Shown here one piece after another: positions 1-64,000 of a DNA stretch of 64,000 nt (its first letter is position 1; each line of letters opens with the position of its first letter). The notes under the pieces are model-generated. The model searched no databases. It was not told the origin of the DNA and was given only the letters and a program-made list of their open reading frames with translations. The stretch lies in assembly GCA_036676395.1 (NCBI GenBank), contig JAKFCY010000002.1, positions 1,440,001 through 1,504,000 of the forward strand. The letters run 5' to 3'. The DNA comes from Bdellovibrio sp. (lineage in GTDB: Bacteria > Bdellovibrionota > Bdellovibrionia > Bdellovibrionales > Bdellovibrionaceae). The translations under genes and the position numbers were made by a program.

Positions 1-846
1 TTTAAAGCTTCAGTTATTGATCCATTTATTAATGCTTACCTTCAGGGGCAAACTCCGCTTCCGTGTGTAAACTGCAATACGTATCTAAAATTTGACCATT
101 TAGTTAAAAAAATGAAAGAGCTAGAGTGCGATTACTTAGCGACTGGTCATTACGCACAGATCATTCAAAGTGCTAGCGGTGAATACCAAATCAAAACTTC
201 TGAAGATGACTGGAAAGATCAAACATACTTCTTATTCACAATTGATCCAGCGATTGTGCCAAAATTATTATTTCCCATAGGTCATCTTAAAAAGCCTGAA
301 GTGAGAAAATTAGCTGAAAGCCAAGGGCTAGTTGTTGCAAAGAAAAAAGATTCTCAAGGAATCTGTTTTGTTGGCAATATGGGCTACGATAATTTTATCA
401 AAGGCCAAGTTTCTGAAATCATTCTAAAATCAAAACGCGGTGTTCTTAAACGTTACCCAACTAATGAAGTTATGGCTCAACATGATGGTATTCACCATTA
501 CACGATCGGGCAAAGTAAAGGCTTAGGCATGACATATCATGAAAAGCTTTTTGTTATTAAAATTGATGCTACTGATAACACAGTTTGGGTTGGCGAAGAA
601 AAATACTTATTTCATGATGAAGTTGATGTGATTGAACCGCACATTATTAGTCAATTTACAGATGGCGAAGAACTGTCTGTGAAGATCCGTTATCAGCATA
701 AAGGCTCAATTGCAAAAGTTGTAAAATCTGAAACTGGTTTTAAATTAAAATTCAAAGAACCACAGCGCGCCATCACTCCAGGACAAGCGGCTGTGTTCTA
801 TTCTCAAGAAAAAGTATTGCTCGGAGGCGGATGGATCAAGTTGTAA
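1..846 (+). CDS. mnmA: tRNA 2-thiouridine(34) synthase MnmA, 5' truncated by window edge
   Basis: Frame open from base 1 (…TPLPCVNCN…); motifs ATGHYA, KDQTYFL, DSQGICF, TPGQAAVFY. Confidence 0.96.
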   Translation, partial: FKASVIDPFINAYLQGQTPLPCVNCNTYLKFDHLVKKMKELECDYLATGHYAQIIQSASGEYQIKTSEDDWKDQTYFLFTIDPAIVPKLLFPIGHLKKPEVRKLAESQGLVVAKKKDSQGICFVGNMGYDNFIKGQVSEIILKSKRGVLKRYPTNEVMAQHDGIHHYTIGQSKGLGMTYHEKLFVIKIDATDNTVWVGEEKYLFHDEVDVIEPHIISQFTDGEELSVKIRYQHKGSIAKVVKSETGFKLKFKEPQRAITPGQAAVFYSQEKVLLGGGWIKL

Positions 847-2186
847 TGCCGTCAATGGCTTCAGATCAATTCGTGGTGCACACGTTCGGTTGTAAGGTAA
901 ACACTTACGACGGTGGTCTTATTCAAAAGAATATGACCACCCATGGGTTTAAATTAAACTCAGGCCGTTTAAGTATCGAGACTTTAGATAAAACTAAAGC
1001 TCAGATTCATATTTTAAACACCTGCGCTGTAACAGCAGAAGCCACTAAAGAAGCCGTTAAAATAATTCGTAAGATCAAAGCACAACAGCCTTTTTCTACA
1101 ATCATTGTAACAGGCTGTGCGGCACAAGTTGATACGGGAGCTTTTGAGAATCTTCCTGGCGCAGATTTAGTGATCGCTAACTCACACAAAGGTTTGCTTC
1201 CAGACCTTTTGAAAAAGCATTTTCGTGGCGAACTTCAACAAAAGACCTTCAAATCAAATATTTTTAAAAAAGAAGAGTTAGAAGCTGATGGTGGCGAAGA
1301 AGCAGCTCATACTAGAACATTCTTAAAAATTCAAGATGGCTGTAATTCGTTTTGTTCATTCTGTATTATTCCGTATGCTCGTGGTAAGAGCCGTTCTATT
1401 TCAATTTCCCATATCGTTGATAAAATTAATCAAATAGTTAGTGAAGGCAAAAAAGAAGTTGTTCTGACTGGCGTTCATATCGGCGACTATGAAGACAACG
1501 GTAAGAACATGGATGATTTAGTTGAAGCAGTTTTAGCGCGCACAACGATTTCGCGTGTACGCCTATCATCACTTGAACCTATTGAAATCTCAGATCGCTT
1601 ATTAGCAATGTACGAAAATCCAAGATTATGCGCTCACTTTCACATGAGTATTCAATCGGCAGATTCGGAAACGTTAAAAGAAATGAAGCGTAAATATTCA
1701 CAAGAACAAGTTGCATCTGCGTTACATAACATTTCAAAGGTGAAAGATGTGTTTGTCGGCATGGATGTGATCGCAGGATTTCCATCAGAAACCGAAGAGC
1801 AATTTGAAAATACCTACAAATGTTTAGCTGAAACTCCTTGGACACGTTTGCATGTGTTTCCGTACAGTGAACGCAGCGGTACTCGTGCTGCGATTATGGA
1901 TCAAGTGCCACACCATGTTCGTAAAGAACGTGCTGCGCGCTTACGTGAATTAAGTTTACATCGTTTTCAGACTGAGGCTTTGAAACAAGTTGGTAACATT
2001 CACCAAACATTGATTTTAAATAAAGCTTCTAAAAAAGCTGAAGGCTTAACTCGTAATTACTGGCCAGTCAGACTTAATTTATCTGAAGATAAATTAAAAG
2101 AATTAGCTGGGTTGGAAGTACAAGTAAAAATCACGGCAGTTAATTTTGAAACGGGCGAAGGCCAGCTTGAAGGGGTTATTGTATGA
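831..2186 (+). CDS. mtaB: tRNA methylthiotransferase MtaB (radical SAM)
   Basis: TFGCKVN, NTCAVT, GCAAQ and the CNSFCSFC radical SAM motif. Confidence 0.9.
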   Translation: MDQVVMPSMASDQFVVHTFGCKVNTYDGGLIQKNMTTHGFKLNSGRLSIETLDKTKAQIHILNTCAVTAEATKEAVKIIRKIKAQQPFSTIIVTGCAAQVDTGAFENLPGADLVIANSHKGLLPDLLKKHFRGELQQKTFKSNIFKKEELEADGGEEAAHTRTFLKIQDGCNSFCSFCIIPYARGKSRSISISHIVDKINQIVSEGKKEVVLTGVHIGDYEDNGKNMDDLVEAVLARTTISRVRLSSLEPIEISDRLLAMYENPRLCAHFHMSIQSADSETLKEMKRKYSQEQVASALHNISKVKDVFVGMDVIAGFPSETEEQFENTYKCLAETPWTRLHVFPYSERSGTRAAIMDQVPHHVRKERAARLRELSLHRFQTEALKQVGNIHQTLILNKASKKAEGLTRNYWPVRLNLSEDKLKELAGLEVQVKITAVNFETGEGQLEGVIV

Positions 2187-2902
2187 TTCCTCAAAGTTTA
2201 GAACAAAACATCAATTACAAATTTAAAGACCGCGATCTATTGTTAGAAGCCTTAACTCATAAAAGTTACTGCATTAATGAAAAGAAAAAACTTTCTCATA
2301 ACGAACGTTTAGAATACTTAGGCGATGCGATCTTAGGGTTTGTCTTGGCTGAACAGCTTATGCAGCTTTTTCCACAGGATAACGAAGGGCTTTTATCTAA
2401 AAAGCGCGCAAGTCTTGTTAATCAAGACGTGTTGTCGCAAAAAGCATTAAACCTTAAATTAGACACCTTGTTAATTTTAGGTCCTGGCGAAAAAGAGCAA
2501 GAATCACATTTAAAACCTAGAATTTTATGTTCAGCTTATGAAGCTATGTTAGGCGCAATTTATTTAGATTCTGATTTTTTAAATATCAGAAGCTGGATTC
2601 AAAAAGAATTTAAACCGGACATCCAACAGATCAAGCCAGATCTGGAATTTGAACGTGATTACAAAACAAGACTGCAAGAGCTTACGCAAAAAATTAAATT
2701 AGGTATGCCAGAATATCAACTGATCGGCACTGAAGGGCCATCACATAACCCAGAATTTTTAGTTGGAATTTTTCTGACTGAAGATGGCAAAGCGGTCGAA
2801 AAGTTTCGTGCGACCGGTAAAAGCAAAAAAGCAGCCGAACAAGCGGCAGCTCAACAATTAATGAATTATTTAGAAACAGATCATAAAAGGAAAAGCACAT
2901 AG
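2183..2902 (+). CDS. rnc: Ribonuclease III
   Basis: NERLEYLGDA signature; C-terminal dsRBD (DYKTRLQE…SKKAAEQAAA). Confidence 0.97.
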   Translation: MIPQSLEQNINYKFKDRDLLLEALTHKSYCINEKKKLSHNERLEYLGDAILGFVLAEQLMQLFPQDNEGLLSKKRASLVNQDVLSQKALNLKLDTLLILGPGEKEQESHLKPRILCSAYEAMLGAIYLDSDFLNIRSWIQKEFKPDIQQIKPDLEFERDYKTRLQELTQKIKLGMPEYQLIGTEGPSHNPEFLVGIFLTEDGKAVEKFRATGKSKKAAEQAAAQQLMNYLETDHKRKST

Positions 2903-3822
2903 TGGAAACTACAGAAAAAAAATCATTTAAAGCAGGGTTCTTAGGCTTAATCGGTCAACCCAACGCTGGTAAGAGCTCTTTATTAAACTTTTTAGTTAAA
3001 GAAAAAGTATCTATCGTTACTAATAAGCCACAAACAACTCGTCGTCGCATCACTGGACTTCATACTTCTGAAGCTGGCCAGATTGTATTTATCGATGCTC
3101 CGGGTTTAGTAAAATCAACTTCAGGCTTAAATACTTTTTTAGAAAAAGAAGCTCATGACGTGATTAGAAGCTCTGATGCTTTAGTTGCTGTACTTTCTGT
3201 TGATGAAGATTCAGCTGAACGCAATGAAGAGATCTTAGAGCTAATCACTAAATCTAAAAAGCCTTGGCTTGCGGTCATCACTAAAGTTGATTTAAAAGAA
3301 ACTCAGCATCGTGTGATGATTTTAAAAGGTATCGTTGAAAAGTTCGGCGGAAAAGCCCTTACTGTTTCAAATACAAAATTTAAAGATGAGGATCGCAATG
3401 AAATCTTAGCGAAATTGGTTCAAATTCTACCTGAGTCAGATCGTCATCTTTATGATCCAGAAATGTTCACGACTGAAAATGTGCGTGGCTTAGTTGAAGA
3501 AATCATCCGTGAAAAATGTTTTCAAGTTTTACATCACGAAATTCCTTACCAATTAGCTGTTCAAATCAGAAAATTTGATGAAGACGCCAAACCTTGTCCT
3601 AAGATCTACGCTGACATCATGGTTGGCCAAGATTCACATAAGCCAATCGTGGTTGGTAAAGGTGCAGCAGTTATTAAAGAGATCGGCCAGCTTTCTCGTA
3701 AAGAGATCGAAAGCTTAATGGGCGAAAAAGTTTACTTAGAATTAAATGTAACAGTTAAAGCAAATTGGTTTGAAAACAAACAAACCCTGAAAGAGTTGAA
3801 GTATGTCGTTGATTCCGAATAG
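2902..3822 (+). CDS. era: GTPase Era
   Basis: GQPNAGKS, PQTTR, HEIPY, KH domain; directly follows rnc. Confidence 0.96.
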   Translation: METTEKKSFKAGFLGLIGQPNAGKSSLLNFLVKEKVSIVTNKPQTTRRRITGLHTSEAGQIVFIDAPGLVKSTSGLNTFLEKEAHDVIRSSDALVAVLSVDEDSAERNEEILELITKSKKPWLAVITKVDLKETQHRVMILKGIVEKFGGKALTVSNTKFKDEDRNEILAKLVQILPESDRHLYDPEMFTTENVRGLVEEIIREKCFQVLHHEIPYQLAVQIRKFDEDAKPCPKIYADIMVGQDSHKPIVVGKGAAVIKEIGQLSRKEIESLMGEKVYLELNVTVKANWFENKQTLKELKYVVDSE

Positions 3823-5164
3823 TTCTGAGGGTTTTGTTGATTCGCCAAAGGTTGCCATTATCGGCCGACCAAACGTTGGTAAATCTACGTTATTTAATAT
3901 TTTAACTGATTCACGTAAAGCTGTTGTAAAAAATCAACCTGGTGTTACTCGTGATATTCTTATTGAACCAGTAGATATCTGGGGTAAAAAATTTGATCTT
4001 ATCGATACGGGTGGTGTGACTGAGGCTACTGATTTATTCTCAAAATTAATCAAAGAACAAGTCACTGAATTTTTATTCACCGTTGATTTTATCGTTGCCG
4101 TAATGGATGGTCGTGCAGGATTACTTCCTGAAGATCGCGATATTATTAAAATCGCAAAACAAACGGGTAAACCGATTCTTTTAGTGGTTAATAAAGTTGA
4201 TAGCCCGCACGAAGATGATCTGTTAAAGGCTGATTTCCATGAATTCGGTTTGGATGTTATGGGCTGCAGTTTTGAGCAGCGCCGTGGTGTTGGTGATGTT
4301 TTACAGTGGATTGTAAGTATGGTTCCTGAAATTCCAAAAGAAATCGGAAAATCACTTCGTATCGCTATGGTGGGTAAACCCAACGTTGGTAAAAGCTCTT
4401 TATGTAATTGTCTTCTAAAGCAAAATCGTATGTTAGTGAGTGAGATCGCCGGAACAACTATTGATTCAGTCGATGCGCCGTTTAGATTTAATGACCGTGA
4501 TTATATGTTAGTTGATACTGCAGGTTTGAGACGGCAATCAAAACGTGATGAAGGCTTAGAGATGATCTCAGCGTTTAAATCACAAGAATCAATTCGTAGA
4601 GCCGATGTCGTGTTATTAGTTATCGATGGCGTTTTAGGGCCGTCAGAACAAGATGCTAAGATCCTGCAAGCTATTTTAGATGACCATAAAGGTGTTGTTT
4701 GCGTAGCTAACAAGTCTGACTTAGGTCAGGAAGAAATCGAAAAATACCGTGAAACATTCCGCGCACAAGTTGCACGAGTGTTCCATTTTTTTGTCGACAT
4801 TCCATTAGTGTTTACGTCGGCTTTAAAATCTCAGGGAATCAAAGACCTTTTTGATGAAATCGAGCGCGTTGCAGATAAACGCAGTCTACAAATCAAGACT
4901 TCAGAGTTAAATGATTTCTTCTTTGAAACAATTCGTAAAGCTCCAGCTCCGGTTTGGGGTCAAACGAATGTTAAGTTTTACTACTTAACTCAGACTTACC
5001 AAAAACCACCGGCATTTATCGCATTTTGTAATCACCCAGAAGGTGTTCATAATTCGTACCGTCGATTCTTGATTAAGAACATGAAAGAGAAATTTGATCT
5101 TCATGGTATTCCTATCAGAATTTACTGTATGAAATCTCGTCGTGGCGGAGAAAGTAATCTGTAA
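3803..5164 (+). CDS. der: Ribosome biogenesis GTPase Der (EngA)
   Basis: Two G domains (GRPNVGKS, GKPNVGKS) and a C-terminal KH-like domain. Confidence 0.97.
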   Translation: MSLIPNSSEGFVDSPKVAIIGRPNVGKSTLFNILTDSRKAVVKNQPGVTRDILIEPVDIWGKKFDLIDTGGVTEATDLFSKLIKEQVTEFLFTVDFIVAVMDGRAGLLPEDRDIIKIAKQTGKPILLVVNKVDSPHEDDLLKADFHEFGLDVMGCSFEQRRGVGDVLQWIVSMVPEIPKEIGKSLRIAMVGKPNVGKSSLCNCLLKQNRMLVSEIAGTTIDSVDAPFRFNDRDYMLVDTAGLRRQSKRDEGLEMISAFKSQESIRRADVVLLVIDGVLGPSEQDAKILQAILDDHKGVVCVANKSDLGQEEIEKYRETFRAQVARVFHFFVDIPLVFTSALKSQGIKDLFDEIERVADKRSLQIKTSELNDFFFETIRKAPAPVWGQTNVKFYYLTQTYQKPPAFIAFCNHPEGVHNSYRRFLIKNMKEKFDLHGIPIRIYCMKSRRGGESNL

Positions 5165-6549
5165 TGCCGACTAATAAGTTCACCGGAAAAATTCTATGGC
5201 GTAATCGTTTTGCGTTTTATCTTTTGGCCGTGGGTTCTGCCTGCGGTCTGGGTAATATTTGGCGATTCCCGTACGTAGCCGGTGAAAATGGAGGAGGAGC
5301 TTTTATCCTTCTGTATTTATTATTAGCTTTTACTATTGGTGTTTCGATTTTAATTGCCGAGCTGATGTTAGGTAAAAAATCAGAGGCCAGTCTTTTAAAA
5401 ATTACTCAACGTGTTTCGACGACCCATAAAAAACCATTTTTCTGGATTTCGCGGTTAACTTTAACAATTACGGTGGTTATTTTATCGTATTACTCGGTGA
5501 TCAGCGGCTGGGTTTTGCATTATATCACGCAGTTTATAGTTGGCTTTTTTCGTGGTGATACGCTTGCGTATATTTCATCGTTGAATATGAAAGTCTTAAC
5601 GGATAACGGCTGGTTGCAGTTTGCTTTAGCTTCGGTGCATTTAATCGTAGCGGGACTTATCGTAGGACAAAGAATCACCAATCGTTTTGAGAAAATCTTA
5701 ACGACATTTATTATTCCGGTGTTTATATTTTTATTTGCGATGTTACTTGTGCGCTCACTGTCGTTAGACTCGGCTCCTGAAGTGTTGCGTTTTATCTTTT
5801 ACCCTGACTTTTCTAAATTAAACTTGCGCTCTTTAGGGCATGCCATTGGCCACGTTTTCTTCACGTTATCAATCGGGGTAGGGGCATTAGTTACGTTTGG
5901 CTCATACTTTAAAGATGAGGATCATCTGCCTAAAGTCGGCTTTCGCGTGATGATGGTAGATATCATGATTTCGCTATTTTCGGTGTTATTGGTTTTTCCA
6001 ATTGCATTTACGATTGGCGAAAAACCACTGACTGACCCAAGTTTGTTATTTGAATCACTGCCACGTCTATTTATGAAGATTCAATTTGGCCCGCTATTTG
6101 GTCTGGCATTTTTTATCTGTCTCTGGGCAGCAGCTCTTAACGCCAGTGTGGGTTTGCTAGAAACACTGGCTTCAAACTACTCAGAAAGATATTTAAAATC
6201 AGATCGTAAGTCTTCGATTTGGTTGATTGTTCTGATTACTTTAGGTTTTACGGTGATTCCGGCCTTTTCTGGGTCTGGACTTAAAAATGTGAAGCTATTT
6301 GATCAGACGTTATTAGAAAATATCGATTCATTTCTGATTAATTACCTTTTGCCAATTTCAGGATTAGGCATGATCTTTTTATTTTTCAAAGCTTTGCCTA
6401 TGGCCGATCAAAAAGACTTATTCTTAGATGAAAAAACTGAATCCAGTTATGCCTTAATCAATTACTGGCAAGTGATGCTAAAATACATTGCTCCGGTATT
6501 GATCGCGCTGGGTATTATTCTACAGATTGTGGCGTTATTTAAAAATTAG
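5164..6549 (+). CDS. Sodium-dependent transporter, NSS/SNF family
   Basis: GLGNIWRFPY…NGGGAF signature; many TM helices. Confidence 0.92.
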   Translation: MPTNKFTGKILWRNRFAFYLLAVGSACGLGNIWRFPYVAGENGGGAFILLYLLLAFTIGVSILIAELMLGKKSEASLLKITQRVSTTHKKPFFWISRLTLTITVVILSYYSVISGWVLHYITQFIVGFFRGDTLAYISSLNMKVLTDNGWLQFALASVHLIVAGLIVGQRITNRFEKILTTFIIPVFIFLFAMLLVRSLSLDSAPEVLRFIFYPDFSKLNLRSLGHAIGHVFFTLSIGVGALVTFGSYFKDEDHLPKVGFRVMMVDIMISLFSVLLVFPIAFTIGEKPLTDPSLLFESLPRLFMKIQFGPLFGLAFFICLWAAALNASVGLLETLASNYSERYLKSDRKSSIWLIVLITLGFTVIPAFSGSGLKNVKLFDQTLLENIDSFLINYLLPISGLGMIFLFFKALPMADQKDLFLDEKTESSYALINYWQVMLKYIAPVLIALGIILQIVALFKN

Positions 6550-7324
6550 TTCCTAAAATAAAATTTATTTCGTAAATATCGCCATCTAAGTGGGGTTGGA
6601 TAGCTTGCAGGTTAGGTGTTCCTGTGCCGCCTTCGTCGATGAAAAAATTATTCTCATCCGGAAATTGCACAAAGTTATAAATCGCCTGGGCGCCGAAGTA
6701 AAAGCGGCGCTGAACCAGTGGAATCTCAATGCCCGTACCTAAGCGAAACCCAGCTACTTTATCAGGCTCGTTCGCAAAACTTTCATTTAAGTTATAAGTT
6801 CTGACAAACATGCCGGCTCCGATTAACATGTAAGGGTTCAGGTCTGCCAAGCCCTTGGTGACGTTATCGGTGTTGACGTAATATTTCATGTGCAGATCAA
6901 AAATTTGAATATTCACCGTGCCGGTGTAGGTGTTATTCGCGCTTGAAAAAGCCACACCATGATCGCCCGTTGTGTAACTTAAGGCTGTGGCTAAATTCAA
7001 ATCAAAGAAGTAACTAAATTGAACCCCATAATCTAGTGCGCCTTCGTATCCTTCGGCAAAGCCTTTTGTGAAATCACGATACCCCAGTAAAAGCCCCAGA
7101 GTTAAATAACGGCCATTGCGCAAAAAATGGATATCAGCTTCTTCGTCGGTTTCTTGGTCGAACTCATTGTAATCCGAGAACGGATCAAATGAATCATCAG
7201 CTTCTGGAGTTGTTGTTTGAGCATAACTTGGAAGCGCCGTAAAAGTCAGAATGATAGCCGGGATGCTGACTAAAACGAATGCAAAAGTAAGTCTATAGAT
7301 GTGGCGCAAAAGCTGTTTTTTCAT
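6539..7324 (-). CDS. Outer membrane beta-barrel protein
   Basis: Signal peptide, acidic N-terminal segment, amphipathic beta strands, C-terminal Phe. Confidence 0.75.
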   Translation of the reverse strand: MKKQLLRHIYRLTFAFVLVSIPAIILTFTALPSYAQTTTPEADDSFDPFSDYNEFDQETDEEADIHFLRNGRYLTLGLLLGYRDFTKGFAEGYEGALDYGVQFSYFFDLNLATALSYTTGDHGVAFSSANNTYTGTVNIQIFDLHMKYYVNTDNVTKGLADLNPYMLIGAGMFVRTYNLNESFANEPDKVAGFRLGTGIEIPLVQRRFYFGAQAIYNFVQFPDENNFFIDEGGTGTPNLQAIQPHLDGDIYEINFILGTNF

Positions 7325-7397
7325 GATCAGGCTTTAAGTATGCACAAAGTGGTTTGTAAGGTTAAGTCTGGAGGCGTTAGAGATTTGAATCTTTCCA

Positions 7398-8387
7398 TTG
7401 AGCTTGCGAGTGATGGCTGGTTTAATTTTTACTATGCTCAGCTCATTGGTAATTTCATCTAGCTCAAATGCTGTAAAATATAGCTCGCTTTTTAGATCCC
7501 TTGGTGTGGATGTGTCTTTTCTTATTCTCGATCATAGCAAAAATCCTAATTTTAGTCCCTTTGAGCAACACCGTTTTTTTAATCAGGGCATCGTTCATTA
7601 CTTAAACCCTGCAGACAACACGATCTTAGCTCATAAAGAAAATTATCAGCAGACTGAAGTTTTTTGTCAGCAACTCAAAGAATATTTTTTAAGAGACTTA
7701 AATTTCAAAAAAAATCAAACGACCAATCTTATGGTTGATAGTTCAACTGAGCCGATCCAGTTTTTTGATAAAGCAGATGTTGTCGATTTAAAATATAATA
7801 AAAACCTAAACAATATCCAGCTCGAGATTCAAAACAAAGGACTAGTCAGTTTTGATCATTTGTTTATCGAGCAAACTGACTCGTGCTTAGAGTTTGTAAA
7901 ATCAAAGTCAGCAAGCTTAGTAAAGCCCGTGCTAAAATCAGACTTAATCTGGTGTTCGTATAATTATAAATTATCAGCACCGCTGGCCAATGAAGATTTT
8001 TGGTTTTTAGAGAATAAAAATTACCAATCTGTTTTCGACAATTGTTTTTACTTACAACCTAAAAACAATGAGCTTGCGGTATGGGCTTTAATTCCAGATC
8101 ATCAGTACTTAAATCAGCAATTTCATAACGATTTTCAGGATCGATTGCGTCATAAAATTGAAGCTACATTCAGCTTTTTAAGTCTTTCGTTTGTAAATGT
8201 GTCTGAGCCTACTTTGCATTTGATGAATAGCCAAAAAGAGACTGTGGCTGAAAATACCAGAGTTTCTGGTTTTCCATGTTTTAGTTTTTATTCAAATGAA
8301 AATGTTTATGACTGGTTTAATCATTTTCTAAAAGTTTTCAATAAAAAACATAAAGTTAAAAATCCCCTTAAAGAGGCCTCATTATGA
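7398..8387 (+). CDS. Hypothetical protein (start uncertain)
   Basis: 329-aa ORF overlapping the purB start (ATGA); no motif recognised. Confidence 0.6.
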   Translation: MSLRVMAGLIFTMLSSLVISSSSNAVKYSSLFRSLGVDVSFLILDHSKNPNFSPFEQHRFFNQGIVHYLNPADNTILAHKENYQQTEVFCQQLKEYFLRDLNFKKNQTTNLMVDSSTEPIQFFDKADVVDLKYNKNLNNIQLEIQNKGLVSFDHLFIEQTDSCLEFVKSKSASLVKPVLKSDLIWCSYNYKLSAPLANEDFWFLENKNYQSVFDNCFYLQPKNNELAVWALIPDHQYLNQQFHNDFQDRLRHKIEATFSFLSLSFVNVSEPTLHLMNSQKETVAENTRVSGFPCFSFYSNENVYDWFNHFLKVFNKKHKVKNPLKEASL

Positions 8388-9685
8388 TTAGTCGTTATCA
8401 AACAGAAGAAATGAAAAGTGTTTTCTTAGAAGAAAATAGATTTCATTTCATGTTGCAAGTTGAAACTGTTGTAGCCGAAGTTCAAAGCCAAAAAGGCCTG
8501 ATCCCGGTAAAGGCTTATCAAGACATTAAGAAAAAAAGTCGTATTAACTTAAGTCGCATATTGGAAATTGAAAAAACAACGAAACACGATGTTATTGCTT
8601 TCGTTAGCCAGGTTGCTGAAACAGTTGGTCCTAGTGGACGGTTTATTCATTTCGGTTTAACAAGTTCTGACGTATTAGATACAGCCCTTAGTTTGCAAAT
8701 GTCTGAAGCTTTTAAAGTTTTAGAGGCTGAAGTTAAACTTTTAAAAGGCACTTTAAAAAAATTAATTAAAAAACATGATAAAACAGTATGCCCAGGCCGC
8801 ACCCACGGGATATTTGCCGAAATCACAACTTTTGGTTTTAAGCTTGCCGGCTATTATTCAGAAATCGCCCGCGCTGAAGAGCGTATCAAAAAAGCCCATG
8901 CGCAATTTAAAATCTGTAAACTTTCTGGTGCGGTGGGAACATCAGCATCGTTTGATATGGATATCGAATCACTTGTGGCGAAAAAATTGGGCTTAACAGT
9001 AGAGCCATTTGCTACACAAGTTATTCCGCGCGATCGCCATGCCGAAGTATTTATGTCGTTAGCTTATATGGCCGCAGCCCTTGAGCGCTTGGCGATTGAA
9101 TTGCGTCATTTACAGCGCAGTGAAGTTTCAGAAGTTATCGAAGGTTTTACGCCTGGTCAAAAAGGCTCTTCGGCGATGCCGCATAAAAAAAATCCAATCA
9201 GCGCAGAAAACATCACAGGGCTTGCGCGTTTAATTAAAGGCTATGCGTGGACAGCTTTTGAAAATATTCCGTTATGGCACGAGCGTGATATTTCGCACTC
9301 TTCGAATGAGCGTGTGATTTTTGCCGATAGCTTTACGGCTTGTCATTACATCGTTCGCCGCATGAATTCGCTACTTTCTGGTTTATATGTAAATACCGAT
9401 AAGATGTTACAGAATTCGCATTTGCTGGGCGGAGTTTTATATAGTTCACATTTATTGCTGCATTTAGTTGAGAAACATAATTTTTCTCGTGAAGAGGCTT
9501 ATGCCGTTATTCAAAAGCTGGCTCACGGTTTAAAAGACGGTGATCATCTCAAACAAGCTATTGCTAAAGATAAGTCAGTTAAAAAGTATTTCACTGACAA
9601 GGATTTAAAAACGTTATTTTCTGGCGATCGCTATACCGAGGCCATTCAGCAAAGATTAAAGAAATATGAAAAAGTTATCACGTAA
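8384..9685 (+). CDS. purB: Adenylosuccinate lyase
   Basis: HDV, GRTHG, GSSAMPHKKNP fumarase-superfamily signature. Confidence 0.96.
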   Translation: MISRYQTEEMKSVFLEENRFHFMLQVETVVAEVQSQKGLIPVKAYQDIKKKSRINLSRILEIEKTTKHDVIAFVSQVAETVGPSGRFIHFGLTSSDVLDTALSLQMSEAFKVLEAEVKLLKGTLKKLIKKHDKTVCPGRTHGIFAEITTFGFKLAGYYSEIARAEERIKKAHAQFKICKLSGAVGTSASFDMDIESLVAKKLGLTVEPFATQVIPRDRHAEVFMSLAYMAAALERLAIELRHLQRSEVSEVIEGFTPGQKGSSAMPHKKNPISAENITGLARLIKGYAWTAFENIPLWHERDISHSSNERVIFADSFTACHYIVRRMNSLLSGLYVNTDKMLQNSHLLGGVLYSSHLLLHLVEKHNFSREEAYAVIQKLAHGLKDGDHLKQAIAKDKSVKKYFTDKDLKTLFSGDRYTEAIQQRLKKYEKVIT

Positions 9686-10628
9686 GCTATCTAAATCAGA
9701 CGCTTTTTATTTAAAACCAGGAGACATCGTAGATGTTGTAGCTCCCGCATCGGCATGTTCAGAAGAGCATCTTAAATTGGGTCTTAAGTGGATCGAAAGG
9801 CTTGGCTTCAAGCCAAGATGCAGTCCACATGTCTTGCAACCTGATTTATATCTTTCAAATTCAGATGAGTTTAGATTTCAAGATTTTAAAAAAGCACTTT
9901 ATGCGAAAGATTCAAAAGCGATTTGGTGTTTGCGTGGCGGGTACGGCAGTTTCAGATTGTGGCCAGAAATGCTAAAGTTAACAAAAAAAGCTGCGCCTAA
10001 ACTTTTTATTGGTTTAAGTGATGTGACAAGTATGCATCAGTTTCTGAATCAAAAATGGCAATGGCCGACATTGCATGCCTCACTTTTGGATCGCGTGGGT
10101 CAGAATAAATTGCCTGCAGGAAACGAAAAAGAGCTCGTTGATGTGATCACGGGCCAGATTGATGCCGTTGAATATATGAATTTAACACCGATGAATGAAT
10201 TGGCTGCAAAAAAGAAAGTCATCAAAGGCACGGTGCGCGGCGGAAATTTATGCACGTTTATGGTCTCGGTCGGGACGAAGTTACAGCCTAAATATCAGAA
10301 GAAAGACAAAGTGATTTTATTTTTTGAAGATATTGGCGAACGCGGCTACAAAGTTGACCGCTTTTTGCAGCACTTAAGCCAAGCGGGTGTATTTACTCAT
10401 GTAGCTGCCATTGTTTTTGGAGATTTTGTCGATGGTTTAGAGGCCAGTGGACAAAGTTTGGTTCATGAAACACTGGCTCGTTTTGCTAAGCAATGTAAGA
10501 TTCCAGTTTTTTCCGGCGTCGAGACGGGGCACGGAGTTATTCAGCGTCCGTTATTTTTTAATACCCTCGCAGTGCTAACTTGTGACAAAAACCCTAACAT
10601 GATAGTCTATAAAGCGTATGCGCCATAA
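9666..10628 (+). CDS. ldcA: LD-carboxypeptidase (S66)
   Basis: RGGYG, GLSD (Ser), FED (Glu), GH (His) catalytic triad. Confidence 0.9.
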   Translation: MKKLSRKLSKSDAFYLKPGDIVDVVAPASACSEEHLKLGLKWIERLGFKPRCSPHVLQPDLYLSNSDEFRFQDFKKALYAKDSKAIWCLRGGYGSFRLWPEMLKLTKKAAPKLFIGLSDVTSMHQFLNQKWQWPTLHASLLDRVGQNKLPAGNEKELVDVITGQIDAVEYMNLTPMNELAAKKKVIKGTVRGGNLCTFMVSVGTKLQPKYQKKDKVILFFEDIGERGYKVDRFLQHLSQAGVFTHVAAIVFGDFVDGLEASGQSLVHETLARFAKQCKIPVFSGVETGHGVIQRPLFFNTLAVLTCDKNPNMIVYKAYAP

Positions 10629-11676
10629 TAGTATTGAACGAGCCTTAATTGAAAAGCTACAAGTTGCCATTCAGGATGTAACTCCTGGCGTGGTTGTCCG
10701 CGCCTATCACCACGGAAGAATGATTTGCGATATTCAGGTTGGACAAACTTATCCAATTTATGATTTAGCGTCATTGACGAAGGTGATCTTTACCCAGCAA
10801 AGCATCATGCGTGCCTACGATCAGGGGCATTGGAATTTAGAAACCAAAGTTAAAGATTTAATTCCTGATTTTCAATTTTCGGATATTAAAATTACAGAAC
10901 TGCTAACTCACACTTCAGGTCTTGAGTGGTGGAAGCCGTTTTATAAAGACATTAAATTAGACGACACTTGGCAAAATAAACGCCTTTGGCTTTTTAAAGA
11001 AATAAATCAGTCTGAACTTAAACAAACCGGCAAATCTGTCTATTCAGATTTGGGGTTTATGACTTTAGGATTTGTTTTAGAAGCGATTTATAAAAAAGAT
11101 TTATTACAGGTTTGGCAAGATGCTAAAGATGATTTTTATCCAACGACATCATTAGATTTTCATGTGAACAACGTGCCATTGAACGATGTCAGTCAGTATG
11201 CACCAACTGAAGAGTGTTCATTTCGTAAAAAAGTGATGCGCGGTGAAGTGCATGATGAAAACACATGGGCTTTGGGCGGAGTTTCATCGCATGCCGGTCT
11301 TTTTGGTTCAATTGATGATGTAGCAGCCTTTGGTTTAAATTTACGTTCTCAGCTTCATGGCATCGCTAGATATAAGATCAAACAAAAAACAGCACAGCTT
11401 TTTGCAGCCCGCGCCATTGATCAAGATGTCGGTGATTGGGCTTTAGGTTATATGATGCCATCGATTGAAAATGCGAGCTGTGGCCCTCATTTTTCAATTC
11501 ACTCGATTGGGCACACAGGTTTTACCGGTACTTCATTCTGGTATGATCCACGTCAGGATTTATTAGTGTTAGCATTAAGTAATCGAGTTAATTACGGCCG
11601 TGAAAACAGAAGGTATGTAAGTCTTCGTCCGCAAATTCATTCTTGGATTTATGAGGCCATTAAAAGGACAATATAG
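10618..11676 (+). CDS. Serine hydrolase, beta-lactamase/AmpC-like family
   Basis: SLTK (SxxK), LLTHTSG, YSD, GHTGFTG. Confidence 0.88.
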   Translation: MRHNSIERALIEKLQVAIQDVTPGVVVRAYHHGRMICDIQVGQTYPIYDLASLTKVIFTQQSIMRAYDQGHWNLETKVKDLIPDFQFSDIKITELLTHTSGLEWWKPFYKDIKLDDTWQNKRLWLFKEINQSELKQTGKSVYSDLGFMTLGFVLEAIYKKDLLQVWQDAKDDFYPTTSLDFHVNNVPLNDVSQYAPTEECSFRKKVMRGEVHDENTWALGGVSSHAGLFGSIDDVAAFGLNLRSQLHGIARYKIKQKTAQLFAARAIDQDVGDWALGYMMPSIENASCGPHFSIHSIGHTGFTGTSFWYDPRQDLLVLALSNRVNYGRENRRYVSLRPQIHSWIYEAIKRTI

Positions 11677-11677
11677 T

Positions 11678-13105
11678 ATGTCTCAACACAGTTTAAAAAA
11701 TATCAAACCTGGGTCTCATGTTCATTTGATGGGGATCTGCGGAACCGCAATGGCCTCACTGGCAGGGTTATTAAAAGATAAAGGTTATAAAGTAACGGGC
11801 AGTGATTCAAATCCTTACCCGCCTATGTCGACCCAGCTTGAAAGCTTGGGCATTCAGATTCAAAAACCTTATAGCAAAAACAATCTTAATCCAAAACCTG
11901 ATTTTATTATCGTGGGTAATGTGATTTCTGCAAGCAATGAAGAAGCACAAGAGATGGTGCGACTACTGATTCCGTACTGTTCATTGCCGCAAGCGATGGG
12001 TGAATTTATTATTGATGATCGCATATCGTACGTAGTCTCGGGAACTCACGGCAAAACAACAACGACATCTTTGATGTCTTGGGTTTTAGATCAAGCTGGC
12101 TTTGAACCTGGTTTTTTAATTGGTGGAATTGCCAAAAATTTCGCGCAAAGTTTTAGAAATCCGAAGCAAAATGTATTTGTTATCGAAGGTGACGAATACG
12201 ACACAGCCTATTTCGATAAAGTTCCTAAGTTTATTCACTACAGACCAAAGAATGTGATTTTAACTTCAGTTGAGTTTGACCATGCCGATATTTACGCAGA
12301 CTTTGCTGCGGTTAAAGCTGCTTTTGTTCGTTTAATGAAAATGATTCCTGAAGACGGAAATTTCGTATTCTGGGGTGATGATTCAAATGTTTGTGAAGTG
12401 GCTGAATATTGCAAAATTAAAAATAAATTCTCTTATGGTTTTGATGCAAAAAATGATTTCACTTGTAAGATCGTTGAAGAAACTGAAGGTTATACAAAGT
12501 TTTCAGTTACGCATAAAGGTGAAAAATTAGCTGATTTCGTAACTACAATGACTGGTCGTTATAACATTCTAAATGCTACAGCTGTTGTTGCGCAGGCTTT
12601 TGCGAATCAACTTCCGCTAGATGGCGTGATGAAGGGTTTGTCAACTTTTGCAGGTGTTAAACGCAGGCAAGATATCTTAGGCGAGCCGGGCGGAATATTA
12701 GTGATCGAAGATTTCGCGCATCATCCGACAGCTGTAAAAGAAACAGTTTTGGCTATTCAAAATAAATATAAAAGTCGTAAAGTGTTTTCTGTATTTGAGC
12801 CTCGCTCTGCAACTTCACGTCGTAGAGTGTTTCAACAAGATTACGTCGATGCTTTCAGTGAGGGCCATGAAGTCATTATTGCAGAGGCTTTTGATCAGGG
12901 TAAGATTTCTGAAGAGGATCGTTTTTCTTCAAGTGAATTAGTTGCAGATCTTAAAAAGAAAAATAAAACAGCTCATGTGATGGCTAGTAGCGATGAAATC
13001 GTTAAGTACTTAAAACAAAATGCAAAACCAAAAGATGTAATTCTAATTATGTCGAATGGTGGCTTTGATGGTATTTATCAAAAACTTTTCACGGCGTTAG
13101 GGTAA
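11678..13105 (+). CDS. mpl: UDP-MurNAc:tripeptide ligase Mpl
   Basis: GICGTAM, GTHGKTTT, EGDEYDTAYFDK, DFAHHPT, MSNGGF; start moved to the ATG at 11678 behind AAGGA. Confidence 0.9.
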   Translation: MSQHSLKNIKPGSHVHLMGICGTAMASLAGLLKDKGYKVTGSDSNPYPPMSTQLESLGIQIQKPYSKNNLNPKPDFIIVGNVISASNEEAQEMVRLLIPYCSLPQAMGEFIIDDRISYVVSGTHGKTTTTSLMSWVLDQAGFEPGFLIGGIAKNFAQSFRNPKQNVFVIEGDEYDTAYFDKVPKFIHYRPKNVILTSVEFDHADIYADFAAVKAAFVRLMKMIPEDGNFVFWGDDSNVCEVAEYCKIKNKFSYGFDAKNDFTCKIVEETEGYTKFSVTHKGEKLADFVTTMTGRYNILNATAVVAQAFANQLPLDGVMKGLSTFAGVKRRQDILGEPGGILVIEDFAHHPTAVKETVLAIQNKYKSRKVFSVFEPRSATSRRRVFQQDYVDAFSEGHEVIIAEAFDQGKISEEDRFSSSELVADLKKKNKTAHVMASSDEIVKYLKQNAKPKDVILIMSNGGFDGIYQKLFTALG

Positions 13106-13111
13106 TCAGTT

Positions 13112-13573
13112 ATGGCGATCATCTACACGCCATTAAATATCAATGATGAAACAGAACTTCGTTCTGCCGGTTATATTCATGAATCAACACCGCAGAATTG
13201 GGATCCAGCTTATAAAGTCACAGATGAACGCGTGCTTTTTTGGGTCGACTATTTAAAAGATTTACTCACTAAAGAAAAAAGTTATGCTGTCGTTGCAAAA
13301 GATGGATTGGCGATTGTCGGCCTTCATTGGTTAAAGCTTCATGATAAATTCGGTAAACCTAGTGCCTATATTGAATCACTTTGGGTGCACGAAGATTACC
13401 GAAAAAAAGGTGTTGGCCAAGAGCTAAAGCGCCTAGGCGAGGGTTGGGCAAAAGCTTCGGGTGCTACAGTCATCACCACAAGTGTTCATTATGCGAACAA
13501 AAGCATGATCGATTTTAATCTGAAATTGGGCTTCGAAGCCTTGCAGGTTGAAATGATCAAATCGCTTAAATAA
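13112..13573 (+). CDS. GNAT family N-acetyltransferase
   Basis: LWVHEDYRKKGVG acetyl-CoA-binding motif; KLGF. Confidence 0.88.
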   Translation: MAIIYTPLNINDETELRSAGYIHESTPQNWDPAYKVTDERVLFWVDYLKDLLTKEKSYAVVAKDGLAIVGLHWLKLHDKFGKPSAYIESLWVHEDYRKKGVGQELKRLGEGWAKASGATVITTSVHYANKSMIDFNLKLGFEALQVEMIKSLK

Positions 13574-13635
13574 TGCGCAGCAAAAAAAGCGCTTTAAAAT
13601 TGATACTCTAGGGCCTATTTTCTACACCTATCTGT

Positions 13636-16146
13636 ATGGCTAAAAAAGACGGCGAACTGACTCCATTGATGAAGCAATTTTGGGATATTAAATCACTCCA
13701 CCTGGATAAGATTTTACTTTTCAGGATGGGCGATTTTTTTGAAATGTTTTATGACGACGCCACTAAGGCCGCTCCCATTCTTGGAATCACTTTAACTCAA
13801 AGAAATAAAAAGTCTGAAGATCAAACGCCAATGTGTGGCGTGCCTCATCATTCAATTGGCGGACAGATCAATAAACTTTTAGCCGCAGGATTAAAAATTG
13901 CGATCTGTGATCAGGTTGAAGATCCTAAATTAGCGAAAGGATTAGTTAAGCGCGCGGTGACACGTATTCTAACACCTGGAATGGTATATGATTCTGATAC
14001 GCTTGAATCAACACAAAGCCATTTTATCACTGGTCTTGATAAGGCTTCTGTAAGTTTTATTGATACAACAACGGGTGAATCATTTTATTTTTTAGTCGAT
14101 GATTTAGCCGCGCAATTAAAATTGATTTCAATTCTACCTGTAGCTGAGCTTGTTCTAGATGAAGCAACATGGGCACCTGAGCAATTAGAAATTATTAAAA
14201 AATCCCTGTCACTAGTAACTAATTACAAAGCTGAAAAAATAAAATTAGCAGATGTTCCTGTTTCAGCTGATTTATTACAGCAATATGTCTTTAGTCTTGC
14301 TGATGATAATATCCAAAAAATTTTACAACCCTTTGTTCAGCGTGAAACTGAGCATAGATTAAATCTTTCTACGCAAACTCTTCGCCACTTAGAAATCTTT
14401 GCAACTTACAAAGGTGACGAGCAGGGGTCTTTATTTCAGGCGATTAACAGAACTAAAACTTCTTCAGGTGCGCGTTTACTGCGTCAGTGGATTTTGTTTC
14501 CACTACGCAATAAACAAAGCATCGAAAAACGTTTTGATCTGATTCATTTCTTTCGTGAAGATATGTACTTACTTAAAAAGCTTCGCGAGATCTTATCTGG
14601 TATGGGCGATATTGAGCGCCGTATGTCTAAGATTGCGCAACCGCAATGTAATGCGCGCGATTTAACTAGTCTTGCGACTTCGGTAAGTTATGCGCTAGAT
14701 GCTTTTGATAAATCGAAAAATATTTTAAAATCACGAATCAACACCGATGTCTTAAACTCATTAGTTCACGAAATTAAGACGACGGTTTTAGAAGATGCGC
14801 CACTTAGTTTAAAACAGGGCTTTATCATTCAAAAAGGTGTTTCTACTGAGCTTGATGAATTAATTGATCTTTCGACGAATGCGCATGCACTTGTTGAAAA
14901 AATGGAAGCTAAAGAAAAAGAAGCTACTGGAATTAATTCTTTAAAAATTCGTTATAACAACGTTTTTGGCTATTATATCGAAATCACGCATCTGCATAAA
15001 GATAAAGTGCCAAGCCGTTATCAACGTAAACAGACTTTAGCTAACGCAGAACGTTTTTGTACGGATGAATTAATTGAGCTCGAGAAAAAAGTATTATCAG
15101 CGCAAACTAAACGTAATGATTTAGAATTTGCAATTTTTGATGAATTAAGAAATCGCGTTTTAAATACGGCGAGTGAATTGTTGAAATTAGCAAGTTACTG
15201 TTCTGAACTTGATGTACTTAGTGGTCTTGCCTGGTTATCGCTAGAAGAAAGTTACTGTCGTCCCGTATTCTCAACAGGCGAATTAAAAATCACTCAATCG
15301 CGCCATCCAGTGGTCGAGCAATTTCAGCGTGGGAAATTCGTTGCCAACAATATTCAATTAGACAAAAACGATTGTTATTTGATTACCGGTCCAAATATGG
15401 CCGGTAAGTCTACGTTAATGCGTCAGGTGGCATTAACGGCGCTACTTGCGCAATTGGGCTCATACGTTCCGGCGACTGAAGCCATTCTTCCGTTATACGA
15501 TTCAATCTTTACTCGTATTGGCGCAAGTGATCAGTTAAGCGAAGGTCTATCAACTTTCATGGTTGAGATGACTGAAACAGCGACGATGTTAAAACAAGCG
15601 ACAGCGAATTCATTATTAATCTTAGATGAAGTCGGGCGCGGTACAGCTACGTTTGATGGTCTGTGTTTAGCGCAAAGCATTTTAGAACATATTCTAAATG
15701 ATGTGAAAGCTCAGGTGTTCTTCGCGACTCATTACCATGAGTTAACTTCAATGGACCAAGTTTTTAGCGAAGTTAAAAACGTGCATATGAAAATCCACGA
15801 CAACGGTGGCCAGATTGAATTTTTACATATTCTACATTACGGACCAGCAGGGCAAAGCTACGGGGTTCAGGTCGCAGAACTTGCAGGCCTTCCGAAATCA
15901 ATCACCGAGCGTGCGAAGTTATTGCTTCATGATTTAGAAAATAAGAAATCTGTAAAAGTGGTCGAGAAGGTTGTTGAAAAGACTCCTACAGTTAAAGCTA
16001 CGAATCAGTTGTCGCTGTTTGATAAGCCTGCCATTGATCGCAAAGCAGAAGCCTTGATGGAAGAGCTTAAAAAGCTTTCGATTACTAATACGTCGCCATT
16101 ACAAGCGTTGAATCAAATCGCTAAATGGCAAGAGTTGTTGAATTAG
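13636..16146 (+). CDS. mutS: DNA mismatch repair protein MutS
   Basis: FRMGDFFE, GPNMAGKS, STFMVEM, DEVGRGT, ATHYHEL. Confidence 0.97.
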   Translation: MAKKDGELTPLMKQFWDIKSLHLDKILLFRMGDFFEMFYDDATKAAPILGITLTQRNKKSEDQTPMCGVPHHSIGGQINKLLAAGLKIAICDQVEDPKLAKGLVKRAVTRILTPGMVYDSDTLESTQSHFITGLDKASVSFIDTTTGESFYFLVDDLAAQLKLISILPVAELVLDEATWAPEQLEIIKKSLSLVTNYKAEKIKLADVPVSADLLQQYVFSLADDNIQKILQPFVQRETEHRLNLSTQTLRHLEIFATYKGDEQGSLFQAINRTKTSSGARLLRQWILFPLRNKQSIEKRFDLIHFFREDMYLLKKLREILSGMGDIERRMSKIAQPQCNARDLTSLATSVSYALDAFDKSKNILKSRINTDVLNSLVHEIKTTVLEDAPLSLKQGFIIQKGVSTELDELIDLSTNAHALVEKMEAKEKEATGINSLKIRYNNVFGYYIEITHLHKDKVPSRYQRKQTLANAERFCTDELIELEKKVLSAQTKRNDLEFAIFDELRNRVLNTASELLKLASYCSELDVLSGLAWLSLEESYCRPVFSTGELKITQSRHPVVEQFQRGKFVANNIQLDKNDCYLITGPNMAGKSTLMRQVALTALLAQLGSYVPATEAILPLYDSIFTRIGASDQLSEGLSTFMVEMTETATMLKQATANSLLILDEVGRGTATFDGLCLAQSILEHILNDVKAQVFFATHYHELTSMDQVFSEVKNVHMKIHDNGGQIEFLHILHYGPAGQSYGVQVAELAGLPKSITERAKLLLHDLENKKSVKVVEKVVEKTPTVKATNQLSLFDKPAIDRKAEALMEELKKLSITNTSPLQALNQIAKWQELLN

Positions 16147-16218
16147 GAAATTAGGTAGGCCGTCCCTTTTTCGGGAGCGGCGTGCCGACGGTCAACTTCC
16201 GGCTGAAGAGTCACAAAT

Positions 16219-16257
16219 AAAAAAAAGAGCGGCTTTTAGGGCTGCTCTTTTAGTTTT
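16219..16257. terminator. Bidirectional intrinsic terminator
   Basis: AAAAGAGCGGC/GCTGCTCTTTT stem with A/T tracts on both sides, between convergent genes. Confidence 0.8.
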
Positions 16258-16272
16258 AATTAAAAATTTAAA

Positions 16273-16482
16273 TTACTTAGTTGGCTTTTGGTTTTGACCG
16301 TTTGGTCCGCCGGCTTTAGTTCCAACGTGCGTGCGCCAGTTGTACTCGTCGCCTTTGATGTAACGGTTAGCCCAGTCATCCCATTTACGTTTTGGAAGTT
16401 TGTGTACTACGTTGCCTTTGTCGTCGAAAATTTCAGGATCTTTACCGAATAATACATCGCCGATTGTTTTTAAAATTCCCAT
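16273..16482 (-). CDS. Small hypothetical protein
   Basis: 69 aa, AGGAG RBS, Trp-rich core. Confidence 0.75.
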   Translation of the reverse strand: MGILKTIGDVLFGKDPEIFDDKGNVVHKLPKRKWDDWANRYIKGDEYNWRTHVGTKAGGPNGQNQKPTK

Positions 16483-16533
16483 GTTGTCTCCTGGCGTGTC
16501 TGCGACACGACATCTCCAATAGGGATATCCTAA

Positions 16534-16788
16534 CTACATTTTTGGATTAGCGCAAATATCAATATAATCTAGACCCTTTTCTTCGCCTGGGTATTCACCA
16601 TTTGTCAGCTTTTGAAAGCAGGCTTTTGACGCAACTTTAAAGGCTTCTTGTTTAGATTCTGCCTGCAATGTAAGCGTGAATGAGTCTTTAGCTTTAGGCT
16701 TGTATGTGAAAGTCCAATCTTTTGAAGCTGCCATTACTGTCGAGCCTAGGATTGTAACTAGTGCGAAAGATAATAATGATGTTTTCAT
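16534..16788 (-). CDS. Small secreted protein with two Cys
   Basis: Sec signal peptide, AAGGAG RBS, Cys pair. Confidence 0.8.
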   Translation of the reverse strand: MKTSLLSFALVTILGSTVMAASKDWTFTYKPKAKDSFTLTLQAESKQEAFKVASKACFQKLTNGEYPGEEKGLDYIDICANPKM

Positions 16789-16832
16789 AAGGGACTCCTT
16801 TTTGTTTAAAGCCTTGATACTCTAGATACATT

Positions 16833-16847
16833 ACACAACCTGTGCCA
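16833..16847 (-). promoter_or_regulatory. Putative sigma54 (-24/-12) promoter
   Basis: Minus-strand TGGCACAGGTTGTGT (GG-N10-GT) about 45 bp upstream of the 16788 start. Confidence 0.45.
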
Positions 16848-16961
16848 ACCAACTGGGTCAGGTTGATCCAGTTTAGGCGAATAGGGTGGATTTGACCTGC
16901 GTGGGGGTGTTAGTTTAATAACAGCTGTAGGAGTGAGGCTAACACCCGTCTCAAAATAAGA

Positions 16962-17759
16962 ATGGCGTTTAAGGCAGTTTTACCTAAGGTCTATCAAAAT
17001 TTTTTAGACCGAAAAATTCTAAATTTAGATATCAGTGAAACAAAAGCCACTTGTGATAATTGCTTACGCGCGCGCGATAAACGTTTTCCTTATACCTATG
17101 AAGCTAATTTAAAATGCTGCACTTTTGTTCCGTTTATTCCTAATTTTTCAGTGGGAGGAATCCTTTCACAAAAATTAGAGGGTTATAAAATCATCGAAGA
17201 AATGATTGCTGATCGCAGGTTTGCTTTACCGTTAGGGATTTTTCCAGACTTTGAATATCAGTATAAATTCTCAAATAAAAAACAAAAAGATTTCGGTAAT
17301 CGTGAAGATTTATTATGTCATTATTACGACCGCGATAAAAATCAATGCAGCATCTGGGAGTTTCGCGGCGTAGTTTGCACCACATTTTTTTGTCGCAGTG
17401 ATTACGGAAAATCTGGCCAAGATCTTTGGACTGAAGTGAATAATTATTTAAGTTATGTTGAAATGTCTTTAGCTGAAGACTGTCTGGTGATGAAAGATTT
17501 TTCTCCTCGCGATATCTCGGATCAGCTCGTGTTTTTAAATAAAAAAGACTTCACTAAAGCTGAAAAAACGATGAAAAACCTAACACCGTCTGAGTTAAAG
17601 CCTTACTGGAATGGCTATAAAGATCCAGCTGAATTCTATTTATCTTGCTATGAGCTTGTTCAAAAGCTGAACCGCACAACGTTTAAAGAAATAATCGGCG
17701 AACAAGGGTTGAAATTAGAAAAAAGAGTGTTACAAGGATACGCATGTCTATCGAAGTAA
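16962..17759 (+). CDS. YkgJ/FliB-like Cys-cluster (Fe/Zn-chelating) protein
   Basis: CDNC…CC…C…CSIW…C…C pattern; overlaps sufE. Confidence 0.7.
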   Translation: MAFKAVLPKVYQNFLDRKILNLDISETKATCDNCLRARDKRFPYTYEANLKCCTFVPFIPNFSVGGILSQKLEGYKIIEEMIADRRFALPLGIFPDFEYQYKFSNKKQKDFGNREDLLCHYYDRDKNQCSIWEFRGVVCTTFFCRSDYGKSGQDLWTEVNNYLSYVEMSLAEDCLVMKDFSPRDISDQLVFLNKKDFTKAEKTMKNLTPSELKPYWNGYKDPAEFYLSCYELVQKLNRTTFKEIIGEQGLKLEKRVLQGYACLSK

Positions 17760-18172
17760 AAGCCCAAGAGATGGTCGCGCAATTTTCTAATATTAATGAT
17801 TGGGAACGGAAATACGAAAAAATTATTGAGCTTGGCAAAGCTTGGCCGGGGCTTCCCGAAGAATTAAAAACAGAAGATTTAAAAGTTAAAGGCTGCCAAT
17901 CACAAGTTTGGATAAAAGCTGAGTTAAAAGATGGAAAAGTTTTTTTTCAAGGTGATAGTGACGCGATTATTGTGCGTGGATTAGTGGCTCTAGTTTTGAC
18001 AGTGTATTCTGGGCAAACCCCCTCTGATATCATGAAATATGATGCCAACTTTTTAAAAGAGATCGGTCTGGACTCAGGACTGTCTCCAAGTCGTACAAAT
18101 GGCTTATATTCGATGTTAAAACAAATTAAGTATTATGCCACTGCTTTTGCCTATTTACTTTCAAAACAATAA
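17744..18172 (+). CDS. sufE: SufE family sulfur acceptor
   Basis: VKGCQSQVW, DSDAIIVRGL, LSPSRTNG. Confidence 0.93.
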   Translation: MSIEVKAQEMVAQFSNINDWERKYEKIIELGKAWPGLPEELKTEDLKVKGCQSQVWIKAELKDGKVFFQGDSDAIIVRGLVALVLTVYSGQTPSDIMKYDANFLKEIGLDSGLSPSRTNGLYSMLKQIKYYATAFAYLLSKQ

Positions 18173-18188
18173 CCCCTAACATTAAGTA

Positions 18189-18686
18189 ATGAAGTCTAAT
18201 TTATTGCTTAGGATAGCGATTTTATTCACTATTGTTTTTTCAACAATGGCCGCAGAAGCGGGTCGTATTCGAATGCGTAAAGTCAAAGATGCTCCGAAAG
18301 TTTGTGCGACGATGAACGAAGACAAATTTCTTTCTCGTGGTAATAAGCGCATTTTCGGAACCTTAAGAAACAGTGTAATTATTGAACAAGACATCTCGCT
18401 GGTTAATGATTTAGGTAAAAAAATCTGCCAATGGCCCACAAACCGCTGGGAAGCTTTAGGTGATCTTTCTAAATATAACTTTTATATCGATGAGCAAAGA
18501 AATGCGCTTTATCCCTACATGAAAGCTGAAAACCAATATCAGTTTGTTAAAATCAGTTTAGATGATTGCTCTTTAAGTGAAGTGCAAACCACAGATAAGT
18601 TAGAACTGCCAAAATGCGAAGCTAAAAAGAAAGCCCGCTCCAAGTCTAAGCGCAAAGTTGCCAGCAATAATCGCTCAAGAGCTTAA
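18189..18686 (+). CDS. Secreted hypothetical protein with basic C-terminal tail
   Basis: Signal peptide (AEA), 4 Cys, Lys/Arg-rich tail. Confidence 0.7.
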   Translation: MKSNLLLRIAILFTIVFSTMAAEAGRIRMRKVKDAPKVCATMNEDKFLSRGNKRIFGTLRNSVIIEQDISLVNDLGKKICQWPTNRWEALGDLSKYNFYIDEQRNALYPYMKAENQYQFVKISLDDCSLSEVQTTDKLELPKCEAKKKARSKSKRKVASNNRSRA

Positions 18687-18692
18687 TTTAGT

Positions 18693-19514
18693 TTAAAATT
18701 TATAAGTCACCACAAAATAGTGTCCCACTCCCGAAGTGTCTCCTCCGAATCCGCCATCTTTTAGCAGGCCCATGTCTTTATAGACCTTCATGCCATAGCC
18801 GGCAGAATAACGCTCTGAATGCCAATAGAAGCCGTTGTACCAGGCGATTGAGCTGCTCGTGCGATTTATGTCGTCTGAAATTTTATTGGCGGCAAAAGTG
18901 TAATCAAAGAAGCCTTGATAAGTTATATAACTCTTATCTGCGGCAACGTAAAAAGGTTTAAACCAGCTTGTCGATAGTAAATATCCGTCAAATTTTCCTT
19001 CATTGGCCGCGCCGAAATTTTCTCGAACATAGCGGGCCATTATTTTAGGGGTAAGTTTTCCGAACCATGGTGCTTGTACATCGGCTCCAAGGCCAATGAA
19101 GTGTTCAAATAAGGATCTGTCGCCTATATTTGTTTGCGTTGCGATATACCACTCTGTAATTGGCCCTATCGAAAGATCATGTCCGGTCATCGCATCGAGA
19201 GAGAGTTTGGGAGCAAACTTAAAAAAAAGATTATCTTTGTTGTGAAGATCACTTTTTGAAGAATCAAAAATATCCAGAACATCCAAAAAGCCATAAACTT
19301 CGAAAAATCGAGAACGCCCGCCAAACTCCAATTCAAAAAACGTATCATTTTTGCTATTGAAAGGAAGCTTGTTGTTCACGCTCTGTAAGAGGCTAAACTG
19401 AAACCATTTGTTATCGTTTTTATGAATGTTGTCAGAATAGTCAGCGCAAAAGCTTCTATTGCAGTAAAAAAAACTAAGAGTCAGGGTCAGTAGCGATAAG
19501 TATTTTTTAAACAT
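18693..19514 (-). CDS. Tsx-family nucleoside-specific outer membrane channel
   Basis: ELEFGGRS…YGFLD, FFKFAP, SWFKPF, C-terminal YKF. Confidence 0.82.
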   Translation of the reverse strand: MFKKYLSLLTLTLSFFYCNRSFCADYSDNIHKNDNKWFQFSLLQSVNNKLPFNSKNDTFFELEFGGRSRFFEVYGFLDVLDIFDSSKSDLHNKDNLFFKFAPKLSLDAMTGHDLSIGPITEWYIATQTNIGDRSLFEHFIGLGADVQAPWFGKLTPKIMARYVRENFGAANEGKFDGYLLSTSWFKPFYVAADKSYITYQGFFDYTFAANKISDDINRTSSSIAWYNGFYWHSERYSAGYGMKVYKDMGLLKDGGFGGDTSGVGHYFVVTYKF

Positions 19515-19546
19515 GTGTGAACCTCAATTGAATTTAAAATTCATAG

Positions 19547-20932
19547 TTAGTGGGGCAAAAAAACTTTTTGAAGTCGACCGGATTTTTTTGACTTTATAAC
19601 TGCAGCGTTGATGTCATTAATTTTCAAATCAGATTTTTTGGATGAGGCACATTTTACGTTAATCGGGTCAATTTCAAACGGAGCTTCCTGTAAGTTCGAA
19701 TGTTTTTTTCTATAATAATTATATTCCAAATTATTCAAGACAATATATTGAACGCGCTCAGAAAGAAGTTTTGCTATATTATCTGCTCCAGAAATCGCAT
19801 CTTCACGCTTAATGCGACCATCTTTAAAATATGGACTCAGTGCCGGGTAGACGAAACCAAGAGCCGTGCCGAGCGTTCTTCCTTTTAAATCTTTCAAAGA
19901 TTTCAATTGAGGATTCGCCATAGTTTTTTTAAGGCCAACGATAAGATTAGATTGTTTGAAAATCGGAATACTCCAATTGTAATCTTTAGCATAACTTCCG
20001 GCCCAGGCTTCTGTGTTGTAGCAGACAAGTTCGATTACGCCCTCGGCTAGTTCAGAGTCTAGCCTTTTTCGGGGGGATAACATAAAACGAATAGGTCGCT
20101 TAAGTTTTCTTCCGATCTCAAGGCCTAAATCAAAAAAAAGCCCACCCTGAATGATCGGCGTTTCAGTGTTATTATCAAACTGTAAAAATGGCGGAGAATT
20201 ATTGTCATTCATCCCGTATGTAATCGGTCGGGGTATCGTTTTTGAATTTAAGTACCGGGCATATATTTTTTGAAATTCTTTTTTGCTTTTAAGATTGGCG
20301 ATCGCTTTATTTAATTTCTTTAACGACACCGATGATTTTTTAGAAAGCGAACACTGGACTTCGCTTTTATCAAGAGTAACTGAACTTTTTTGTAACTGGG
20401 GGTAAGTTATCTTATGAAAATTAAATTCTATTTCACTCATGACAATGTGATCAAGGCGATCGTCGAGAAGTTTTTTAAGGCCTTCTGTGACTGAAGCAGA
20501 ATCGTCTCTTTGTAAAACCTTATTCTTAAATTTTTCTTCTAACTCTGGATAAAAAACTTTTTTACCAACTAAGACATCTGAGTAAGTATAAAGAGGGTTG
20601 CTCCATAAAAATTCATCTTTAGAGGCGGGATCCCATTCAGGACTGTTGTGGCAAACAAGATCAAGATTACCCTCTTTTAAATCCTGAATCATTTTTGATC
20701 TCGGTAAAGGCAAAACCGAGTAATCTTGATTTAAATCTTCGGCGATTGCCACGGTGACTTCGTAAATAAATCCACCAGTTGCCAATGGAAAATTAGGATC
20801 ATCAAATTGGTATAAAAGCGGCGCCGTATTGCTTGCATCAATCCCAAATTTAATATGAGCAGCGCAGGCTTCTGAGGTTAAGTGTGAGACAAGAACGTAG
20901 ATTGAGATATAGAAAAATAAGAACTTTTTCAC
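19547..20932 (-). CDS. Tandem family-3 solute-binding-domain protein
   Basis: Two homologous SBP_bac_3-like domains (…PPF…GG…PRKR…WS.P…); signal peptide. Confidence 0.8.
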   Translation of the reverse strand: MKKFLFFYISIYVLVSHLTSEACAAHIKFGIDASNTAPLLYQFDDPNFPLATGGFIYEVTVAIAEDLNQDYSVLPLPRSKMIQDLKEGNLDLVCHNSPEWDPASKDEFLWSNPLYTYSDVLVGKKVFYPELEEKFKNKVLQRDDSASVTEGLKKLLDDRLDHIVMSEIEFNFHKITYPQLQKSSVTLDKSEVQCSLSKKSSVSLKKLNKAIANLKSKKEFQKIYARYLNSKTIPRPITYGMNDNNSPPFLQFDNNTETPIIQGGLFFDLGLEIGRKLKRPIRFMLSPRKRLDSELAEGVIELVCYNTEAWAGSYAKDYNWSIPIFKQSNLIVGLKKTMANPQLKSLKDLKGRTLGTALGFVYPALSPYFKDGRIKREDAISGADNIAKLLSERVQYIVLNNLEYNYYRKKHSNLQEAPFEIDPINVKCASSKKSDLKINDINAAVIKSKKSGRLQKVFLPH

Positions 20933-21164
20933 ATTACAAATATAAAATATTCTACTCTGATTAGCTATTTTAAACTTAATTCGTAACGAGTGCTGGCAAG
21001 TCGTGGGGCGAGTTACCTCGTTAATTTTTTTTGTTCATGCGAAAACTATGTCTTAAGCCCCATCAATTTCACAGACTTTTAACATGAGCCTTCGAGTAGG
21101 ATTTTTGAAAATTATTTTTTTAACATTGATTCGAAGCAGTTTTGTGACATAAAGTCATGTCTGG

Positions 21165-21548
21165 GTGATAACTATGATGTCAAAAGCTTCAGGAAAAATT
21201 TTAATCATAGAAGACGATAAAGATATCGCTTTTGTTTTAAAAACAATTATCGAGCTTGATGGTTATACCGCGTTGATTGCAGAAAACGGCAAAATTGCTC
21301 TTGATTTAATCAAGAGTGATGGTCCTTTTCAATTGATATTTCTCGATATGCAGATGCCTGTCATGAATGGCTGGCTCTTTGCTGAAAATTTTTATAGCTT
21401 ATATGGTCATGCTTCACCAATCGTTGTTATGACAGCAGCGGCAGACAGTAAGCAAAGAGCAAAAGAAGTTAATGCCAATGACTGTCTGGCCAAGCCCTTT
21501 GAGGTCACAGACTTTCAGGCCATGGTTCAGAAATATCTTCCCCATTGA
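21165..21548 (+). CDS. Single-domain response regulator (CheY-like)
   Basis: IIEDD, LDMQMPVMNG, MTA, KPF. Confidence 0.92.
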   Translation: MITMMSKASGKILIIEDDKDIAFVLKTIIELDGYTALIAENGKIALDLIKSDGPFQLIFLDMQMPVMNGWLFAENFYSLYGHASPIVVMTAAADSKQRAKEVNANDCLAKPFEVTDFQAMVQKYLPH

Positions 21549-21558
21549 ATGAGCGTAT

Positions 21559-22968
21559 ATGAAATTGCCGGTAGTAAGATCAATTGTATTTTACGTTAGT
21601 ATACTGCTGGTCGTGACAGTGACGCTGGCTCTTGGCATGTATGGTTTTCTGAATTATTCAGAGATCAAAAATAGTCGCATCAGTAATTTAAAATCAAATC
21701 TTTCAATCCAAACCAGCCAGCTATCAATTGCTCTGGCGCTACCTGGCTGGAATCTTGACAACTTCGGGGTAGACAGAATTATTGATAGCTTTTTGTTAGA
21801 TCGCAACATCAGTGCCGTCGTTGTAGATGTGGGCGATGAAGAAAAAAGTATTCGAATTCGAGATTCTGACTGGCAGATCGTAACAAGTAAAACGGTGCCA
21901 ATATTAACTGAAGAATTTAAAGAAGAAAAAGAGATTGTTTTTAAAAATGAAGTTATTGGTTCTGTGCAAGTCTATGTTACACCAAAATTTATACAACAAG
22001 AACTCATTGGAATAGTTATTAGAATCGTATTCTTTACGGTCGTGCTTGATTTGGTGCTTGTCCTGCTTCTGTATTTTCTTTTAAGCCGTAATGTGCTTAA
22101 GCCATTAACCGAAATTGAGCGTTATGCGCTGGCTGTGAGCTCTACGGGGGCTGTTCCTAATTTACAAATGGGTCGGTATTTTTTAACTGAATTTCGAAGC
22201 CTTACAGTCTCTATCGAAGATATGGTGACCCAATTGATTAAAGCTAAATCAGATGCAGAACTGATCGGTAATATCAAAAGCCAATTTCTGGATATTGCGG
22301 CTCATGAGCTGAAAACTCCGGTTACTGCACTTGGCTTATTGGTCGATATGGCAAATGTTTACGTAAGCAAAGGCATGCCACTTGGTCTGTCTGATCTAGA
22401 AAGAATTAAAAAACAGACTCATCGTCTTAAAACTCTTCTGGAAGATCTTTTAGATGTGTCGCGAATGGAAAGAGGATTTCTAGTTATGCGGCCGGTTCAC
22501 GCGGATATAGTGGCCTTAGTCAGTGAGAGTGTGGATGATTACAGAAATCAAGTGCCTTCTCGCAATTTTATTTTTACGAAACCAGACGCTGCAATTATTC
22601 TTGATATTGATCCTGAAAGAATTAACCAGGTTCTTGGAAATCTTTTAAATAATGCTATTCACTACTCACCTGAGGGTAGTCCGATAGAAGTGTCAATTAG
22701 TGCTTCAGAAAAAGTTATCAGAGTGTCTATTAAAGATTACGGTCCCGGGATTTCAGAAAAGCTTCAGGCAAAATTATTTACCAGATTTTTTAGAGTTATC
22801 TCAAATGAGTCGGCTATTCATCCGGGGCTTGGTTTGGGCCTGTATATCAGTCGTTCGATAATTGAAATGCATGGCGGAGTCATAGGCGTAAACAGCGAAG
22901 AGGGGCATGGAAGCACCTTTTATTTTGACTTACCACGCGTGCATAGCGGAACTCCTGAATTTAATTAG
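21559..22968 (+). CDS. Membrane sensor histidine kinase
   Basis: 2 TM helices, HAMP-like linker, AHELKTP H-box, NLLNNA, DYGPG, GLGLGL. Confidence 0.93.
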   Translation: MKLPVVRSIVFYVSILLVVTVTLALGMYGFLNYSEIKNSRISNLKSNLSIQTSQLSIALALPGWNLDNFGVDRIIDSFLLDRNISAVVVDVGDEEKSIRIRDSDWQIVTSKTVPILTEEFKEEKEIVFKNEVIGSVQVYVTPKFIQQELIGIVIRIVFFTVVLDLVLVLLLYFLLSRNVLKPLTEIERYALAVSSTGAVPNLQMGRYFLTEFRSLTVSIEDMVTQLIKAKSDAELIGNIKSQFLDIAAHELKTPVTALGLLVDMANVYVSKGMPLGLSDLERIKKQTHRLKTLLEDLLDVSRMERGFLVMRPVHADIVALVSESVDDYRNQVPSRNFIFTKPDAAIILDIDPERINQVLGNLLNNAIHYSPEGSPIEVSISASEKVIRVSIKDYGPGISEKLQAKLFTRFFRVISNESAIHPGLGLGLYISRSIIEMHGGVIGVNSEEGHGSTFYFDLPRVHSGTPEFN

Positions 22969-23749
22969 GGCGTAATGTGGTCGCGATCTTCCATAGCTTA
23001 AATTGCTCGGATTGCTTAAATTTGCTGAGTAAAGCATTAATCTCTTGCACCGAAGGCCGAATATTTTTTCTTACAATCACCGTGTGTAAATAATGTTGAT
23101 CAACCTTGTTTGAAATCAAAATCTTGGCACGAGCTTCTGGGTGGGTAATAAAATACCAACTCAAAAATGCATCTGATACGATGGCGATATCCCCACGATC
23201 GCGAAGGATCATTTTAACGCTTCCTTCGTTGCTGGTCGATGCTTGCATATTGTATTTTTCACGCAAGTAACTGACATCTGCATTGAAGTTCGCAAAGCCA
23301 TAGTGATAACCCAGCATTCCAACCATGGACTTGCCTGTGAAGTCGGCGAAGTATTTTTCGTCACGGCCAGGCTTCATTTTGGCGATGTAGATTTCTTTTC
23401 CACGCATGTAAACCATCGATGCGTCCACGTCGGCTTTATCCCAACCCCATTTGATATTATCAAAAAAGCTTAGATCATATGAGCCATTTTTGAAGTCGCG
23501 GATTTTTCGCATGGCCGATGTTTGAACGGGCACGAATTTGTAGGTGCTCTGAACAGAGTTCATGTAATCCAGCATCTCCATGATCATGCCGCCTGTTTTG
23601 CCATTGGCTTCAACTTCAATGTAGGGCGGAAAATGAACCACGCCAACTTTTACAATCAACGGTTTTTTATGAGCAGAAGTGTCGGCCCAAGCATCGCTTG
23701 GACTCATGAAAGAAAATAAACAAAAGATAGCGACAATCAGTAATTTCAC
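22961..23749 (-). CDS. Family-3 periplasmic solute-binding protein
   Basis: HFPPY, GYHYGF; signal peptide if started at GTG 23749, just after the yebC stop. Confidence 0.8.
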   Translation of the reverse strand: MKLLIVAIFCLFSFMSPSDAWADTSAHKKPLIVKVGVVHFPPYIEVEANGKTGGMIMEMLDYMNSVQSTYKFVPVQTSAMRKIRDFKNGSYDLSFFDNIKWGWDKADVDASMVYMRGKEIYIAKMKPGRDEKYFADFTGKSMVGMLGYHYGFANFNADVSYLREKYNMQASTSNEGSVKMILRDRGDIAIVSDAFLSWYFITHPEARAKILISNKVDQHYLHTVIVRKNIRPSVQEINALLSKFKQSEQFKLWKIATTLRPN

Positions 23750-23753
23750 GTCA

Positions 23754-24455
23754 TTATAAAGTTGCGTAAACTTTATGAGTGTCATCAAGATCATCTACGG
23801 CCTGTAGAAATTCTTGAACTTCTTTAACCTGTGCTTCGCTTAATGTCGCATGATCTTTGGCTTTGTAACCTAAGTAGGCTGACGTTACTGTCCAGCCACG
23901 GGCCTTAAGCGCATCGTTCACAGACATCAGACCATCTGCTGGCGTGATAAATTCATAAGAGCCATCATCGTTTTTTGATGCGTCATCAGCGCCGGCTTCG
24001 ATAGCTTCTTCGTCGATATCAAAACTTCCTGGTTTTGTAGCTTCAATAAATCCACAACGTAAAAACATCCAAGCAACAGATCCCGTTTCGCCAAGATTGC
24101 CGTCGTGTTTTTTAAATACTGAACGCATTTCTGGAGCCGTTCTATGTTTGTTATCCGTTTGGCATTCAACGATCACGCCTACGCCGTGCGGAGCATAACC
24201 TTCGTAAGTTAATTCTTCGATGATTTTTCCGTCATCTAATAAACCCGCACCTTTTTTAATCGCACGGTCAATTGTATCATTCGGGCAAGAAATCTTTTTT
24301 GCCACATCGATAGCTAAGCGAAGACGGGCATTCATGTCAGGATTAGGGCCTCCTGCTTTTGCTGCTACCGAGATCTCTCGCGCAGCTTTTGTGAACAATT
24401 GCCCTTTTTTCTGAGCGTTCTCTGATTTGCCGGCGGCTTTCCAACCTTTTCCCAT
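23754..24455 (-). CDS. yebC: YebC/PmpR family protein
   Basis: YEGYAPHGVGVIVE…TDNKHRT, GSVAWMF. Confidence 0.93.
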   Translation of the reverse strand: MGKGWKAAGKSENAQKKGQLFTKAAREISVAAKAGGPNPDMNARLRLAIDVAKKISCPNDTIDRAIKKGAGLLDDGKIIEELTYEGYAPHGVGVIVECQTDNKHRTAPEMRSVFKKHDGNLGETGSVAWMFLRCGFIEATKPGSFDIDEEAIEAGADDASKNDDGSYEFITPADGLMSVNDALKARGWTVTSAYLGYKAKDHATLSEAQVKEVQEFLQAVDDLDDTHKVYATL

Positions 24456-24561
24456 TCAATAAACTCCTAATTAAAAGAGACCATGTTAAAACCTCACTTA
24501 AGGGTTTGTCTAGGGATGAGCTTGCGCACGAGGCGATTTTGGACTATTTCATTACTAGATT

Positions 24562-25365
24562 ATGTGGGCATTTGCTGAAAAAAACATCTTTAAGAAAATC
24601 GAAATGGTTAAGAATATGACCACTTTAGATAATATTGTTGGTCTGTCTACGAAAGACCTAGTCCCAGCCCGTGATATCGCCGTTATGCCGCTTCGTTTTC
24701 ATCCTGATAAAAAAGGTCTATCAACGAACGAAGGCCAAGCCCGTATGCTGCATGACTTGGCCAATATTGAGCTTCAAGCCATGGAGTTAGGTCTACGCAC
24801 CCTTTGTGATTTTAAAGGGGCGCCCGAGGCTTTTAAAGAAGAATTGTATGCAGTTACAAAATCTGAAGCTGATCATTTAGAAATGTGTTTAATTGAAATT
24901 GAAAAATTAGGTTTTAAATGGGGAGACTGGCCAGCTCACACGGCTTTATGGGATTGCACGGCGGCTTCTGATTCTTTGTTAGATCGAATTTTAATTGTGC
25001 ATCGTTATCTTGAAGGTTCTGGCCTTGATGCCGGCGACACTTTAATTCGTCGTTTAAAAGGCGTTGATGCAAAATCTGTTTTAATGGCGGTTGAAAGAAT
25101 TAACCGCGAAGAAGTCGGGCATGTCCTGTTTGGCTCTGAATGGTATGTTAATATTTGTAATTTAGAAAAACTTGATCCTGAAACAGATTATCCACAGCGT
25201 ATGCGTGATTTGCGGTGGTCACTGCCAAAACGTATGGAACCGATCAATGTCGATATCCGTAAAAAAGCTGGATTTACAGACTTAGAGATTAAATATCTAC
25301 AAGATCTTCGTGAGTCTTTTTTAGAAAAACACGCTTCATCTCGCAACACTTCAGACAGAGGTTGA
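24562..25365 (+). CDS. Ferritin-like DUF455 family protein
   Basis: LHDLANIELQA, EADH, LEGSGLDA, EEVGHV di-iron-type ExxH motifs. Confidence 0.85.
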   Translation: MWAFAEKNIFKKIEMVKNMTTLDNIVGLSTKDLVPARDIAVMPLRFHPDKKGLSTNEGQARMLHDLANIELQAMELGLRTLCDFKGAPEAFKEELYAVTKSEADHLEMCLIEIEKLGFKWGDWPAHTALWDCTAASDSLLDRILIVHRYLEGSGLDAGDTLIRRLKGVDAKSVLMAVERINREEVGHVLFGSEWYVNICNLEKLDPETDYPQRMRDLRWSLPKRMEPINVDIRKKAGFTDLEIKYLQDLRESFLEKHASSRNTSDRG

Positions 25366-25375
25366 GCAATCTAAA

Positions 25376-26128
25376 TTAAATCTCTTCCTTATCAGTCACA
25401 AAGCGCCACTGACCTTCAGGTAAGTCACCTAACTTTAAATTGCCAGTACGAACGCGTTTTAGTCCATTCACTTTAAGGCCAACAAGCTCACACATTCTTC
25501 TGATTTGACGTTTTTTTCCCTCTTTCAGAACAAAACGTAATTGATCTTCGTTGATCCATTCAACTTTAGCTGGCTTTAATTTTTCGCCATCTAACTCAAG
25601 ACCAAAATTTAAAAGTTTAAGTTTAGACTGAGGTAGTGTGTTTTCAGGGCCCAAGTATTTAACACGCACTAGATATTCTTTTTCGATATCTGAATTTTCG
25701 CCAATAACTTTTTTTGCAAGTCTACCGTCTTGAGTAAAAATTAAAATACCTTGTGAATCGATATCTAAACGACCAATAACTGCGATGTTTTTTAAATCAC
25801 CCATTTTAAGCCGTTGTCGGTAAGTTGGGTGATCTTTGAATTGGTTTTCATCAGTGATTAATCTGATGGCTGGTTCGTAACCAGGTTCAGGTTGTGATGA
25901 AACATATCCGATCGGTTTGTTTAACATAATAGTTATTAGGTTTTTCTGCTGAGTCATGGCTTCTGCAGAAAGAGTAATTTTCACATCAGGTAAAACTTTG
26001 CTTCCAAGCTCGCTGACAACTTGTCCGTTAACAGAGACATAACCTTTAGCGATGTATTCATCAGCTTCTCTGCGTGAGCAGATTCCGCGTTCTGACATTA
26101 ATTTAGAAAGTCTTATTGGATCAGCCAT
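25376..26128 (-). CDS. rRNA pseudouridine synthase (RsuA/RluB/RluF family)
   Basis: S4 domain (SRREAD), GRLD catalytic motif, [10 protein letters not shown]. Confidence 0.93.
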
Positions 26129-26880
26129 TATTTAATATTTATCCCGCCGTCGATATTGTGAACAGCGCCTGTTGTCCAAGTTGATTGTTCTGAACCAAAA
26201 AAGAAAATGCTTTCAGCGATGTATTCAGGTCGGCCGATTTTTTTCAATAATTGCATATCTGTAATGCCAGCATGAATTTTATCTTTTGCCGATGCCGGAG
26301 CATTGTAGAAATCATGAATTGGTGTTTCGACAATCCCTGGGCAAATGCTATTTGCGCGAATATTAAATTCTCCGCCTTCTTGAGCTAAAGAAATAGTCCA
26401 GTTCACCATGGCAGCCTTTGATGCTGAGTACGCGGAAGTGTTTGGCGCGGGTTTGATACCTAAAGTCGAAGCAACATTCACGATTGAACCTTTTTTGTTC
26501 GCTTTAAATACGGGCCATAAGCTTTGCGTAATTTTAACTGAGCCGAAAAGATTTACTTCAAACATGTCTTTCCAGACATCTAATGAAGTATCGTCAGGTT
26601 TATTTTGTGTATAAATGCCGGCATTATTAACTAAAATCGTCGGCTTAGAAAGATTTGAAAGTTTGGCGTGAAGTTTAGTCGCGTCGAAATCTTTCAAATC
26701 CATCGAAAGTGTTTCAATTTTGATATTGATATTTCTGGCTTGCGCTTGGGTTTTAACTTTTTCTAATTTTTCAGAAGATCTTCCGATTAAAAGCAAATCA
26801 AAACCTTCGCTGGCAAATTTGTAAGCTGCAGCTTCGCCGATTCCGCTACTTGCGCCAGTGATGACTACAGCTTCTTGCAT
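26128..26880 (-). CDS. SDR family oxidoreductase
   Basis: [17 protein letters not shown]. Confidence 0.92.
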
Positions 26881-28043
26881 TAGGCTTTATCCATTTCAAT
26901 TTTTGCAATTGTTTGTAATTGCATATTTGAAGTGCCTTCATAAATCTGACCGATTTTAGCATCGCGCCAGAATTTTTCTACAGGGTATTCTTTAGTAAAT
27001 CCGTTACCACCGAATAAATCGATCGCCATAGAAGTTACTTTTTCAGCCACTTTTGAAGAATAATATTTAGCCATTGCTGCTGATTCGATAAAATCTTGGC
27101 CAGCATCTTTTAAGCGTGCCGCATTGTAAACCATCAAGCGTGAAGCTTCTAATTCAATACGCATTTGCGCTAATTGAAATTGCACACCTTGAAATTGACC
27201 AATAGCTTTGCCGAATTGTTCACGGCCTTTGATGTAATTTAAAGTGGCGTCATAGGCGCCTTGAGCGATACCCACCATTTGTGCGCCGATACCGATACGG
27301 CCTTCATTTAAAGTTTCGATGGCAATTTTATAACCTTTGCCAACTTCGCCTAAAACGTTTTCTTCGGGCACTTCGCAGTTTTCAAAAACTAATTCGCAAG
27401 TAGAAGAGGCGCGGATTCCAAGCTTGTCTTCTTTTTTACCAACTGTAAAACCTTTAAAGCCTTTTTCAACGATGAAAGCTGTGATGCCTTTGTAACCTTT
27501 TGCTGGGTCCATGTTAGCAAAAACGATAAAAAACGAAGCTTCTTTGCCATTCGTGATCCAAAGTTTGTGGCCGTTTAAAATCCATTTACCATCTTTTTTC
27601 TCGGCGCGACATTTTAAGGCGAAGGCATCAGAACCAGATGATGATTCTGATAAGCAATAAGCGCCAACCCATTCACGGGCTAACTTTGGTAAATATTTTT
27701 CTTTTAATCCAGCAGTCCCGTAACGAATAACTGCGTTAGTCACTAATGTATTTTGCACGTCACATAAAACTGAAACTGAACCATCGATGCGGCCTAGTTC
27801 TTCAATCGCGATACAAGCCATAGTGATTGATGAACCTGCACCACCGTATTGTTCGGGAGATTCAATGCCCATTAAGCCCATTTCAAAAAGTTTAGAAACG
27901 ATTTCTGGTTTCATTTGAGCTTGTTCATCCATGTGAGTGACATGAGGTTTAATTTCTGTTTCAGCAAAAGATCTTACGGCTTCACGGAAAGCCACTTCAT
28001 CTTCAGACCACATAGTTAGAGCTGGGCGTGCATTTTCAATCAT
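26880..28043 (-). CDS. Acyl-CoA dehydrogenase (short/branched-chain type)
   Basis: CLSESSSGSD, KLWITNG, REQFGK, IYEGTSN. Confidence 0.93.
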   Translation of the reverse strand: MIENARPALTMWSEDEVAFREAVRSFAETEIKPHVTHMDEQAQMKPEIVSKLFEMGLMGIESPEQYGGAGSSITMACIAIEELGRIDGSVSVLCDVQNTLVTNAVIRYGTAGLKEKYLPKLAREWVGAYCLSESSSGSDAFALKCRAEKKDGKWILNGHKLWITNGKEASFFIVFANMDPAKGYKGITAFIVEKGFKGFTVGKKEDKLGIRASSTCELVFENCEVPEENVLGEVGKGYKIAIETLNEGRIGIGAQMVGIAQGAYDATLNYIKGREQFGKAIGQFQGVQFQLAQMRIELEASRLMVYNAARLKDAGQDFIESAAMAKYYSSKVAEKVTSMAIDLFGGNGFTKEYPVEKFWRDAKIGQIYEGTSNMQLQTIAKIEMDKA

Positions 28044-28166
28044 TGATGTCTCCTTACGATTAACTTTTGTTTTTCGCTCACTAAATTAATGTCTATGTGG
28101 CACAGATGCAAGTAACACTTTGTGTCAGATGGTGTTTTTTAATCAGGTACAGCAGACGATAGATTT

Positions 28167-28823
28167 ATGGATTCCAACCTTGTTCAAAAACTAGTTATTT
28201 TTTTTGGTCCTTTATTATTTGCTCTTTGTTTTCATGAGTACGCGCATGGCCTCGTGGCCAAGTGGCGCGGAGACAATACCGCTGAGCGCATGGGGCGTTT
28301 AACCTTAAACCCACTAGCTCATGCTGATATGATGGGAACTGTTATTTTTCCGATCATGTCGATTGTTTTGGGAAGTCCGTTTATTTTCGGCTGGGCAAAG
28401 CCAGTTCCCGTCGAAGCCAGAAATCTAAAAAATGTTCGTACAGATATGTTCTGGATCGCTCTTGCAGGGCCACTTTCAAATATACTGCTCGCTTTGGTGA
28501 CCACTATTCTTTGGGCGTTGTTTGTGAAGTTTCAGCTTTTAGCGGCATACTCTGAAGGCATTAATACATTTGCGCAAACTTTCATCGGTATTAATATTTT
28601 GTTAGCTGTATTTAATATGGTTCCGCTTCATCCGCTTGATGGCGGCAAGGTTTTAGCTCGTTTTTTACCAGCTTCTATCAATTACAAATTAGAACAGCAT
28701 GAACAAATTTCTGGAATCGTTCTTATGGCGTTGTTGTTTTTAGGATTTCTTATGCCGATATTGGTTATTCCAATGCAATTCATATATCGCGTGATGGTTT
28801 CTTCTATTATGGGGCTTTTATAA
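28167..28823 (+). CDS. Site-2 protease family (M50) metalloprotease
   Basis: HEYAH, AGPLSN, FNMVPLHPLDG. Confidence 0.93.
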   Translation: MDSNLVQKLVIFFGPLLFALCFHEYAHGLVAKWRGDNTAERMGRLTLNPLAHADMMGTVIFPIMSIVLGSPFIFGWAKPVPVEARNLKNVRTDMFWIALAGPLSNILLALVTTILWALFVKFQLLAAYSEGINTFAQTFIGINILLAVFNMVPLHPLDGGKVLARFLPASINYKLEQHEQISGIVLMALLFLGFLMPILVIPMQFIYRVMVSSIMGLL

Positions 28824-28976
28824 GCATCAGTAAAAGACACTATTCTTTCAGCAAACCTTAAGAAAGTTGTTGAATAACCCAAAAACGCTTGCTTCAATTA
28901 TCAGTGCTGGATGCGTAAGTAGTTCGTAGGATGCGAACGACAAGGTTTTAAAACTTAATATAAGGTTATAAACAGC

Positions 28977-30314
28977 ATGAGTATACGCGTTCAGCTTCAA
29001 CAGTTTGAAGGACCACTAGATTTATTATTATATCTTATTCGCAAAGACGAAATGGATATTTTCAATATCAACGTCACTGAAATCACCAAACAATATTTAG
29101 AATTCATCAAAATGATGAAAGAATTCGATATCGAAGTTGCCGGTGATTTTATTGCCATGGCTTCAACGTTAATTCAAATCAAATCGCGTATGTTATTGCC
29201 TCAATACGATGAAAATGGCGAAATCGTTGAAACTGAAGACCCTCGTAAAGAATTAGTTCAAAAATTATTAGAGTACGAAAAATTCAAAGAAGCAGCTAAA
29301 GCGCTTTATGAGCGTCCATTATTAAATCGCGATCAGTGGGCACGTGGCTTACGCGAAAAAATGGATGTAGCTGATGATGAAATCGAGTTAGAAGATAATG
29401 CGTTATTTTCTTTAATCGGCTCTTACCGCAAAATGATCAAGGCTTCATTAAAGCGCATTCATAAAGTGACAGTTAAGCTTCAATCTATAGGTCACCGCAT
29501 TTTAGAAATGAAAGACTTATTGGTGGTTGGCAAACAAATCACTATGCAAGAACTTTATAATCATTCAATTACCGAAGTAAAAGAGCGCTCACGTAATGTG
29601 TTAATCACGTTCTTATCTTTATTAGAGCTTGGTAAAATGGGTTACGTTTCTTTATATCAAACTGAAAATTACGGTGATGTTTACGTAAATCCAAATAAGC
29701 CAGTTGAAGGCGACGTCTTATCGCGAGTTGAAGAGTACGGCAATATCAACGCTGATCAGGTGGCTGAAAACCTATTTCATAAATCAAATATATTAACTGA
29801 AGAAGAAATCGAAAATATCGACGCAGAACCAGTTAATTTTGAACTTCAAGATGGCGGCGTTAACGCGCAAACTGAGCAATTATCTTTTGAGCAAACTTTT
29901 GCGGCAAATTTAATTGATGGCGACAATCTTTCATTGTCAGAAGACATTGCCTCTGATGATGAGATTTTAGCTGCTGAAATGGAAATCGATTCAGTAGACA
30001 TTAAGTTAGACCTAGGTGTGATCAAAGATTTCAATGAAGACATCACTGAAGCTCCAGAAACCGTTGAAACAGTTCTAGAGCCAACGACACCTGACTTAGA
30101 AGCTAAAGAAGAATTAACTCCTGAAGAGTCTGTCGCGGCAGTTGAAGAAATTATCGAAGTTCAAGAAGTAGCTCCGCAAGAGTTAGTTCTTGAAGAATAT
30201 CCAATTCACCATGTAGTTGATCAATCAGTAGAAGATGCAATCGAAGCCGCAGTTAAAGCGGCAAATGCATTTAATGACGGCGAAAGTAATGCTGAACCAG
30301 AGGGGCAAGTTTAA
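28977..30314 (+). CDS. scpA: Segregation/condensation protein ScpA with long acidic C-terminal tail
   Basis: FEGPLDLLLYLI, KSRMLLP, TFLSLLEL; about 200-aa Asp/Glu-rich extension. Confidence 0.92.
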   Translation: MSIRVQLQQFEGPLDLLLYLIRKDEMDIFNINVTEITKQYLEFIKMMKEFDIEVAGDFIAMASTLIQIKSRMLLPQYDENGEIVETEDPRKELVQKLLEYEKFKEAAKALYERPLLNRDQWARGLREKMDVADDEIELEDNALFSLIGSYRKMIKASLKRIHKVTVKLQSIGHRILEMKDLLVVGKQITMQELYNHSITEVKERSRNVLITFLSLLELGKMGYVSLYQTENYGDVYVNPNKPVEGDVLSRVEEYGNINADQVAENLFHKSNILTEEEIENIDAEPVNFELQDGGVNAQTEQLSFEQTFAANLIDGDNLSLSEDIASDDEILAAEMEIDSVDIKLDLGVIKDFNEDITEAPETVETVLEPTTPDLEAKEELTPEESVAAVEEIIEVQEVAPQELVLEEYPIHHVVDQSVEDAIEAAVKAANAFNDGESNAEPEGQV

Positions 30315-30316
30315 AT

Positions 30317-31663
30317 ATGGCAAAAAAATCAAAAAAATCTACAAAAGCTAAAGAAGTACAATCAGAAGAGCTATTAATCTCTGAAGATCTAGCAGCTGAA
30401 ATTGATGCTGAACTTGGCGGGGATCTTGAGGTTTCTGCTGATTTATTTCAATCTGAAGAAGCTGAAAGTATCGGTTTTTTACCAGATGTTTCAGACGATG
30501 ACGAAGTTGAAGAATTATTAGCTGTGAATGCTGATGTTGATCTTGAAGGTTCTGAGCTTGATGGTTTTGAATCTGCTCAAATTGACGAAGTCGAGTTCGT
30601 TGAAGACGAACATGCTGAAAGCATCGTTGAAAGTATTTTATTTGCCTCAGACCGTCCAGTAAGTCTTGCTTCAATCAAAGAAGTTTTTAAGGGCACTAAC
30701 GTGCGTAAAGATAAAATCAAACGCATCTTAGACAATTTAGCTGTTGAGTACGCTAGTGGTCGTCGTGGTGTAACTTTAGAAGAAATCACTGGTGGTTACC
30801 AATTACGTACTAAAATCGATAATATGAACTTTATTAAACGCACAGTGAAAACTCGTGCCTTTAAATTATCGGGTCCGGCTTTAGAAACATTATCGATAGT
30901 CGCGTACAAACAGCCTGTTGTTAAAAATGAAATCGACCAGATCCGTGGCGTTGAATCAGGTCACTTATTGCGCGCTTTAATGGAAAAAGGTTTATGTAAT
31001 TTCGAAGGAAAAGCAGAAAACTTACCCGGCCGCCCTATGCAGTACGGAACAACTCGTCGTTTTCTAGAAATTTTTGGTCTTCGTAACTTAAAAGAATTGC
31101 CAACTTTATCACAAATCGATGAATTATTGCCTGAAGGCATTGGTGATGAAGAAGAACAAAAGCCAACTCTTTCTAGCGTTACAGATGCTATGTCTGCCGA
31201 AGTTAAAGAAGTCAGCTATTCACAAGGTGAAGAAGAATTAGGTGCTATTGAAGATGAACTTCAAACAATCACAACATCTTCAGATTTCTTTGAACAAGAA
31301 AAAGTTCGTCAAAAACAAAAACGCGATGCTGAAAAAGCGCAAGACATTCGCGATGCGATGACAATGGGCGAGACTGTTCCTCGTCGTGATCAAAACTGGT
31401 TAAAAAAATACGACGAAAGTTTAGTTATGGCAGAAGCTGGCGTAACCGTGCCTGTAAACTTTGTTGAAGATGCGCAAGGCTCTGAAGACTTGCAAGCTTC
31501 TGAGAATAAAATCACGCAAATCGAAGCTGGTGATGAAGCCGACGAAGATTCTGATGAATTACATTTTTTTGAAGATGCTGAAGGCAATAAAAACCATGAA
31601 AATGGCAGTGAAATTTACGCTGACGAAGATGATGAATCTCCAGTAGATGGAGAGCTTTCATAA
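30317..31663 (+). CDS. scpB: ScpB with acidic N- and C-terminal extensions
   Basis: ESILFAS, GGYQLRT, ALETLSIVAYKQP, IRGV, GRPMQYGTT…FGL. Confidence 0.93.
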   Translation: MAKKSKKSTKAKEVQSEELLISEDLAAEIDAELGGDLEVSADLFQSEEAESIGFLPDVSDDDEVEELLAVNADVDLEGSELDGFESAQIDEVEFVEDEHAESIVESILFASDRPVSLASIKEVFKGTNVRKDKIKRILDNLAVEYASGRRGVTLEEITGGYQLRTKIDNMNFIKRTVKTRAFKLSGPALETLSIVAYKQPVVKNEIDQIRGVESGHLLRALMEKGLCNFEGKAENLPGRPMQYGTTRRFLEIFGLRNLKELPTLSQIDELLPEGIGDEEEQKPTLSSVTDAMSAEVKEVSYSQGEEELGAIEDELQTITTSSDFFEQEKVRQKQKRDAEKAQDIRDAMTMGETVPRRDQNWLKKYDESLVMAEAGVTVPVNFVEDAQGSEDLQASENKITQIEAGDEADEDSDELHFFEDAEGNKNHENGSEIYADEDDESPVDGELS

Positions 31664-32178
31664 GTCGTATAATCCTGACTTCGATTTTTGTTTATTTTGT
31701 TTCCATGATGATTGTCATGGGTAACGGTTCATCATTTCTGGGGCGTTATTTAGGTCAGTATTATTTTGCGGTGGCAAATACTGTAGGCGTAAATACGACT
31801 TGGAATTTCTTTAGTCCAGACCCAGCTCATATTATGTATATCCATTACATCATTCATTTTGAAGATGAATATGGCAACCCTACACAAGAATCTAAAGAGT
31901 ACTTTTATCCTGAACAAAAAGATGGCTCAGACTTTTCAATTAATGTGCGCCGACATAATTACATGATGCGCTTTGTGGCCATCGATCCAAGTCGGGTAGC
32001 ACAGTTTTTTATTCCCTGGGTGTGTAAACAAAATCCAGGAGCCACTAAGGTTCAGTTTGGTCTTATTTTAAATCGCATTCCAAGTCTTGATAAAGTTATT
32101 ACTTTAAAAGATACGCCTTATAATGAATTATTAGTCACTGAAGAGTTGAATCAAAATGTTTTTAATTGCAAAAAATAA
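31660..32178 (+). CDS. SdpA/DUF5819-like HTTM partner protein (start may be ATA 31660 or ATG 31705)
   Basis: WNFFSPDP motif; N-terminal hydrophobic anchor; directly upstream of the HTTM gene. Confidence 0.6.
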   Translation: MSRIILTSIFVYFVSMMIVMGNGSSFLGRYLGQYYFAVANTVGVNTTWNFFSPDPAHIMYIHYIIHFEDEYGNPTQESKEYFYPEQKDGSDFSINVRRHNYMMRFVAIDPSRVAQFFIPWVCKQNPGATKVQFGLILNRIPSLDKVITLKDTPYNELLVTEELNQNVFNCKK

Positions 32179-33103
32179 AACTAAAAAATTAAAAACAGTG
32201 GTTACTGATTTTTTATTTGCCGAAGGCCATTTTGAACGCCTTGGTGTTTTTCGGTTTTTGCTTTGTGCTGTGATGTTTTACATTGCCTGCTCTCGCCAGT
32301 TTAATGTGGATCAGTACGGCCCAGATTCATTGATTCCTGGTGGGCAAGCACTTGATGTGTTCAGTGATTTTTATAAGCCTTATATTAAATTCTTTTTCTG
32401 GCCAGATGAGTTTGCTTGGAGCATGCATTTGATTTATATCGTGCTTCTTGGGCTTGCGACATTAGGTTTATCGAGTCGGCCGCTGATGATTTTAACTTGG
32501 GTGATCGCTCAAGGTTTTATTCAAAGAAACTTTTCAGTTCTTTTTGGCGCTGATGTGATTGCTACATTATTTTTGTTTTATTTATCTTTTACCCGCTGTA
32601 ACGAATATTTTTCGCTGCGCCGATTTTTCTCATCTAAAAAAGTTATTTTCAATCCGAACTCTTGGAGTGACCAGTTAAGCACGATGTTTTTTAGATTATT
32701 GCAGTTGCAGCTTTTTACGATTTACGCCTACACAGGCTTTGAAAAGTTAAAGGGGAGCACTTGGTGGGACGGAACCGCGCTTTGGACAGTGTTGGTAAAT
32801 CCGCAGTTTACTTCATTTGATTTGTTATTTTTAAAAGATTTTCCAATCTTTTTCGCGGTTGGAACTTTCGTGACTATTATTTTCGAAGTTTATTTTTGGG
32901 TCATGGTTTCAATTAAAACCACACGTCCATTATGGCTGTGGTTGGGCGTGCTTTTTCACTTGATGATCGGCGTGCTTTTAGGACTAATGTCGTTCTCGCT
33001 GGTCATGGTCTCGACCTATGTTTTATTCGCTTATCGTTCCAACCTGAGACACTGGCTTGGAAAAGCTATTCCAAAGAAGTTAGAAAAGCTTATAAGCCTT
33101 TAG
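32156..33103 (+). CDS. HTTM-domain membrane protein (SdpB/VKGC-like)
   Basis: QRN…GAD, Y..TGFEKL.G..WWDGTAL, FE, FH..IG..LGL..FS. Confidence 0.85.
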   Translation: MFLIAKNKTKKLKTVVTDFLFAEGHFERLGVFRFLLCAVMFYIACSRQFNVDQYGPDSLIPGGQALDVFSDFYKPYIKFFFWPDEFAWSMHLIYIVLLGLATLGLSSRPLMILTWVIAQGFIQRNFSVLFGADVIATLFLFYLSFTRCNEYFSLRRFFSSKKVIFNPNSWSDQLSTMFFRLLQLQLFTIYAYTGFEKLKGSTWWDGTALWTVLVNPQFTSFDLLFLKDFPIFFAVGTFVTIIFEVYFWVMVSIKTTRPLWLWLGVLFHLMIGVLLGLMSFSLVMVSTYVLFAYRSNLRHWLGKAIPKKLEKLISL

Positions 33104-33141
33104 AACCTTTAAGAAATCAGTAAAAAATGCCGATAAATTAA

Positions 33142-34662
33142 GTGATGTTATTACGTCTATCATTGCTATTATTGATGTTTGTTTTTCACGGTTGCACCGG
33201 TGCTGTGAATAATTCGACTCTTCTTTCGCAGTTCAAACCATGTGTTGATGCTGAAAACTGTACAACAAGCACACCAGGAGTCATCGCCGGAGAATTAAGA
33301 ATTTTACCTGATGAAGGTGAAATTTATTCTTCACCCGAGGGCTCAGATTTAGTCGAAATCACAGGCAGTTGTGAAGATTTAGGTCGAAAATCAAATCGTA
33401 TTTTGGTTCAGGTTTATGAAGGTGAAGACGATTCGATAAGTCCAATCATTGATAATTCAATCGGAATAATGTGTCAGGATAATATTTCAACCTCGTCGCT
33501 AGCTTCAAATGGCGGTGCCCCGAAAACCTGTATGTTAATCTCTCAAGGCATCGGGTTAGCTGATGCAGGCCAATCAACATCTCAGTTTCCGCAATGTTTC
33601 AATGGTCGTTTTAGTTTTCAGCTGCGCATGGGCCGTATTATTCGTAATAATACAACGGTAAATGATAAAACTGATGCGACGAATCCACGCACGCGTTATT
33701 TAGTAAAATTAAAATTACGTACAACTGAGGGAATTACTGCTGATTCTGGCGCAAGTACGATGTTTGTGAATCGCGCACTGCAAACCCCAAGTTTTTCGGT
33801 TACAAAAAATAAAGAAAACGATCGTTGTGAAATTAATTTTAACCCGTCGAAGTTTCGCGATTCAAGATATACGCTCTATTCAACATGGACAGGTCCTAGT
33901 TACGCAGCTTCAGGCAGCTTAACGAATTCGATCTCGGGAACAGTTTATGTGGATACATCACCGACATTTCCTGGCCTGGGCAACGGGACTACTATCGAAA
34001 AATTTTATCACTTCGGTGAACCTTTAGATTCATCAATTGGTTTGATGCCGGGGGTAAATTACACTTACCGTATGGAAACCGCAGACTATTCATTCAGAAA
34101 TGTGACAACACCAGCCTTAACAGATTACGAAGTTCAGTTCGGCGGGGTTGTAGGAGCTGTTGAGCGCAGTGCTATTTCTGGAAACGTAAGCTGTAACATG
34201 GACCCAGCTTACGTGCGTGACCGTACCGAGCAAAACCAGGGAGCTGGAACTCCGAATTCATGTCTGTTGTCATTAGCCGGTTATAATACGCGTGGGTACA
34301 ATATTGAATGGCGCGTATCTGATACATCACCGACTTGGATGACAACAAATCCAAACTCAGGATTTCTGATCTCTACAGGTGGAGATTCAAATTGTCGCTC
34401 GCTTCCAACATGTTTTGTTCATGGTGATCGCGGTATTTCGTCGGCCACAACTTTTATTAATGCTGTAGGTGTTGCAACGCCGTTTCAAGCAAATGTTCCA
34501 TATTACTTTGCAGCCCGCCATTACAGAGACACAAACGGCAATAGTCAGTTTGATGCAGGCACAGATCAGATTGTAGGGGATTGGTCTCCAGCGACAACAA
34601 CGACAACAAATTCTTCCGACTACAATCATCGATGCACTTTTAATACATTTCCAGTGCAGTAA
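33142..34662 (+). CDS. Cys-rich, Ser/Thr-rich surface lipoprotein with beta-sandwich-like domains
   Basis: Lipobox-like FHGC; 12 further Cys; PGVNYTY and VPYYFAAR FN3-like strands; DTNGNSQFD. Confidence 0.65.
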   Translation: MMLLRLSLLLLMFVFHGCTGAVNNSTLLSQFKPCVDAENCTTSTPGVIAGELRILPDEGEIYSSPEGSDLVEITGSCEDLGRKSNRILVQVYEGEDDSISPIIDNSIGIMCQDNISTSSLASNGGAPKTCMLISQGIGLADAGQSTSQFPQCFNGRFSFQLRMGRIIRNNTTVNDKTDATNPRTRYLVKLKLRTTEGITADSGASTMFVNRALQTPSFSVTKNKENDRCEINFNPSKFRDSRYTLYSTWTGPSYAASGSLTNSISGTVYVDTSPTFPGLGNGTTIEKFYHFGEPLDSSIGLMPGVNYTYRMETADYSFRNVTTPALTDYEVQFGGVVGAVERSAISGNVSCNMDPAYVRDRTEQNQGAGTPNSCLLSLAGYNTRGYNIEWRVSDTSPTWMTTNPNSGFLISTGGDSNCRSLPTCFVHGDRGISSATTFINAVGVATPFQANVPYYFAARHYRDTNGNSQFDAGTDQIVGDWSPATTTTTNSSDYNHRCTFNTFPVQ

Positions 34663-34682
34663 TTTTGAAACCCACGTTACAC

Positions 34683-34723
34683 AAATAAAAAAGGCTTACT
34701 GTTTAAAGTAAGCCTTTTTTATT
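34683..34723. terminator. Bidirectional intrinsic terminator
   Basis: AAATAAAAAAGGCTTACT/AGTAAGCCTTTTTTATTT inverted repeat between convergent genes. Confidence 0.88.
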
Positions 34724-34745
34724 TTTCAGAATTTAGATTTTAAAA

Positions 34746-35744
34746 CTAGAAAGTCTCGTCAAACGCTACTTGTCCAGTTACACCATGCTGGTAAGCAGAT
34801 ACACGACGCTCAAAGAAATTCGCAAGCTCTTGCATGTCTTGTAATTCCATGAAAGAGAACGGATTTTTTGTATTGTAACGTTTAGGAATGCTTAACATCT
34901 CTAAACGTTGGTCGGCGATGTATTCTAAGTACTGGCGCATATCAGTTACTGATAGACCTGCAATACCGTGAGTTAAAAGATCTTCAGCAAAAGTCATTTC
35001 GCATTCGATAGCATCTTCTAACATCTGAACAACCATTTCCTGCATTTGTTCATTAAATAAAGCCGGCTCTTCTTTTCTAACTGTATTGATGACTTCCATC
35101 GCGAAAGCCATATGCATGCTCTCATCACGGAATACCCAGTTAGTTCCAGAAGCTAAACCTGCTAATAAACCTTTAGAGCGCAAGAAATAAACGTAAGCAA
35201 AAGCTGCAAAGAAGAATAAACCTTCGATGCAAGTCGCAAAACAGATTAAATTCATAACGAATTTTCTGCGGTCTTCAACTGTTTCTAATTTTTCTAAATC
35301 ATTGATTGAATCAATCCATTTGTAAGCAAATTCAGCTTTCTTTTTGATAGAAGGAATGTTTTCTACCGCAGAAAATGCTTTAGCGCGCTCATCCGGATGT
35401 GGAATATAATTATCTAAAAGAGTTAGATAAAATTGAACGTGCAAGGCTTCTTCATAAAGTTGGCGAGATAAATATAAACGCGCTTCAGGCGAGTTGATAT
35501 GTTTGTAAAGATTTAACACTAAGTTGTTACCAACGATAGAATCACCTGTTGCAAAGAAAGCGACTAATCTGTGGATTAAATGCTTTTCTGAAACTGTCAT
35601 TTTCGAGTGTAAATCAACTAAGTCAGTTGAAAAATCGACTTCTTCAACTGTCCATGTGTTTTTAATACCATTTTTATACATTTCGTAAAAAAGCGGGTAT
35701 TTCATCGGGCGTAATGTTAAATCAAATCCTGGATTTAAAATCAT
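34746..35744 (-). CDS. nrdB: Ribonucleotide reductase class Ia beta subunit
   Basis: FFATGD, EEALH…Y, EGLFF, RDESMH; start at ATG 35744 behind AAGGA. Confidence 0.94.
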   Translation of the reverse strand: MILNPGFDLTLRPMKYPLFYEMYKNGIKNTWTVEEVDFSTDLVDLHSKMTVSEKHLIHRLVAFFATGDSIVGNNLVLNLYKHINSPEARLYLSRQLYEEALHVQFYLTLLDNYIPHPDERAKAFSAVENIPSIKKKAEFAYKWIDSINDLEKLETVEDRRKFVMNLICFATCIEGLFFFAAFAYVYFLRSKGLLAGLASGTNWVFRDESMHMAFAMEVINTVRKEEPALFNEQMQEMVVQMLEDAIECEMTFAEDLLTHGIAGLSVTDMRQYLEYIADQRLEMLSIPKRYNTKNPFSFMELQDMQELANFFERRVSAYQHGVTGQVAFDETF

Positions 35745-35757
35745 AAAATAGTCCTTT

Positions 35758-38214
35758 TTATTGGCAAGCTTCGCAAGCTTCAGGGTTTTCGATACTGCAA
35801 GCAATCACTTCTGAATCTGAGTATTCTTTTTTCGCTACAACAGGCGCCGCAGTAGCTGCATCCATTGCCGGAATTTCAGTTTTTACAGAATTGTTACCTG
35901 ATGACTTAGTTGTTGTCGTTTTCGCAATTGAAGTCGCTGGACGAGAACGTAAGTAATAAGTTGTTTTGATTCCGCGTTTCCAAGCGTACATGTACATTGA
36001 AGAAAGTTTTCCGATCGTTGGCGATTCAGAGAATAAGTTCAATGATTGTGATTGATCGATAAATGCGCCGCGATCAGCACCCATATCAATTAATGCTTTC
36101 ATCGGAACTTCCCAAACTGTGCGGTAAAGTTCTTGAACGTCAGCTGGAATCGTCGTTAAGCCTTGGATAGATCCTTCGCTTAATTTAATTTCATTACGTA
36201 GATCTTCATTCCAAAGACCGCGTTCTTTTAAGTCTTGAACTAAGTATTTGTTTACTTGCATGAATTCACCAGAAAGTGTTTCACGTTTAAATAAATTAGA
36301 TACTTGTGGCTCAGTCGCTTCGTAACAACCAACGATTGATGCAATTGTTGCTGTTGGCGCAATCGCGATCATTAATGAATTGCGAAGGCCAGTTTTTTTA
36401 ATTTTAGCTTTAAGAGCGTTCCAACGAGTTTCGTCAGTTGGTTTAACATTCCAAAGATCAAATTGTAAAATTCCTTGAGCGGCTTTTGTATCGGCAAATG
36501 CACCGTGAGGTCCGTGAGCTTCAGACAATTCAGCGCTTGAAGTTAAAGCGTTGAAATAAATTTCTTCTTGAATACGCGCAGAAAGTTTCATCGCCTCTGC
36601 AGAATCAAAAGGTAATTTTAACTGAAAGAATGCATCTTGAAGACCCATGATGCCAAGACCTACTGGGCGCCATTTGTGATTTGAATCTTTCGCTGTATCG
36701 ATCGGGTAAAAGTTAATATCAACTACGCGGTCTAAGTATTTAACAGCTGCGCGCACAGTTTTAGCTAATTTATCGAAATCAAATTGGCCATTAACAATGT
36801 GACGGCCTAAGTTTACAGAACCTAAATTACAAACTGCAGTTTCTTTAGCAGAAGTGACTTCTAAAATCTCTGTGCAAAGATTTGATAAGTGAATCACGTT
36901 TTCTGGTTTACCAGTTTGATTCGCCTTCATGTTTGAAGCATCTTTAAATGTCATCCAACCATTGCCAGTTTGCGCTAAAGTCTTCATCATACGAGCGTAT
37001 AAATCGCGCGCTTTAAGTTGTTTAACGTATTGTTTTTTCTCTTCAGCAGCAATGTAAGCTGTTTCGAATTCTGGACCATAAAGATCTACGAAATGAGGCA
37101 CAACACGTGGATCAAATAACGACCACATACCATCAGCTTCAACGCGTTTCATGAATAAATCAGGAACCCAGTTAGCCATGTTTAAGTTATGAGTACGTTT
37201 TTGGTCATCACCGGTGTTGTCACGTAATTCAAGAAATTCTTCAACGTCAGCATGCCATGTCTCTAAGTAAACACACGCAGCCCCTTTACGTTTACCACCT
37301 TGGTTAACCGCAGCTACTGAAGAATCCATAGTTTTTAACCATGGGATAATACCATTAGAGTGACCGTTTGTTCCTTTGATAAGCGACCCGCGTGAACGCA
37401 CGCGAGAGTACGCTACACCGATGCCGCCGGCAAATTTAGATAATAAAGCGATATCACGGTATTTATCATAAATTGCGTTAAGATCATCAGCCGGAGAATC
37501 TAATAAATAACAAGAGCTCATCTGAGGACGAAGAGTTCCCGAGTTAAATAAAGTCGGCGTCGAAGGCATGTAATCATGTGAAGAAATCAATTTATAGAAT
37601 TCAATCGCTTCAACTGGGTTTGTTGAAAGTCCGCAAGCTACACGCATAAAGAAATACTGAGGAGTTTCTAAAACTTGGCGTGAAGTTGGATTTTTTAATA
37701 AATAACGATCATAAACTGTGCGTAATCCGAAATACTCAAAACGATCTGTTTTGTAGTGTTCGATCGCTGCACAAAGTTCGGTTTTGTGAGCCATTACGAA
37801 TTTGTGTGTCGTTTCTGATAAAAGACCGTTTGTGAAACCAAATTGCACAGAATCAGCGAAAGAGCCGATTTTTTGCGATTTAACTTCTTCATCAATATAT
37901 GTAGATAATAAACGAGCCGCTAGGCGAGAGTACTCAGGATCTTCACCGATAAGTAAAGAAGCTGTTTGAATACATAAGTTATCTAATTCTTTAGTCGTAG
38001 CGCCATCATATAGACCGCTAATAGCTTTTGTAGCAACACGTAATGGATCGATCTGTTGTAAGCCTTGAGCGTTACGGCTAACGCGCTCAACGATCTTAGT
38101 AACGTCAACCGGCTCTAATGTGCCGTCACGTTTTTTAACTCGCATCATATGAGAGCCAGTGTTTGCACTGTGGTTAGTATTCATTCCTGCATTCATCGTA
38201 TTATTTGTCGTCAT
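35758..38214 (-). CDS. nrdA: Ribonucleotide reductase class I alpha subunit with ATP cone
   Basis: VKKRDG ATP cone, SSCY, SNLCTE, VCNLGS, APTATI, KTTYY, terminal CEAC. Confidence 0.96.
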   Translation of the reverse strand: MTTNNTMNAGMNTNHSANTGSHMMRVKKRDGTLEPVDVTKIVERVSRNAQGLQQIDPLRVATKAISGLYDGATTKELDNLCIQTASLLIGEDPEYSRLAARLLSTYIDEEVKSQKIGSFADSVQFGFTNGLLSETTHKFVMAHKTELCAAIEHYKTDRFEYFGLRTVYDRYLLKNPTSRQVLETPQYFFMRVACGLSTNPVEAIEFYKLISSHDYMPSTPTLFNSGTLRPQMSSCYLLDSPADDLNAIYDKYRDIALLSKFAGGIGVAYSRVRSRGSLIKGTNGHSNGIIPWLKTMDSSVAAVNQGGKRKGAACVYLETWHADVEEFLELRDNTGDDQKRTHNLNMANWVPDLFMKRVEADGMWSLFDPRVVPHFVDLYGPEFETAYIAAEEKKQYVKQLKARDLYARMMKTLAQTGNGWMTFKDASNMKANQTGKPENVIHLSNLCTEILEVTSAKETAVCNLGSVNLGRHIVNGQFDFDKLAKTVRAAVKYLDRVVDINFYPIDTAKDSNHKWRPVGLGIMGLQDAFFQLKLPFDSAEAMKLSARIQEEIYFNALTSSAELSEAHGPHGAFADTKAAQGILQFDLWNVKPTDETRWNALKAKIKKTGLRNSLMIAIAPTATIASIVGCYEATEPQVSNLFKRETLSGEFMQVNKYLVQDLKERGLWNEDLRNEIKLSEGSIQGLTTIPADVQELYRTVWEVPMKALIDMGADRGAFIDQSQSLNLFSESPTIGKLSSMYMYAWKRGIKTTYYLRSRPATSIAKTTTTKSSGNNSVKTEIPAMDAATAAPVVAKKEYSDSEVIACSIENPEACEACQ

Positions 38215-38398
38215 GACAATTCCCCTCGTTCGTCTTTTAGATCCCCATCCAAAAGACAGTAAACAGCACCCTTTGTTTTTCCCCCTCGGAAAAACAACGA
38301 TTAGATAAGTCTAGTTATAATGTTTCAAGAAAATTTTAGTTGACCGTCCTAGCCAACTTCGCGAACCCCTTCAAGTATAGCTTCGACATGCTGTCAAA

Positions 38399-38414
38399 TC
38401 ACTACATCTAGTGG
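38399..38414. promoter_or_regulatory. NrdR box
   Basis: TCACTACATCTAGTGG matches the NrdR palindrome (CACTA-N4-TAGTG); upstream of nrdA and next to a minus-strand TTGACA. Confidence 0.75.
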
Positions 38415-38690
38415 TGCAATTCCCAGCCCCATCCTATGGGCCGTGTTTGTTCTTAAAATAAGGTTGATTGAAATTAATCAAACAATCAAACATTTTTCTT
38501 TCTTTTTTTAATTTATTTTTAAAGGTCCTGCCGCAAGTCTAGGCATGCGCAATGCGAAAAGTGAACAAAAACAAAACTTAAGTCGAGGAGTTTTCTCTCT
38601 CGAGAAATGGTGTCAATCGCAAAATTTAGGGTTTTTTTAAGGGGTTGTGTAACGATAAAATTTCAGAATCTTACATGATCTAAAATTTAG

Positions 38691-39683
38691 CTAAATGCGC
38701 TCAACTCTTAAACGCATTTCTTCAAATAAAATGTTGTCATTTTCGTTCTGATTATTCAAATGGCAACCCTGGTAGATTTTTGACTCTCGAAAGCGGTCAA
38801 TAATGTACTGATGTGTTCCCATTTTGTCCGATGTCCATTTAGGTGCGATCAATTCATCCCAGCGGGAAGCAAAAGCTGCTAATCTATGAACCGCGATGCG
38901 CGGGTGAAGGTAAGACATAAATAATTTTACGCGCTCAGTGTATTGTTCGCGTTCGATCGGCGTAAAACGCCCTTCAGCATGCCACTTAGCAAGCTCGGTG
39001 TTTGTTAAGACATGCAGATTGTGAAGTTTGACATTAGTGATCGGCAGATCATTGCAGATTAAAGCCTGTTGTTTGATTTCTTCTTCAGTTTCATTCGGTG
39101 ATCCAATAATTAAATGGATTCCCAGATCAACCGCCGTCGTGTTTGCGATTTTATCAATAGCTTTTAATGAATCGGCCGCTGTATGACCACGCTGCATGAA
39201 CTCTAAGTGATGATCGTAAAAACTCTGAACACCCAGCTCAACAGCTACAAATGATTTTTGGTAGTACTCTTGCCATAGGTTTAACACCGCCGGTGATAAA
39301 CAATCCGGACGGGTGCCTACGACAAAGCCTTTAACAAAAGGGTAAGATAAAGCGGTATCGAAATTTTCACGTAAAGCTGAAACTTTTGTGAAGGTATTTG
39401 TGTAAGCCTGGAAATAAACTAAGAATTTTTTAGAATTATACTCTTCGCCGATTTGAACTTGGTATTTTTCGATTTGTTCGCGTAAACCCATGGTAAAAGA
39501 TTCTTCGCGCGCAGCTGATCCCCAGACATCGCAAAAGCTGCAGGTTTTCATGCCTTTTAAACCCATACGATTAGGGCAGTCATCAACAACCGTCACAGGT
39601 ATTTTGTAAACCTTCTCTCCGAAGATTCTTTTGTAGTGCTCAGCAATACTGTGATAGGGTAGTCCCCGCCAGCCTTTTTCCAT
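38691..39683 (-). CDS. TIGR01212/YhcC-YtqA family radical SAM protein
   Basis: CPNR.G…CSFC, YFQAYTNT, GTRPDC, ELGVQS, KLHNLHV. Confidence 0.9.
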   Translation of the reverse strand: MEKGWRGLPYHSIAEHYKRIFGEKVYKIPVTVVDDCPNRMGLKGMKTCSFCDVWGSAAREESFTMGLREQIEKYQVQIGEEYNSKKFLVYFQAYTNTFTKVSALRENFDTALSYPFVKGFVVGTRPDCLSPAVLNLWQEYYQKSFVAVELGVQSFYDHHLEFMQRGHTAADSLKAIDKIANTTAVDLGIHLIIGSPNETEEEIKQQALICNDLPITNVKLHNLHVLTNTELAKWHAEGRFTPIEREQYTERVKLFMSYLHPRIAVHRLAAFASRWDELIAPKWTSDKMGTHQYIIDRFRESKIYQGCHLNNQNENDNILFEEMRLRVERI

Positions 39684-39695
39684 AGGGGATTTATA

Positions 39696-40409
39696 GTGGA
39701 TCTAAAATCTTTTGTCATTGAATTAACAGGTGATGGAAGTCCTACATTGCGACTTAAAAAATCCTCGTCTGAAAAGCAGGCTGAATCTATGCATCACTCA
39801 GGCGGGGCCGCCGCTGAAACGCTTTATATCTACTCAGAACCGTTTAAAAAGACCTTGTCTGTCATTAAGCATGAAAATCCATCTATCGGCGTAGTTGGCT
39901 TAGGTTTAGGCTATATCGAACTTTCGATGGCACCATCACTGTCGAAAGCAAAGCTGGTTAGTTTTGAAAAAGACCAAGAGCTTGTAGAAAGTTTTAAATC
40001 CTGGATACATGGCCACGAAAATAAAACCTACGACTTAATTTGTGAAAAGCTTAATGTTGATAAATCATCTGTATTAAAAAAGTTAAATTCCTTAGACTGG
40101 CACTGCGCGGGCGAATTAACCCTTAAAACTAAAACAAGTCATCCATTTAATTTTATCGCTTACGATGCTTTTAGCCAGTTTACCGATGGCCCGTTGTGGA
40201 CCGATGGATTTTTAGATTTTTTTCTTACAAATTTATGCGCAAAAGATTGTGTGTTTGCAACATACGCTTGTACGGGTTTATTAAAACGGGCGCTGCTTAG
40301 AAATAATTTTGTCTTTATCAAACGCCCTGGGTTTACCGGAAAACGCGATGCCACCTTGGCGCTTCGCGGAGAATTTATGTCTCATCAACATCTTTTCCAA
40401 AACGTTTAA
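39696..40409 (+). CDS. MnmC-type (MnmD) SAM-dependent methyltransferase domain, stand-alone
   Basis: TGDGSPTL, ESMHH..GA..ET.YIY, GLGLGY, YDAFS…LW, ATYA, PGF.GKR. Confidence 0.82.
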   Translation: MDLKSFVIELTGDGSPTLRLKKSSSEKQAESMHHSGGAAAETLYIYSEPFKKTLSVIKHENPSIGVVGLGLGYIELSMAPSLSKAKLVSFEKDQELVESFKSWIHGHENKTYDLICEKLNVDKSSVLKKLNSLDWHCAGELTLKTKTSHPFNFIAYDAFSQFTDGPLWTDGFLDFFLTNLCAKDCVFATYACTGLLKRALLRNNFVFIKRPGFTGKRDATLALRGEFMSHQHLFQNV

Positions 40410-41184
40410 TGTAATCCATAACTAGCGCTTGCATTTCATCATTCAAATTAACGAACTTTAATCCCACATAGCCATCAAGGCCTGCGTAGGTCACTTCAGC
40501 AGTTAATGTTAGCGGAGAATAAAAATGCGGACTTGTTAATTGGCCGTGAATAGTTTCACCTAACTTTAATTCAAAATTATCAGTAATTCCCATACCATTA
40601 TGGCTGATCGTGATCACACGCGCATTGATTTTGCTTCCAGATCCCACTAGTGATCCGCTAAATTGGGCAAGGATTGGAACGCGTTGATTTTCTCTGCGTG
40701 TAAGACCTAAGCGTTGCACGATATCCGGCATTGAATAGATCTCTTTCCATTCTTTTTCTTTTTTATCAAAGATTGAAATCTTCGAGACATCTTCTTGTTT
40801 GGCCGTAAAAGTCGTTAATTCTTCTTTCGTCATTTCGCCTTTATCAACAAAGTCATATTGCACACGAAATTTTTCAACAGTATGAGCTTTAATATCTTCA
40901 ATCACGTCAGTTTTTGAAACGCGCGCAGGCTTATCAAAAATACTTTTTGGCGGCGGTGTGTAGGTAGCCTCTGTTGACGAGGCCATTTGTGCTTGGTTTT
41001 GTGCCGGTGTAGGCGCGTTGGCTTCAGGGTTCCATTTATCAGCGCGAATCCATTCTGAATAACCACGTGACCATAAAAATGTTGTCTGCATCTGATCATT
41101 AAGACTATGCATTTGATCTTTAATTTCTTCAGTCGAAAAAGGACCTTTAATAAAGTTATTAGCGTTAATAAACCATTTATTCAT
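40375..41184 (-). CDS. GYF_2 + PilZ domain protein
   Basis: N-terminal WF…GPFS…W..G..EW (GYF_2-like); RENQR (RxxxR) and ISHNG; C-terminal GLKF. Confidence 0.75.
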   Translation of the reverse strand: MNKWFINANNFIKGPFSTEEIKDQMHSLNDQMQTTFLWSRGYSEWIRADKWNPEANAPTPAQNQAQMASSTEATYTPPPKSIFDKPARVSKTDVIEDIKAHTVEKFRVQYDFVDKGEMTKEELTTFTAKQEDVSKISIFDKKEKEWKEIYSMPDIVQRLGLTRRENQRVPILAQFSGSLVGSGSKINARVITISHNGMGITDNFELKLGETIHGQLTSPHFYSPLTLTAEVTYAGLDGYVGLKFVNLNDEMQALVMDYIKRFGKDVDET

Positions 41185-42328
41185 GAACTTCCTCGTTTAA
41201 AAATTTTAAAATCTCATTTTTTTGATTTAAACAATCGCTATGCCCCATTGAAATCAAATTATTGCAGAAGTCACTGTCAAATAAAAGATAACTTAAAAGC
41301 TCACTCGCTTCATCTAAATTACCAAAAGCATTTATCGTCATACGTAAAATACGAGGAATGTGATGAGCTTTAGTGCGCGCAAGTTCGCCGATATCTTGAC
41401 TTGGCGAAATGCAAATCGCCGGAATTTTTTTCAACGTGTTGGCTTTAAAATGGGTGTTGCTCGCAGTGGCTTCGTCGTAAAGATCATTTAATCTTTGAAT
41501 GCGATGAACATCTTGTTCAACTGAATCAAGCATCACAGCATTCAATAACGTATTTAGAATTCTTACCATTGAAGCTTCGTGTATTTCTTTTGAATTTTCT
41601 TTGAGCGGAGCGCCGCCGCTGCTGTTCGCAGATCTAACGCCGATCACCAAAAGTTTATTTGCTCCCATGCGAATCGAAGGGCTGCAGGGTGTACTATTGC
41701 GAACACAGCCATCGCCGTACGGCTCGCCGTTGATTTGAATTGGCGGAAACAACATCGGAATCGCTGAGCTGGCTAAGATGTGTTCTGATGTTAATTGCGA
41801 ATGAACAGCTTTTCTACGGATTTCTTTCCACTTAAGCATCGATTCGTTCACGCGTGAAGCGGTTTGAACAAAACTTACGGCGCTATTTCTAGAATAGTTG
41901 TTCGCCGTAATGATTACGCTATCAAACAATCCTTTTTCTAGGTTTGGCTGCACATTTGAAAAATCGCAATTTTTGTCAATCAGATTTTTAAGTGGTGAAG
42001 TGTCTAATAGAGAGTTAAACGTCTTTTTCTTTCCTAACAATGCGCCCAATCCAAGTGTGTTTAAAGACATAATATCAGCTTTAAACACCTGATCAGTTTT
42101 AATCTTTGCCCAGAGCTGTACTAATTCAACAACGGCTGAGTGAAAATCCTTGGTCGTTGAAGCAAGTTTAGCTGTATTTATTGCGCCGGCACTGGTGCCG
42201 GATAAAATCCGAAATGGAGGGGCAATTTTCTCTTTTTTTAAAATTTCAGAAATCCCCTGAAGAACTCCGACTTGATAGGCTCCGCGGGCACCACCGCCAG
42301 ATAAAACTAAAGCTGTATTATTACTCAT
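41177..42328 (-). CDS. Patatin-like phospholipase
   Basis: LSGGGARG, GTSAG, ASSAIP, DG motif; ATG at 42328 or 42343. Confidence 0.92.
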   Translation of the reverse strand: MSNNTALVLSGGGARGAYQVGVLQGISEILKKEKIAPPFRILSGTSAGAINTAKLASTTKDFHSAVVELVQLWAKIKTDQVFKADIMSLNTLGLGALLGKKKTFNSLLDTSPLKNLIDKNCDFSNVQPNLEKGLFDSVIITANNYSRNSAVSFVQTASRVNESMLKWKEIRRKAVHSQLTSEHILASSAIPMLFPPIQINGEPYGDGCVRNSTPCSPSIRMGANKLLVIGVRSANSSGGAPLKENSKEIHEASMVRILNTLLNAVMLDSVEQDVHRIQRLNDLYDEATASNTHFKANTLKKIPAICISPSQDIGELARTKAHHIPRILRMTINAFGNLDEASELLSYLLFDSDFCNNLISMGHSDCLNQKNEILKFLNEEVHE

Positions 42329-42493
42329 AGTCCTAGTCTTCACTAGAGATTGGCCATTTGTCAGTAGTCACAAATCAGTGACTAGACTTCGGACCCGTTA
42401 AGCAAGAGATGTCACTGTCTCAGAGTGACTCGTAAAATTGAGTGGATTTGCATCATGATGAGACGTTTTCTGTCTCGTTTTAAGAGGGTGGAT

Positions 42494-42508
42494 TGGCATC
42501 TTTGTTGT
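42494..42508 (+). promoter_or_regulatory. Putative sigma54 promoter
   Basis: TGGCATCTTTGTTGT (GG-N10-GT) about 40 bp upstream of the 42550 start. Confidence 0.5.
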
Positions 42509-42549
42509 ATCTCTAACAAACATAGGTCTTAACGAAAAAGCGAGGTTTT

Positions 42550-43113
42550 ATGAAAAACTTAAACTTAAACAAAACGATTCTCTTATTGTTATTAGCAACA
42601 TTTGCTTTTTCGGGTCTATCTTGCGCAAAAAAAGAATCAAAAATTCGTGGAGCTAAAACAAACCAGCAAGTGATGAATCCTCAAGTTACAAACCAATCAA
42701 TCACTGTCGCCGAAACACAAGATATCAGTTATATGTTAAATTCAGTTTCTATTCCTGAAGCCAACCAAGATGGATCAAATACAGTAACCTCTGAAATCGT
42801 GAGTCGCGCTTCTAACTTTATTCCTATATATACAACCCACACCGAGAACCAAGATTCTTACGGAATTCATGACGATGCTTCTCAAGGCACTAAATTGGAT
42901 ATCCGCGCTCGTTGTATCGGAGCTGCTTGCGAAAAATACGTGCTTTTGGTGACGGTAGTTAAAAATGGGTATGCTTATCATCAAATGGCAGCAATTTCGT
43001 TTAAAGATGATAATTTTTTCTATGTCGAACAAAGAAATTACCGCGTTGCTCAGATGTATAAAAACGTAGATGAAGTGCTGGCGCAAAACGCAAATCTACA
43101 AGCCGGAAACTAA
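42550..43113 (+). CDS. Hypothetical lipoprotein
   Basis: Lipobox-like GLSC; Cys pair CIGAAC; GAGG RBS. Confidence 0.75.
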   Translation: MKNLNLNKTILLLLLATFAFSGLSCAKKESKIRGAKTNQQVMNPQVTNQSITVAETQDISYMLNSVSIPEANQDGSNTVTSEIVSRASNFIPIYTTHTENQDSYGIHDDASQGTKLDIRARCIGAACEKYVLLVTVVKNGYAYHQMAAISFKDDNFFYVEQRNYRVAQMYKNVDEVLAQNANLQAGN

Positions 43114-43148
43114 TTGTTCTTCTTAAAATAAATCTATAAGCTCATGGA

Positions 43149-43796
43149 ATGTCTGAATTAATACATTCCATTTTGAATCTTGATCAAACTCTAAATCTTT
43201 GGCTTCAGCTTTACGGATCAGGTGTATATCTGGTTTTGTTTTTAATTATCTTTGCTGAAACAGGTCTGGTCATTATGCCATTCTTGCCAGGCGATTCTTT
43301 GCTATTTGCAGCCGGCGCACTGTGTGCGATTAATCCCGTTGATATAAAAATTGAGTTTTTAATCCCTTTGTTGATCTGTGCATCTTTGATAGGCGATAGT
43401 TTAAACTATTACGTGGGTCTTAAATATGGTCGAAGACTCTTTGAATCTAAACACTCGTTAAGTTTTCTTTTTTCACCAAAGTATCTTCAAGCGACAGAAG
43501 AATTCTATATAAAGAAGGGCTTATGGGCGGTTTCTCTAGCGCGGTTTTTCCCCATCATTAGAACTTTTGCTCCGTTTGTAGCAGGTCTTACGAAAATGCC
43601 TTATAAGGTTTTTGTTAAAATGTCGATTTTAGGATCTATCGCCTGGGTGAGCATTTTTGCTACCGCTGGGTATCTATTTGGCCAAATCCCCTTTGTCCAA
43701 AACAACTTCACAATCCTAGTAATGGGTGTAGTTGGGTTGTCATTGACACCATTTTTAGTGGGTATAATTAAGCGAACATTCGTGAAAAGTTTATAA
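43149..43796 (+). CDS. dedA: DedA family membrane protein
   Basis: FAETGL..PFLPGDSLLF, ARFFPIIRTFAPFVAG. Confidence 0.92.
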   Translation: MSELIHSILNLDQTLNLWLQLYGSGVYLVLFLIIFAETGLVIMPFLPGDSLLFAAGALCAINPVDIKIEFLIPLLICASLIGDSLNYYVGLKYGRRLFESKHSLSFLFSPKYLQATEEFYIKKGLWAVSLARFFPIIRTFAPFVAGLTKMPYKVFVKMSILGSIAWVSIFATAGYLFGQIPFVQNNFTILVMGVVGLSLTPFLVGIIKRTFVKSL

Positions 43797-43852
43797 ACTA
43801 AGCACAATTTATGTTTTTTTCACTAAATTAGAGTTGAATTGACCCCAAATAA

Positions 43853-43867
43853 TGGCACTATCTTTGC
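43853..43867 (+). promoter_or_regulatory. Sigma54 promoter, consensus match
   Basis: TGGCACTATCTTTGC = TGGCAC-N5-TTGC upstream of the 43934 gene. Confidence 0.65.
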
Positions 43868-43933
43868 GATCGACCTATCTAAAAGGCTAGGTCCTAATTT
43901 TAGGAAAATAAACAATACTTAAGGGGGAATTAA

Positions 43934-44965
43934 GTGAAACTAAATCTAATCGCAGCATTATTATTATGCGCATCGGTAGCAACAGCTGCCTCAGAAACAA
44001 CGACAACAACAACGACGACTACAGCAGCTCCGGCTACTGAAGCTCCTGCAAAAGCTGTTAAAAAAGCTAAGAAAAAAGCAGCAGCTAAAAAAGACGAAAA
44101 GAAAGACAGCGCAACAGTAGCTCCAGCGACTACAGCTCCTGCAGCAGCAATCGCTCCAGCAGCGGCTACTTCAACTGCAGCGGCTCCTGCGGTACAAGCT
44201 CCAGCTAAAAAATGGGGTGTAACTTTACTTAACGAAATCGATGCTGACTATGCAGCTGGTAAAGATTTAGGTAATTCAACTCTTACGACAATCAACTACG
44301 TTGCAGCTTCTTATAAAATCACTGCAACTGAAAAAGTTGGCTTACGTCAGTATTACACATATGACTACGATCCTAAATCTGAAAAATCTTTTGAATCTTC
44401 AGACATCAAACAGTCATTCACAGTAGCGACTATCGGTACTAAAATGAAAGGTATCTTAGGTTCTGATGATATCTCTCCAATGTTCTGGTACTACATGCCA
44501 GGCCATACAGCTGAAGAAACTAACTTCGGTAAAGACATGGATAATTTCGCAGGTATCTTACGTATGGATGCTGAATTAAATTACACGTTAAATCCTAAAT
44601 GGTCTGCTTCTTACTACTTAAATCCACGTCAAACTTTAGGTGCGACTGATAAAGAAGCTAACTTTGAAGCGACTTCTCGTTTAATTCACTACGCTAACTT
44701 ATACTACAATGTTTCTGATGAGACTCAAGTATACGCTAACGCAGGTTTTGATCACAAAATGGCTACGGCTAACTTAACATCTACTTCTGATTACTACTTA
44801 TCAGCAGTTGGTTTTTCTACTTCTTTCTTTGGTGGTAAATTAACTTTAAATCCAGAAGTTAACGTTGCAACAGCTTTAAAAACTAAAGGTGCTGCTACTA
44901 AATCTCAAGAATTATACAAAAAAGAAAATATCGCTTACGCTTTCGTAACTGTTATTGCTCTTTAA
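43934..44965 (+). CDS. Probable abundant outer membrane beta-barrel protein with Thr/Ala/Lys low-complexity N-terminus
   Basis: Signal peptide, poly-Thr, AKAVKKAKKKAAAKK, APA repeats, aromatic beta strands; strongly biased codons; own terminator. Confidence 0.7.
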   Translation: MKLNLIAALLLCASVATAASETTTTTTTTTAAPATEAPAKAVKKAKKKAAAKKDEKKDSATVAPATTAPAAAIAPAAATSTAAAPAVQAPAKKWGVTLLNEIDADYAAGKDLGNSTLTTINYVAASYKITATEKVGLRQYYTYDYDPKSEKSFESSDIKQSFTVATIGTKMKGILGSDDISPMFWYYMPGHTAEETNFGKDMDNFAGILRMDAELNYTLNPKWSASYYLNPRQTLGATDKEANFEATSRLIHYANLYYNVSDETQVYANAGFDHKMATANLTSTSDYYLSAVGFSTSFFGGKLTLNPEVNVATALKTKGAATKSQELYKKENIAYAFVTVIAL

Positions 44966-45011
44966 TTTTAAAATTTTGCCGCAGGCGAATAGCCTAACAA
45001 AATATTAGAAT

Positions 45012-45049
45012 AAACGAAAAGCCGGTTGAAAAACCGGCTTTTTGCGTTT
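45012..45049 (+). terminator. Intrinsic terminator
   Basis: AAAAGCCGGTT-GAAA-AACCGGCTTTT. Confidence 0.85.
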
Positions 45050-45059
45050 TAGATATGTT

Positions 45060-45371
45060 ATGCGCATACGACAAATGGGATTCTCATCAAAGCTTAAAGC
45101 CCATAAGCATCTACTGACTCTTGAAACTTTAAAATTTATCTCTGAATTTATGGAAGACGGTAATGCCCGGGGCGCAGCTCTTCGCATTGGCATTCCTGAA
45201 ACCTATGCTGGTCGCTACGGCCAATGGCTTAAGAAGCACAGCTTTGTAAAACAAGCCATGGAATCAGAATTAGACGACCGCGAACTCTTAAAACTTCGTA
45301 AAGCTCTGAGTGAAATCGATCGTCAGATGCAAGTCTGTAAGGATATTTTAAATCTTGAAGAAATCGAGTAA
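45060..45371 (+). CDS. Small HTH + coiled-coil protein (IS3 OrfA-like architecture)
   Basis: AALRIGI…W HTH-like segment, then ELLKLRKALSEIDRQMQVCKDIL; ATG at 45060 or 45075. Confidence 0.55.
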   Translation: MRIRQMGFSSKLKAHKHLLTLETLKFISEFMEDGNARGAALRIGIPETYAGRYGQWLKKHSFVKQAMESELDDRELLKLRKALSEIDRQMQVCKDILNLEEIE

Positions 45372-45387
45372 GGCCGAAAAGAGTAGA

Positions 45388-45990
45388 TTAGTACTCTTCA
45401 GCGCCATCATCAACTTCGTTAGTTAACGCTTCACCGGCTGGTAAATATGGTAGGGGATCAATTGGTCCGTCAGCTTTTCTGATTTCGAAATGCAAATGCG
45501 GTCCAGAAGATCTGCCTGTGTTACCTAAGGCTCCGATCACATCGCCTTGTTTTACGCGTTGGCCTTCGTAGACAACGATCTTATCTAAATGGCCGTAAAG
45601 CGTAGCCCAGCCATCTTTTTCGACCATAACCATCTTGCCATAGCCCTTAAACTCTTTGCCTGTGTAGATCACCATGCCGTCGTGTGAAGACATAACGGCC
45701 GTTCCACGTTGCGCAGCTAAATCAATGCCTTTGTGTGGGCGTTTGCGCTTACGTGTGACCTTAGGTAAGAATCCGCGCGACATACGAGCTTCTTGAACTG
45801 GCCAGTCAAAAAAGGGCTTTTCTTTAAAGCGTTGGGGTTTGCTTTTTTTAAATGAATTGGTGTCTTTATCAATTTCAACTTTTACTTCTTCGCCATTTTC
45901 GTTTTTAACGGGCGCACTTGTGCAGCCTGATTCAGTAAGTAGAACTAAAGCCGTGATTGATAAAACTAATAAATTGGAAAACTTTTGCAT
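45388..45990 (-). CDS. M23 family metallopeptidase, probable lipoprotein
   Basis: HKGID (HxxxD), YGHL, GPHLHFE; ESGC lipobox-like. Confidence 0.92.
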
Positions 45991-47228
45991 AGTTCTTTCA
46001 CTTGGTTGTGTATTCTTTGATGTAATTCTGTGTTTTCTGGATTTTTTAAAACTTGAGAAATCCAGCCTGCGATGGTTTTCATTTCGGCTTCTTTCATCCC
46101 ACGCGTTGTTAAAGCCGGTGACCCAATACGGATACCACTTGTTACAAACGGAGAACGAGTTTCATTCGGCACTGTGTTTTTATTTACTGTAATGCCTGCT
46201 AAATCTAAAATGCCTTCAGCCACTTTACCAGTTACCGTGTCTGCCACTTTAGATTGTTTTAAATCGACTAAAATTAAATGATTATCTGTACCGCCGGTGA
46301 CGATATTAAAGCCTTCTGCTTTTAATTCTTCAGCTAAGACGCGGGCATTTTTAATAACATGATCAATGTAGGTTTTAAATTCTGGCTGCAGAGCTTCGCC
46401 AAAGGCGACCGCTTTACCTGCGATCACGTGTTCTAACGGTCCACCTTGAATGCCTGGAAATATTTTTGAATTGATCGTTTTAGCTTTTTCTTCTGAATTA
46501 GTTAGAATTAAACCACCACGAGGACCGCGTAATGTTTTGTGCGTGGTAGATGTTGTGTAATCAGCGAATTCAACAGGTGACTGGTGATGACCGCTGGCAA
46601 CTAGGCCTGCAAAGTGAGCCATATCAACTAATAATTCTGCACCTACTTCATTTGCGATTTCACGAAATTTTGCAAAATCTAAATGTCGTGAATATGCAGA
46701 ATAACCTGCGATAATTAATTTAGGTTTTACTTCGCGAGCTGTAGTGCGAATGGTGTCGTAATTAATTAATCCTGTCGTTGGATCTAATTTGTAGCTTGCG
46801 GCTTTGAAAAGCAGTCCAGAAAAATTAACAGGCGAGCCATGAGTTAAATGCCCACCGTGAGATAAATCCATTCCTAAAATAGTGTCACCAGCTTTTACCG
46901 CAGCCAAGTACACCGCCATATTAGCTTGTGATCCCGCATGGGGTTGGACGTTTGCAAATTTAGAATTAAAAAGTTTTTTCGCACGCTCGATAGCAATTGA
47001 TTCTACACCATCCACGAACTGGCAGCCGCCGTAATAGCGTTTTCCTGGATAACCTTCAGCGTATTTATTTGTAAGAATTGAACCTTGGGCTTTCATCACT
47101 TGAGGTGATGTGTAATTTTCAGAAGCGATCATTTCTAAACCAAACTTTTGGCGCTCGAACTCTTGATCGATCAAATTAAATACATCTGTATCGTTAAAAT
47201 TAGGAAAAACATTAGTAGTAGTGGCCAT
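45966..47228 (-). CDS. glyA: Serine hydroxymethyltransferase
   Basis: [25 protein letters not shown]. Confidence 0.98.
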
Positions 47229-47243
47229 AGATACCTCGCTGTC

Positions 47244-47696
47244 TTAGCAGTATGACGGATTTTCGCCAAGTTTTGCAACTCGCAACGTGTGACGACCTTC
47301 GCTGAATTTTGCTTCCATAAATAGCTTGATCCATTTATTTGCTTGTTCTGTAGTGGTAAAGCGAGAACCCATGCAAATTACATTGGCATTGTTATGTTCT
47401 TTAGCAAGTTTTGCAATTTCATCTGAATGTAAAAGAGCTGCGCGGATATGCTTAAATTTATTTGCACGCATCGCCATGCCCTGGCCTGAGCCACAAACTA
47501 AAATACCGAAAGTATCAGCATCATCGGGTTTAATTTTTTCACATACTTTATTGGCAAAGTCAGGATAGTCTACTGACTCTGTTGTAAACGGACCGAAGTC
47601 TGAAACTTCATAACCTTCAGCTTTTAATTGAGTAACAATAGCGGCTTTTAGGTCGATCGCTGCATGATCGCCTGCAATTAAGATTTTTTTAGTCAT
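47244..47696 (-). CDS. rpiB: Ribose-5-phosphate isomerase B
   Basis: DHA, DYPD, CGSGQG, HNNAN, GRH. Confidence 0.95.
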   Translation of the reverse strand: MTKKILIAGDHAAIDLKAAIVTQLKAEGYEVSDFGPFTTESVDYPDFANKVCEKIKPDDADTFGILVCGSGQGMAMRANKFKHIRAALLHSDEIAKLAKEHNNANVICMGSRFTTTEQANKWIKLFMEAKFSEGRHTLRVAKLGENPSYC

Positions 47697-47710
47697 ACGT
47701 TAATCGTATG

Positions 47711-48979
47711 TTATTTTTCGAATTTTGAGAAAACTAAACAGCTGTTTGTCCCACCGAATCCAAAAGAATTATTCATCACATGATTAATTTGACCTTTGCG
47801 CGCCGTGTTCGGAACGTAATCAAGGTCACAATCAGGGCTAACATTCTCTAGATTGATCGTTGGAGCTACTGTTTGCGATACGATAGACTGAATACAAAAC
47901 GCTGATTCTAAAGCTCCTGCAGCCCCTAATAAGTGGCCAGTCATAGACTTCGTTGAAGAAACCCAAACTTTTTTTGCATGATCTTTTAAAATAGACTTAA
48001 CGGCGTTTGATTCAATGGGATCACCCATCGGCGTCGAAGTTCCGTGAGCGTTAATGTAATTCACTTGCTCAGGCTTAATACCAGCATCAGTTAATGCATT
48101 GTTCATCGCTAAGATAAATCCTGCACCATTTGGTTCTGGAGAAGTGATATGGTACGCATCTGATGAGGCGCCATAGCCTGTAATTTCACATAAAATATTG
48201 GCATTGCGTTTTATTGCTGACTCTAAAGATTCAATCACAAAAATTGCGCAACCTTCACCAAGAACAAAACCATCACGGTCTTTATCCCAAGGACGACTGG
48301 CTTTTGTTGGATCATCATTACGAGTTGATAGCGCACGCATATTGCTAAAACCAGCGATCGCTAAAGGACAGATTGTAGATTCTGTACCGCCTGCAACCAT
48401 GGCATCAGCAAGGCCAAAACGAATGTAATTATAAGCTTCGCCGATGGAATGCACACCCGAAGCGCAAGCTGAAGCTATGCTGTAACTTGGACCTTTAAGG
48501 TTATGATTCATCGAGATCCAGCCTGCAGCTAAATTTGTAATTGCCGCCGGAATAAAAAATGGAGACACGCGCGAAGGGCCACGCTCCATCACTTTAGTAT
48601 GTTGTTCTTCGATAATTGGAAGACCGCCCATACCAGATCCGATGATGGCACCCACACGTGGAGCCAAGGCATCAGACACTGTTAATCCTGATTGAGTAAA
48701 TGCCATTTTCGCACAAGCAATCGCGTAATGGATAAAAGTATCCATTTTCTTTTGCTCTTTTTTCTCAATGTAGGTGTCAGGATTAAAATTTTTAACTTCA
48801 CCGCCGAAGCGAACATCGAACTTACTAGTATCAAATTTAGTGATATTAGCGATACCTGAAACGCCGTTAATGGCATTGTTCCAAGTGTCTTCAAGTGAAT
48901 TACCAAGCGGGGAGATGACTCCCATGCCTGTAATTACAACTCTTTGCTGTCCGCCTTTGCGAGTGAAAGAAATAGACAT
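47711..48979 (-). CDS. fabF: Beta-ketoacyl-ACP synthase II
   Basis: SACASG, NAHGTST, KSMTGH, NSFGFGG. Confidence 0.96.
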   Translation of the reverse strand: MSISFTRKGGQQRVVITGMGVISPLGNSLEDTWNNAINGVSGIANITKFDTSKFDVRFGGEVKNFNPDTYIEKKEQKKMDTFIHYAIACAKMAFTQSGLTVSDALAPRVGAIIGSGMGGLPIIEEQHTKVMERGPSRVSPFFIPAAITNLAAGWISMNHNLKGPSYSIASACASGVHSIGEAYNYIRFGLADAMVAGGTESTICPLAIAGFSNMRALSTRNDDPTKASRPWDKDRDGFVLGEGCAIFVIESLESAIKRNANILCEITGYGASSDAYHITSPEPNGAGFILAMNNALTDAGIKPEQVNYINAHGTSTPMGDPIESNAVKSILKDHAKKVWVSSTKSMTGHLLGAAGALESAFCIQSIVSQTVAPTINLENVSPDCDLDYVPNTARKGQINHVMNNSFGFGGTNSCLVFSKFEK

Positions 48980-48988
48980 AAAATAGTC

Positions 48989-49225
48989 TTAAGCTTTGCC
49001 TTTAGAAACTAGGTAGCTTTGCACGTCATTAACTGTTTTTAATTTTTCAGCGTCTTCATCAGGAATTTCGATATCGAATTCTTCTTCCATCGCCATAACT
49101 AATTCAACGATATCTAAGCTGTCAGCGCCTAAGTCTTCAATGAATTTTGACTCTAATTTTACTTTCTCAGGATCTACGCCTAATTGATCAACGATGATAT
49201 CTTTTACTTTAGCTTGTACTGCCAT
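48989..49225 (-). CDS. acpP: Acyl carrier protein
   Basis: [12 protein letters not shown]; start at ATG 49225 behind AAGGAG. Confidence 0.97.
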
Positions 49226-49294
49226 GTGGTTCTCCTTGTAGTTCTTGTATCTTTCAAATTTAATTGAATTTAAATTAATATCCAAATTTATGTT

Positions 49295-50035
49295 TTAGTT
49301 TAAATAAAGTCCACCATTTACATGTAACGTCTGACCGGTGATGTATGAAGAGGCATCGCTTAATAAAAATGCTACTGTTTGTGCAACTTCATGGGGTTCG
49401 CCAGCGCGTCCTAAGGGTATTTTTTCTGAGAAATATTTGAGCTGATCCTCACTTAAAGCATTGGTCATATCACTTGAGATATAACCTGGTGCTACCGCGT
49501 TGATACGAATGTTTCTTGAAGCTAATTCAAGCGCTAATGAGCGGGTGAAGCCTTCAAGGCCAGCCTTAGATGCCGCATAGTTTGATTGACCAGCGTTACC
49601 GCTAGAGCCGATGACTGAAGAAATATTAACAACTGATGCGTTTCTAGTTTTTAACAAGTTTTTTGCAAAAGCTTTGCTGACATAAAAAGCACCATAAAGA
49701 TTGGCTTTTAGTACGGCATCAAAGTCTTCATCTTTCATGCGTAGTAATAATTGGTCTTTTGTAATTCCAGCGTTGTTAACAACGCCGTGAATATCGCCAA
49801 AAGCTTCAATAACTTTTGCCGAAGTGGCATCGACTTCTTCTTTAACCGTAACATTCATTTTAAAAGTCAGATGACCTTCACCAGGTAGAGAGCTTAAGAT
49901 GGCCTGCGCTTGCGCTTCAGCGCTAGAATACGTGAACGCGACACGTGCGCCGGCTTCCGCACATTGTTTAACGATAGCTGCGCCAATACCACGGCTTCCA
50001 CCAGTGATAAAAATGTTTTTACCTTTTAAGTTCAC
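49295..50035 (-). CDS. fabG: 3-oxoacyl-ACP reductase
   Basis: [21 protein letters not shown]; fab operon context. Confidence 0.95.
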
Positions 50036-50095
50036 ATTAACTCCTGAATCTATAACCTGAACGAACTAGAGCTATTGCTCAAGGTTTTTTTACGA

Positions 50096-51067
50096 TTACT
50101 TTTGCGCTGCTTCAATAAGCTTTAAATCGTCCAAGTTTTGTGTTGAAAACACTTCGAATTCAGGATCAATTTTCTTTAATAAGCCCTTTAAAACGCTGCC
50201 ATGACCACACTCAACAAATCGTTTATGACCTGCTTGTTTCATAGCCAACATGCTTTGAGTCCATTTGACCGAGCCAGAAACCTGTTTGATTAGATTTTCT
50301 TTTAAAATTAAAGCGTCAGTTTCAGCTTTTGCATGAAAATTTTGAAAGATTGGAAGCGTTGAATTTTGAAAATTTACGCCATTTAAAAAGGCGCGCATTT
50401 TTTCTTCTGCTGGCTTCATTAAATCACAGTGAAAAGGAGCGGACACAGTCAGTGGAATTAACTTCGCGCGACGAGGTTCTGGTAACCCGTTGGTCGCAAA
50501 AATTTCTGATTTAAAATTATCTTTTAGCCAATTTAAGGCTTTTAAACTTCCACTGATAACGATCTGGCCATCGCAGTTAAAGTTTGCGGCGTTGACCGGT
50601 TTAAATCCTGAGTTTTTTTCTGTCCATTGACATAAGAACATAACTTGCGCTTCGTCTAAACCTAATGTGGCCGTCATTCCACCTTCGCCAACAGGTACAG
50701 CTGATTGCATGTAGTGGCCACGTTTGCGTACAGCGCGAATTGCGTCTGGAAAACTAAATACTGAGCCTTCAACAAATGACGAGTATTCGCCGATTGAGTG
50801 CCCAGCTGTTGCAGAAGACTTAAGGCCGAAAGTCGTTTTCAAAACGCGGGCAGTGGCCACTGAAGTAGTTAAAAGGGCTGGTTGAGTATTTTCTGTTAAA
50901 GCTAGATCTTGTTCAGAGCCTTCAAAACATAATTTTTTTAAATCAATTGATAAAGCGTCACTGGCTTCTTCGTAAGTGTTACGCGCGATTGCGAATTCAT
51001 CGAATAAGAATTTTCCCATTCCTGGGGCTTGGCTTCCTTGTCCTGGAAAAATAAAAGAAAATGACAT
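50096..51067 (-). CDS. fabD: Malonyl-CoA:ACP transacylase
   Basis: FPGQGSQ, GHSIGE, SAPFH. Confidence 0.96.
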   Translation of the reverse strand: MSFSFIFPGQGSQAPGMGKFLFDEFAIARNTYEEASDALSIDLKKLCFEGSEQDLALTENTQPALLTTSVATARVLKTTFGLKSSATAGHSIGEYSSFVEGSVFSFPDAIRAVRKRGHYMQSAVPVGEGGMTATLGLDEAQVMFLCQWTEKNSGFKPVNAANFNCDGQIVISGSLKALNWLKDNFKSEIFATNGLPEPRRAKLIPLTVSAPFHCDLMKPAEEKMRAFLNGVNFQNSTLPIFQNFHAKAETDALILKENLIKQVSGSVKWTQSMLAMKQAGHKRFVECGHGSVLKGLLKKIDPEFEVFSTQNLDDLKLIEAAQK

Positions 51068-51111
51068 AACAACTCCTTGTTACTGATATTTAATATTTCA
51101 AATATGTAATT

Positions 51112-52113
51112 TTAGAAACGAAGTAATACTGATCCTGAAGTTAAACCAGAACCGAATGCTGTGAGTAGTATTAACTGTCCGCGTTTAAGACGACCATCAC
51201 GATAAGCCATATCAAAGGCAATCGGAACAGACGCTGCAGATGTGTTTCCAGTTTCATGAACTGAAGAAACAATTTTATCCATTGAAAATTCAAATTGATT
51301 TGCAACAGCTTCTGTAATGCGAAGATTAGCTTGATGTGGAACAATCCAGTCAAGATCTGCCGGAGTTTTTCCAGCAGCATCTAAAGCTTCGTGGCAGGCT
51401 GTCGCCATTGTGCGTACTGCATGTTTAAAGATTTCTTTACCCTTCATTTTCATGAAGTGTGCGCCTGAATCCAGAACTTCTTGCGAGAACGGAGTTTTTG
51501 TTCCGCCGGCTTCAAACCATAAAAGTTCGGCGTGCGAACCTTCGGCGTGACAATGACTTGTGATAATTGTGTTTTCATCTGTTGCGCTTGCACGTGATAC
51601 GACCATTGCGCCAGCACCATCGCCAAATAAAATACAAGTTTCGCGGTCTTTATAATTCACTAGACGAGATAAAGTCTCGGCACCAGCGATTAAGATATTT
51701 TTGTAAGTTCCGTTTTTGATAAATTGATCGGCGATATGCATTGCGTACACAAAGCCTGTGCAAGCCGCGCTAATATCAAACGCCATAACATTTTTAGCGC
51801 CTAGCTTAGTTTGCACGATACAAGCTGTACCCGGCATACGATAGTCACCAGAGATAGTAGCTACAATAATTAAATCAATATCTTGAGCGGTAAGATTAGC
51901 GTCTTTAAGGGCGTTTTGTGCAGCCTTAACGACTAGATCCGATGTAGCTTCAGTTGGTGCAGCTACATGGCGGTGAACGATACCTGTTCTTTGAACAACC
52001 CAGTCGTGAGAAGTTTCGACCAATTTTTCAAGGTCGTAATTCGTTAAAACTTTTTCGGGTAGGTATGATCCTACCCCACTGATTCTGGTTTTAAACTGAC
52101 TGGTGATAGACAT
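51112..52113 (-). CDS. fabH: Beta-ketoacyl-ACP synthase III
   Basis: AACTGF, FGDGAGA, PHQAN, GNTSAAS. Confidence 0.96.
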   Translation of the reverse strand: MSITSQFKTRISGVGSYLPEKVLTNYDLEKLVETSHDWVVQRTGIVHRHVAAPTEATSDLVVKAAQNALKDANLTAQDIDLIIVATISGDYRMPGTACIVQTKLGAKNVMAFDISAACTGFVYAMHIADQFIKNGTYKNILIAGAETLSRLVNYKDRETCILFGDGAGAMVVSRASATDENTIITSHCHAEGSHAELLWFEAGGTKTPFSQEVLDSGAHFMKMKGKEIFKHAVRTMATACHEALDAAGKTPADLDWIVPHQANLRITEAVANQFEFSMDKIVSSVHETGNTSAASVPIAFDMAYRDGRLKRGQLILLTAFGSGLTSGSVLLRF

Positions 52114-52129
52114 ATTAGATATCTAAAAA

Positions 52130-52324
52130 CTATTTCTTAGCTTTAGCGGCGCTGATTTGTTTACCTTTATAGTAAAGAGCTCCGTCAGCAGCTTTAAAAG
52201 CGCGGTGAGGACGTACTAATTCTCCAGATTTTTTATCAATTGCCATCGCTGGTAATGCTAATCCATCGTGCGATCTTCTCATGTCACGAACTGATTTCGA
52301 CGTTTTCTTCTTCGGTGTAGGCAT
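52130..52324 (-). CDS. rpmF: 50S ribosomal protein L32 (Cys-less form)
   Basis: [21 protein letters not shown]; between yceD and fabH. Confidence 0.93.
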
Positions 52325-52399
52325 TTCAAACTCCTAATAAATCATTAATTAATAAATGAAGGTTCTAATTTATGTATGATAGCGCCCCAAAAGGCAATA

Positions 52400-52963
52400 C
52401 TAATTTAATTTAAGCCCTTTGAGTACATTAAAGGCATTGTTCTTTTTTTCGTGTTCAATGGTATTGTCCATTTTTTCATCATAGATAAAGGTGTCTGAAT
52501 CAGCACTTTTAATGGCTGTTTTGCAGGCAGTGTCACCTTTATCATGACGCGGATTGAATGGAATCGAGAACGCCAAAGCTTCATGTAAGAACTCACCAAT
52601 ATCAAACTGCTCGCCGAAATACTCAGAAACACTTGGGCCGTCTTGATTAAGCTCAGAAACATGGTTCGATTTAGAGAATTGGCTATTCTTGATCTCTTCA
52701 GCGCCGGGAATTAAAATTTCATGCACCGAGGCTTGTGCTTTGAAGTGAAAATTTTCACCGCACGTAGAACACAATTCTTCAGTTTCGCTCTTAATAGAGC
52801 CCTTTAGATCGTAATTCTTAGTGTTCAACGGGCGGATAAATACTTGTGCTGTGTATTCTGCCTGACCAATCAGGTCTTCTAAAACTGCGTTTAATTCGCC
52901 GGTTTTACGGTTAAATACATAGTCGCGGCCATCTTCTGGGATTTCGTTTAATTTAATTTTCAT
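52400..52963 (-). CDS. yceD: YceD/DUF177 family protein
   Basis: CSTC, terminal AFNVLKGL; upstream of rpmF. Confidence 0.85.
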   Translation of the reverse strand: MKIKLNEIPEDGRDYVFNRKTGELNAVLEDLIGQAEYTAQVFIRPLNTKNYDLKGSIKSETEELCSTCGENFHFKAQASVHEILIPGAEEIKNSQFSKSNHVSELNQDGPSVSEYFGEQFDIGEFLHEALAFSIPFNPRHDKGDTACKTAIKSADSDTFIYDEKMDNTIEHEKKNNAFNVLKGLKLN

Positions 52964-52989
52964 AATAGTGCAGTCCTTATATCTAATTT

Positions 52990-53610
52990 TTAGTTTCTTT
53001 TCCAGCCATAATTAAAGCTCACACTAATTCGTGGCTCGGCGGTCGTGTTTAATGGAACTTCATGGCGTAACCAGCTTTCAAACATCACCACATCACCTTC
53101 ATCAGGTTTAAGGGTGATAAAGCGCTGGTTGATTAGCTTGGCTTTTAACTTGGGCATTGGCGCATTCATAAAAAAGCCTAAGCGCGGGTCTTCAAACTTA
53201 ATAGGACTTGAGCCTTTTGGCAGCTGTAAATACATTGTACCACTAATAACTGATAACGGGTGTATATGGGCTGTATGTTGCGCCCCCTCAGGCATTACAT
53301 TCACCCAGCATTGGCTTAAATAGAGATCTTTGGCGCTAATCTCAAACTCTAAGGCATTGAGGTAGTTTTTCAGATGGATTTCAAGGGCTTGTTCCAGCTT
53401 TTTAAAGCTAGGCATAACCATATGTAACTTATCAACTGATCCGTAGCTGGTATACCCTGAAACATAATTTTTCTCTGACCACTTGTGACCGGCTTCGTCC
53501 GACGCCAATAGATTTTCGACGTCTTCCAGGAGCTGGTTACCTAAAGAGCGAAAAATCTTGGGGCTTGCCAGGGGCTTATTGTAAATTTGTGTAACGAAGG
53601 CCTGTATCAT
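52990..53610 (-). CDS. TIGR02466 family putative 2OG-Fe(II) oxygenase
   Basis: WVN, HIH…SG..Y, FEDPR, FESWLRHEV, RISVSFN. Confidence 0.85.
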   Translation of the reverse strand: MIQAFVTQIYNKPLASPKIFRSLGNQLLEDVENLLASDEAGHKWSEKNYVSGYTSYGSVDKLHMVMPSFKKLEQALEIHLKNYLNALEFEISAKDLYLSQCWVNVMPEGAQHTAHIHPLSVISGTMYLQLPKGSSPIKFEDPRLGFFMNAPMPKLKAKLINQRFITLKPDEGDVVMFESWLRHEVPLNTTAEPRISVSFNYGWKRN

Positions 53611-53751
53611 AGAGGCACATATTTACGGTATAACCCCTTAATATGTTAGCCCTTTTTCGCCTATGTAAAATTATTTTACACCCCATAAGAATTCCTAATT
53701 GGTTTTAACCGATCTGAGCCCTTACTTTGTCTTAAGTTGAGATTCAGAAAT

Positions 53752-53766
53752 GGGTCCAACGGTTGC
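53752..53766 (+). promoter_or_regulatory. Putative sigma54 promoter
   Basis: GGGTCCAACGGTTGC (GG-N10-GC with TTGC) upstream of the 53800 start. Confidence 0.45.
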
Positions 53767-53799
53767 AAAGACATAAGAGTAAGAAAACAAGGAGTTTAT

Positions 53800-54132
53800 A
53801 TGAAAACATTAAAATCTTTAGCTTTAATTTCGATGATGGTTTTAGGATCTCAAGCTTATGCCATTGAAACTGTAGATTTTCGTGACATCATTAAAGAGAA
53901 CTCTCAAGCCCAAACTGACTTACATAAGCAAATCAAAGAAACAGTCGATTCAAGCCGTATCGCCGCGCAAACGTCTGATACAGGGTCTCAAGTGATCGCT
54001 GATAATGCCCAAACAGTTCATGTTAGAACTAAAAAAGACATGTTAACTTTTGCTAAAGAGAAAAAGCACAGCGCCGCATCTCAAAAGCAAAACGATAAAA
54101 GACTTGCACAAGAGTTCCAAGACTTAGAATAA
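53800..54132 (+). CDS. Small secreted hypothetical protein
   Basis: AAGGAG RBS before ATG 53800; signal peptide ending AYA. Confidence 0.8.
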   Translation: MKTLKSLALISMMVLGSQAYAIETVDFRDIIKENSQAQTDLHKQIKETVDSSRIAAQTSDTGSQVIADNAQTVHVRTKKDMLTFAKEKKHSAASQKQNDKRLAQEFQDLE

Positions 54133-54139
54133 TAAGTGG

Positions 54140-54574
54140 GTGCAAACCCTTAAATTATTCACCCTTATTTTTTTTATTTCAATCTCTGGCTTAGCGGCTG
54201 GTAAAAACAAAAAGCAAATGCAAGTACAGCCAGTTATTCTGGCTGTTTCTTTTGAAGTCTTCGATAAAAACAAACAACTCTTAAATACCTTTTCATTTGA
54301 TGGCGAACAAAAAACTGAAATTGCCGCCGATGTTAAAAATACCGGAAATTTCAAATGTGAATGTTCTGGGCAATTTGAAATCGTCCCTTTAAATGGCCAG
54401 AAATACATAGCCACATTTTTTAATTTCGAATGCGGCGAAAACGATCAAAAAACCAAATCAAAAATCGGTCGGTTATTAATTCCTGTTACCGATTATAAAA
54501 GCTTTTCTAAGACCATCTTTCTTCACAAAAATCAGCCCGAAGTAGTGCTTAAAATTAAAGAACTTACCCTTTAA
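54140..54574 (+). CDS. Secreted hypothetical protein
   Basis: Signal peptide; follows the previous gene by 7 bp. Confidence 0.6.
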   Translation: MQTLKLFTLIFFISISGLAAGKNKKQMQVQPVILAVSFEVFDKNKQLLNTFSFDGEQKTEIAADVKNTGNFKCECSGQFEIVPLNGQKYIATFFNFECGENDQKTKSKIGRLLIPVTDYKSFSKTIFLHKNQPEVVLKIKELTL

Positions 54575-54609
54575 TTGGCGCTAAGCGGTAAGCAAAGAGC
54601 GATTATCGG

Positions 54610-54634
54610 TTGTCATTTCAATCAAATATGACAA
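54610..54634. promoter_or_regulatory. Inverted-repeat candidate operator
   Basis: TTGTCAT-N11-ATGACAA upstream of the amino-acid dehydrogenase. Confidence 0.4.
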
Positions 54635-54685
54635 AACTATCCCACATTATTATAGAGCTAAAATACTACTAACTAGGAGATTCGC

Positions 54686-55801
54686 TTGGGTACTTTTGAA
54701 ATGATCGCAAAGCACGGAGAACACGAAGAGATTTTATTTTGCCACGATAAAGATGTTGGTCTTAAAGCCATCATTGCAATACACAATACGGCGTTAGGCC
54801 CGGCTCTTGGTGGAACGCGCATGTGGAATTACAAAACTGAAGACGAAGCCTTAACAGACGTATTACGCTTATCTAAAGGTATGACTTACAAAGCTTCAGC
54901 TGCTGGCCTTAACTTAGGCGGCGGTAAAGCCGTTATCATCGGCGATCCTAAAACACAAAAAACTGAAGGTCTATTTCGCGCCTTCGGACATTTCGTTAAT
55001 TCATTAAACGGTAAATACATCACAGCTGAAGATGTTGGTACTGCTGAAAAAGACATGGAATACATTTACATGGAAACTCCTTGGGTGACTGGTATTCCTA
55101 AAGACTTCGGTGGTTCAGGTGATCCATCTCCCTATACAGCTCACGGTGTGCTAATGGGTATCAAAGCAGCGGCTCACGAAAAATTTGGCACTGATGCTTT
55201 AAAAGGAATGCGCATTGCGGTTCAAGGCCTTGGTAACGTTGGTTCTAATTTAGTTAAATACTTAACTGAAGAAGGCGCACAAATTATCGTTTCTGATATT
55301 GACCAAGCTCGTGTAACTAAAATCGTAAATACTTTTGGCGTTAAAGCTGTAAGTACTGATGAAATTTTAGGTGTTGATTGTGACATTCAAGCTCCGTGTG
55401 CAATGGGTGCGATCGTGAATGACCAAACTATTGGTAAATTTAAATGTAAAGTTATCGCCGGCGGAGCAAACAATCAATTAGCTGAACCTCGCCACGGTGA
55501 CCATTTACGTGAATTAGGTATTTTATATGCTCCGGATTACGTTGTTAATGCCGGTGGCCTTATGAACGTATTCGTAGAATTAGAAGGTTATTCTCCAGAC
55601 CGCGCATTTGAAAAAACTCGCAAAGTATATGACAATGTAAAGAAAGTATTTGAAATCGCTAAGCGCGATAATATCGGCACACACACGGCTGCTGATCGCA
55701 TGGCTGAAGAACGTATCCAAACAATTGGTAACCTTAAAAAACGTCATCCGGGCAAATCAGACCGTGCGTTCTCGACTTTAAAAGAAATTAAAAACAGATA
55801 A
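54686..55801 (+). CDS. Glu/Leu/Phe/Val dehydrogenase, probably leucine dehydrogenase
   Basis: GPALGGTR, GMTYK, GGGK, TAEDVGT, GGANNQL; TTG start behind AGGAG. Confidence 0.92.
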   Translation: MGTFEMIAKHGEHEEILFCHDKDVGLKAIIAIHNTALGPALGGTRMWNYKTEDEALTDVLRLSKGMTYKASAAGLNLGGGKAVIIGDPKTQKTEGLFRAFGHFVNSLNGKYITAEDVGTAEKDMEYIYMETPWVTGIPKDFGGSGDPSPYTAHGVLMGIKAAAHEKFGTDALKGMRIAVQGLGNVGSNLVKYLTEEGAQIIVSDIDQARVTKIVNTFGVKAVSTDEILGVDCDIQAPCAMGAIVNDQTIGKFKCKVIAGGANNQLAEPRHGDHLRELGILYAPDYVVNAGGLMNVFVELEGYSPDRAFEKTRKVYDNVKKVFEIAKRDNIGTHTAADRMAEERIQTIGNLKKRHPGKSDRAFSTLKEIKNR

Positions 55802-55831
55802 TTTTTACGACATAAGAAAAGAGAGAAGAAA

Positions 55832-56518
55832 ATGGAATTTTTAGAAAAAAATGTAAAAGGAATTTTAGGTATTGCAGGAATAGTTATCGTTGCAGGCCTA
55901 GTTGCTACTTTAGTAAATGCAAACTCAATTAAAAAAGAAAAACAAACGCAAGAAAAGTTTTTCGCAATTGATGCCAAAGTTAAAAAGTACAAAGAAGAAA
56001 AATTTAAAGCTAGTGATAAAACAGCAGACAAAAAAGAAGAAGTTGCTTCGGTTCCTGTTGATGTAGCTCAGTTAAAAACTGAATTAGAGGCTTTTGTTTC
56101 TGAAAACACTGGCTCAGTAGCTGCGCAAATTGCTGGTCTTGAATTAGCTGACCTTTTATCAACTGAAAATAAATCTGCTGAAGCCTTAGCATTACTTCAA
56201 AAAGTTGAAACTAAGACTGATTTATTATCGAATGTTTTAGTTCGTATGAAAATCGCTCAAAGCTTAGCTGATCAAGATAAATGCTCTGAGGCTTTAGTTA
56301 TCTGGAGCAAAGTTTTATCTTCAAAAGCTACCAGCTACTTACATGCAGAAGCAAAAATCAATCAGGCTTTATGTTATAAAAAAATGAATGATTTAGCTAA
56401 GGCTGAAGAGATTTTAAACCAAGTTAAAAACGATAAAACGGATGAAACAGGCCAATCAAATCGTGAAGCTGATAGAATCTTAAGACTAATTCAATTTAAC
56501 AAATCTTTTGGAACATAA
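55832..56518 (+). CDS. YfgM-like membrane-anchored TPR protein
   Basis: N-terminal TM, TPR-like helices; precedes the BamB-like gene. Confidence 0.75.
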   Translation: MEFLEKNVKGILGIAGIVIVAGLVATLVNANSIKKEKQTQEKFFAIDAKVKKYKEEKFKASDKTADKKEEVASVPVDVAQLKTELEAFVSENTGSVAAQIAGLELADLLSTENKSAEALALLQKVETKTDLLSNVLVRMKIAQSLADQDKCSEALVIWSKVLSSKATSYLHAEAKINQALCYKKMNDLAKAEEILNQVKNDKTDETGQSNREADRILRLIQFNKSFGT

Positions 56519-56525
56519 TATTTTT

Positions 56526-57668
56526 ATGTCTAAATATGCACTTATCTTTTTGGCTTTCGGTTTTATCGGCTGCCAACATATTGAAAAAAACAACGGTGAA
56601 AAAAAAGATCTAAAGGTGAGTGCCTTCTGGGTTCAGGATACTTTGAAAGAACCTAATGTTGGATATCGTAAGATTAATCGGTTTGCGCCGATTCTTTATA
56701 AAGACCTGATTGTTGTAGCCAACGGCCTTGAAGGTATAGTTGCCTATGATGTTTTAGATAAAACTAAAAAATGGTCTATTGCGATCGATAAAGGGATTGA
56801 ATCAGCAGGAGCCGTGATTAATTCACGTCTTTTTGTTGGTGGCTTAAACGGAATTTTTTATTCTATCGATTTAGATACCGCTAAAATTGTCTGGGAGTTC
56901 GATACACGATCTGAAGTTGTTGCAGAACCCTTAATTAATGATGGTTTTGTGTATTTTTTAAGTGGATCAAACATTTTATACTGCCTAGATGCTACCAATG
57001 GCCGTCAAATCTGGGTGTATAACCGCCAAGATACAGCCACTCAAATGACTGTGCGTGGTGGCGCAAAGCCAGCCATTTCGGGCGGGCAAATTTATCAGGG
57101 GTTTAGCGATGGCTCATTAGTCTCATTAAACGCAAAAACCGGAACTCCGAATTGGGAAGTTTTATTAAATCGTAATACTAAATTTAAAGATATCGATGCC
57201 AGTGCTGTCATTGAAAACGATACGATTTATATCAATAGTTATGATGACAAATTGTACGCAGTTTCAAAATCATCTGGAACTATTCTATGGAAGTCTGAAT
57301 TCGGTGGAGCGACGCCGCCGATCGTTTTTTCTGATCGTTTAGTTTATTCGTCGTCTAAAGGCCATTTAATGGTTGTTACTAAAAAGTCGGGTGAACTGAT
57401 TTGGAAAGTTTCGAACTTAAAAGGCATTGCCACTGAACCTGTTTCACACAAAGGCTTAATCGCTGTCGGCGAATCACAAGGGGCTATTTTATTTTACGAC
57501 CTTATGAACGGACAGCTTAAAGGTAGCTTTGATCCAGGGCGTGGAGTTTTAGGGCGATTAACAACAGATAAAAACAAACGTTTTTATTTTATGTCAGGTG
57601 AAGCCAATGTTTATGGTGTTTTAGTTGAGTACACGAATAAAAATTCGAACTTTTCATTTTTAGAATAG
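56526..57668 (+). CDS. BamB-like PQQ-type beta-propeller lipoprotein
   Basis: Lipobox-like FIGC; repeated D..TG..IW propeller motifs; yfgM context. Confidence 0.82.
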   Translation: MSKYALIFLAFGFIGCQHIEKNNGEKKDLKVSAFWVQDTLKEPNVGYRKINRFAPILYKDLIVVANGLEGIVAYDVLDKTKKWSIAIDKGIESAGAVINSRLFVGGLNGIFYSIDLDTAKIVWEFDTRSEVVAEPLINDGFVYFLSGSNILYCLDATNGRQIWVYNRQDTATQMTVRGGAKPAISGGQIYQGFSDGSLVSLNAKTGTPNWEVLLNRNTKFKDIDASAVIENDTIYINSYDDKLYAVSKSSGTILWKSEFGGATPPIVFSDRLVYSSSKGHLMVVTKKSGELIWKVSNLKGIATEPVSHKGLIAVGESQGAILFYDLMNGQLKGSFDPGRGVLGRLTTDKNKRFYFMSGEANVYGVLVEYTNKNSNFSFLE

Positions 57669-57674
57669 GATTAT

Positions 57675-58091
57675 ATGAAACTAGTTTTAGCTCTATTAAT
57701 CATTGGCTCTTTATTTTCATGCTCTACTAGAACATGCAAACCCAATGAAAATCTTGAACAAACTCAAGATGCAGCTGTTCAAAAAAATCTACCTATAGCC
57801 GGCGAGACGAAAATTTCACCAACTACGAATATGACAAATCAAAATAAAAAACTAAAAGTTTACAAGCCAGATGGCTCTGTTCAATGCGAACCAGGCACCG
57901 GAACTTCAGCTGCTGAAATGGCAAAACAGCTTGGTGATATTAAAGTTTATTCTTCTGAAAACAAACATGATGGTTTAATCCGTATTCAAGTCTGCGGTCA
58001 AGCCACTGGCAATTGTAACGTTTTTGAAATTAATGAAGCTGATGCTGCCAAGGCCGAAAAGCTTGGTTTCAAAAAGTGGAAAAGTAACTAA
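57675..58091 (+). CDS. Small lipoprotein
   Basis: LFSC lipobox; DGSVQCE…QVCG..TG..NVFEI. Confidence 0.75.
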   Translation: MKLVLALLIIGSLFSCSTRTCKPNENLEQTQDAAVQKNLPIAGETKISPTTNMTNQNKKLKVYKPDGSVQCEPGTGTSAAEMAKQLGDIKVYSSENKHDGLIRIQVCGQATGNCNVFEINEADAAKAEKLGFKKWKSN

Positions 58092-58176
58092 CTAAGCCCG
58101 TTCGCCTAATAGCGTATCATTGTAAAACAATTAGACAGACAAGCCTTACCAGCTCGAATAGGGCGGGGATAGGGCT

Positions 58177-58191
58177 TGGCCCTGGTCTCGC
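58177..58191 (+). promoter_or_regulatory. Putative sigma54 promoter
   Basis: TGGCCCTGGTCTCGC (GG-N10-GC) about 40 bp upstream of the 58231 start. Confidence 0.5.
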
Positions 58192-58230
58192 TAATACTCC
58201 TATGGAATATCAATCCATATAGGAGCTATT

Positions 58231-59310
58231 ATGAAGTCTTCACGTTTATTAAAGGCCTTTACCCTAGGTTTTGCTTTAACTATGTCTTCTAATGCATTTG
58301 CAGGCATGGCTCAGCAATTGTTAACTGAAGATATTCAAGGCGCGATTAAGACTTTACCGCGTGAAACGCGTCTTTATCATTATTTTGGAATCAATCTTAA
58401 CGGTAACAAATTAGAAGATACGAATTTAAAAAAAGCTAAAAACCGCTATTCAATGGTGAATGAGCGCGTAAAATACGCGGCTGAAAGTTTTTGGAATTTA
58501 AATGACAACACCACCAGATTAGCTAATGCCGGTCTTGGTTTATACTTAGCGATCGATCCATATGCGTCTTCTCCGGCGGCGGCTCCAGATACAGGAGCTA
58601 ACTTTGGTTCTACAATGATTGAAGTGACTTTCAACGCCGGAACCAAATATTTAGATTTAATGAAAGATGTACCGTTACGCGAAGAAACAATCCAAGCTAT
58701 CGTTACTGAAACCGGAATGAGCCAGGCAGATGCGGCTAAACTTTTATTACCACGTAATGAAGTTAAACCAAACGGAGAAACGGGCGTGGCCCACAAAGGT
58801 TTTGCACGCGATACATTGCAATTTATGGCAGAAAAGCAAAACGTAAATTTTAGAAAATTAGTTTATGCAGTTTACTCACAAGCTGGAATTTCTTTGACTG
58901 AGTATGGCTGGCAAGCAGCGACGACTTCATTTTGTGGATCTACAAATCCTCATCGTTCAGCTTTAGTTTATATCGGCGGACCGCAAACACAAAATGCAAT
59001 CAAATCGGTAACAATGATTTACTGGGCGCCACATTCAGCAGAATTAGATGCTCAAGAATCTGAAGCTTTAGATCGCAATAAAAAACTTTATAGCGTGTTA
59101 CAGCCGTTACGTCCTTTAGAAAAAAGCTATCAGTCAATCGCAGACGATGCTTATAAAGCTAAAAAAGCTGGCGATAAAGCTACGGCAAAACAATTAAGTG
59201 ATCAGTTGCCAGATATTATTTCAAATATCACTGCAACTATTATTTCTACGTATCCAGATCAGGCTGAATTATTAGACCTTCGCTCAAAAACTTTTGAGTG
59301 TATGAAATAA
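58231..59310 (+). CDS. Secreted protein with putative ADP-ribosyltransferase-like fold
   Basis: Signal peptide (AFA); RLYHY, GLGLYLAIDP..S, FG…IEV…LDL pattern resembling H-Y-class ART folds (fold inferred). Confidence 0.55.
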   Translation: MKSSRLLKAFTLGFALTMSSNAFAGMAQQLLTEDIQGAIKTLPRETRLYHYFGINLNGNKLEDTNLKKAKNRYSMVNERVKYAAESFWNLNDNTTRLANAGLGLYLAIDPYASSPAAAPDTGANFGSTMIEVTFNAGTKYLDLMKDVPLREETIQAIVTETGMSQADAAKLLLPRNEVKPNGETGVAHKGFARDTLQFMAEKQNVNFRKLVYAVYSQAGISLTEYGWQAATTSFCGSTNPHRSALVYIGGPQTQNAIKSVTMIYWAPHSAELDAQESEALDRNKKLYSVLQPLRPLEKSYQSIADDAYKAKKAGDKATAKQLSDQLPDIISNITATIISTYPDQAELLDLRSKTFECMK

Positions 59311-59328
59311 TTCTTGAAGGATCCATTT

Positions 59329-60477
59329 GTGAAAACTCTTTTAGCCACGTTAATTTTATTTTTAGCAGCCGCACAAGCTTTTGCCTGTGATGCTGCTATT
59401 GAAAAATTCTCGCGCGATTGCGGGATGCAAGACCGTATGGCTAAAATTCGTGATGACTATGCGGCAATTGGTATCGATGTTGATGAAATCGGCGAGTACA
59501 AAGTATTACGTTTTATCGATCGTTCTTCTTGGGAAAAAGCTAAATCATTAAAAAAAGCCCCAACCGACATATATGATCCAGCTCCTGCCACTTGGCAAGT
59601 TTGGGAAAAAGGCATTGATTCACTATTTAAAGGCCAACAATTAAAAAATGTTTTATTCGGCCAAATGAATTTAGATCAAAATATTTTTTCACGCATTAAT
59701 ACTGTTTTATTAACTGATGGCATAACAAGTATTAAAGATAAAAACACTTCGCAAAGTAAAAAACCTGGTGAATTTCGTCATTATAGCGATGTTGGCGTTG
59801 GTTGGTGCGCGGGTAATGAAAATGCTAACAACTATCACCAAGGCATTCGCAAATCTGAAGATTCGATGGAACGTTTTCAAAAACGCTGGGAATCCTTAAT
59901 GGGTATTGAATTTCGTGAAATCGTTAAAAATGAAGATGGTCCGAATTGGCGCAGAGCTGATTTACAATCTGGCATGCATATATCTGAAGGAGCAACTTGC
60001 CGTGGTGGCAAAGGTGTTTTCATTGGCTACAGCGATTCTGGCCAAGTAGAAAGACAAATCGATTGGATCCGTATTTTTATTAAATCCAACTTACAAAGCT
60101 ATCAACGTGGCGAACCAAAGCTTGCGCCGGTCGAATTAGCCGCTGTTGTGCAAAAATGGTTTGTCAGCGTTCACCCTTTTGCTGACGGCAACGGCCGTAC
60201 TTCACGCGGTATACAAGAATTAATTATGGCTAATTTTGGGTTACCCTTTGTACCAGGTGGCGACTTACAAAACGATGCTATGGAAGACGTTGATGTTTAT
60301 ATCGAAAATACATATAAAAAGGTAGATTCAATGTTAACTGAACTTGAAATGTGCCTTAATAAACGTGGTGACCGGCTCATTCCAAGAGCTTGTCGCACTA
60401 TTGATGAATTAAATCATCATAGAATTTCTGATGACGAAGTCGAACAACCAGCTCAACAGATCCAAAACGGCGGTTAA
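59329..60477 (+). CDS. Secreted Fic-domain protein
   Basis: HPFADGNGRTSR canonical Fic motif; PGEFR; signal peptide from GTG 59329 behind GAAGGA. Confidence 0.88.
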   Translation: MKTLLATLILFLAAAQAFACDAAIEKFSRDCGMQDRMAKIRDDYAAIGIDVDEIGEYKVLRFIDRSSWEKAKSLKKAPTDIYDPAPATWQVWEKGIDSLFKGQQLKNVLFGQMNLDQNIFSRINTVLLTDGITSIKDKNTSQSKKPGEFRHYSDVGVGWCAGNENANNYHQGIRKSEDSMERFQKRWESLMGIEFREIVKNEDGPNWRRADLQSGMHISEGATCRGGKGVFIGYSDSGQVERQIDWIRIFIKSNLQSYQRGEPKLAPVELAAVVQKWFVSVHPFADGNGRTSRGIQELIMANFGLPFVPGGDLQNDAMEDVDVYIENTYKKVDSMLTELEMCLNKRGDRLIPRACRTIDELNHHRISDDEVEQPAQQIQNGG

Positions 60478-60573
60478 TCGTATAATCGCCCTAAAGCCTG
60501 GACTGTCGTATTGTGACACATTCCTCATGCAACATAATATAACTTATCAGAAGTTTATTGTGGTGTTCTAAAG

Positions 60574-60604
60574 GTATGATTTACAACATAAACAGTATGA
60601 TTTA
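60574..60604. repeat. Direct repeat GTATGATTTA x2, 21-bp period
   Basis: Exact 10-mer at 60574 and 60595 in the intergenic region upstream of the porin. Confidence 0.6.
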
Positions 60605-60736
60605 TCTAAGCTAATGCTGCTAAATTCGCAGAATCCTAGTTAATCTTAATAAAAGCCTAACGTGATGTTTTAAATTCATCAGGTTATGACTTCTCCAAGA
60701 CAAAAGTAAGACATCACCAATGGGAGACATTAAATC

Positions 60737-61894
60737 ATGCGCTTAATCTTATCTGTAGCAGCTTTTTTTCTAACAATTCATGCCGAAGCTCAAATAACCT
60801 CAGTCTCTGAAACAACATCCGTTTCAGCGCCATTAGCGACCGCTGAATTTACGCCTTCAAATAAATTTTCTGGAGATTTTAGATATCGTCATCAAGATAC
60901 AAAAGATGCTTCAAAGAAAAACCGCCGCGTTCATAGATTAATGTTACGTGTTGGCCAAGCATTTCAAATTCAATCTGATCTGAAATTCACCTATCGTTTA
61001 ATGACCGGAACAAATAATAACAGCGGAAATACAACCATCGCCGATGGCGGGTCAACACAAGGATCACCAAGATATACCATCGGCTTAGATCAGGCTTATG
61101 TTACTTATTTACCAGAGCAAAACTTAAGTCTTTATCTAGGAAAAATGCCACAGTTTTTTTATAGCGCCGGAAAAAACCAGGTTATTCTTGATCGTGATAT
61201 CACCCCAGAAGGCTTAGGCCTTCAATTTAAAGAGTCTTTCTTAGATAAAAAAATAGATTTGAATTTAAACTTAGCTTCGTTATGGGTGCGTGAAAAATAT
61301 AACTCAACCGCCGGCGAAGACGTTACAGATTCATTTTTAAATGTGGCTCAGGCCACCGTGGGTTACAAAATTAATTCTGACTACTCTACCCACCTTGGGC
61401 TTGGAACTTATACTTTTACAGATGTTAAAGGTTCAGCTCCAAATGATTTAACTATTCAAACAGCACCTGATTTCAAAGGTAATACTACCGATGGTTCAGG
61501 AAAATATCTTAATGAATATGAGATCTTACAAGCAAGCATTGAACTTAAATATGCTAAAGCTGCAAATGAGATTTCTGTATTTTACGAACAATTGAAAAAT
61601 GGCGGAGCCGATTCATTAAACGAAGCTACGATTTTTGGAACTACAATGTCTTATGGTAAATTCAGCTTAAGCGTAATGCGCCAAACTATTGAAAGTGATG
61701 CTGTATTAGCAATTTATGGCAGCGCAGACACAGCCGGCGGACAAACAAATTCACGTGGTAATGTTTATCTTTTTGGTTACAAATTAAATAAAAATGCTGT
61801 GATTAATTATTCACTCTATGACTTCGAAAGAAATGTCGAAACTACCCCGACTGATTACAAGGTTTCGCATATAGATTTAACTGTCGTATTTTAA
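60737..61894 (+). CDS. Putative porin (Porin_5-like outer membrane barrel)
   Basis: Signal peptide, FSGDFRYR, R.R.R, LDQAY, GKMP, D.DI.PEG, terminal Phe. Confidence 0.82.
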   Translation: MRLILSVAAFFLTIHAEAQITSVSETTSVSAPLATAEFTPSNKFSGDFRYRHQDTKDASKKNRRVHRLMLRVGQAFQIQSDLKFTYRLMTGTNNNSGNTTIADGGSTQGSPRYTIGLDQAYVTYLPEQNLSLYLGKMPQFFYSAGKNQVILDRDITPEGLGLQFKESFLDKKIDLNLNLASLWVREKYNSTAGEDVTDSFLNVAQATVGYKINSDYSTHLGLGTYTFTDVKGSAPNDLTIQTAPDFKGNTTDGSGKYLNEYEILQASIELKYAKAANEISVFYEQLKNGGADSLNEATIFGTTMSYGKFSLSVMRQTIESDAVLAIYGSADTAGGQTNSRGNVYLFGYKLNKNAVINYSLYDFERNVETTPTDYKVSHIDLTVVF

Positions 61895-62833
61895 AAGTTT
61901 ACGTGTAGCAATCAGCCCAAGCTCATGAGATGACTCAGCACTTTTGCCGTATTTAGGAAAAATCAACAACCCTGGCGCCGGAGATTTAACTTCTTCGCCG
62001 TTAGGGGTGTAGCCCAAGATCTCCCCGTCACTCACCGGCTGAAGATTTACTAGACCCGGAAGCAGCTCAGCACTTTGATTTTGTTTAGTCAGCTGATGCG
62101 TAATTTTAAAATACGGGGTTTCGGCGATAGGTTTTGGCAAAATCAAATTCGCGAAGTTCAAATAAAACAGTTTATCGCGCATCTCGCGAGCCAAGCTTTG
62201 ATCAAAACCGTTCTGACTGATCTCGATCACTAACGTTGAAATCTTTGCGTTACGGGCGAACTCTGAAAGCGTATGCCCATCACGCGAAAAGCCTTTCGCA
62301 TCAAAACAAATGATCGGCCATTCAGTACTTAAGACATGCGCCATTGAAATCATGTATTCATCTTCTGGGGCCACGACAAACGGAGTCAATGTCGCAGCTG
62401 ATGTCTGATGAAGATCGATGATTAGTTTGGGGCGCAGTTTTAGAATTGCTGCTTCGATTTGGCGAGCACGACCGTATTCGTAGGTTTTTGTGATTTCAAT
62501 ATTGATTACACCTTTTGGTTTATCTCCGGCATGAAAACTGCGGTTTAGATCTCGATCAACGAAACGCTCGTTTTTTTCGTAGGCCTTTAGGTTGTTTAGC
62601 AAGACTGCGAATGTAAATGGTGCGCTGATGTTTGATTTAATTACTTTTTCTAGAAATAGATTTACGGTTTGAAGCCCTATGACTTCGTTACCATGCGTAA
62701 GTGCTGTGAATAAGATGTCTGGTGTAGGTGACGTTGTAAAACCATAGGTATCGATTTGACTGTAACCCTGCAATACGCGGAACTGGTTATGCAGGGTTTG
62801 GAATTTGGTTAGTTCGTCGTGGTGTGAGGACAT
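61877..62833 (-). CDS. Succinylglutamate desuccinylase/aspartoacylase (M14-like) family protein
   Basis: HGNE, DLNR.F, DLHQT, IE; C-terminal biotinyl-like hairpin. Confidence 0.85.
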   Translation of the reverse strand: MSSHHDELTKFQTLHNQFRVLQGYSQIDTYGFTTSPTPDILFTALTHGNEVIGLQTVNLFLEKVIKSNISAPFTFAVLLNNLKAYEKNERFVDRDLNRSFHAGDKPKGVINIEITKTYEYGRARQIEAAILKLRPKLIIDLHQTSAATLTPFVVAPEDEYMISMAHVLSTEWPIICFDAKGFSRDGHTLSEFARNAKISTLVIEISQNGFDQSLAREMRDKLFYLNFANLILPKPIAETPYFKITHQLTKQNQSAELLPGLVNLQPVSDGEILGYTPNGEEVKSPAPGLLIFPKYGKSAESSHELGLIATRKLLKYDS

Positions 62834-62842
62834 GACACAATG

Positions 62843-64000
62843 TTAAGCTGCTTTTTGAGCTTCGTCATCATTTTCGCAATCTCTGCATTTAAAAATATAA
62901 TGGCCTTGCGCATTTGTATCTAAAAACATTACTGCGCTAGGATGTTTAGGACATTTTTGATTATCACTGCCTGCTAGACCAGAGTCGTTATCATCCCCAT
63001 CTCTTATTTGAATCTGAGGTGCTGAAATCAATTTAAATATTGAATTTGTATCCTCATCGAAACCTTTTAGATATTTACGACCAACATCTTCTGTCCAAAA
63101 TCCTGCCTCATTTACAATTGATGCCACTTTGTGATCAATTAATATTTGATTTGGCTCACCAATCGAGGTCAGACGACTCGCATATGGCAATGGAACTCCA
63201 ATAGCTGTAAAAGTTTTAAAGTACTTCTGATCACCATAAAAACCTACGTTAGCAAAACCTGTAGAAATACCAACCCGAACTTGTAACTCAGACTTCCAGT
63301 GTTTCATATAAAACGACTTATCATCTTGAATGGCCTGGACTGCTTCTAATGCAGCCATACAAGTACGAGATATAAAATCAGTTCTTGCGATTGGCATATT
63401 CGAAAAGGCTAGAACTCCGTCGCCATGAAACTTATCGATAGTTAAATCATATTTTAGAAAGGTAGTTAGAGTAGTATCTAGAAAGCGCGCTAAAGATAAC
63501 TGCATATCTTTTTCGTCTAGTTTGGTTACTTTATCTGTAGATTTAACAATATCGATAAAAATTGCGCAAATTTCCGCTCTTTTAACATCTTCATCAATAG
63601 AAATCTGACCACCACGAATAGCTTTAATAATTTGAGGCGAAAATTGCGAAGACAATTGATGTAACTTAGTGGCTTCTTCTGTTTTTTTAATGATAACTAA
63701 TTCACGCGATCTCAATTCGTTTTCCAATTCGTTCTTAGCGTGAATCTCACTATTACGAAGCTTTTCATTAAAAAAACGAATAAGGGAACAAATAACAATA
63801 GATCCAACAATGAAAAATAGATTTCCGATAGTGTTCATTTTAAATTGGCCTTTAATTATTTCTACAATAATTAAAGCTAAATAAGGAAAATAAATTCCTG
63901 CCGCTGTTATAAACAAATATTTGCGACGAAATGGAATAAAGGACAGGCCACCTATTGCTATCAGGTTTAAACCAGCATAATAAGAAGTTGATGTGTCATT
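62843..64000 (-). CDS. Membrane-anchored class III adenylate/guanylate cyclase, 5' truncated by window edge
   Basis: Frame open to base 64000; TM helices, FIDIVKST, DKFHGDG, RVGISTG, ASRL; C-terminal CxxH…CxxC. Confidence 0.88.
   Translation of the reverse strand, partial: NDTSTSYYAGLNLIAIGGLSFIPFRRKYLFITAAGIYFPYLALIIVEIIKGQFKMNTIGNLFFIVGSIVICSLIRFFNEKLRNSEIHAKNELENELRSRELVIIKKTEEATKLHQLSSQFSPQIIKAIRGGQISIDEDVKRAEICAIFIDIVKSTDKVTKLDEKDMQLSLARFLDTTLTTFLKYDLTIDKFHGDGVLAFSNMPIARTDFISRTCMAALEAVQAIQDDKSFYMKHWKSELQVRVGISTGFANVGFYGDQKYFKTFTAIGVPLPYASRLTSIGEPNQILIDHKVASIVNEAGFWTEDVGRKYLKGFDEDTNSIFKLISAPQIQIRDGDDNDSGLAGSDNQKCPKHPSAVMFLDTNAQGHYIFKCRDCENDDEAQKAA

What the first reader, a model, noticed from the sequence alone, without database searches (positions are those of the whole stretch)
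58231..60477. Operon of two exported nucleotide-transfer enzymes: ART-like protein plus Fic AMPylase, a candidate predator effector pair
Seen: two co-oriented genes 18 bp apart, both with Sec-type signal peptides and Cys residues. The second has the complete Fic motif HPFADGNGRTSR. The first has LYH (His50), GxGLYxAxDPxxS (Tyr105) and FG…IEV…LDL. Established: HxFx(D/E)GNGRxxR Fic enzymes usually AMPylate proteins using ATP, and H-Y-class ART folds (diphtheria toxin/PARP-like) bind NAD+. Both cosubstrates are cytoplasmic, and most bacterial Fic proteins lack signal peptides. Inference: export only makes sense if the targets lie in another cell, so this may be a co-regulated module that ADP-ribosylates (or consumes NAD+) and AMPylates prey targets. 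No small antitoxin gene is adjacent. I could not identify the third catalytic Glu of the ART, so it may be an atypical or NADase-type variant.
Basis: partly seen in the sequence, partly recalled or inferred. Interest (0 to 1): 0.85.

Follow-up and report, generated by a model that had tools for sequence, protein, structure and literature searches.

The report
Paired exported enzymes of predatory bacteria
Two neighbouring genes in a relative of bacteria-eating bacteria encode exported proteins, one shaped like NAD-using toxins and one a Fic nucleotide-transfer enzyme, and the two recur side by side or fused across that bacterial group, which suggests an undescribed two-part tool used on prey.

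Summary
Gene 2 is a Fic with an intact motif (invariant in 106 of 106 relatives) and a Fic fold (Z 15.9). Gene 1 has no Pfam match; its confident model matches ADP-ribosyltransferase (ART) folds (MbcT, NatT, diphtheria toxin, PARP1), each weakly (Z 4-6) but concordantly. It keeps the NAD-pocket His/Tyr/Ser/aromatic residues and has Ala, not Glu, at the inferred third catalytic site. Both families look Sec-exported. In 401 sampled genomes of the phylum, 20 of 40 copies of this Fic subfamily lie within 5 kb of an ART-like gene (23 of 138 listed Fic copies; 0.37 expected), in both orders; 12 ORFs from 7 genera fuse ART and Fic, and two more appear fused the other way round. A sigma-54-type site precedes the pair in seven aligned relatives. 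The pair is not obligate: 101 of 126 ART-like copies have no listed Fic nearby. Best reading: an exported NAD-consuming plus nucleotidyl-transferring module acting in prey; activity, target and expression are untested. Boldest reading: a relay in which the Fic uses the ART's ADP-ribose product. My literature searches found no description.

The parts
58120..58137 (+). Conserved upstream block (TTGTAAA-CA core), possible enhancer-binding-protein site
   Evidence: 13 invariant columns among 7 aligned relatives; role inferred, no Rfam match
58177..58192 (+). Sigma-54-type -24/-12 site, 38 nt before the ATG of gene 1
   Evidence: Pattern match; kept in 7 of 7 aligned orthologous loci; genome encodes RpoN. 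Consensus recalled; one match alone is not above chance (2 in window, 3.75 expected)
58231..59310 (+). Gene 1: exported ART-fold protein, 359 aa (P0001), His-Tyr pocket without the catalytic Glu, C235-C357 conserved
58231..58302 (+). Predicted Sec signal peptide of gene 1 (residues 1-24, ending A-F-A)
   Evidence: sequence; A22/A24 conserved; rule-based test (missed by the stricter rule)
58378..58380 (+). His50 (first ART motif)
   Evidence: H in 74 of 100, S 13, N 9, T 3; model range 41.. against PARP1 853..
58531..58608 (+). G101-x-G-x-Y105...S113...F125-G126 (second ART motif)
   Evidence: Y105 100, G103 99, G101 98, S113 91, F/Y125 97, G126 100 of 100
58960..58962 (+). Ala244, inferred position of the third catalytic residue
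   Evidence: A 87, S 10, G 3 of 100; starts strand 244-247 in the model; equivalence rests on range ends plus recalled PARP numbering
59329..60477 (+). Gene 2: exported Fic protein, 382 aa (P0002)
59329..59385 (+). Predicted signal peptide of gene 2 (residues 1-19), followed by conserved Cys20
   Evidence: sequence; C20 103 of 106, C31 104 of 106; disulfide or lipidation not resolved
59494..59604 (+). Conserved N-terminal subdomain of the Fic (E56, Y57, R61, D64, R65, Y82, P84, P86, W89, W92)
   Evidence: invariant or nearly invariant; lies in the part of the model that overlaps the N-terminus of AnkX; no sequence match to AnkX
60172..60207 (+). Fic catalytic motif HPFADGNGRTSR (282-293)
   Evidence: H, F, D, G, N, G, R and last R invariant in 106 of 106

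Best explanation
An accessory two-enzyme module of Bdellovibrionota. Both proteins are made with Sec signals, fold with disulfides outside the cytoplasm (which spares the producer, so no antitoxin is needed) and are released during feeding into a prey cell whose inner membrane is failing. There the ART-fold protein binds NAD+ and, having no catalytic Glu, most likely cleaves it (hydrolysis or phosphorolysis) or transfers ADP-ribose to a phosphate or carboxylate acceptor, while the Fic transfers a nucleotidyl group, most likely AMP from ATP, to a prey target. The two act in one process, which is why selection keeps placing them together or fusing them, but each can work alone. Shown: the genes, motifs, Fic fold, recurring adjacency and fusion. 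Inferred with fair support: ART fold, export, shared promoter. Inferred only: activity, NAD+ use, delivery to prey, targets.
For: Fic motif invariant in 106 of 106, Fic fold Z 15.9, rmsd 4.0, 231 aligned. ART fold: the five best of 48,161 chains are all ART/RES-fold toxins (MbcT Z 5.9, rmsd 5.8, 143 aligned; NatT 5.2; diphtheria toxin 5.0; Xre-RES 4.8; ParT 4.8); ART-PolyVal rows in the viral library; the homologous domain of fusion P0254 (profile match 97.4%, E 1.3e-11) scores 0.90-0.91 against Tox-ART-HYD1, PARP and exotoxin A clusters. Linkage: 20 of 40 subfamily Fic copies within 5 kb of an ART-like gene, 23 of 138 listed Fic copies against 0.37 expected; in loci fetched by the ART search alone Fic is the neighbour in 7 of 20 genera and the next recurring family in 2; both gene orders; 12 fused ORFs in 7 genera. 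Export signals in 92 of 100 and 100 of 106 members. Named close relatives are Pseudobdellovibrio and Bdellovibrio. Context from passages read: signal-peptide nucleases of B. bacteriovorus are released into the bdelloplast (PMC7925074); B. exovorus digests prey cytoplasm in place while the prey inner membrane ruptures (10.1101/2023.10.25.563945).
Against: No structural match of gene 1 reaches Z 8 or Foldseek E 0.001, and unrelated helical hairpins score up to 4.7; no Pfam or PDB sequence match; Atlas score for gene 1 itself only 0.84. His50 is replaced in 26 of 100 members and no Glu is found at the third site, so some or all could be inactive. 101 of 126 ART-like copies and 20 of 40 subfamily Fic copies have no listed partner within 5 kb; the closest locus L009/L150 has lost or never gained the Fic. 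The chance figure assumes uniform placement, which overstates significance because exported accessory genes cluster. No expression data for the genes were found.
Confidence: 0.48

Rival explanations
1. Relay: the ART-fold enzyme makes ADP-ribose (free or on a target) from prey NAD+, and the Fic uses that diphosphate as donor, binding it in the flipped way AnkX binds CDP-choline, so that it moves phosphoribose (releasing AMP) or AMP onto a target; or the Fic first places a phosphate/AMP mark that the Glu-less ART then extends.
For: Fusion in both domain orders and tight adjacency fit a hand-over better than two unrelated hits. The Fic model overlaps AnkX over 243 residues from model 50/AnkX 15 (Z 15.5, tied with BT_2513 and FICD), covering a conserved N-terminal subdomain with near-invariant Y82, D64, R61, R65. 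AnkX's CMP domain stacks the base on Tyr41 and forces flipped binding (PMC8605245; PMC4177925). Legionella couples ART, phosphodiesterase and the phosphoryl-AMPylase LnaB on one ADP-ribose mark (PMC11668277).
Against: The N-terminal subdomain finds no AnkX match by sequence (whole profile E 0.31); equivalence of Y82 with AnkX Tyr41 is not shown. The Fic motif is fully canonical with the last Arg invariant, as in ATP-using AMPylases (recalled). Each partner often occurs alone.
Confidence: 0.17
2. Gene 1 is a non-catalytic ART-fold partner: an NAD+/ADP-ribose sensor, activator, chaperone or targeting subunit that switches the Fic on only once it meets cytoplasm.
For: No catalytic Glu; His replaced by S, N, T or R in many members, including Fic-linked ones such as L011, L025, L047, L058, L103, L104, L105; the Fic has no (S/T)xxxE(G/N) inhibitory motif in this copy.
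Against: ART-like genes persist, sometimes in tandem arrays of up to five (L128), in genomes and loci without this Fic subfamily; Y105, S113 and F/Y125 are conserved as an intact pocket; several Glu-less ARTs are active (recalled: PARP10, Tpt1).
Confidence: 0.15
3. The module acts on the producer's side: in its own periplasm or on its surface (the Fic possibly as a lipoprotein through Cys20), or as a scavenging tool that breaks released NAD+/ATP into importable pieces, not as a prey-disabling effector.
For: Sec signals and disulfides show only passage across the inner membrane; Cys20 is the first mature residue in 103 of 106; the pair sits behind bamB and a lipoprotein gene.
Against: The bamB site is a variable slot: the ART-like gene follows the lipoprotein in only 5 of 30 genus loci, and other pairs lie elsewhere. 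A periplasm normally lacks ATP and NAD+ (established knowledge). Patchy spread, paralogue arrays and variable extra domains look like conflict genes.
Confidence: 0.12
4. No functional link: two exported accessory genes that happen to collect in the same variable regions.
For: Both families often stand alone; several loci are clusters of unrelated exported proteins (L097, L125, L129).
Against: No other family recurs as a neighbour in more than 2 of 20 genera, against 7 for Fic; gaps of a few bases or overlaps in both orders; single-polypeptide fusions in four families.
Confidence: 0.05

Closest known systems
RES-domain toxins MbcT (6fkg), NatT (8qnl), ParT (6d0h), Xre-RES (9r35)
   Same: Best structural matches of gene 1 (Z 4.8-6.0); ART core. 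MbcT and NatT are NAD+ phosphorylases (recalled), a reaction that needs no protein acceptor.
   Different: Gene 1 has His, not Arg, in the first motif, no RES Pfam match, a signal peptide and disulfide, large helical inserts, and no antitoxin gene.
Diphtheria toxin / exotoxin A / PARP (H-Y-E ARTs)
   Same: Fold matches Z 4.2-5.2; His, GxGxY, Ser and second aromatic are conserved.
   Different: Ala (Trp in the fused forms) at the inferred Glu position; no translocation or receptor-binding domain; found in bacterial predators.
Tox-ART-HYD1 (Tre23) and Tox-ART-HYD2 polymorphic toxins
   Same: Atlas 0.91 for the fused homologue's domain; H-Y clade antibacterial ART (PMC8661411 passages); HYD2 is listed with H, GFY and W residues (PMC3482391 passage).
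   Different: Those are C-terminal tips of Rhs/T6SS/T7SS carriers with immunity genes; here Sec-exported, stand-alone or N-terminal, without immunity gene, partnered with Fic.
Fic AMPylases (BT_2513 3cuc, FICD, SoFic, IbpA)
   Same: Canonical motif and fold.
   Different: Cleavable-looking signal peptide, paired cysteines, no (S/T)xxxE(G/N) motif in this copy, own conserved N-terminal subdomain.
AnkX (phosphocholine transferase) and AvrAC/XopAC (UMP transferase)
   Same: AnkX overlaps the longest stretch of the model (243 residues, Z 15.5); XopAC is the best NCBIfam match for this protein and matches 106 of 106 members.
   Different: XopAC score 36 against a cut-off of 450; no sequence match to AnkX's N-terminus; both are injected into eukaryotic cells and have no ART partner.
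Legionella SidE + LnaB + MavL cycle
   Same: Precedent for ART and AMP-transferring enzymes working on one ADP-ribose mark (PMC11668277 passages).
   Different: SidE pairs ART with a phosphodiesterase, LnaB is not a Fic, and the substrate is ubiquitin in a eukaryote.

Membership tests
Fic/Fido (gene 2) | HxFx(D/E)GNGRxxR motif | tested here: met
   Residues 282-293; eight motif positions invariant in 106 of 106; Pfam over cut-off
Fic/Fido (gene 2) | Helical Fic fold | tested here: met
   Model pLDDT 93.5; the 23 chains with Z 5 or more are all Fido proteins, best Z 15.9
Fic AMPylases | Transfers AMP from ATP to a protein | not testable with these tools
   Motif is compatible; UMP and phosphocholine transferases have similar motifs (PMC4177925)
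Fic toxin-antitoxin / autoinhibited Fic | Small antitoxin gene or internal (S/T)xxxE(G/N) motif | tested here: not met
   No small adjacent ORF; pattern absent from this protein, present somewhere in 27 of 106 members; conserved E56 could be a non-standard equivalent, not tested
XopAC/AvrAC | NCBIfam NF041381 over cut-off, whole length | tested here: not met
   36.4 bits against 450, residues 207-315 only
AnkX-like Fic | N-terminal CMP-binding domain giving flipped donor binding | tested here: inconclusive
   Structural range overlaps; no sequence match; residue-level alignment not available
ART superfamily (gene 1) | ART core fold | tested here: inconclusive
   Concordant top matches but all Z under 8 and Foldseek E above 0.001; supported by the homologous fused domain
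H-Y-E ARTs | His in strand 1 and Tyr in strand 2 | tested here: met
   H50 74 of 100, Y105 100 of 100
H-Y-E ARTs | Catalytic Glu in strand 5 | tested here: not met
   A 87, S 10, G 3 of 100 at the inferred position, neighbours S243 and F/L245 also not acidic; W in fused forms; position inferred, not superposed residue by residue
RES-domain toxins | Arg-Glu-Ser signature and Xre/MbcA-type antitoxin | tested here: not met
   His in the first motif; no RES Pfam match in 27 of 27 members scanned; no antitoxin neighbour
Polymorphic toxin systems | Carrier-tip architecture with adjacent immunity gene | tested here: not met
   Upstream lipoprotein belongs with bamB (30 of 30 loci) and precedes the ART-like gene in only 5 of 30; no recurring small neighbour
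Predation effectors of Bdellovibrionota | Expressed during feeding and delivered into prey | not testable with these tools
   No usable expression data found

The most novel reading that the evidence does not exclude
A phylum-wide predator module with coupled chemistry: a Glu-less ART turns prey NAD+ into ADP-ribose and a Fic uses it as donor (phosphoribosylation or AMPylation of prey targets), so that bacterial predators rewrite, not merely digest, the prey cytoplasm. It would be the first Fic fed by an ART and the first post-translational-modification effectors known from Bdellovibrio-like predators.
Probability: 0.17. Interest if true: 0.93.

Novelty: new variant of a known kind. Interest (0 to 1): 0.74.

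Why it matters
The known tools of Bdellovibrio-like predators are mostly hydrolases (as in the passages read on secreted nucleases and in-place digestion). A recurring exported ART-Fic module points to covalent modification or NAD+ destruction as a further way to handle prey, and gives a direct test of how an externally attached predator silences its prey. It also names an unannotated ART-fold family found in 75 of 401 sampled genomes of the phylum, with a member on record in B. bacteriovorus (CAE80589.1), where genetics is possible. The adjacency and two-way fusion of ART and Fic domains are a strong pointer to shared or sequential chemistry that my searches did not find described.

Tried and rejected
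Complex prediction of the two mature proteins gave no answer (score 0.00 twice); it counts neither way. Sequence searches for gene 1 against Pfam, NCBIfam and PDB found nothing meaningful. A sequence test for an AnkX-type CMP domain found nothing (PMC7228754 text search empty). The upstream lipoprotein as immunity protein: rejected. Recent horizontal transfer: GC 0.37-0.41, like the flanks. A riboswitch or leader RNA: fold z -1.5, no Rfam match; the hairpin over the ribosome site is probably not formed if transcription starts after the sigma-54 site. Sigma-70 promoters and terminators: at chance level. Expression: one soil metatranscriptome gave four short contigs, three on the two genes, 95-97% alike; not proof of transcription. 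Published data for the B. bacteriovorus member: accessions not found in papers or in 6 of 7 supplements of PMC12546842; its locus tag was not obtained, so existing RNA-seq and proteome tables were not read for it. Type II secretion in this genome: inconclusive, weak hits and 10 of 14 controls ring. Range outside the phylum: not settled; 20 remote hits carried no organism names. A third conserved component: none beyond 3 genera apart from generic ABC ATPases. Tree of ART domains: 76 of 96 groups (20 dropped for lacking the motif used to cut them); the Fic-linked state needs at least 17 changes, but long branches, short flanks and Fic-seeded loci make this no count of independent gains. Earlier scan notes: none.
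Full report
Observation. The two genes are as described: 58231-59310 (359 aa) and, from a GTG, 59329-60477 (382 aa), 18 bp apart on the + strand. Gene 2 carries HPFADGNGRTSR and passes the Pfam Fic cut-off. Gene 1 matches nothing in Pfam, NCBIfam or PDB by sequence. The genome (G000, 3.4 Mb) is unnamed; the nearest named loci, 63-65% identical in gene 1, are Pseudobdellovibrio, and a 57% identical Fic is from Bdellovibrio sp. qaytius, called epibiotic in the abstract start I saw in a listing. Predation by this organism is inferred from kin.

Gene 1. Searches gave 26 close and 117 wider relatives. In a 100-protein alignment the conserved set is Y49-H50 (His in 74), G101-x-G103-x-Y105 (Tyr in 100), A107-x-D109-P110, S113 (91), F/Y125-G126, Y225, S243-A244 and a C235/C357 pair (99 each). 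The AlphaFold2 model is confident (pLDDT 95.1). Foldseek finds nothing at E 0.001, but ranks NatT, MbcT and the diphtheria toxin catalytic domain among its first eight rows. Against 48,161 chains the five best are MbcT (Z 5.9, rmsd 5.8, 143 aligned), NatT (5.2), diphtheria toxin (5.0), Xre-RES (4.8) and ParT (4.8), with PARP1 at 4.4 and unrelated helical hairpins up to 4.7 (similar). The viral library returns ART-PolyVal proteins at ranks 4, 12 and 16. Each match is weak; their agreement is the evidence. The Atlas gives exotoxin A at only 0.84 for gene 1, and 0.90-0.91 for Tox-ART-HYD1, PARP and exotoxin A with the compact homologous domain of a fusion protein (homology 97.4%, E 1.3e-11). The PARP1 match runs 41-269 against 853-1009; with recalled PARP numbering this puts His50 on the first catalytic His and Ala244 on the catalytic Glu. 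That position is Ala, Ser or Gly in 100 of 100 stand-alone members and Trp in the fused forms. I rate the ART fold at about 85% and NAD+ turnover at about 60%.

Gene 2. 109 hits, about 105 full-length. Eight motif positions are invariant in 106 of 106. The model (pLDDT 93.5) matches BT_2513 (Z 15.9), AnkX (15.5, longest overlap, from model 50 and AnkX 15) and FICD (15.1), which are tied. A family-specific N-terminal subdomain is highly conserved (E56, Y57, R61, D64, R65, Y82, W89, W92). It lies where AnkX has its CMP domain, which flips the donor (PMC8605245 and PMC4177925, passages), but no sequence match to AnkX was found. The standard inhibitory motif is absent from this copy.

Export. By a home-made rule 92 of 100 and 100 of 106 members have a signal-like start, against 8% and 4% of internal segments; the rule is loose (884 of 1800 unfiltered genome ORFs pass) and a stricter one missed gene 1. 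Conserved cysteine pairs agree with export. Cys20 of the Fic is the first mature residue and could be lipidated.

Linkage, the main new result. The ART-like profile hit 75 of 401 genomes drawn from the phylum (128 rows, 126 copies after merging two split hits). The Fic profile hit 262 of the same 401; only the best 150 of 525 matches were listed, merged to 138 copies. Of the 40 copies of this Fic subfamily (E up to 3.5e-20, frame under 600 aa) 20 have an ART-like gene within 5 kb and 17 within 1.5 kb; of the 92 weaker Fic copies 3 do, and these three also begin with signal-like sequences. In all 23 of 138, against 0.37 under uniform placement; 18 of 21 genomes with the subfamily have an ART-like hit, against 75 of 401 overall. 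Because uniform placement is a generous null, I checked neighbours in loci fetched by the ART search alone: Fic in 7 of 20 genera, the next family in 2. Over all loci, partly chosen through Fic hits, Fic neighbours occur in 15 of 39 genera and five families; of 27 rows within 600 bp (two repeat a locus) 12 are ART then Fic, 12 Fic then ART, 2 convergent, 1 divergent. Further pairs at other sites came from independent collections (L155, L157). Twelve ORFs from eight genomes, seven genera and four families carry an N-terminal-side ART-like domain and a Fic motif in one frame; one is on record as a B. bacteriovorus Fic family protein (KYG65847.1), and 6 of its 8 further relatives show both motifs. 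Two ORFs of G270 have this very Fic subfamily (E 2.7e-63 and 1.7e-53) followed by an ART-like domain (82%, E 1e-5 against the fusion profile, reversed control 2.5%; only 14% against the gene-1 profile), a weaker but opposite-order fusion.

Limits of the linkage. Only 25 of 126 ART-like copies (20 of 75 genomes) have a listed Fic within 5 kb (a lower bound, as 375 weak Fic matches were unlisted and five candidates per genome were scored). G000 has one gene of the family and three exported Fic paralogues, two without an ART-like neighbour. A 76% identical relative at the same site lacks the Fic (L009/L150). B. bacteriovorus members (cluster with CAE80589.1) stand alone, and those five g9 genomes gave no subfamily Fic. 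The partners are therefore co-operating, not obligate.

Context and control. The pair fills a variable slot after bamB and a lipoprotein gene: all 30 genus loci examined (of 35 genomes with a match) have bamB, 5 have the ART-like gene next, 4 of them with the Fic. The lipoprotein is thus no immunity protein. A sigma-54-type site at 58177-58192 and an upstream block at 58120-58137 are kept in seven aligned relatives; RpoN is present; such sites precede 53 of 3060 genes (about 11 expected), 29 of 886 signal-like against 24 of 2174 others, including one Fic paralogue. One match alone is not above chance. The pair probably has its own promoter; co-transcription is inferred.

Mechanism. Both donors are cytoplasmic, both enzymes leave the cytoplasm, and no antitoxin is present; export itself would protect the producer. 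Signal-peptide nucleases of B. bacteriovorus reach the bdelloplast (PMC7925074, passages), and B. exovorus digests prey cytoplasm in place as the inner membrane ruptures (10.1101/2023.10.25.563945, passages), so access to prey NAD+ and ATP is plausible. I favour a two-enzyme prey-directed module with NAD+ cleavage or transfer to a phosphate/carboxylate acceptor plus nucleotidyl transfer (0.48); rivals are a relay through ADP-ribose (0.17; precedent in PMC11668277, passages), a non-catalytic partner role (0.15), a producer-side or scavenging role (0.12) and chance clustering (0.05). None of the chemistry is shown.

Literature. Listings of ten searches showed no paper on ART or Fic effectors of Bdellovibrionota or on ART-Fic fusions. 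Text searches of two comparative-genomics papers found no 'Fic', 'ribosyl' or 'toxin' (PMC11656739, PMC11870529; supplements of the first could not be read), and the polymorphic-toxin survey has no 'Bdellovibrio' in the 300,000 characters held (PMC3482391). Also seen: PMC8661411 and PMC3627812 as passages, PMC12546842 supplement search, PMC7228754 empty term search. Subscription papers, including the ART natural-history review, were not seen. Activities of MbcT, NatT, PARP10 and Tpt1, PARP residue numbers and the sigma-54 consensus are recalled.

Verdict. Real, reproducible across the phylum sample and apparently undescribed: known folds in a new, recurring partnership. New variant of a known kind; interest 0.74.

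Noticed in passing
G000 genome-wide: Sigma-54-type sites lie within 120 nt upstream of 53 of 3060 genes (about 11 expected) and are about three times as common before signal-peptide-like genes; a possible RpoN regulon of exported proteins.
   Followed up: partly
L128 (G378:C62) 2850-8256: Five ART-like paralogues in tandem, all with signal-like starts and no Fic in the 12-kb contig; similar arrays in L091, L102, L127.
   Followed up: no
L125, L129, L097, L140: Clusters of large exported proteins of no known family, some with an N-terminal ART-like domain followed by repeats (P0255, 1272 aa); one 620-720 aa family recurs beside them in two genera.
   Followed up: partly
L025, L090, L095, L101: A 420-440 aa lipoprotein-like gene of no known family follows ART-Fic pairs in three genera of the window's family; a candidate third component.
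   Followed up: partly
L002 754-3099 and L003 763-1926: The two other exported Fic paralogues of this genome; the first has its own sigma-54-type site and is followed after 6 bp by an exported 384-aa protein without Pfam match.
   Followed up: partly
L096 4984-6052; L090 3604-4779; L041; L089; L102: Several Fic or ART-like genes are in two pieces (stop or frame change), suggesting turnover of the module or assembly errors.
   Followed up: no
L030 2430-2545: In this relative the gap between the genes is 118 bp and holds a second sigma-54-type site before the Fic.
   Followed up: no
window 57675-58091: Small lipoprotein with two cysteine pairs, no Pfam match, always beside bamB (30 of 30 loci; found in 35 of 41 genus genomes); possible lineage-specific BAM partner.
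   Followed up: partly
L089 2085-2798; L091 12519-13673; L127 814-2199: Other exported enzymes for phosphate chemistry (tyrosine-phosphatase-like, phosphodiesterase-like, exo/endo-phosphatase) lie next to some ART/Fic loci.
   Followed up: no
G000:C2:294425-294748: Weak second hit of the ART-like profile (E 0.0064, 108 aa).
   Followed up: no
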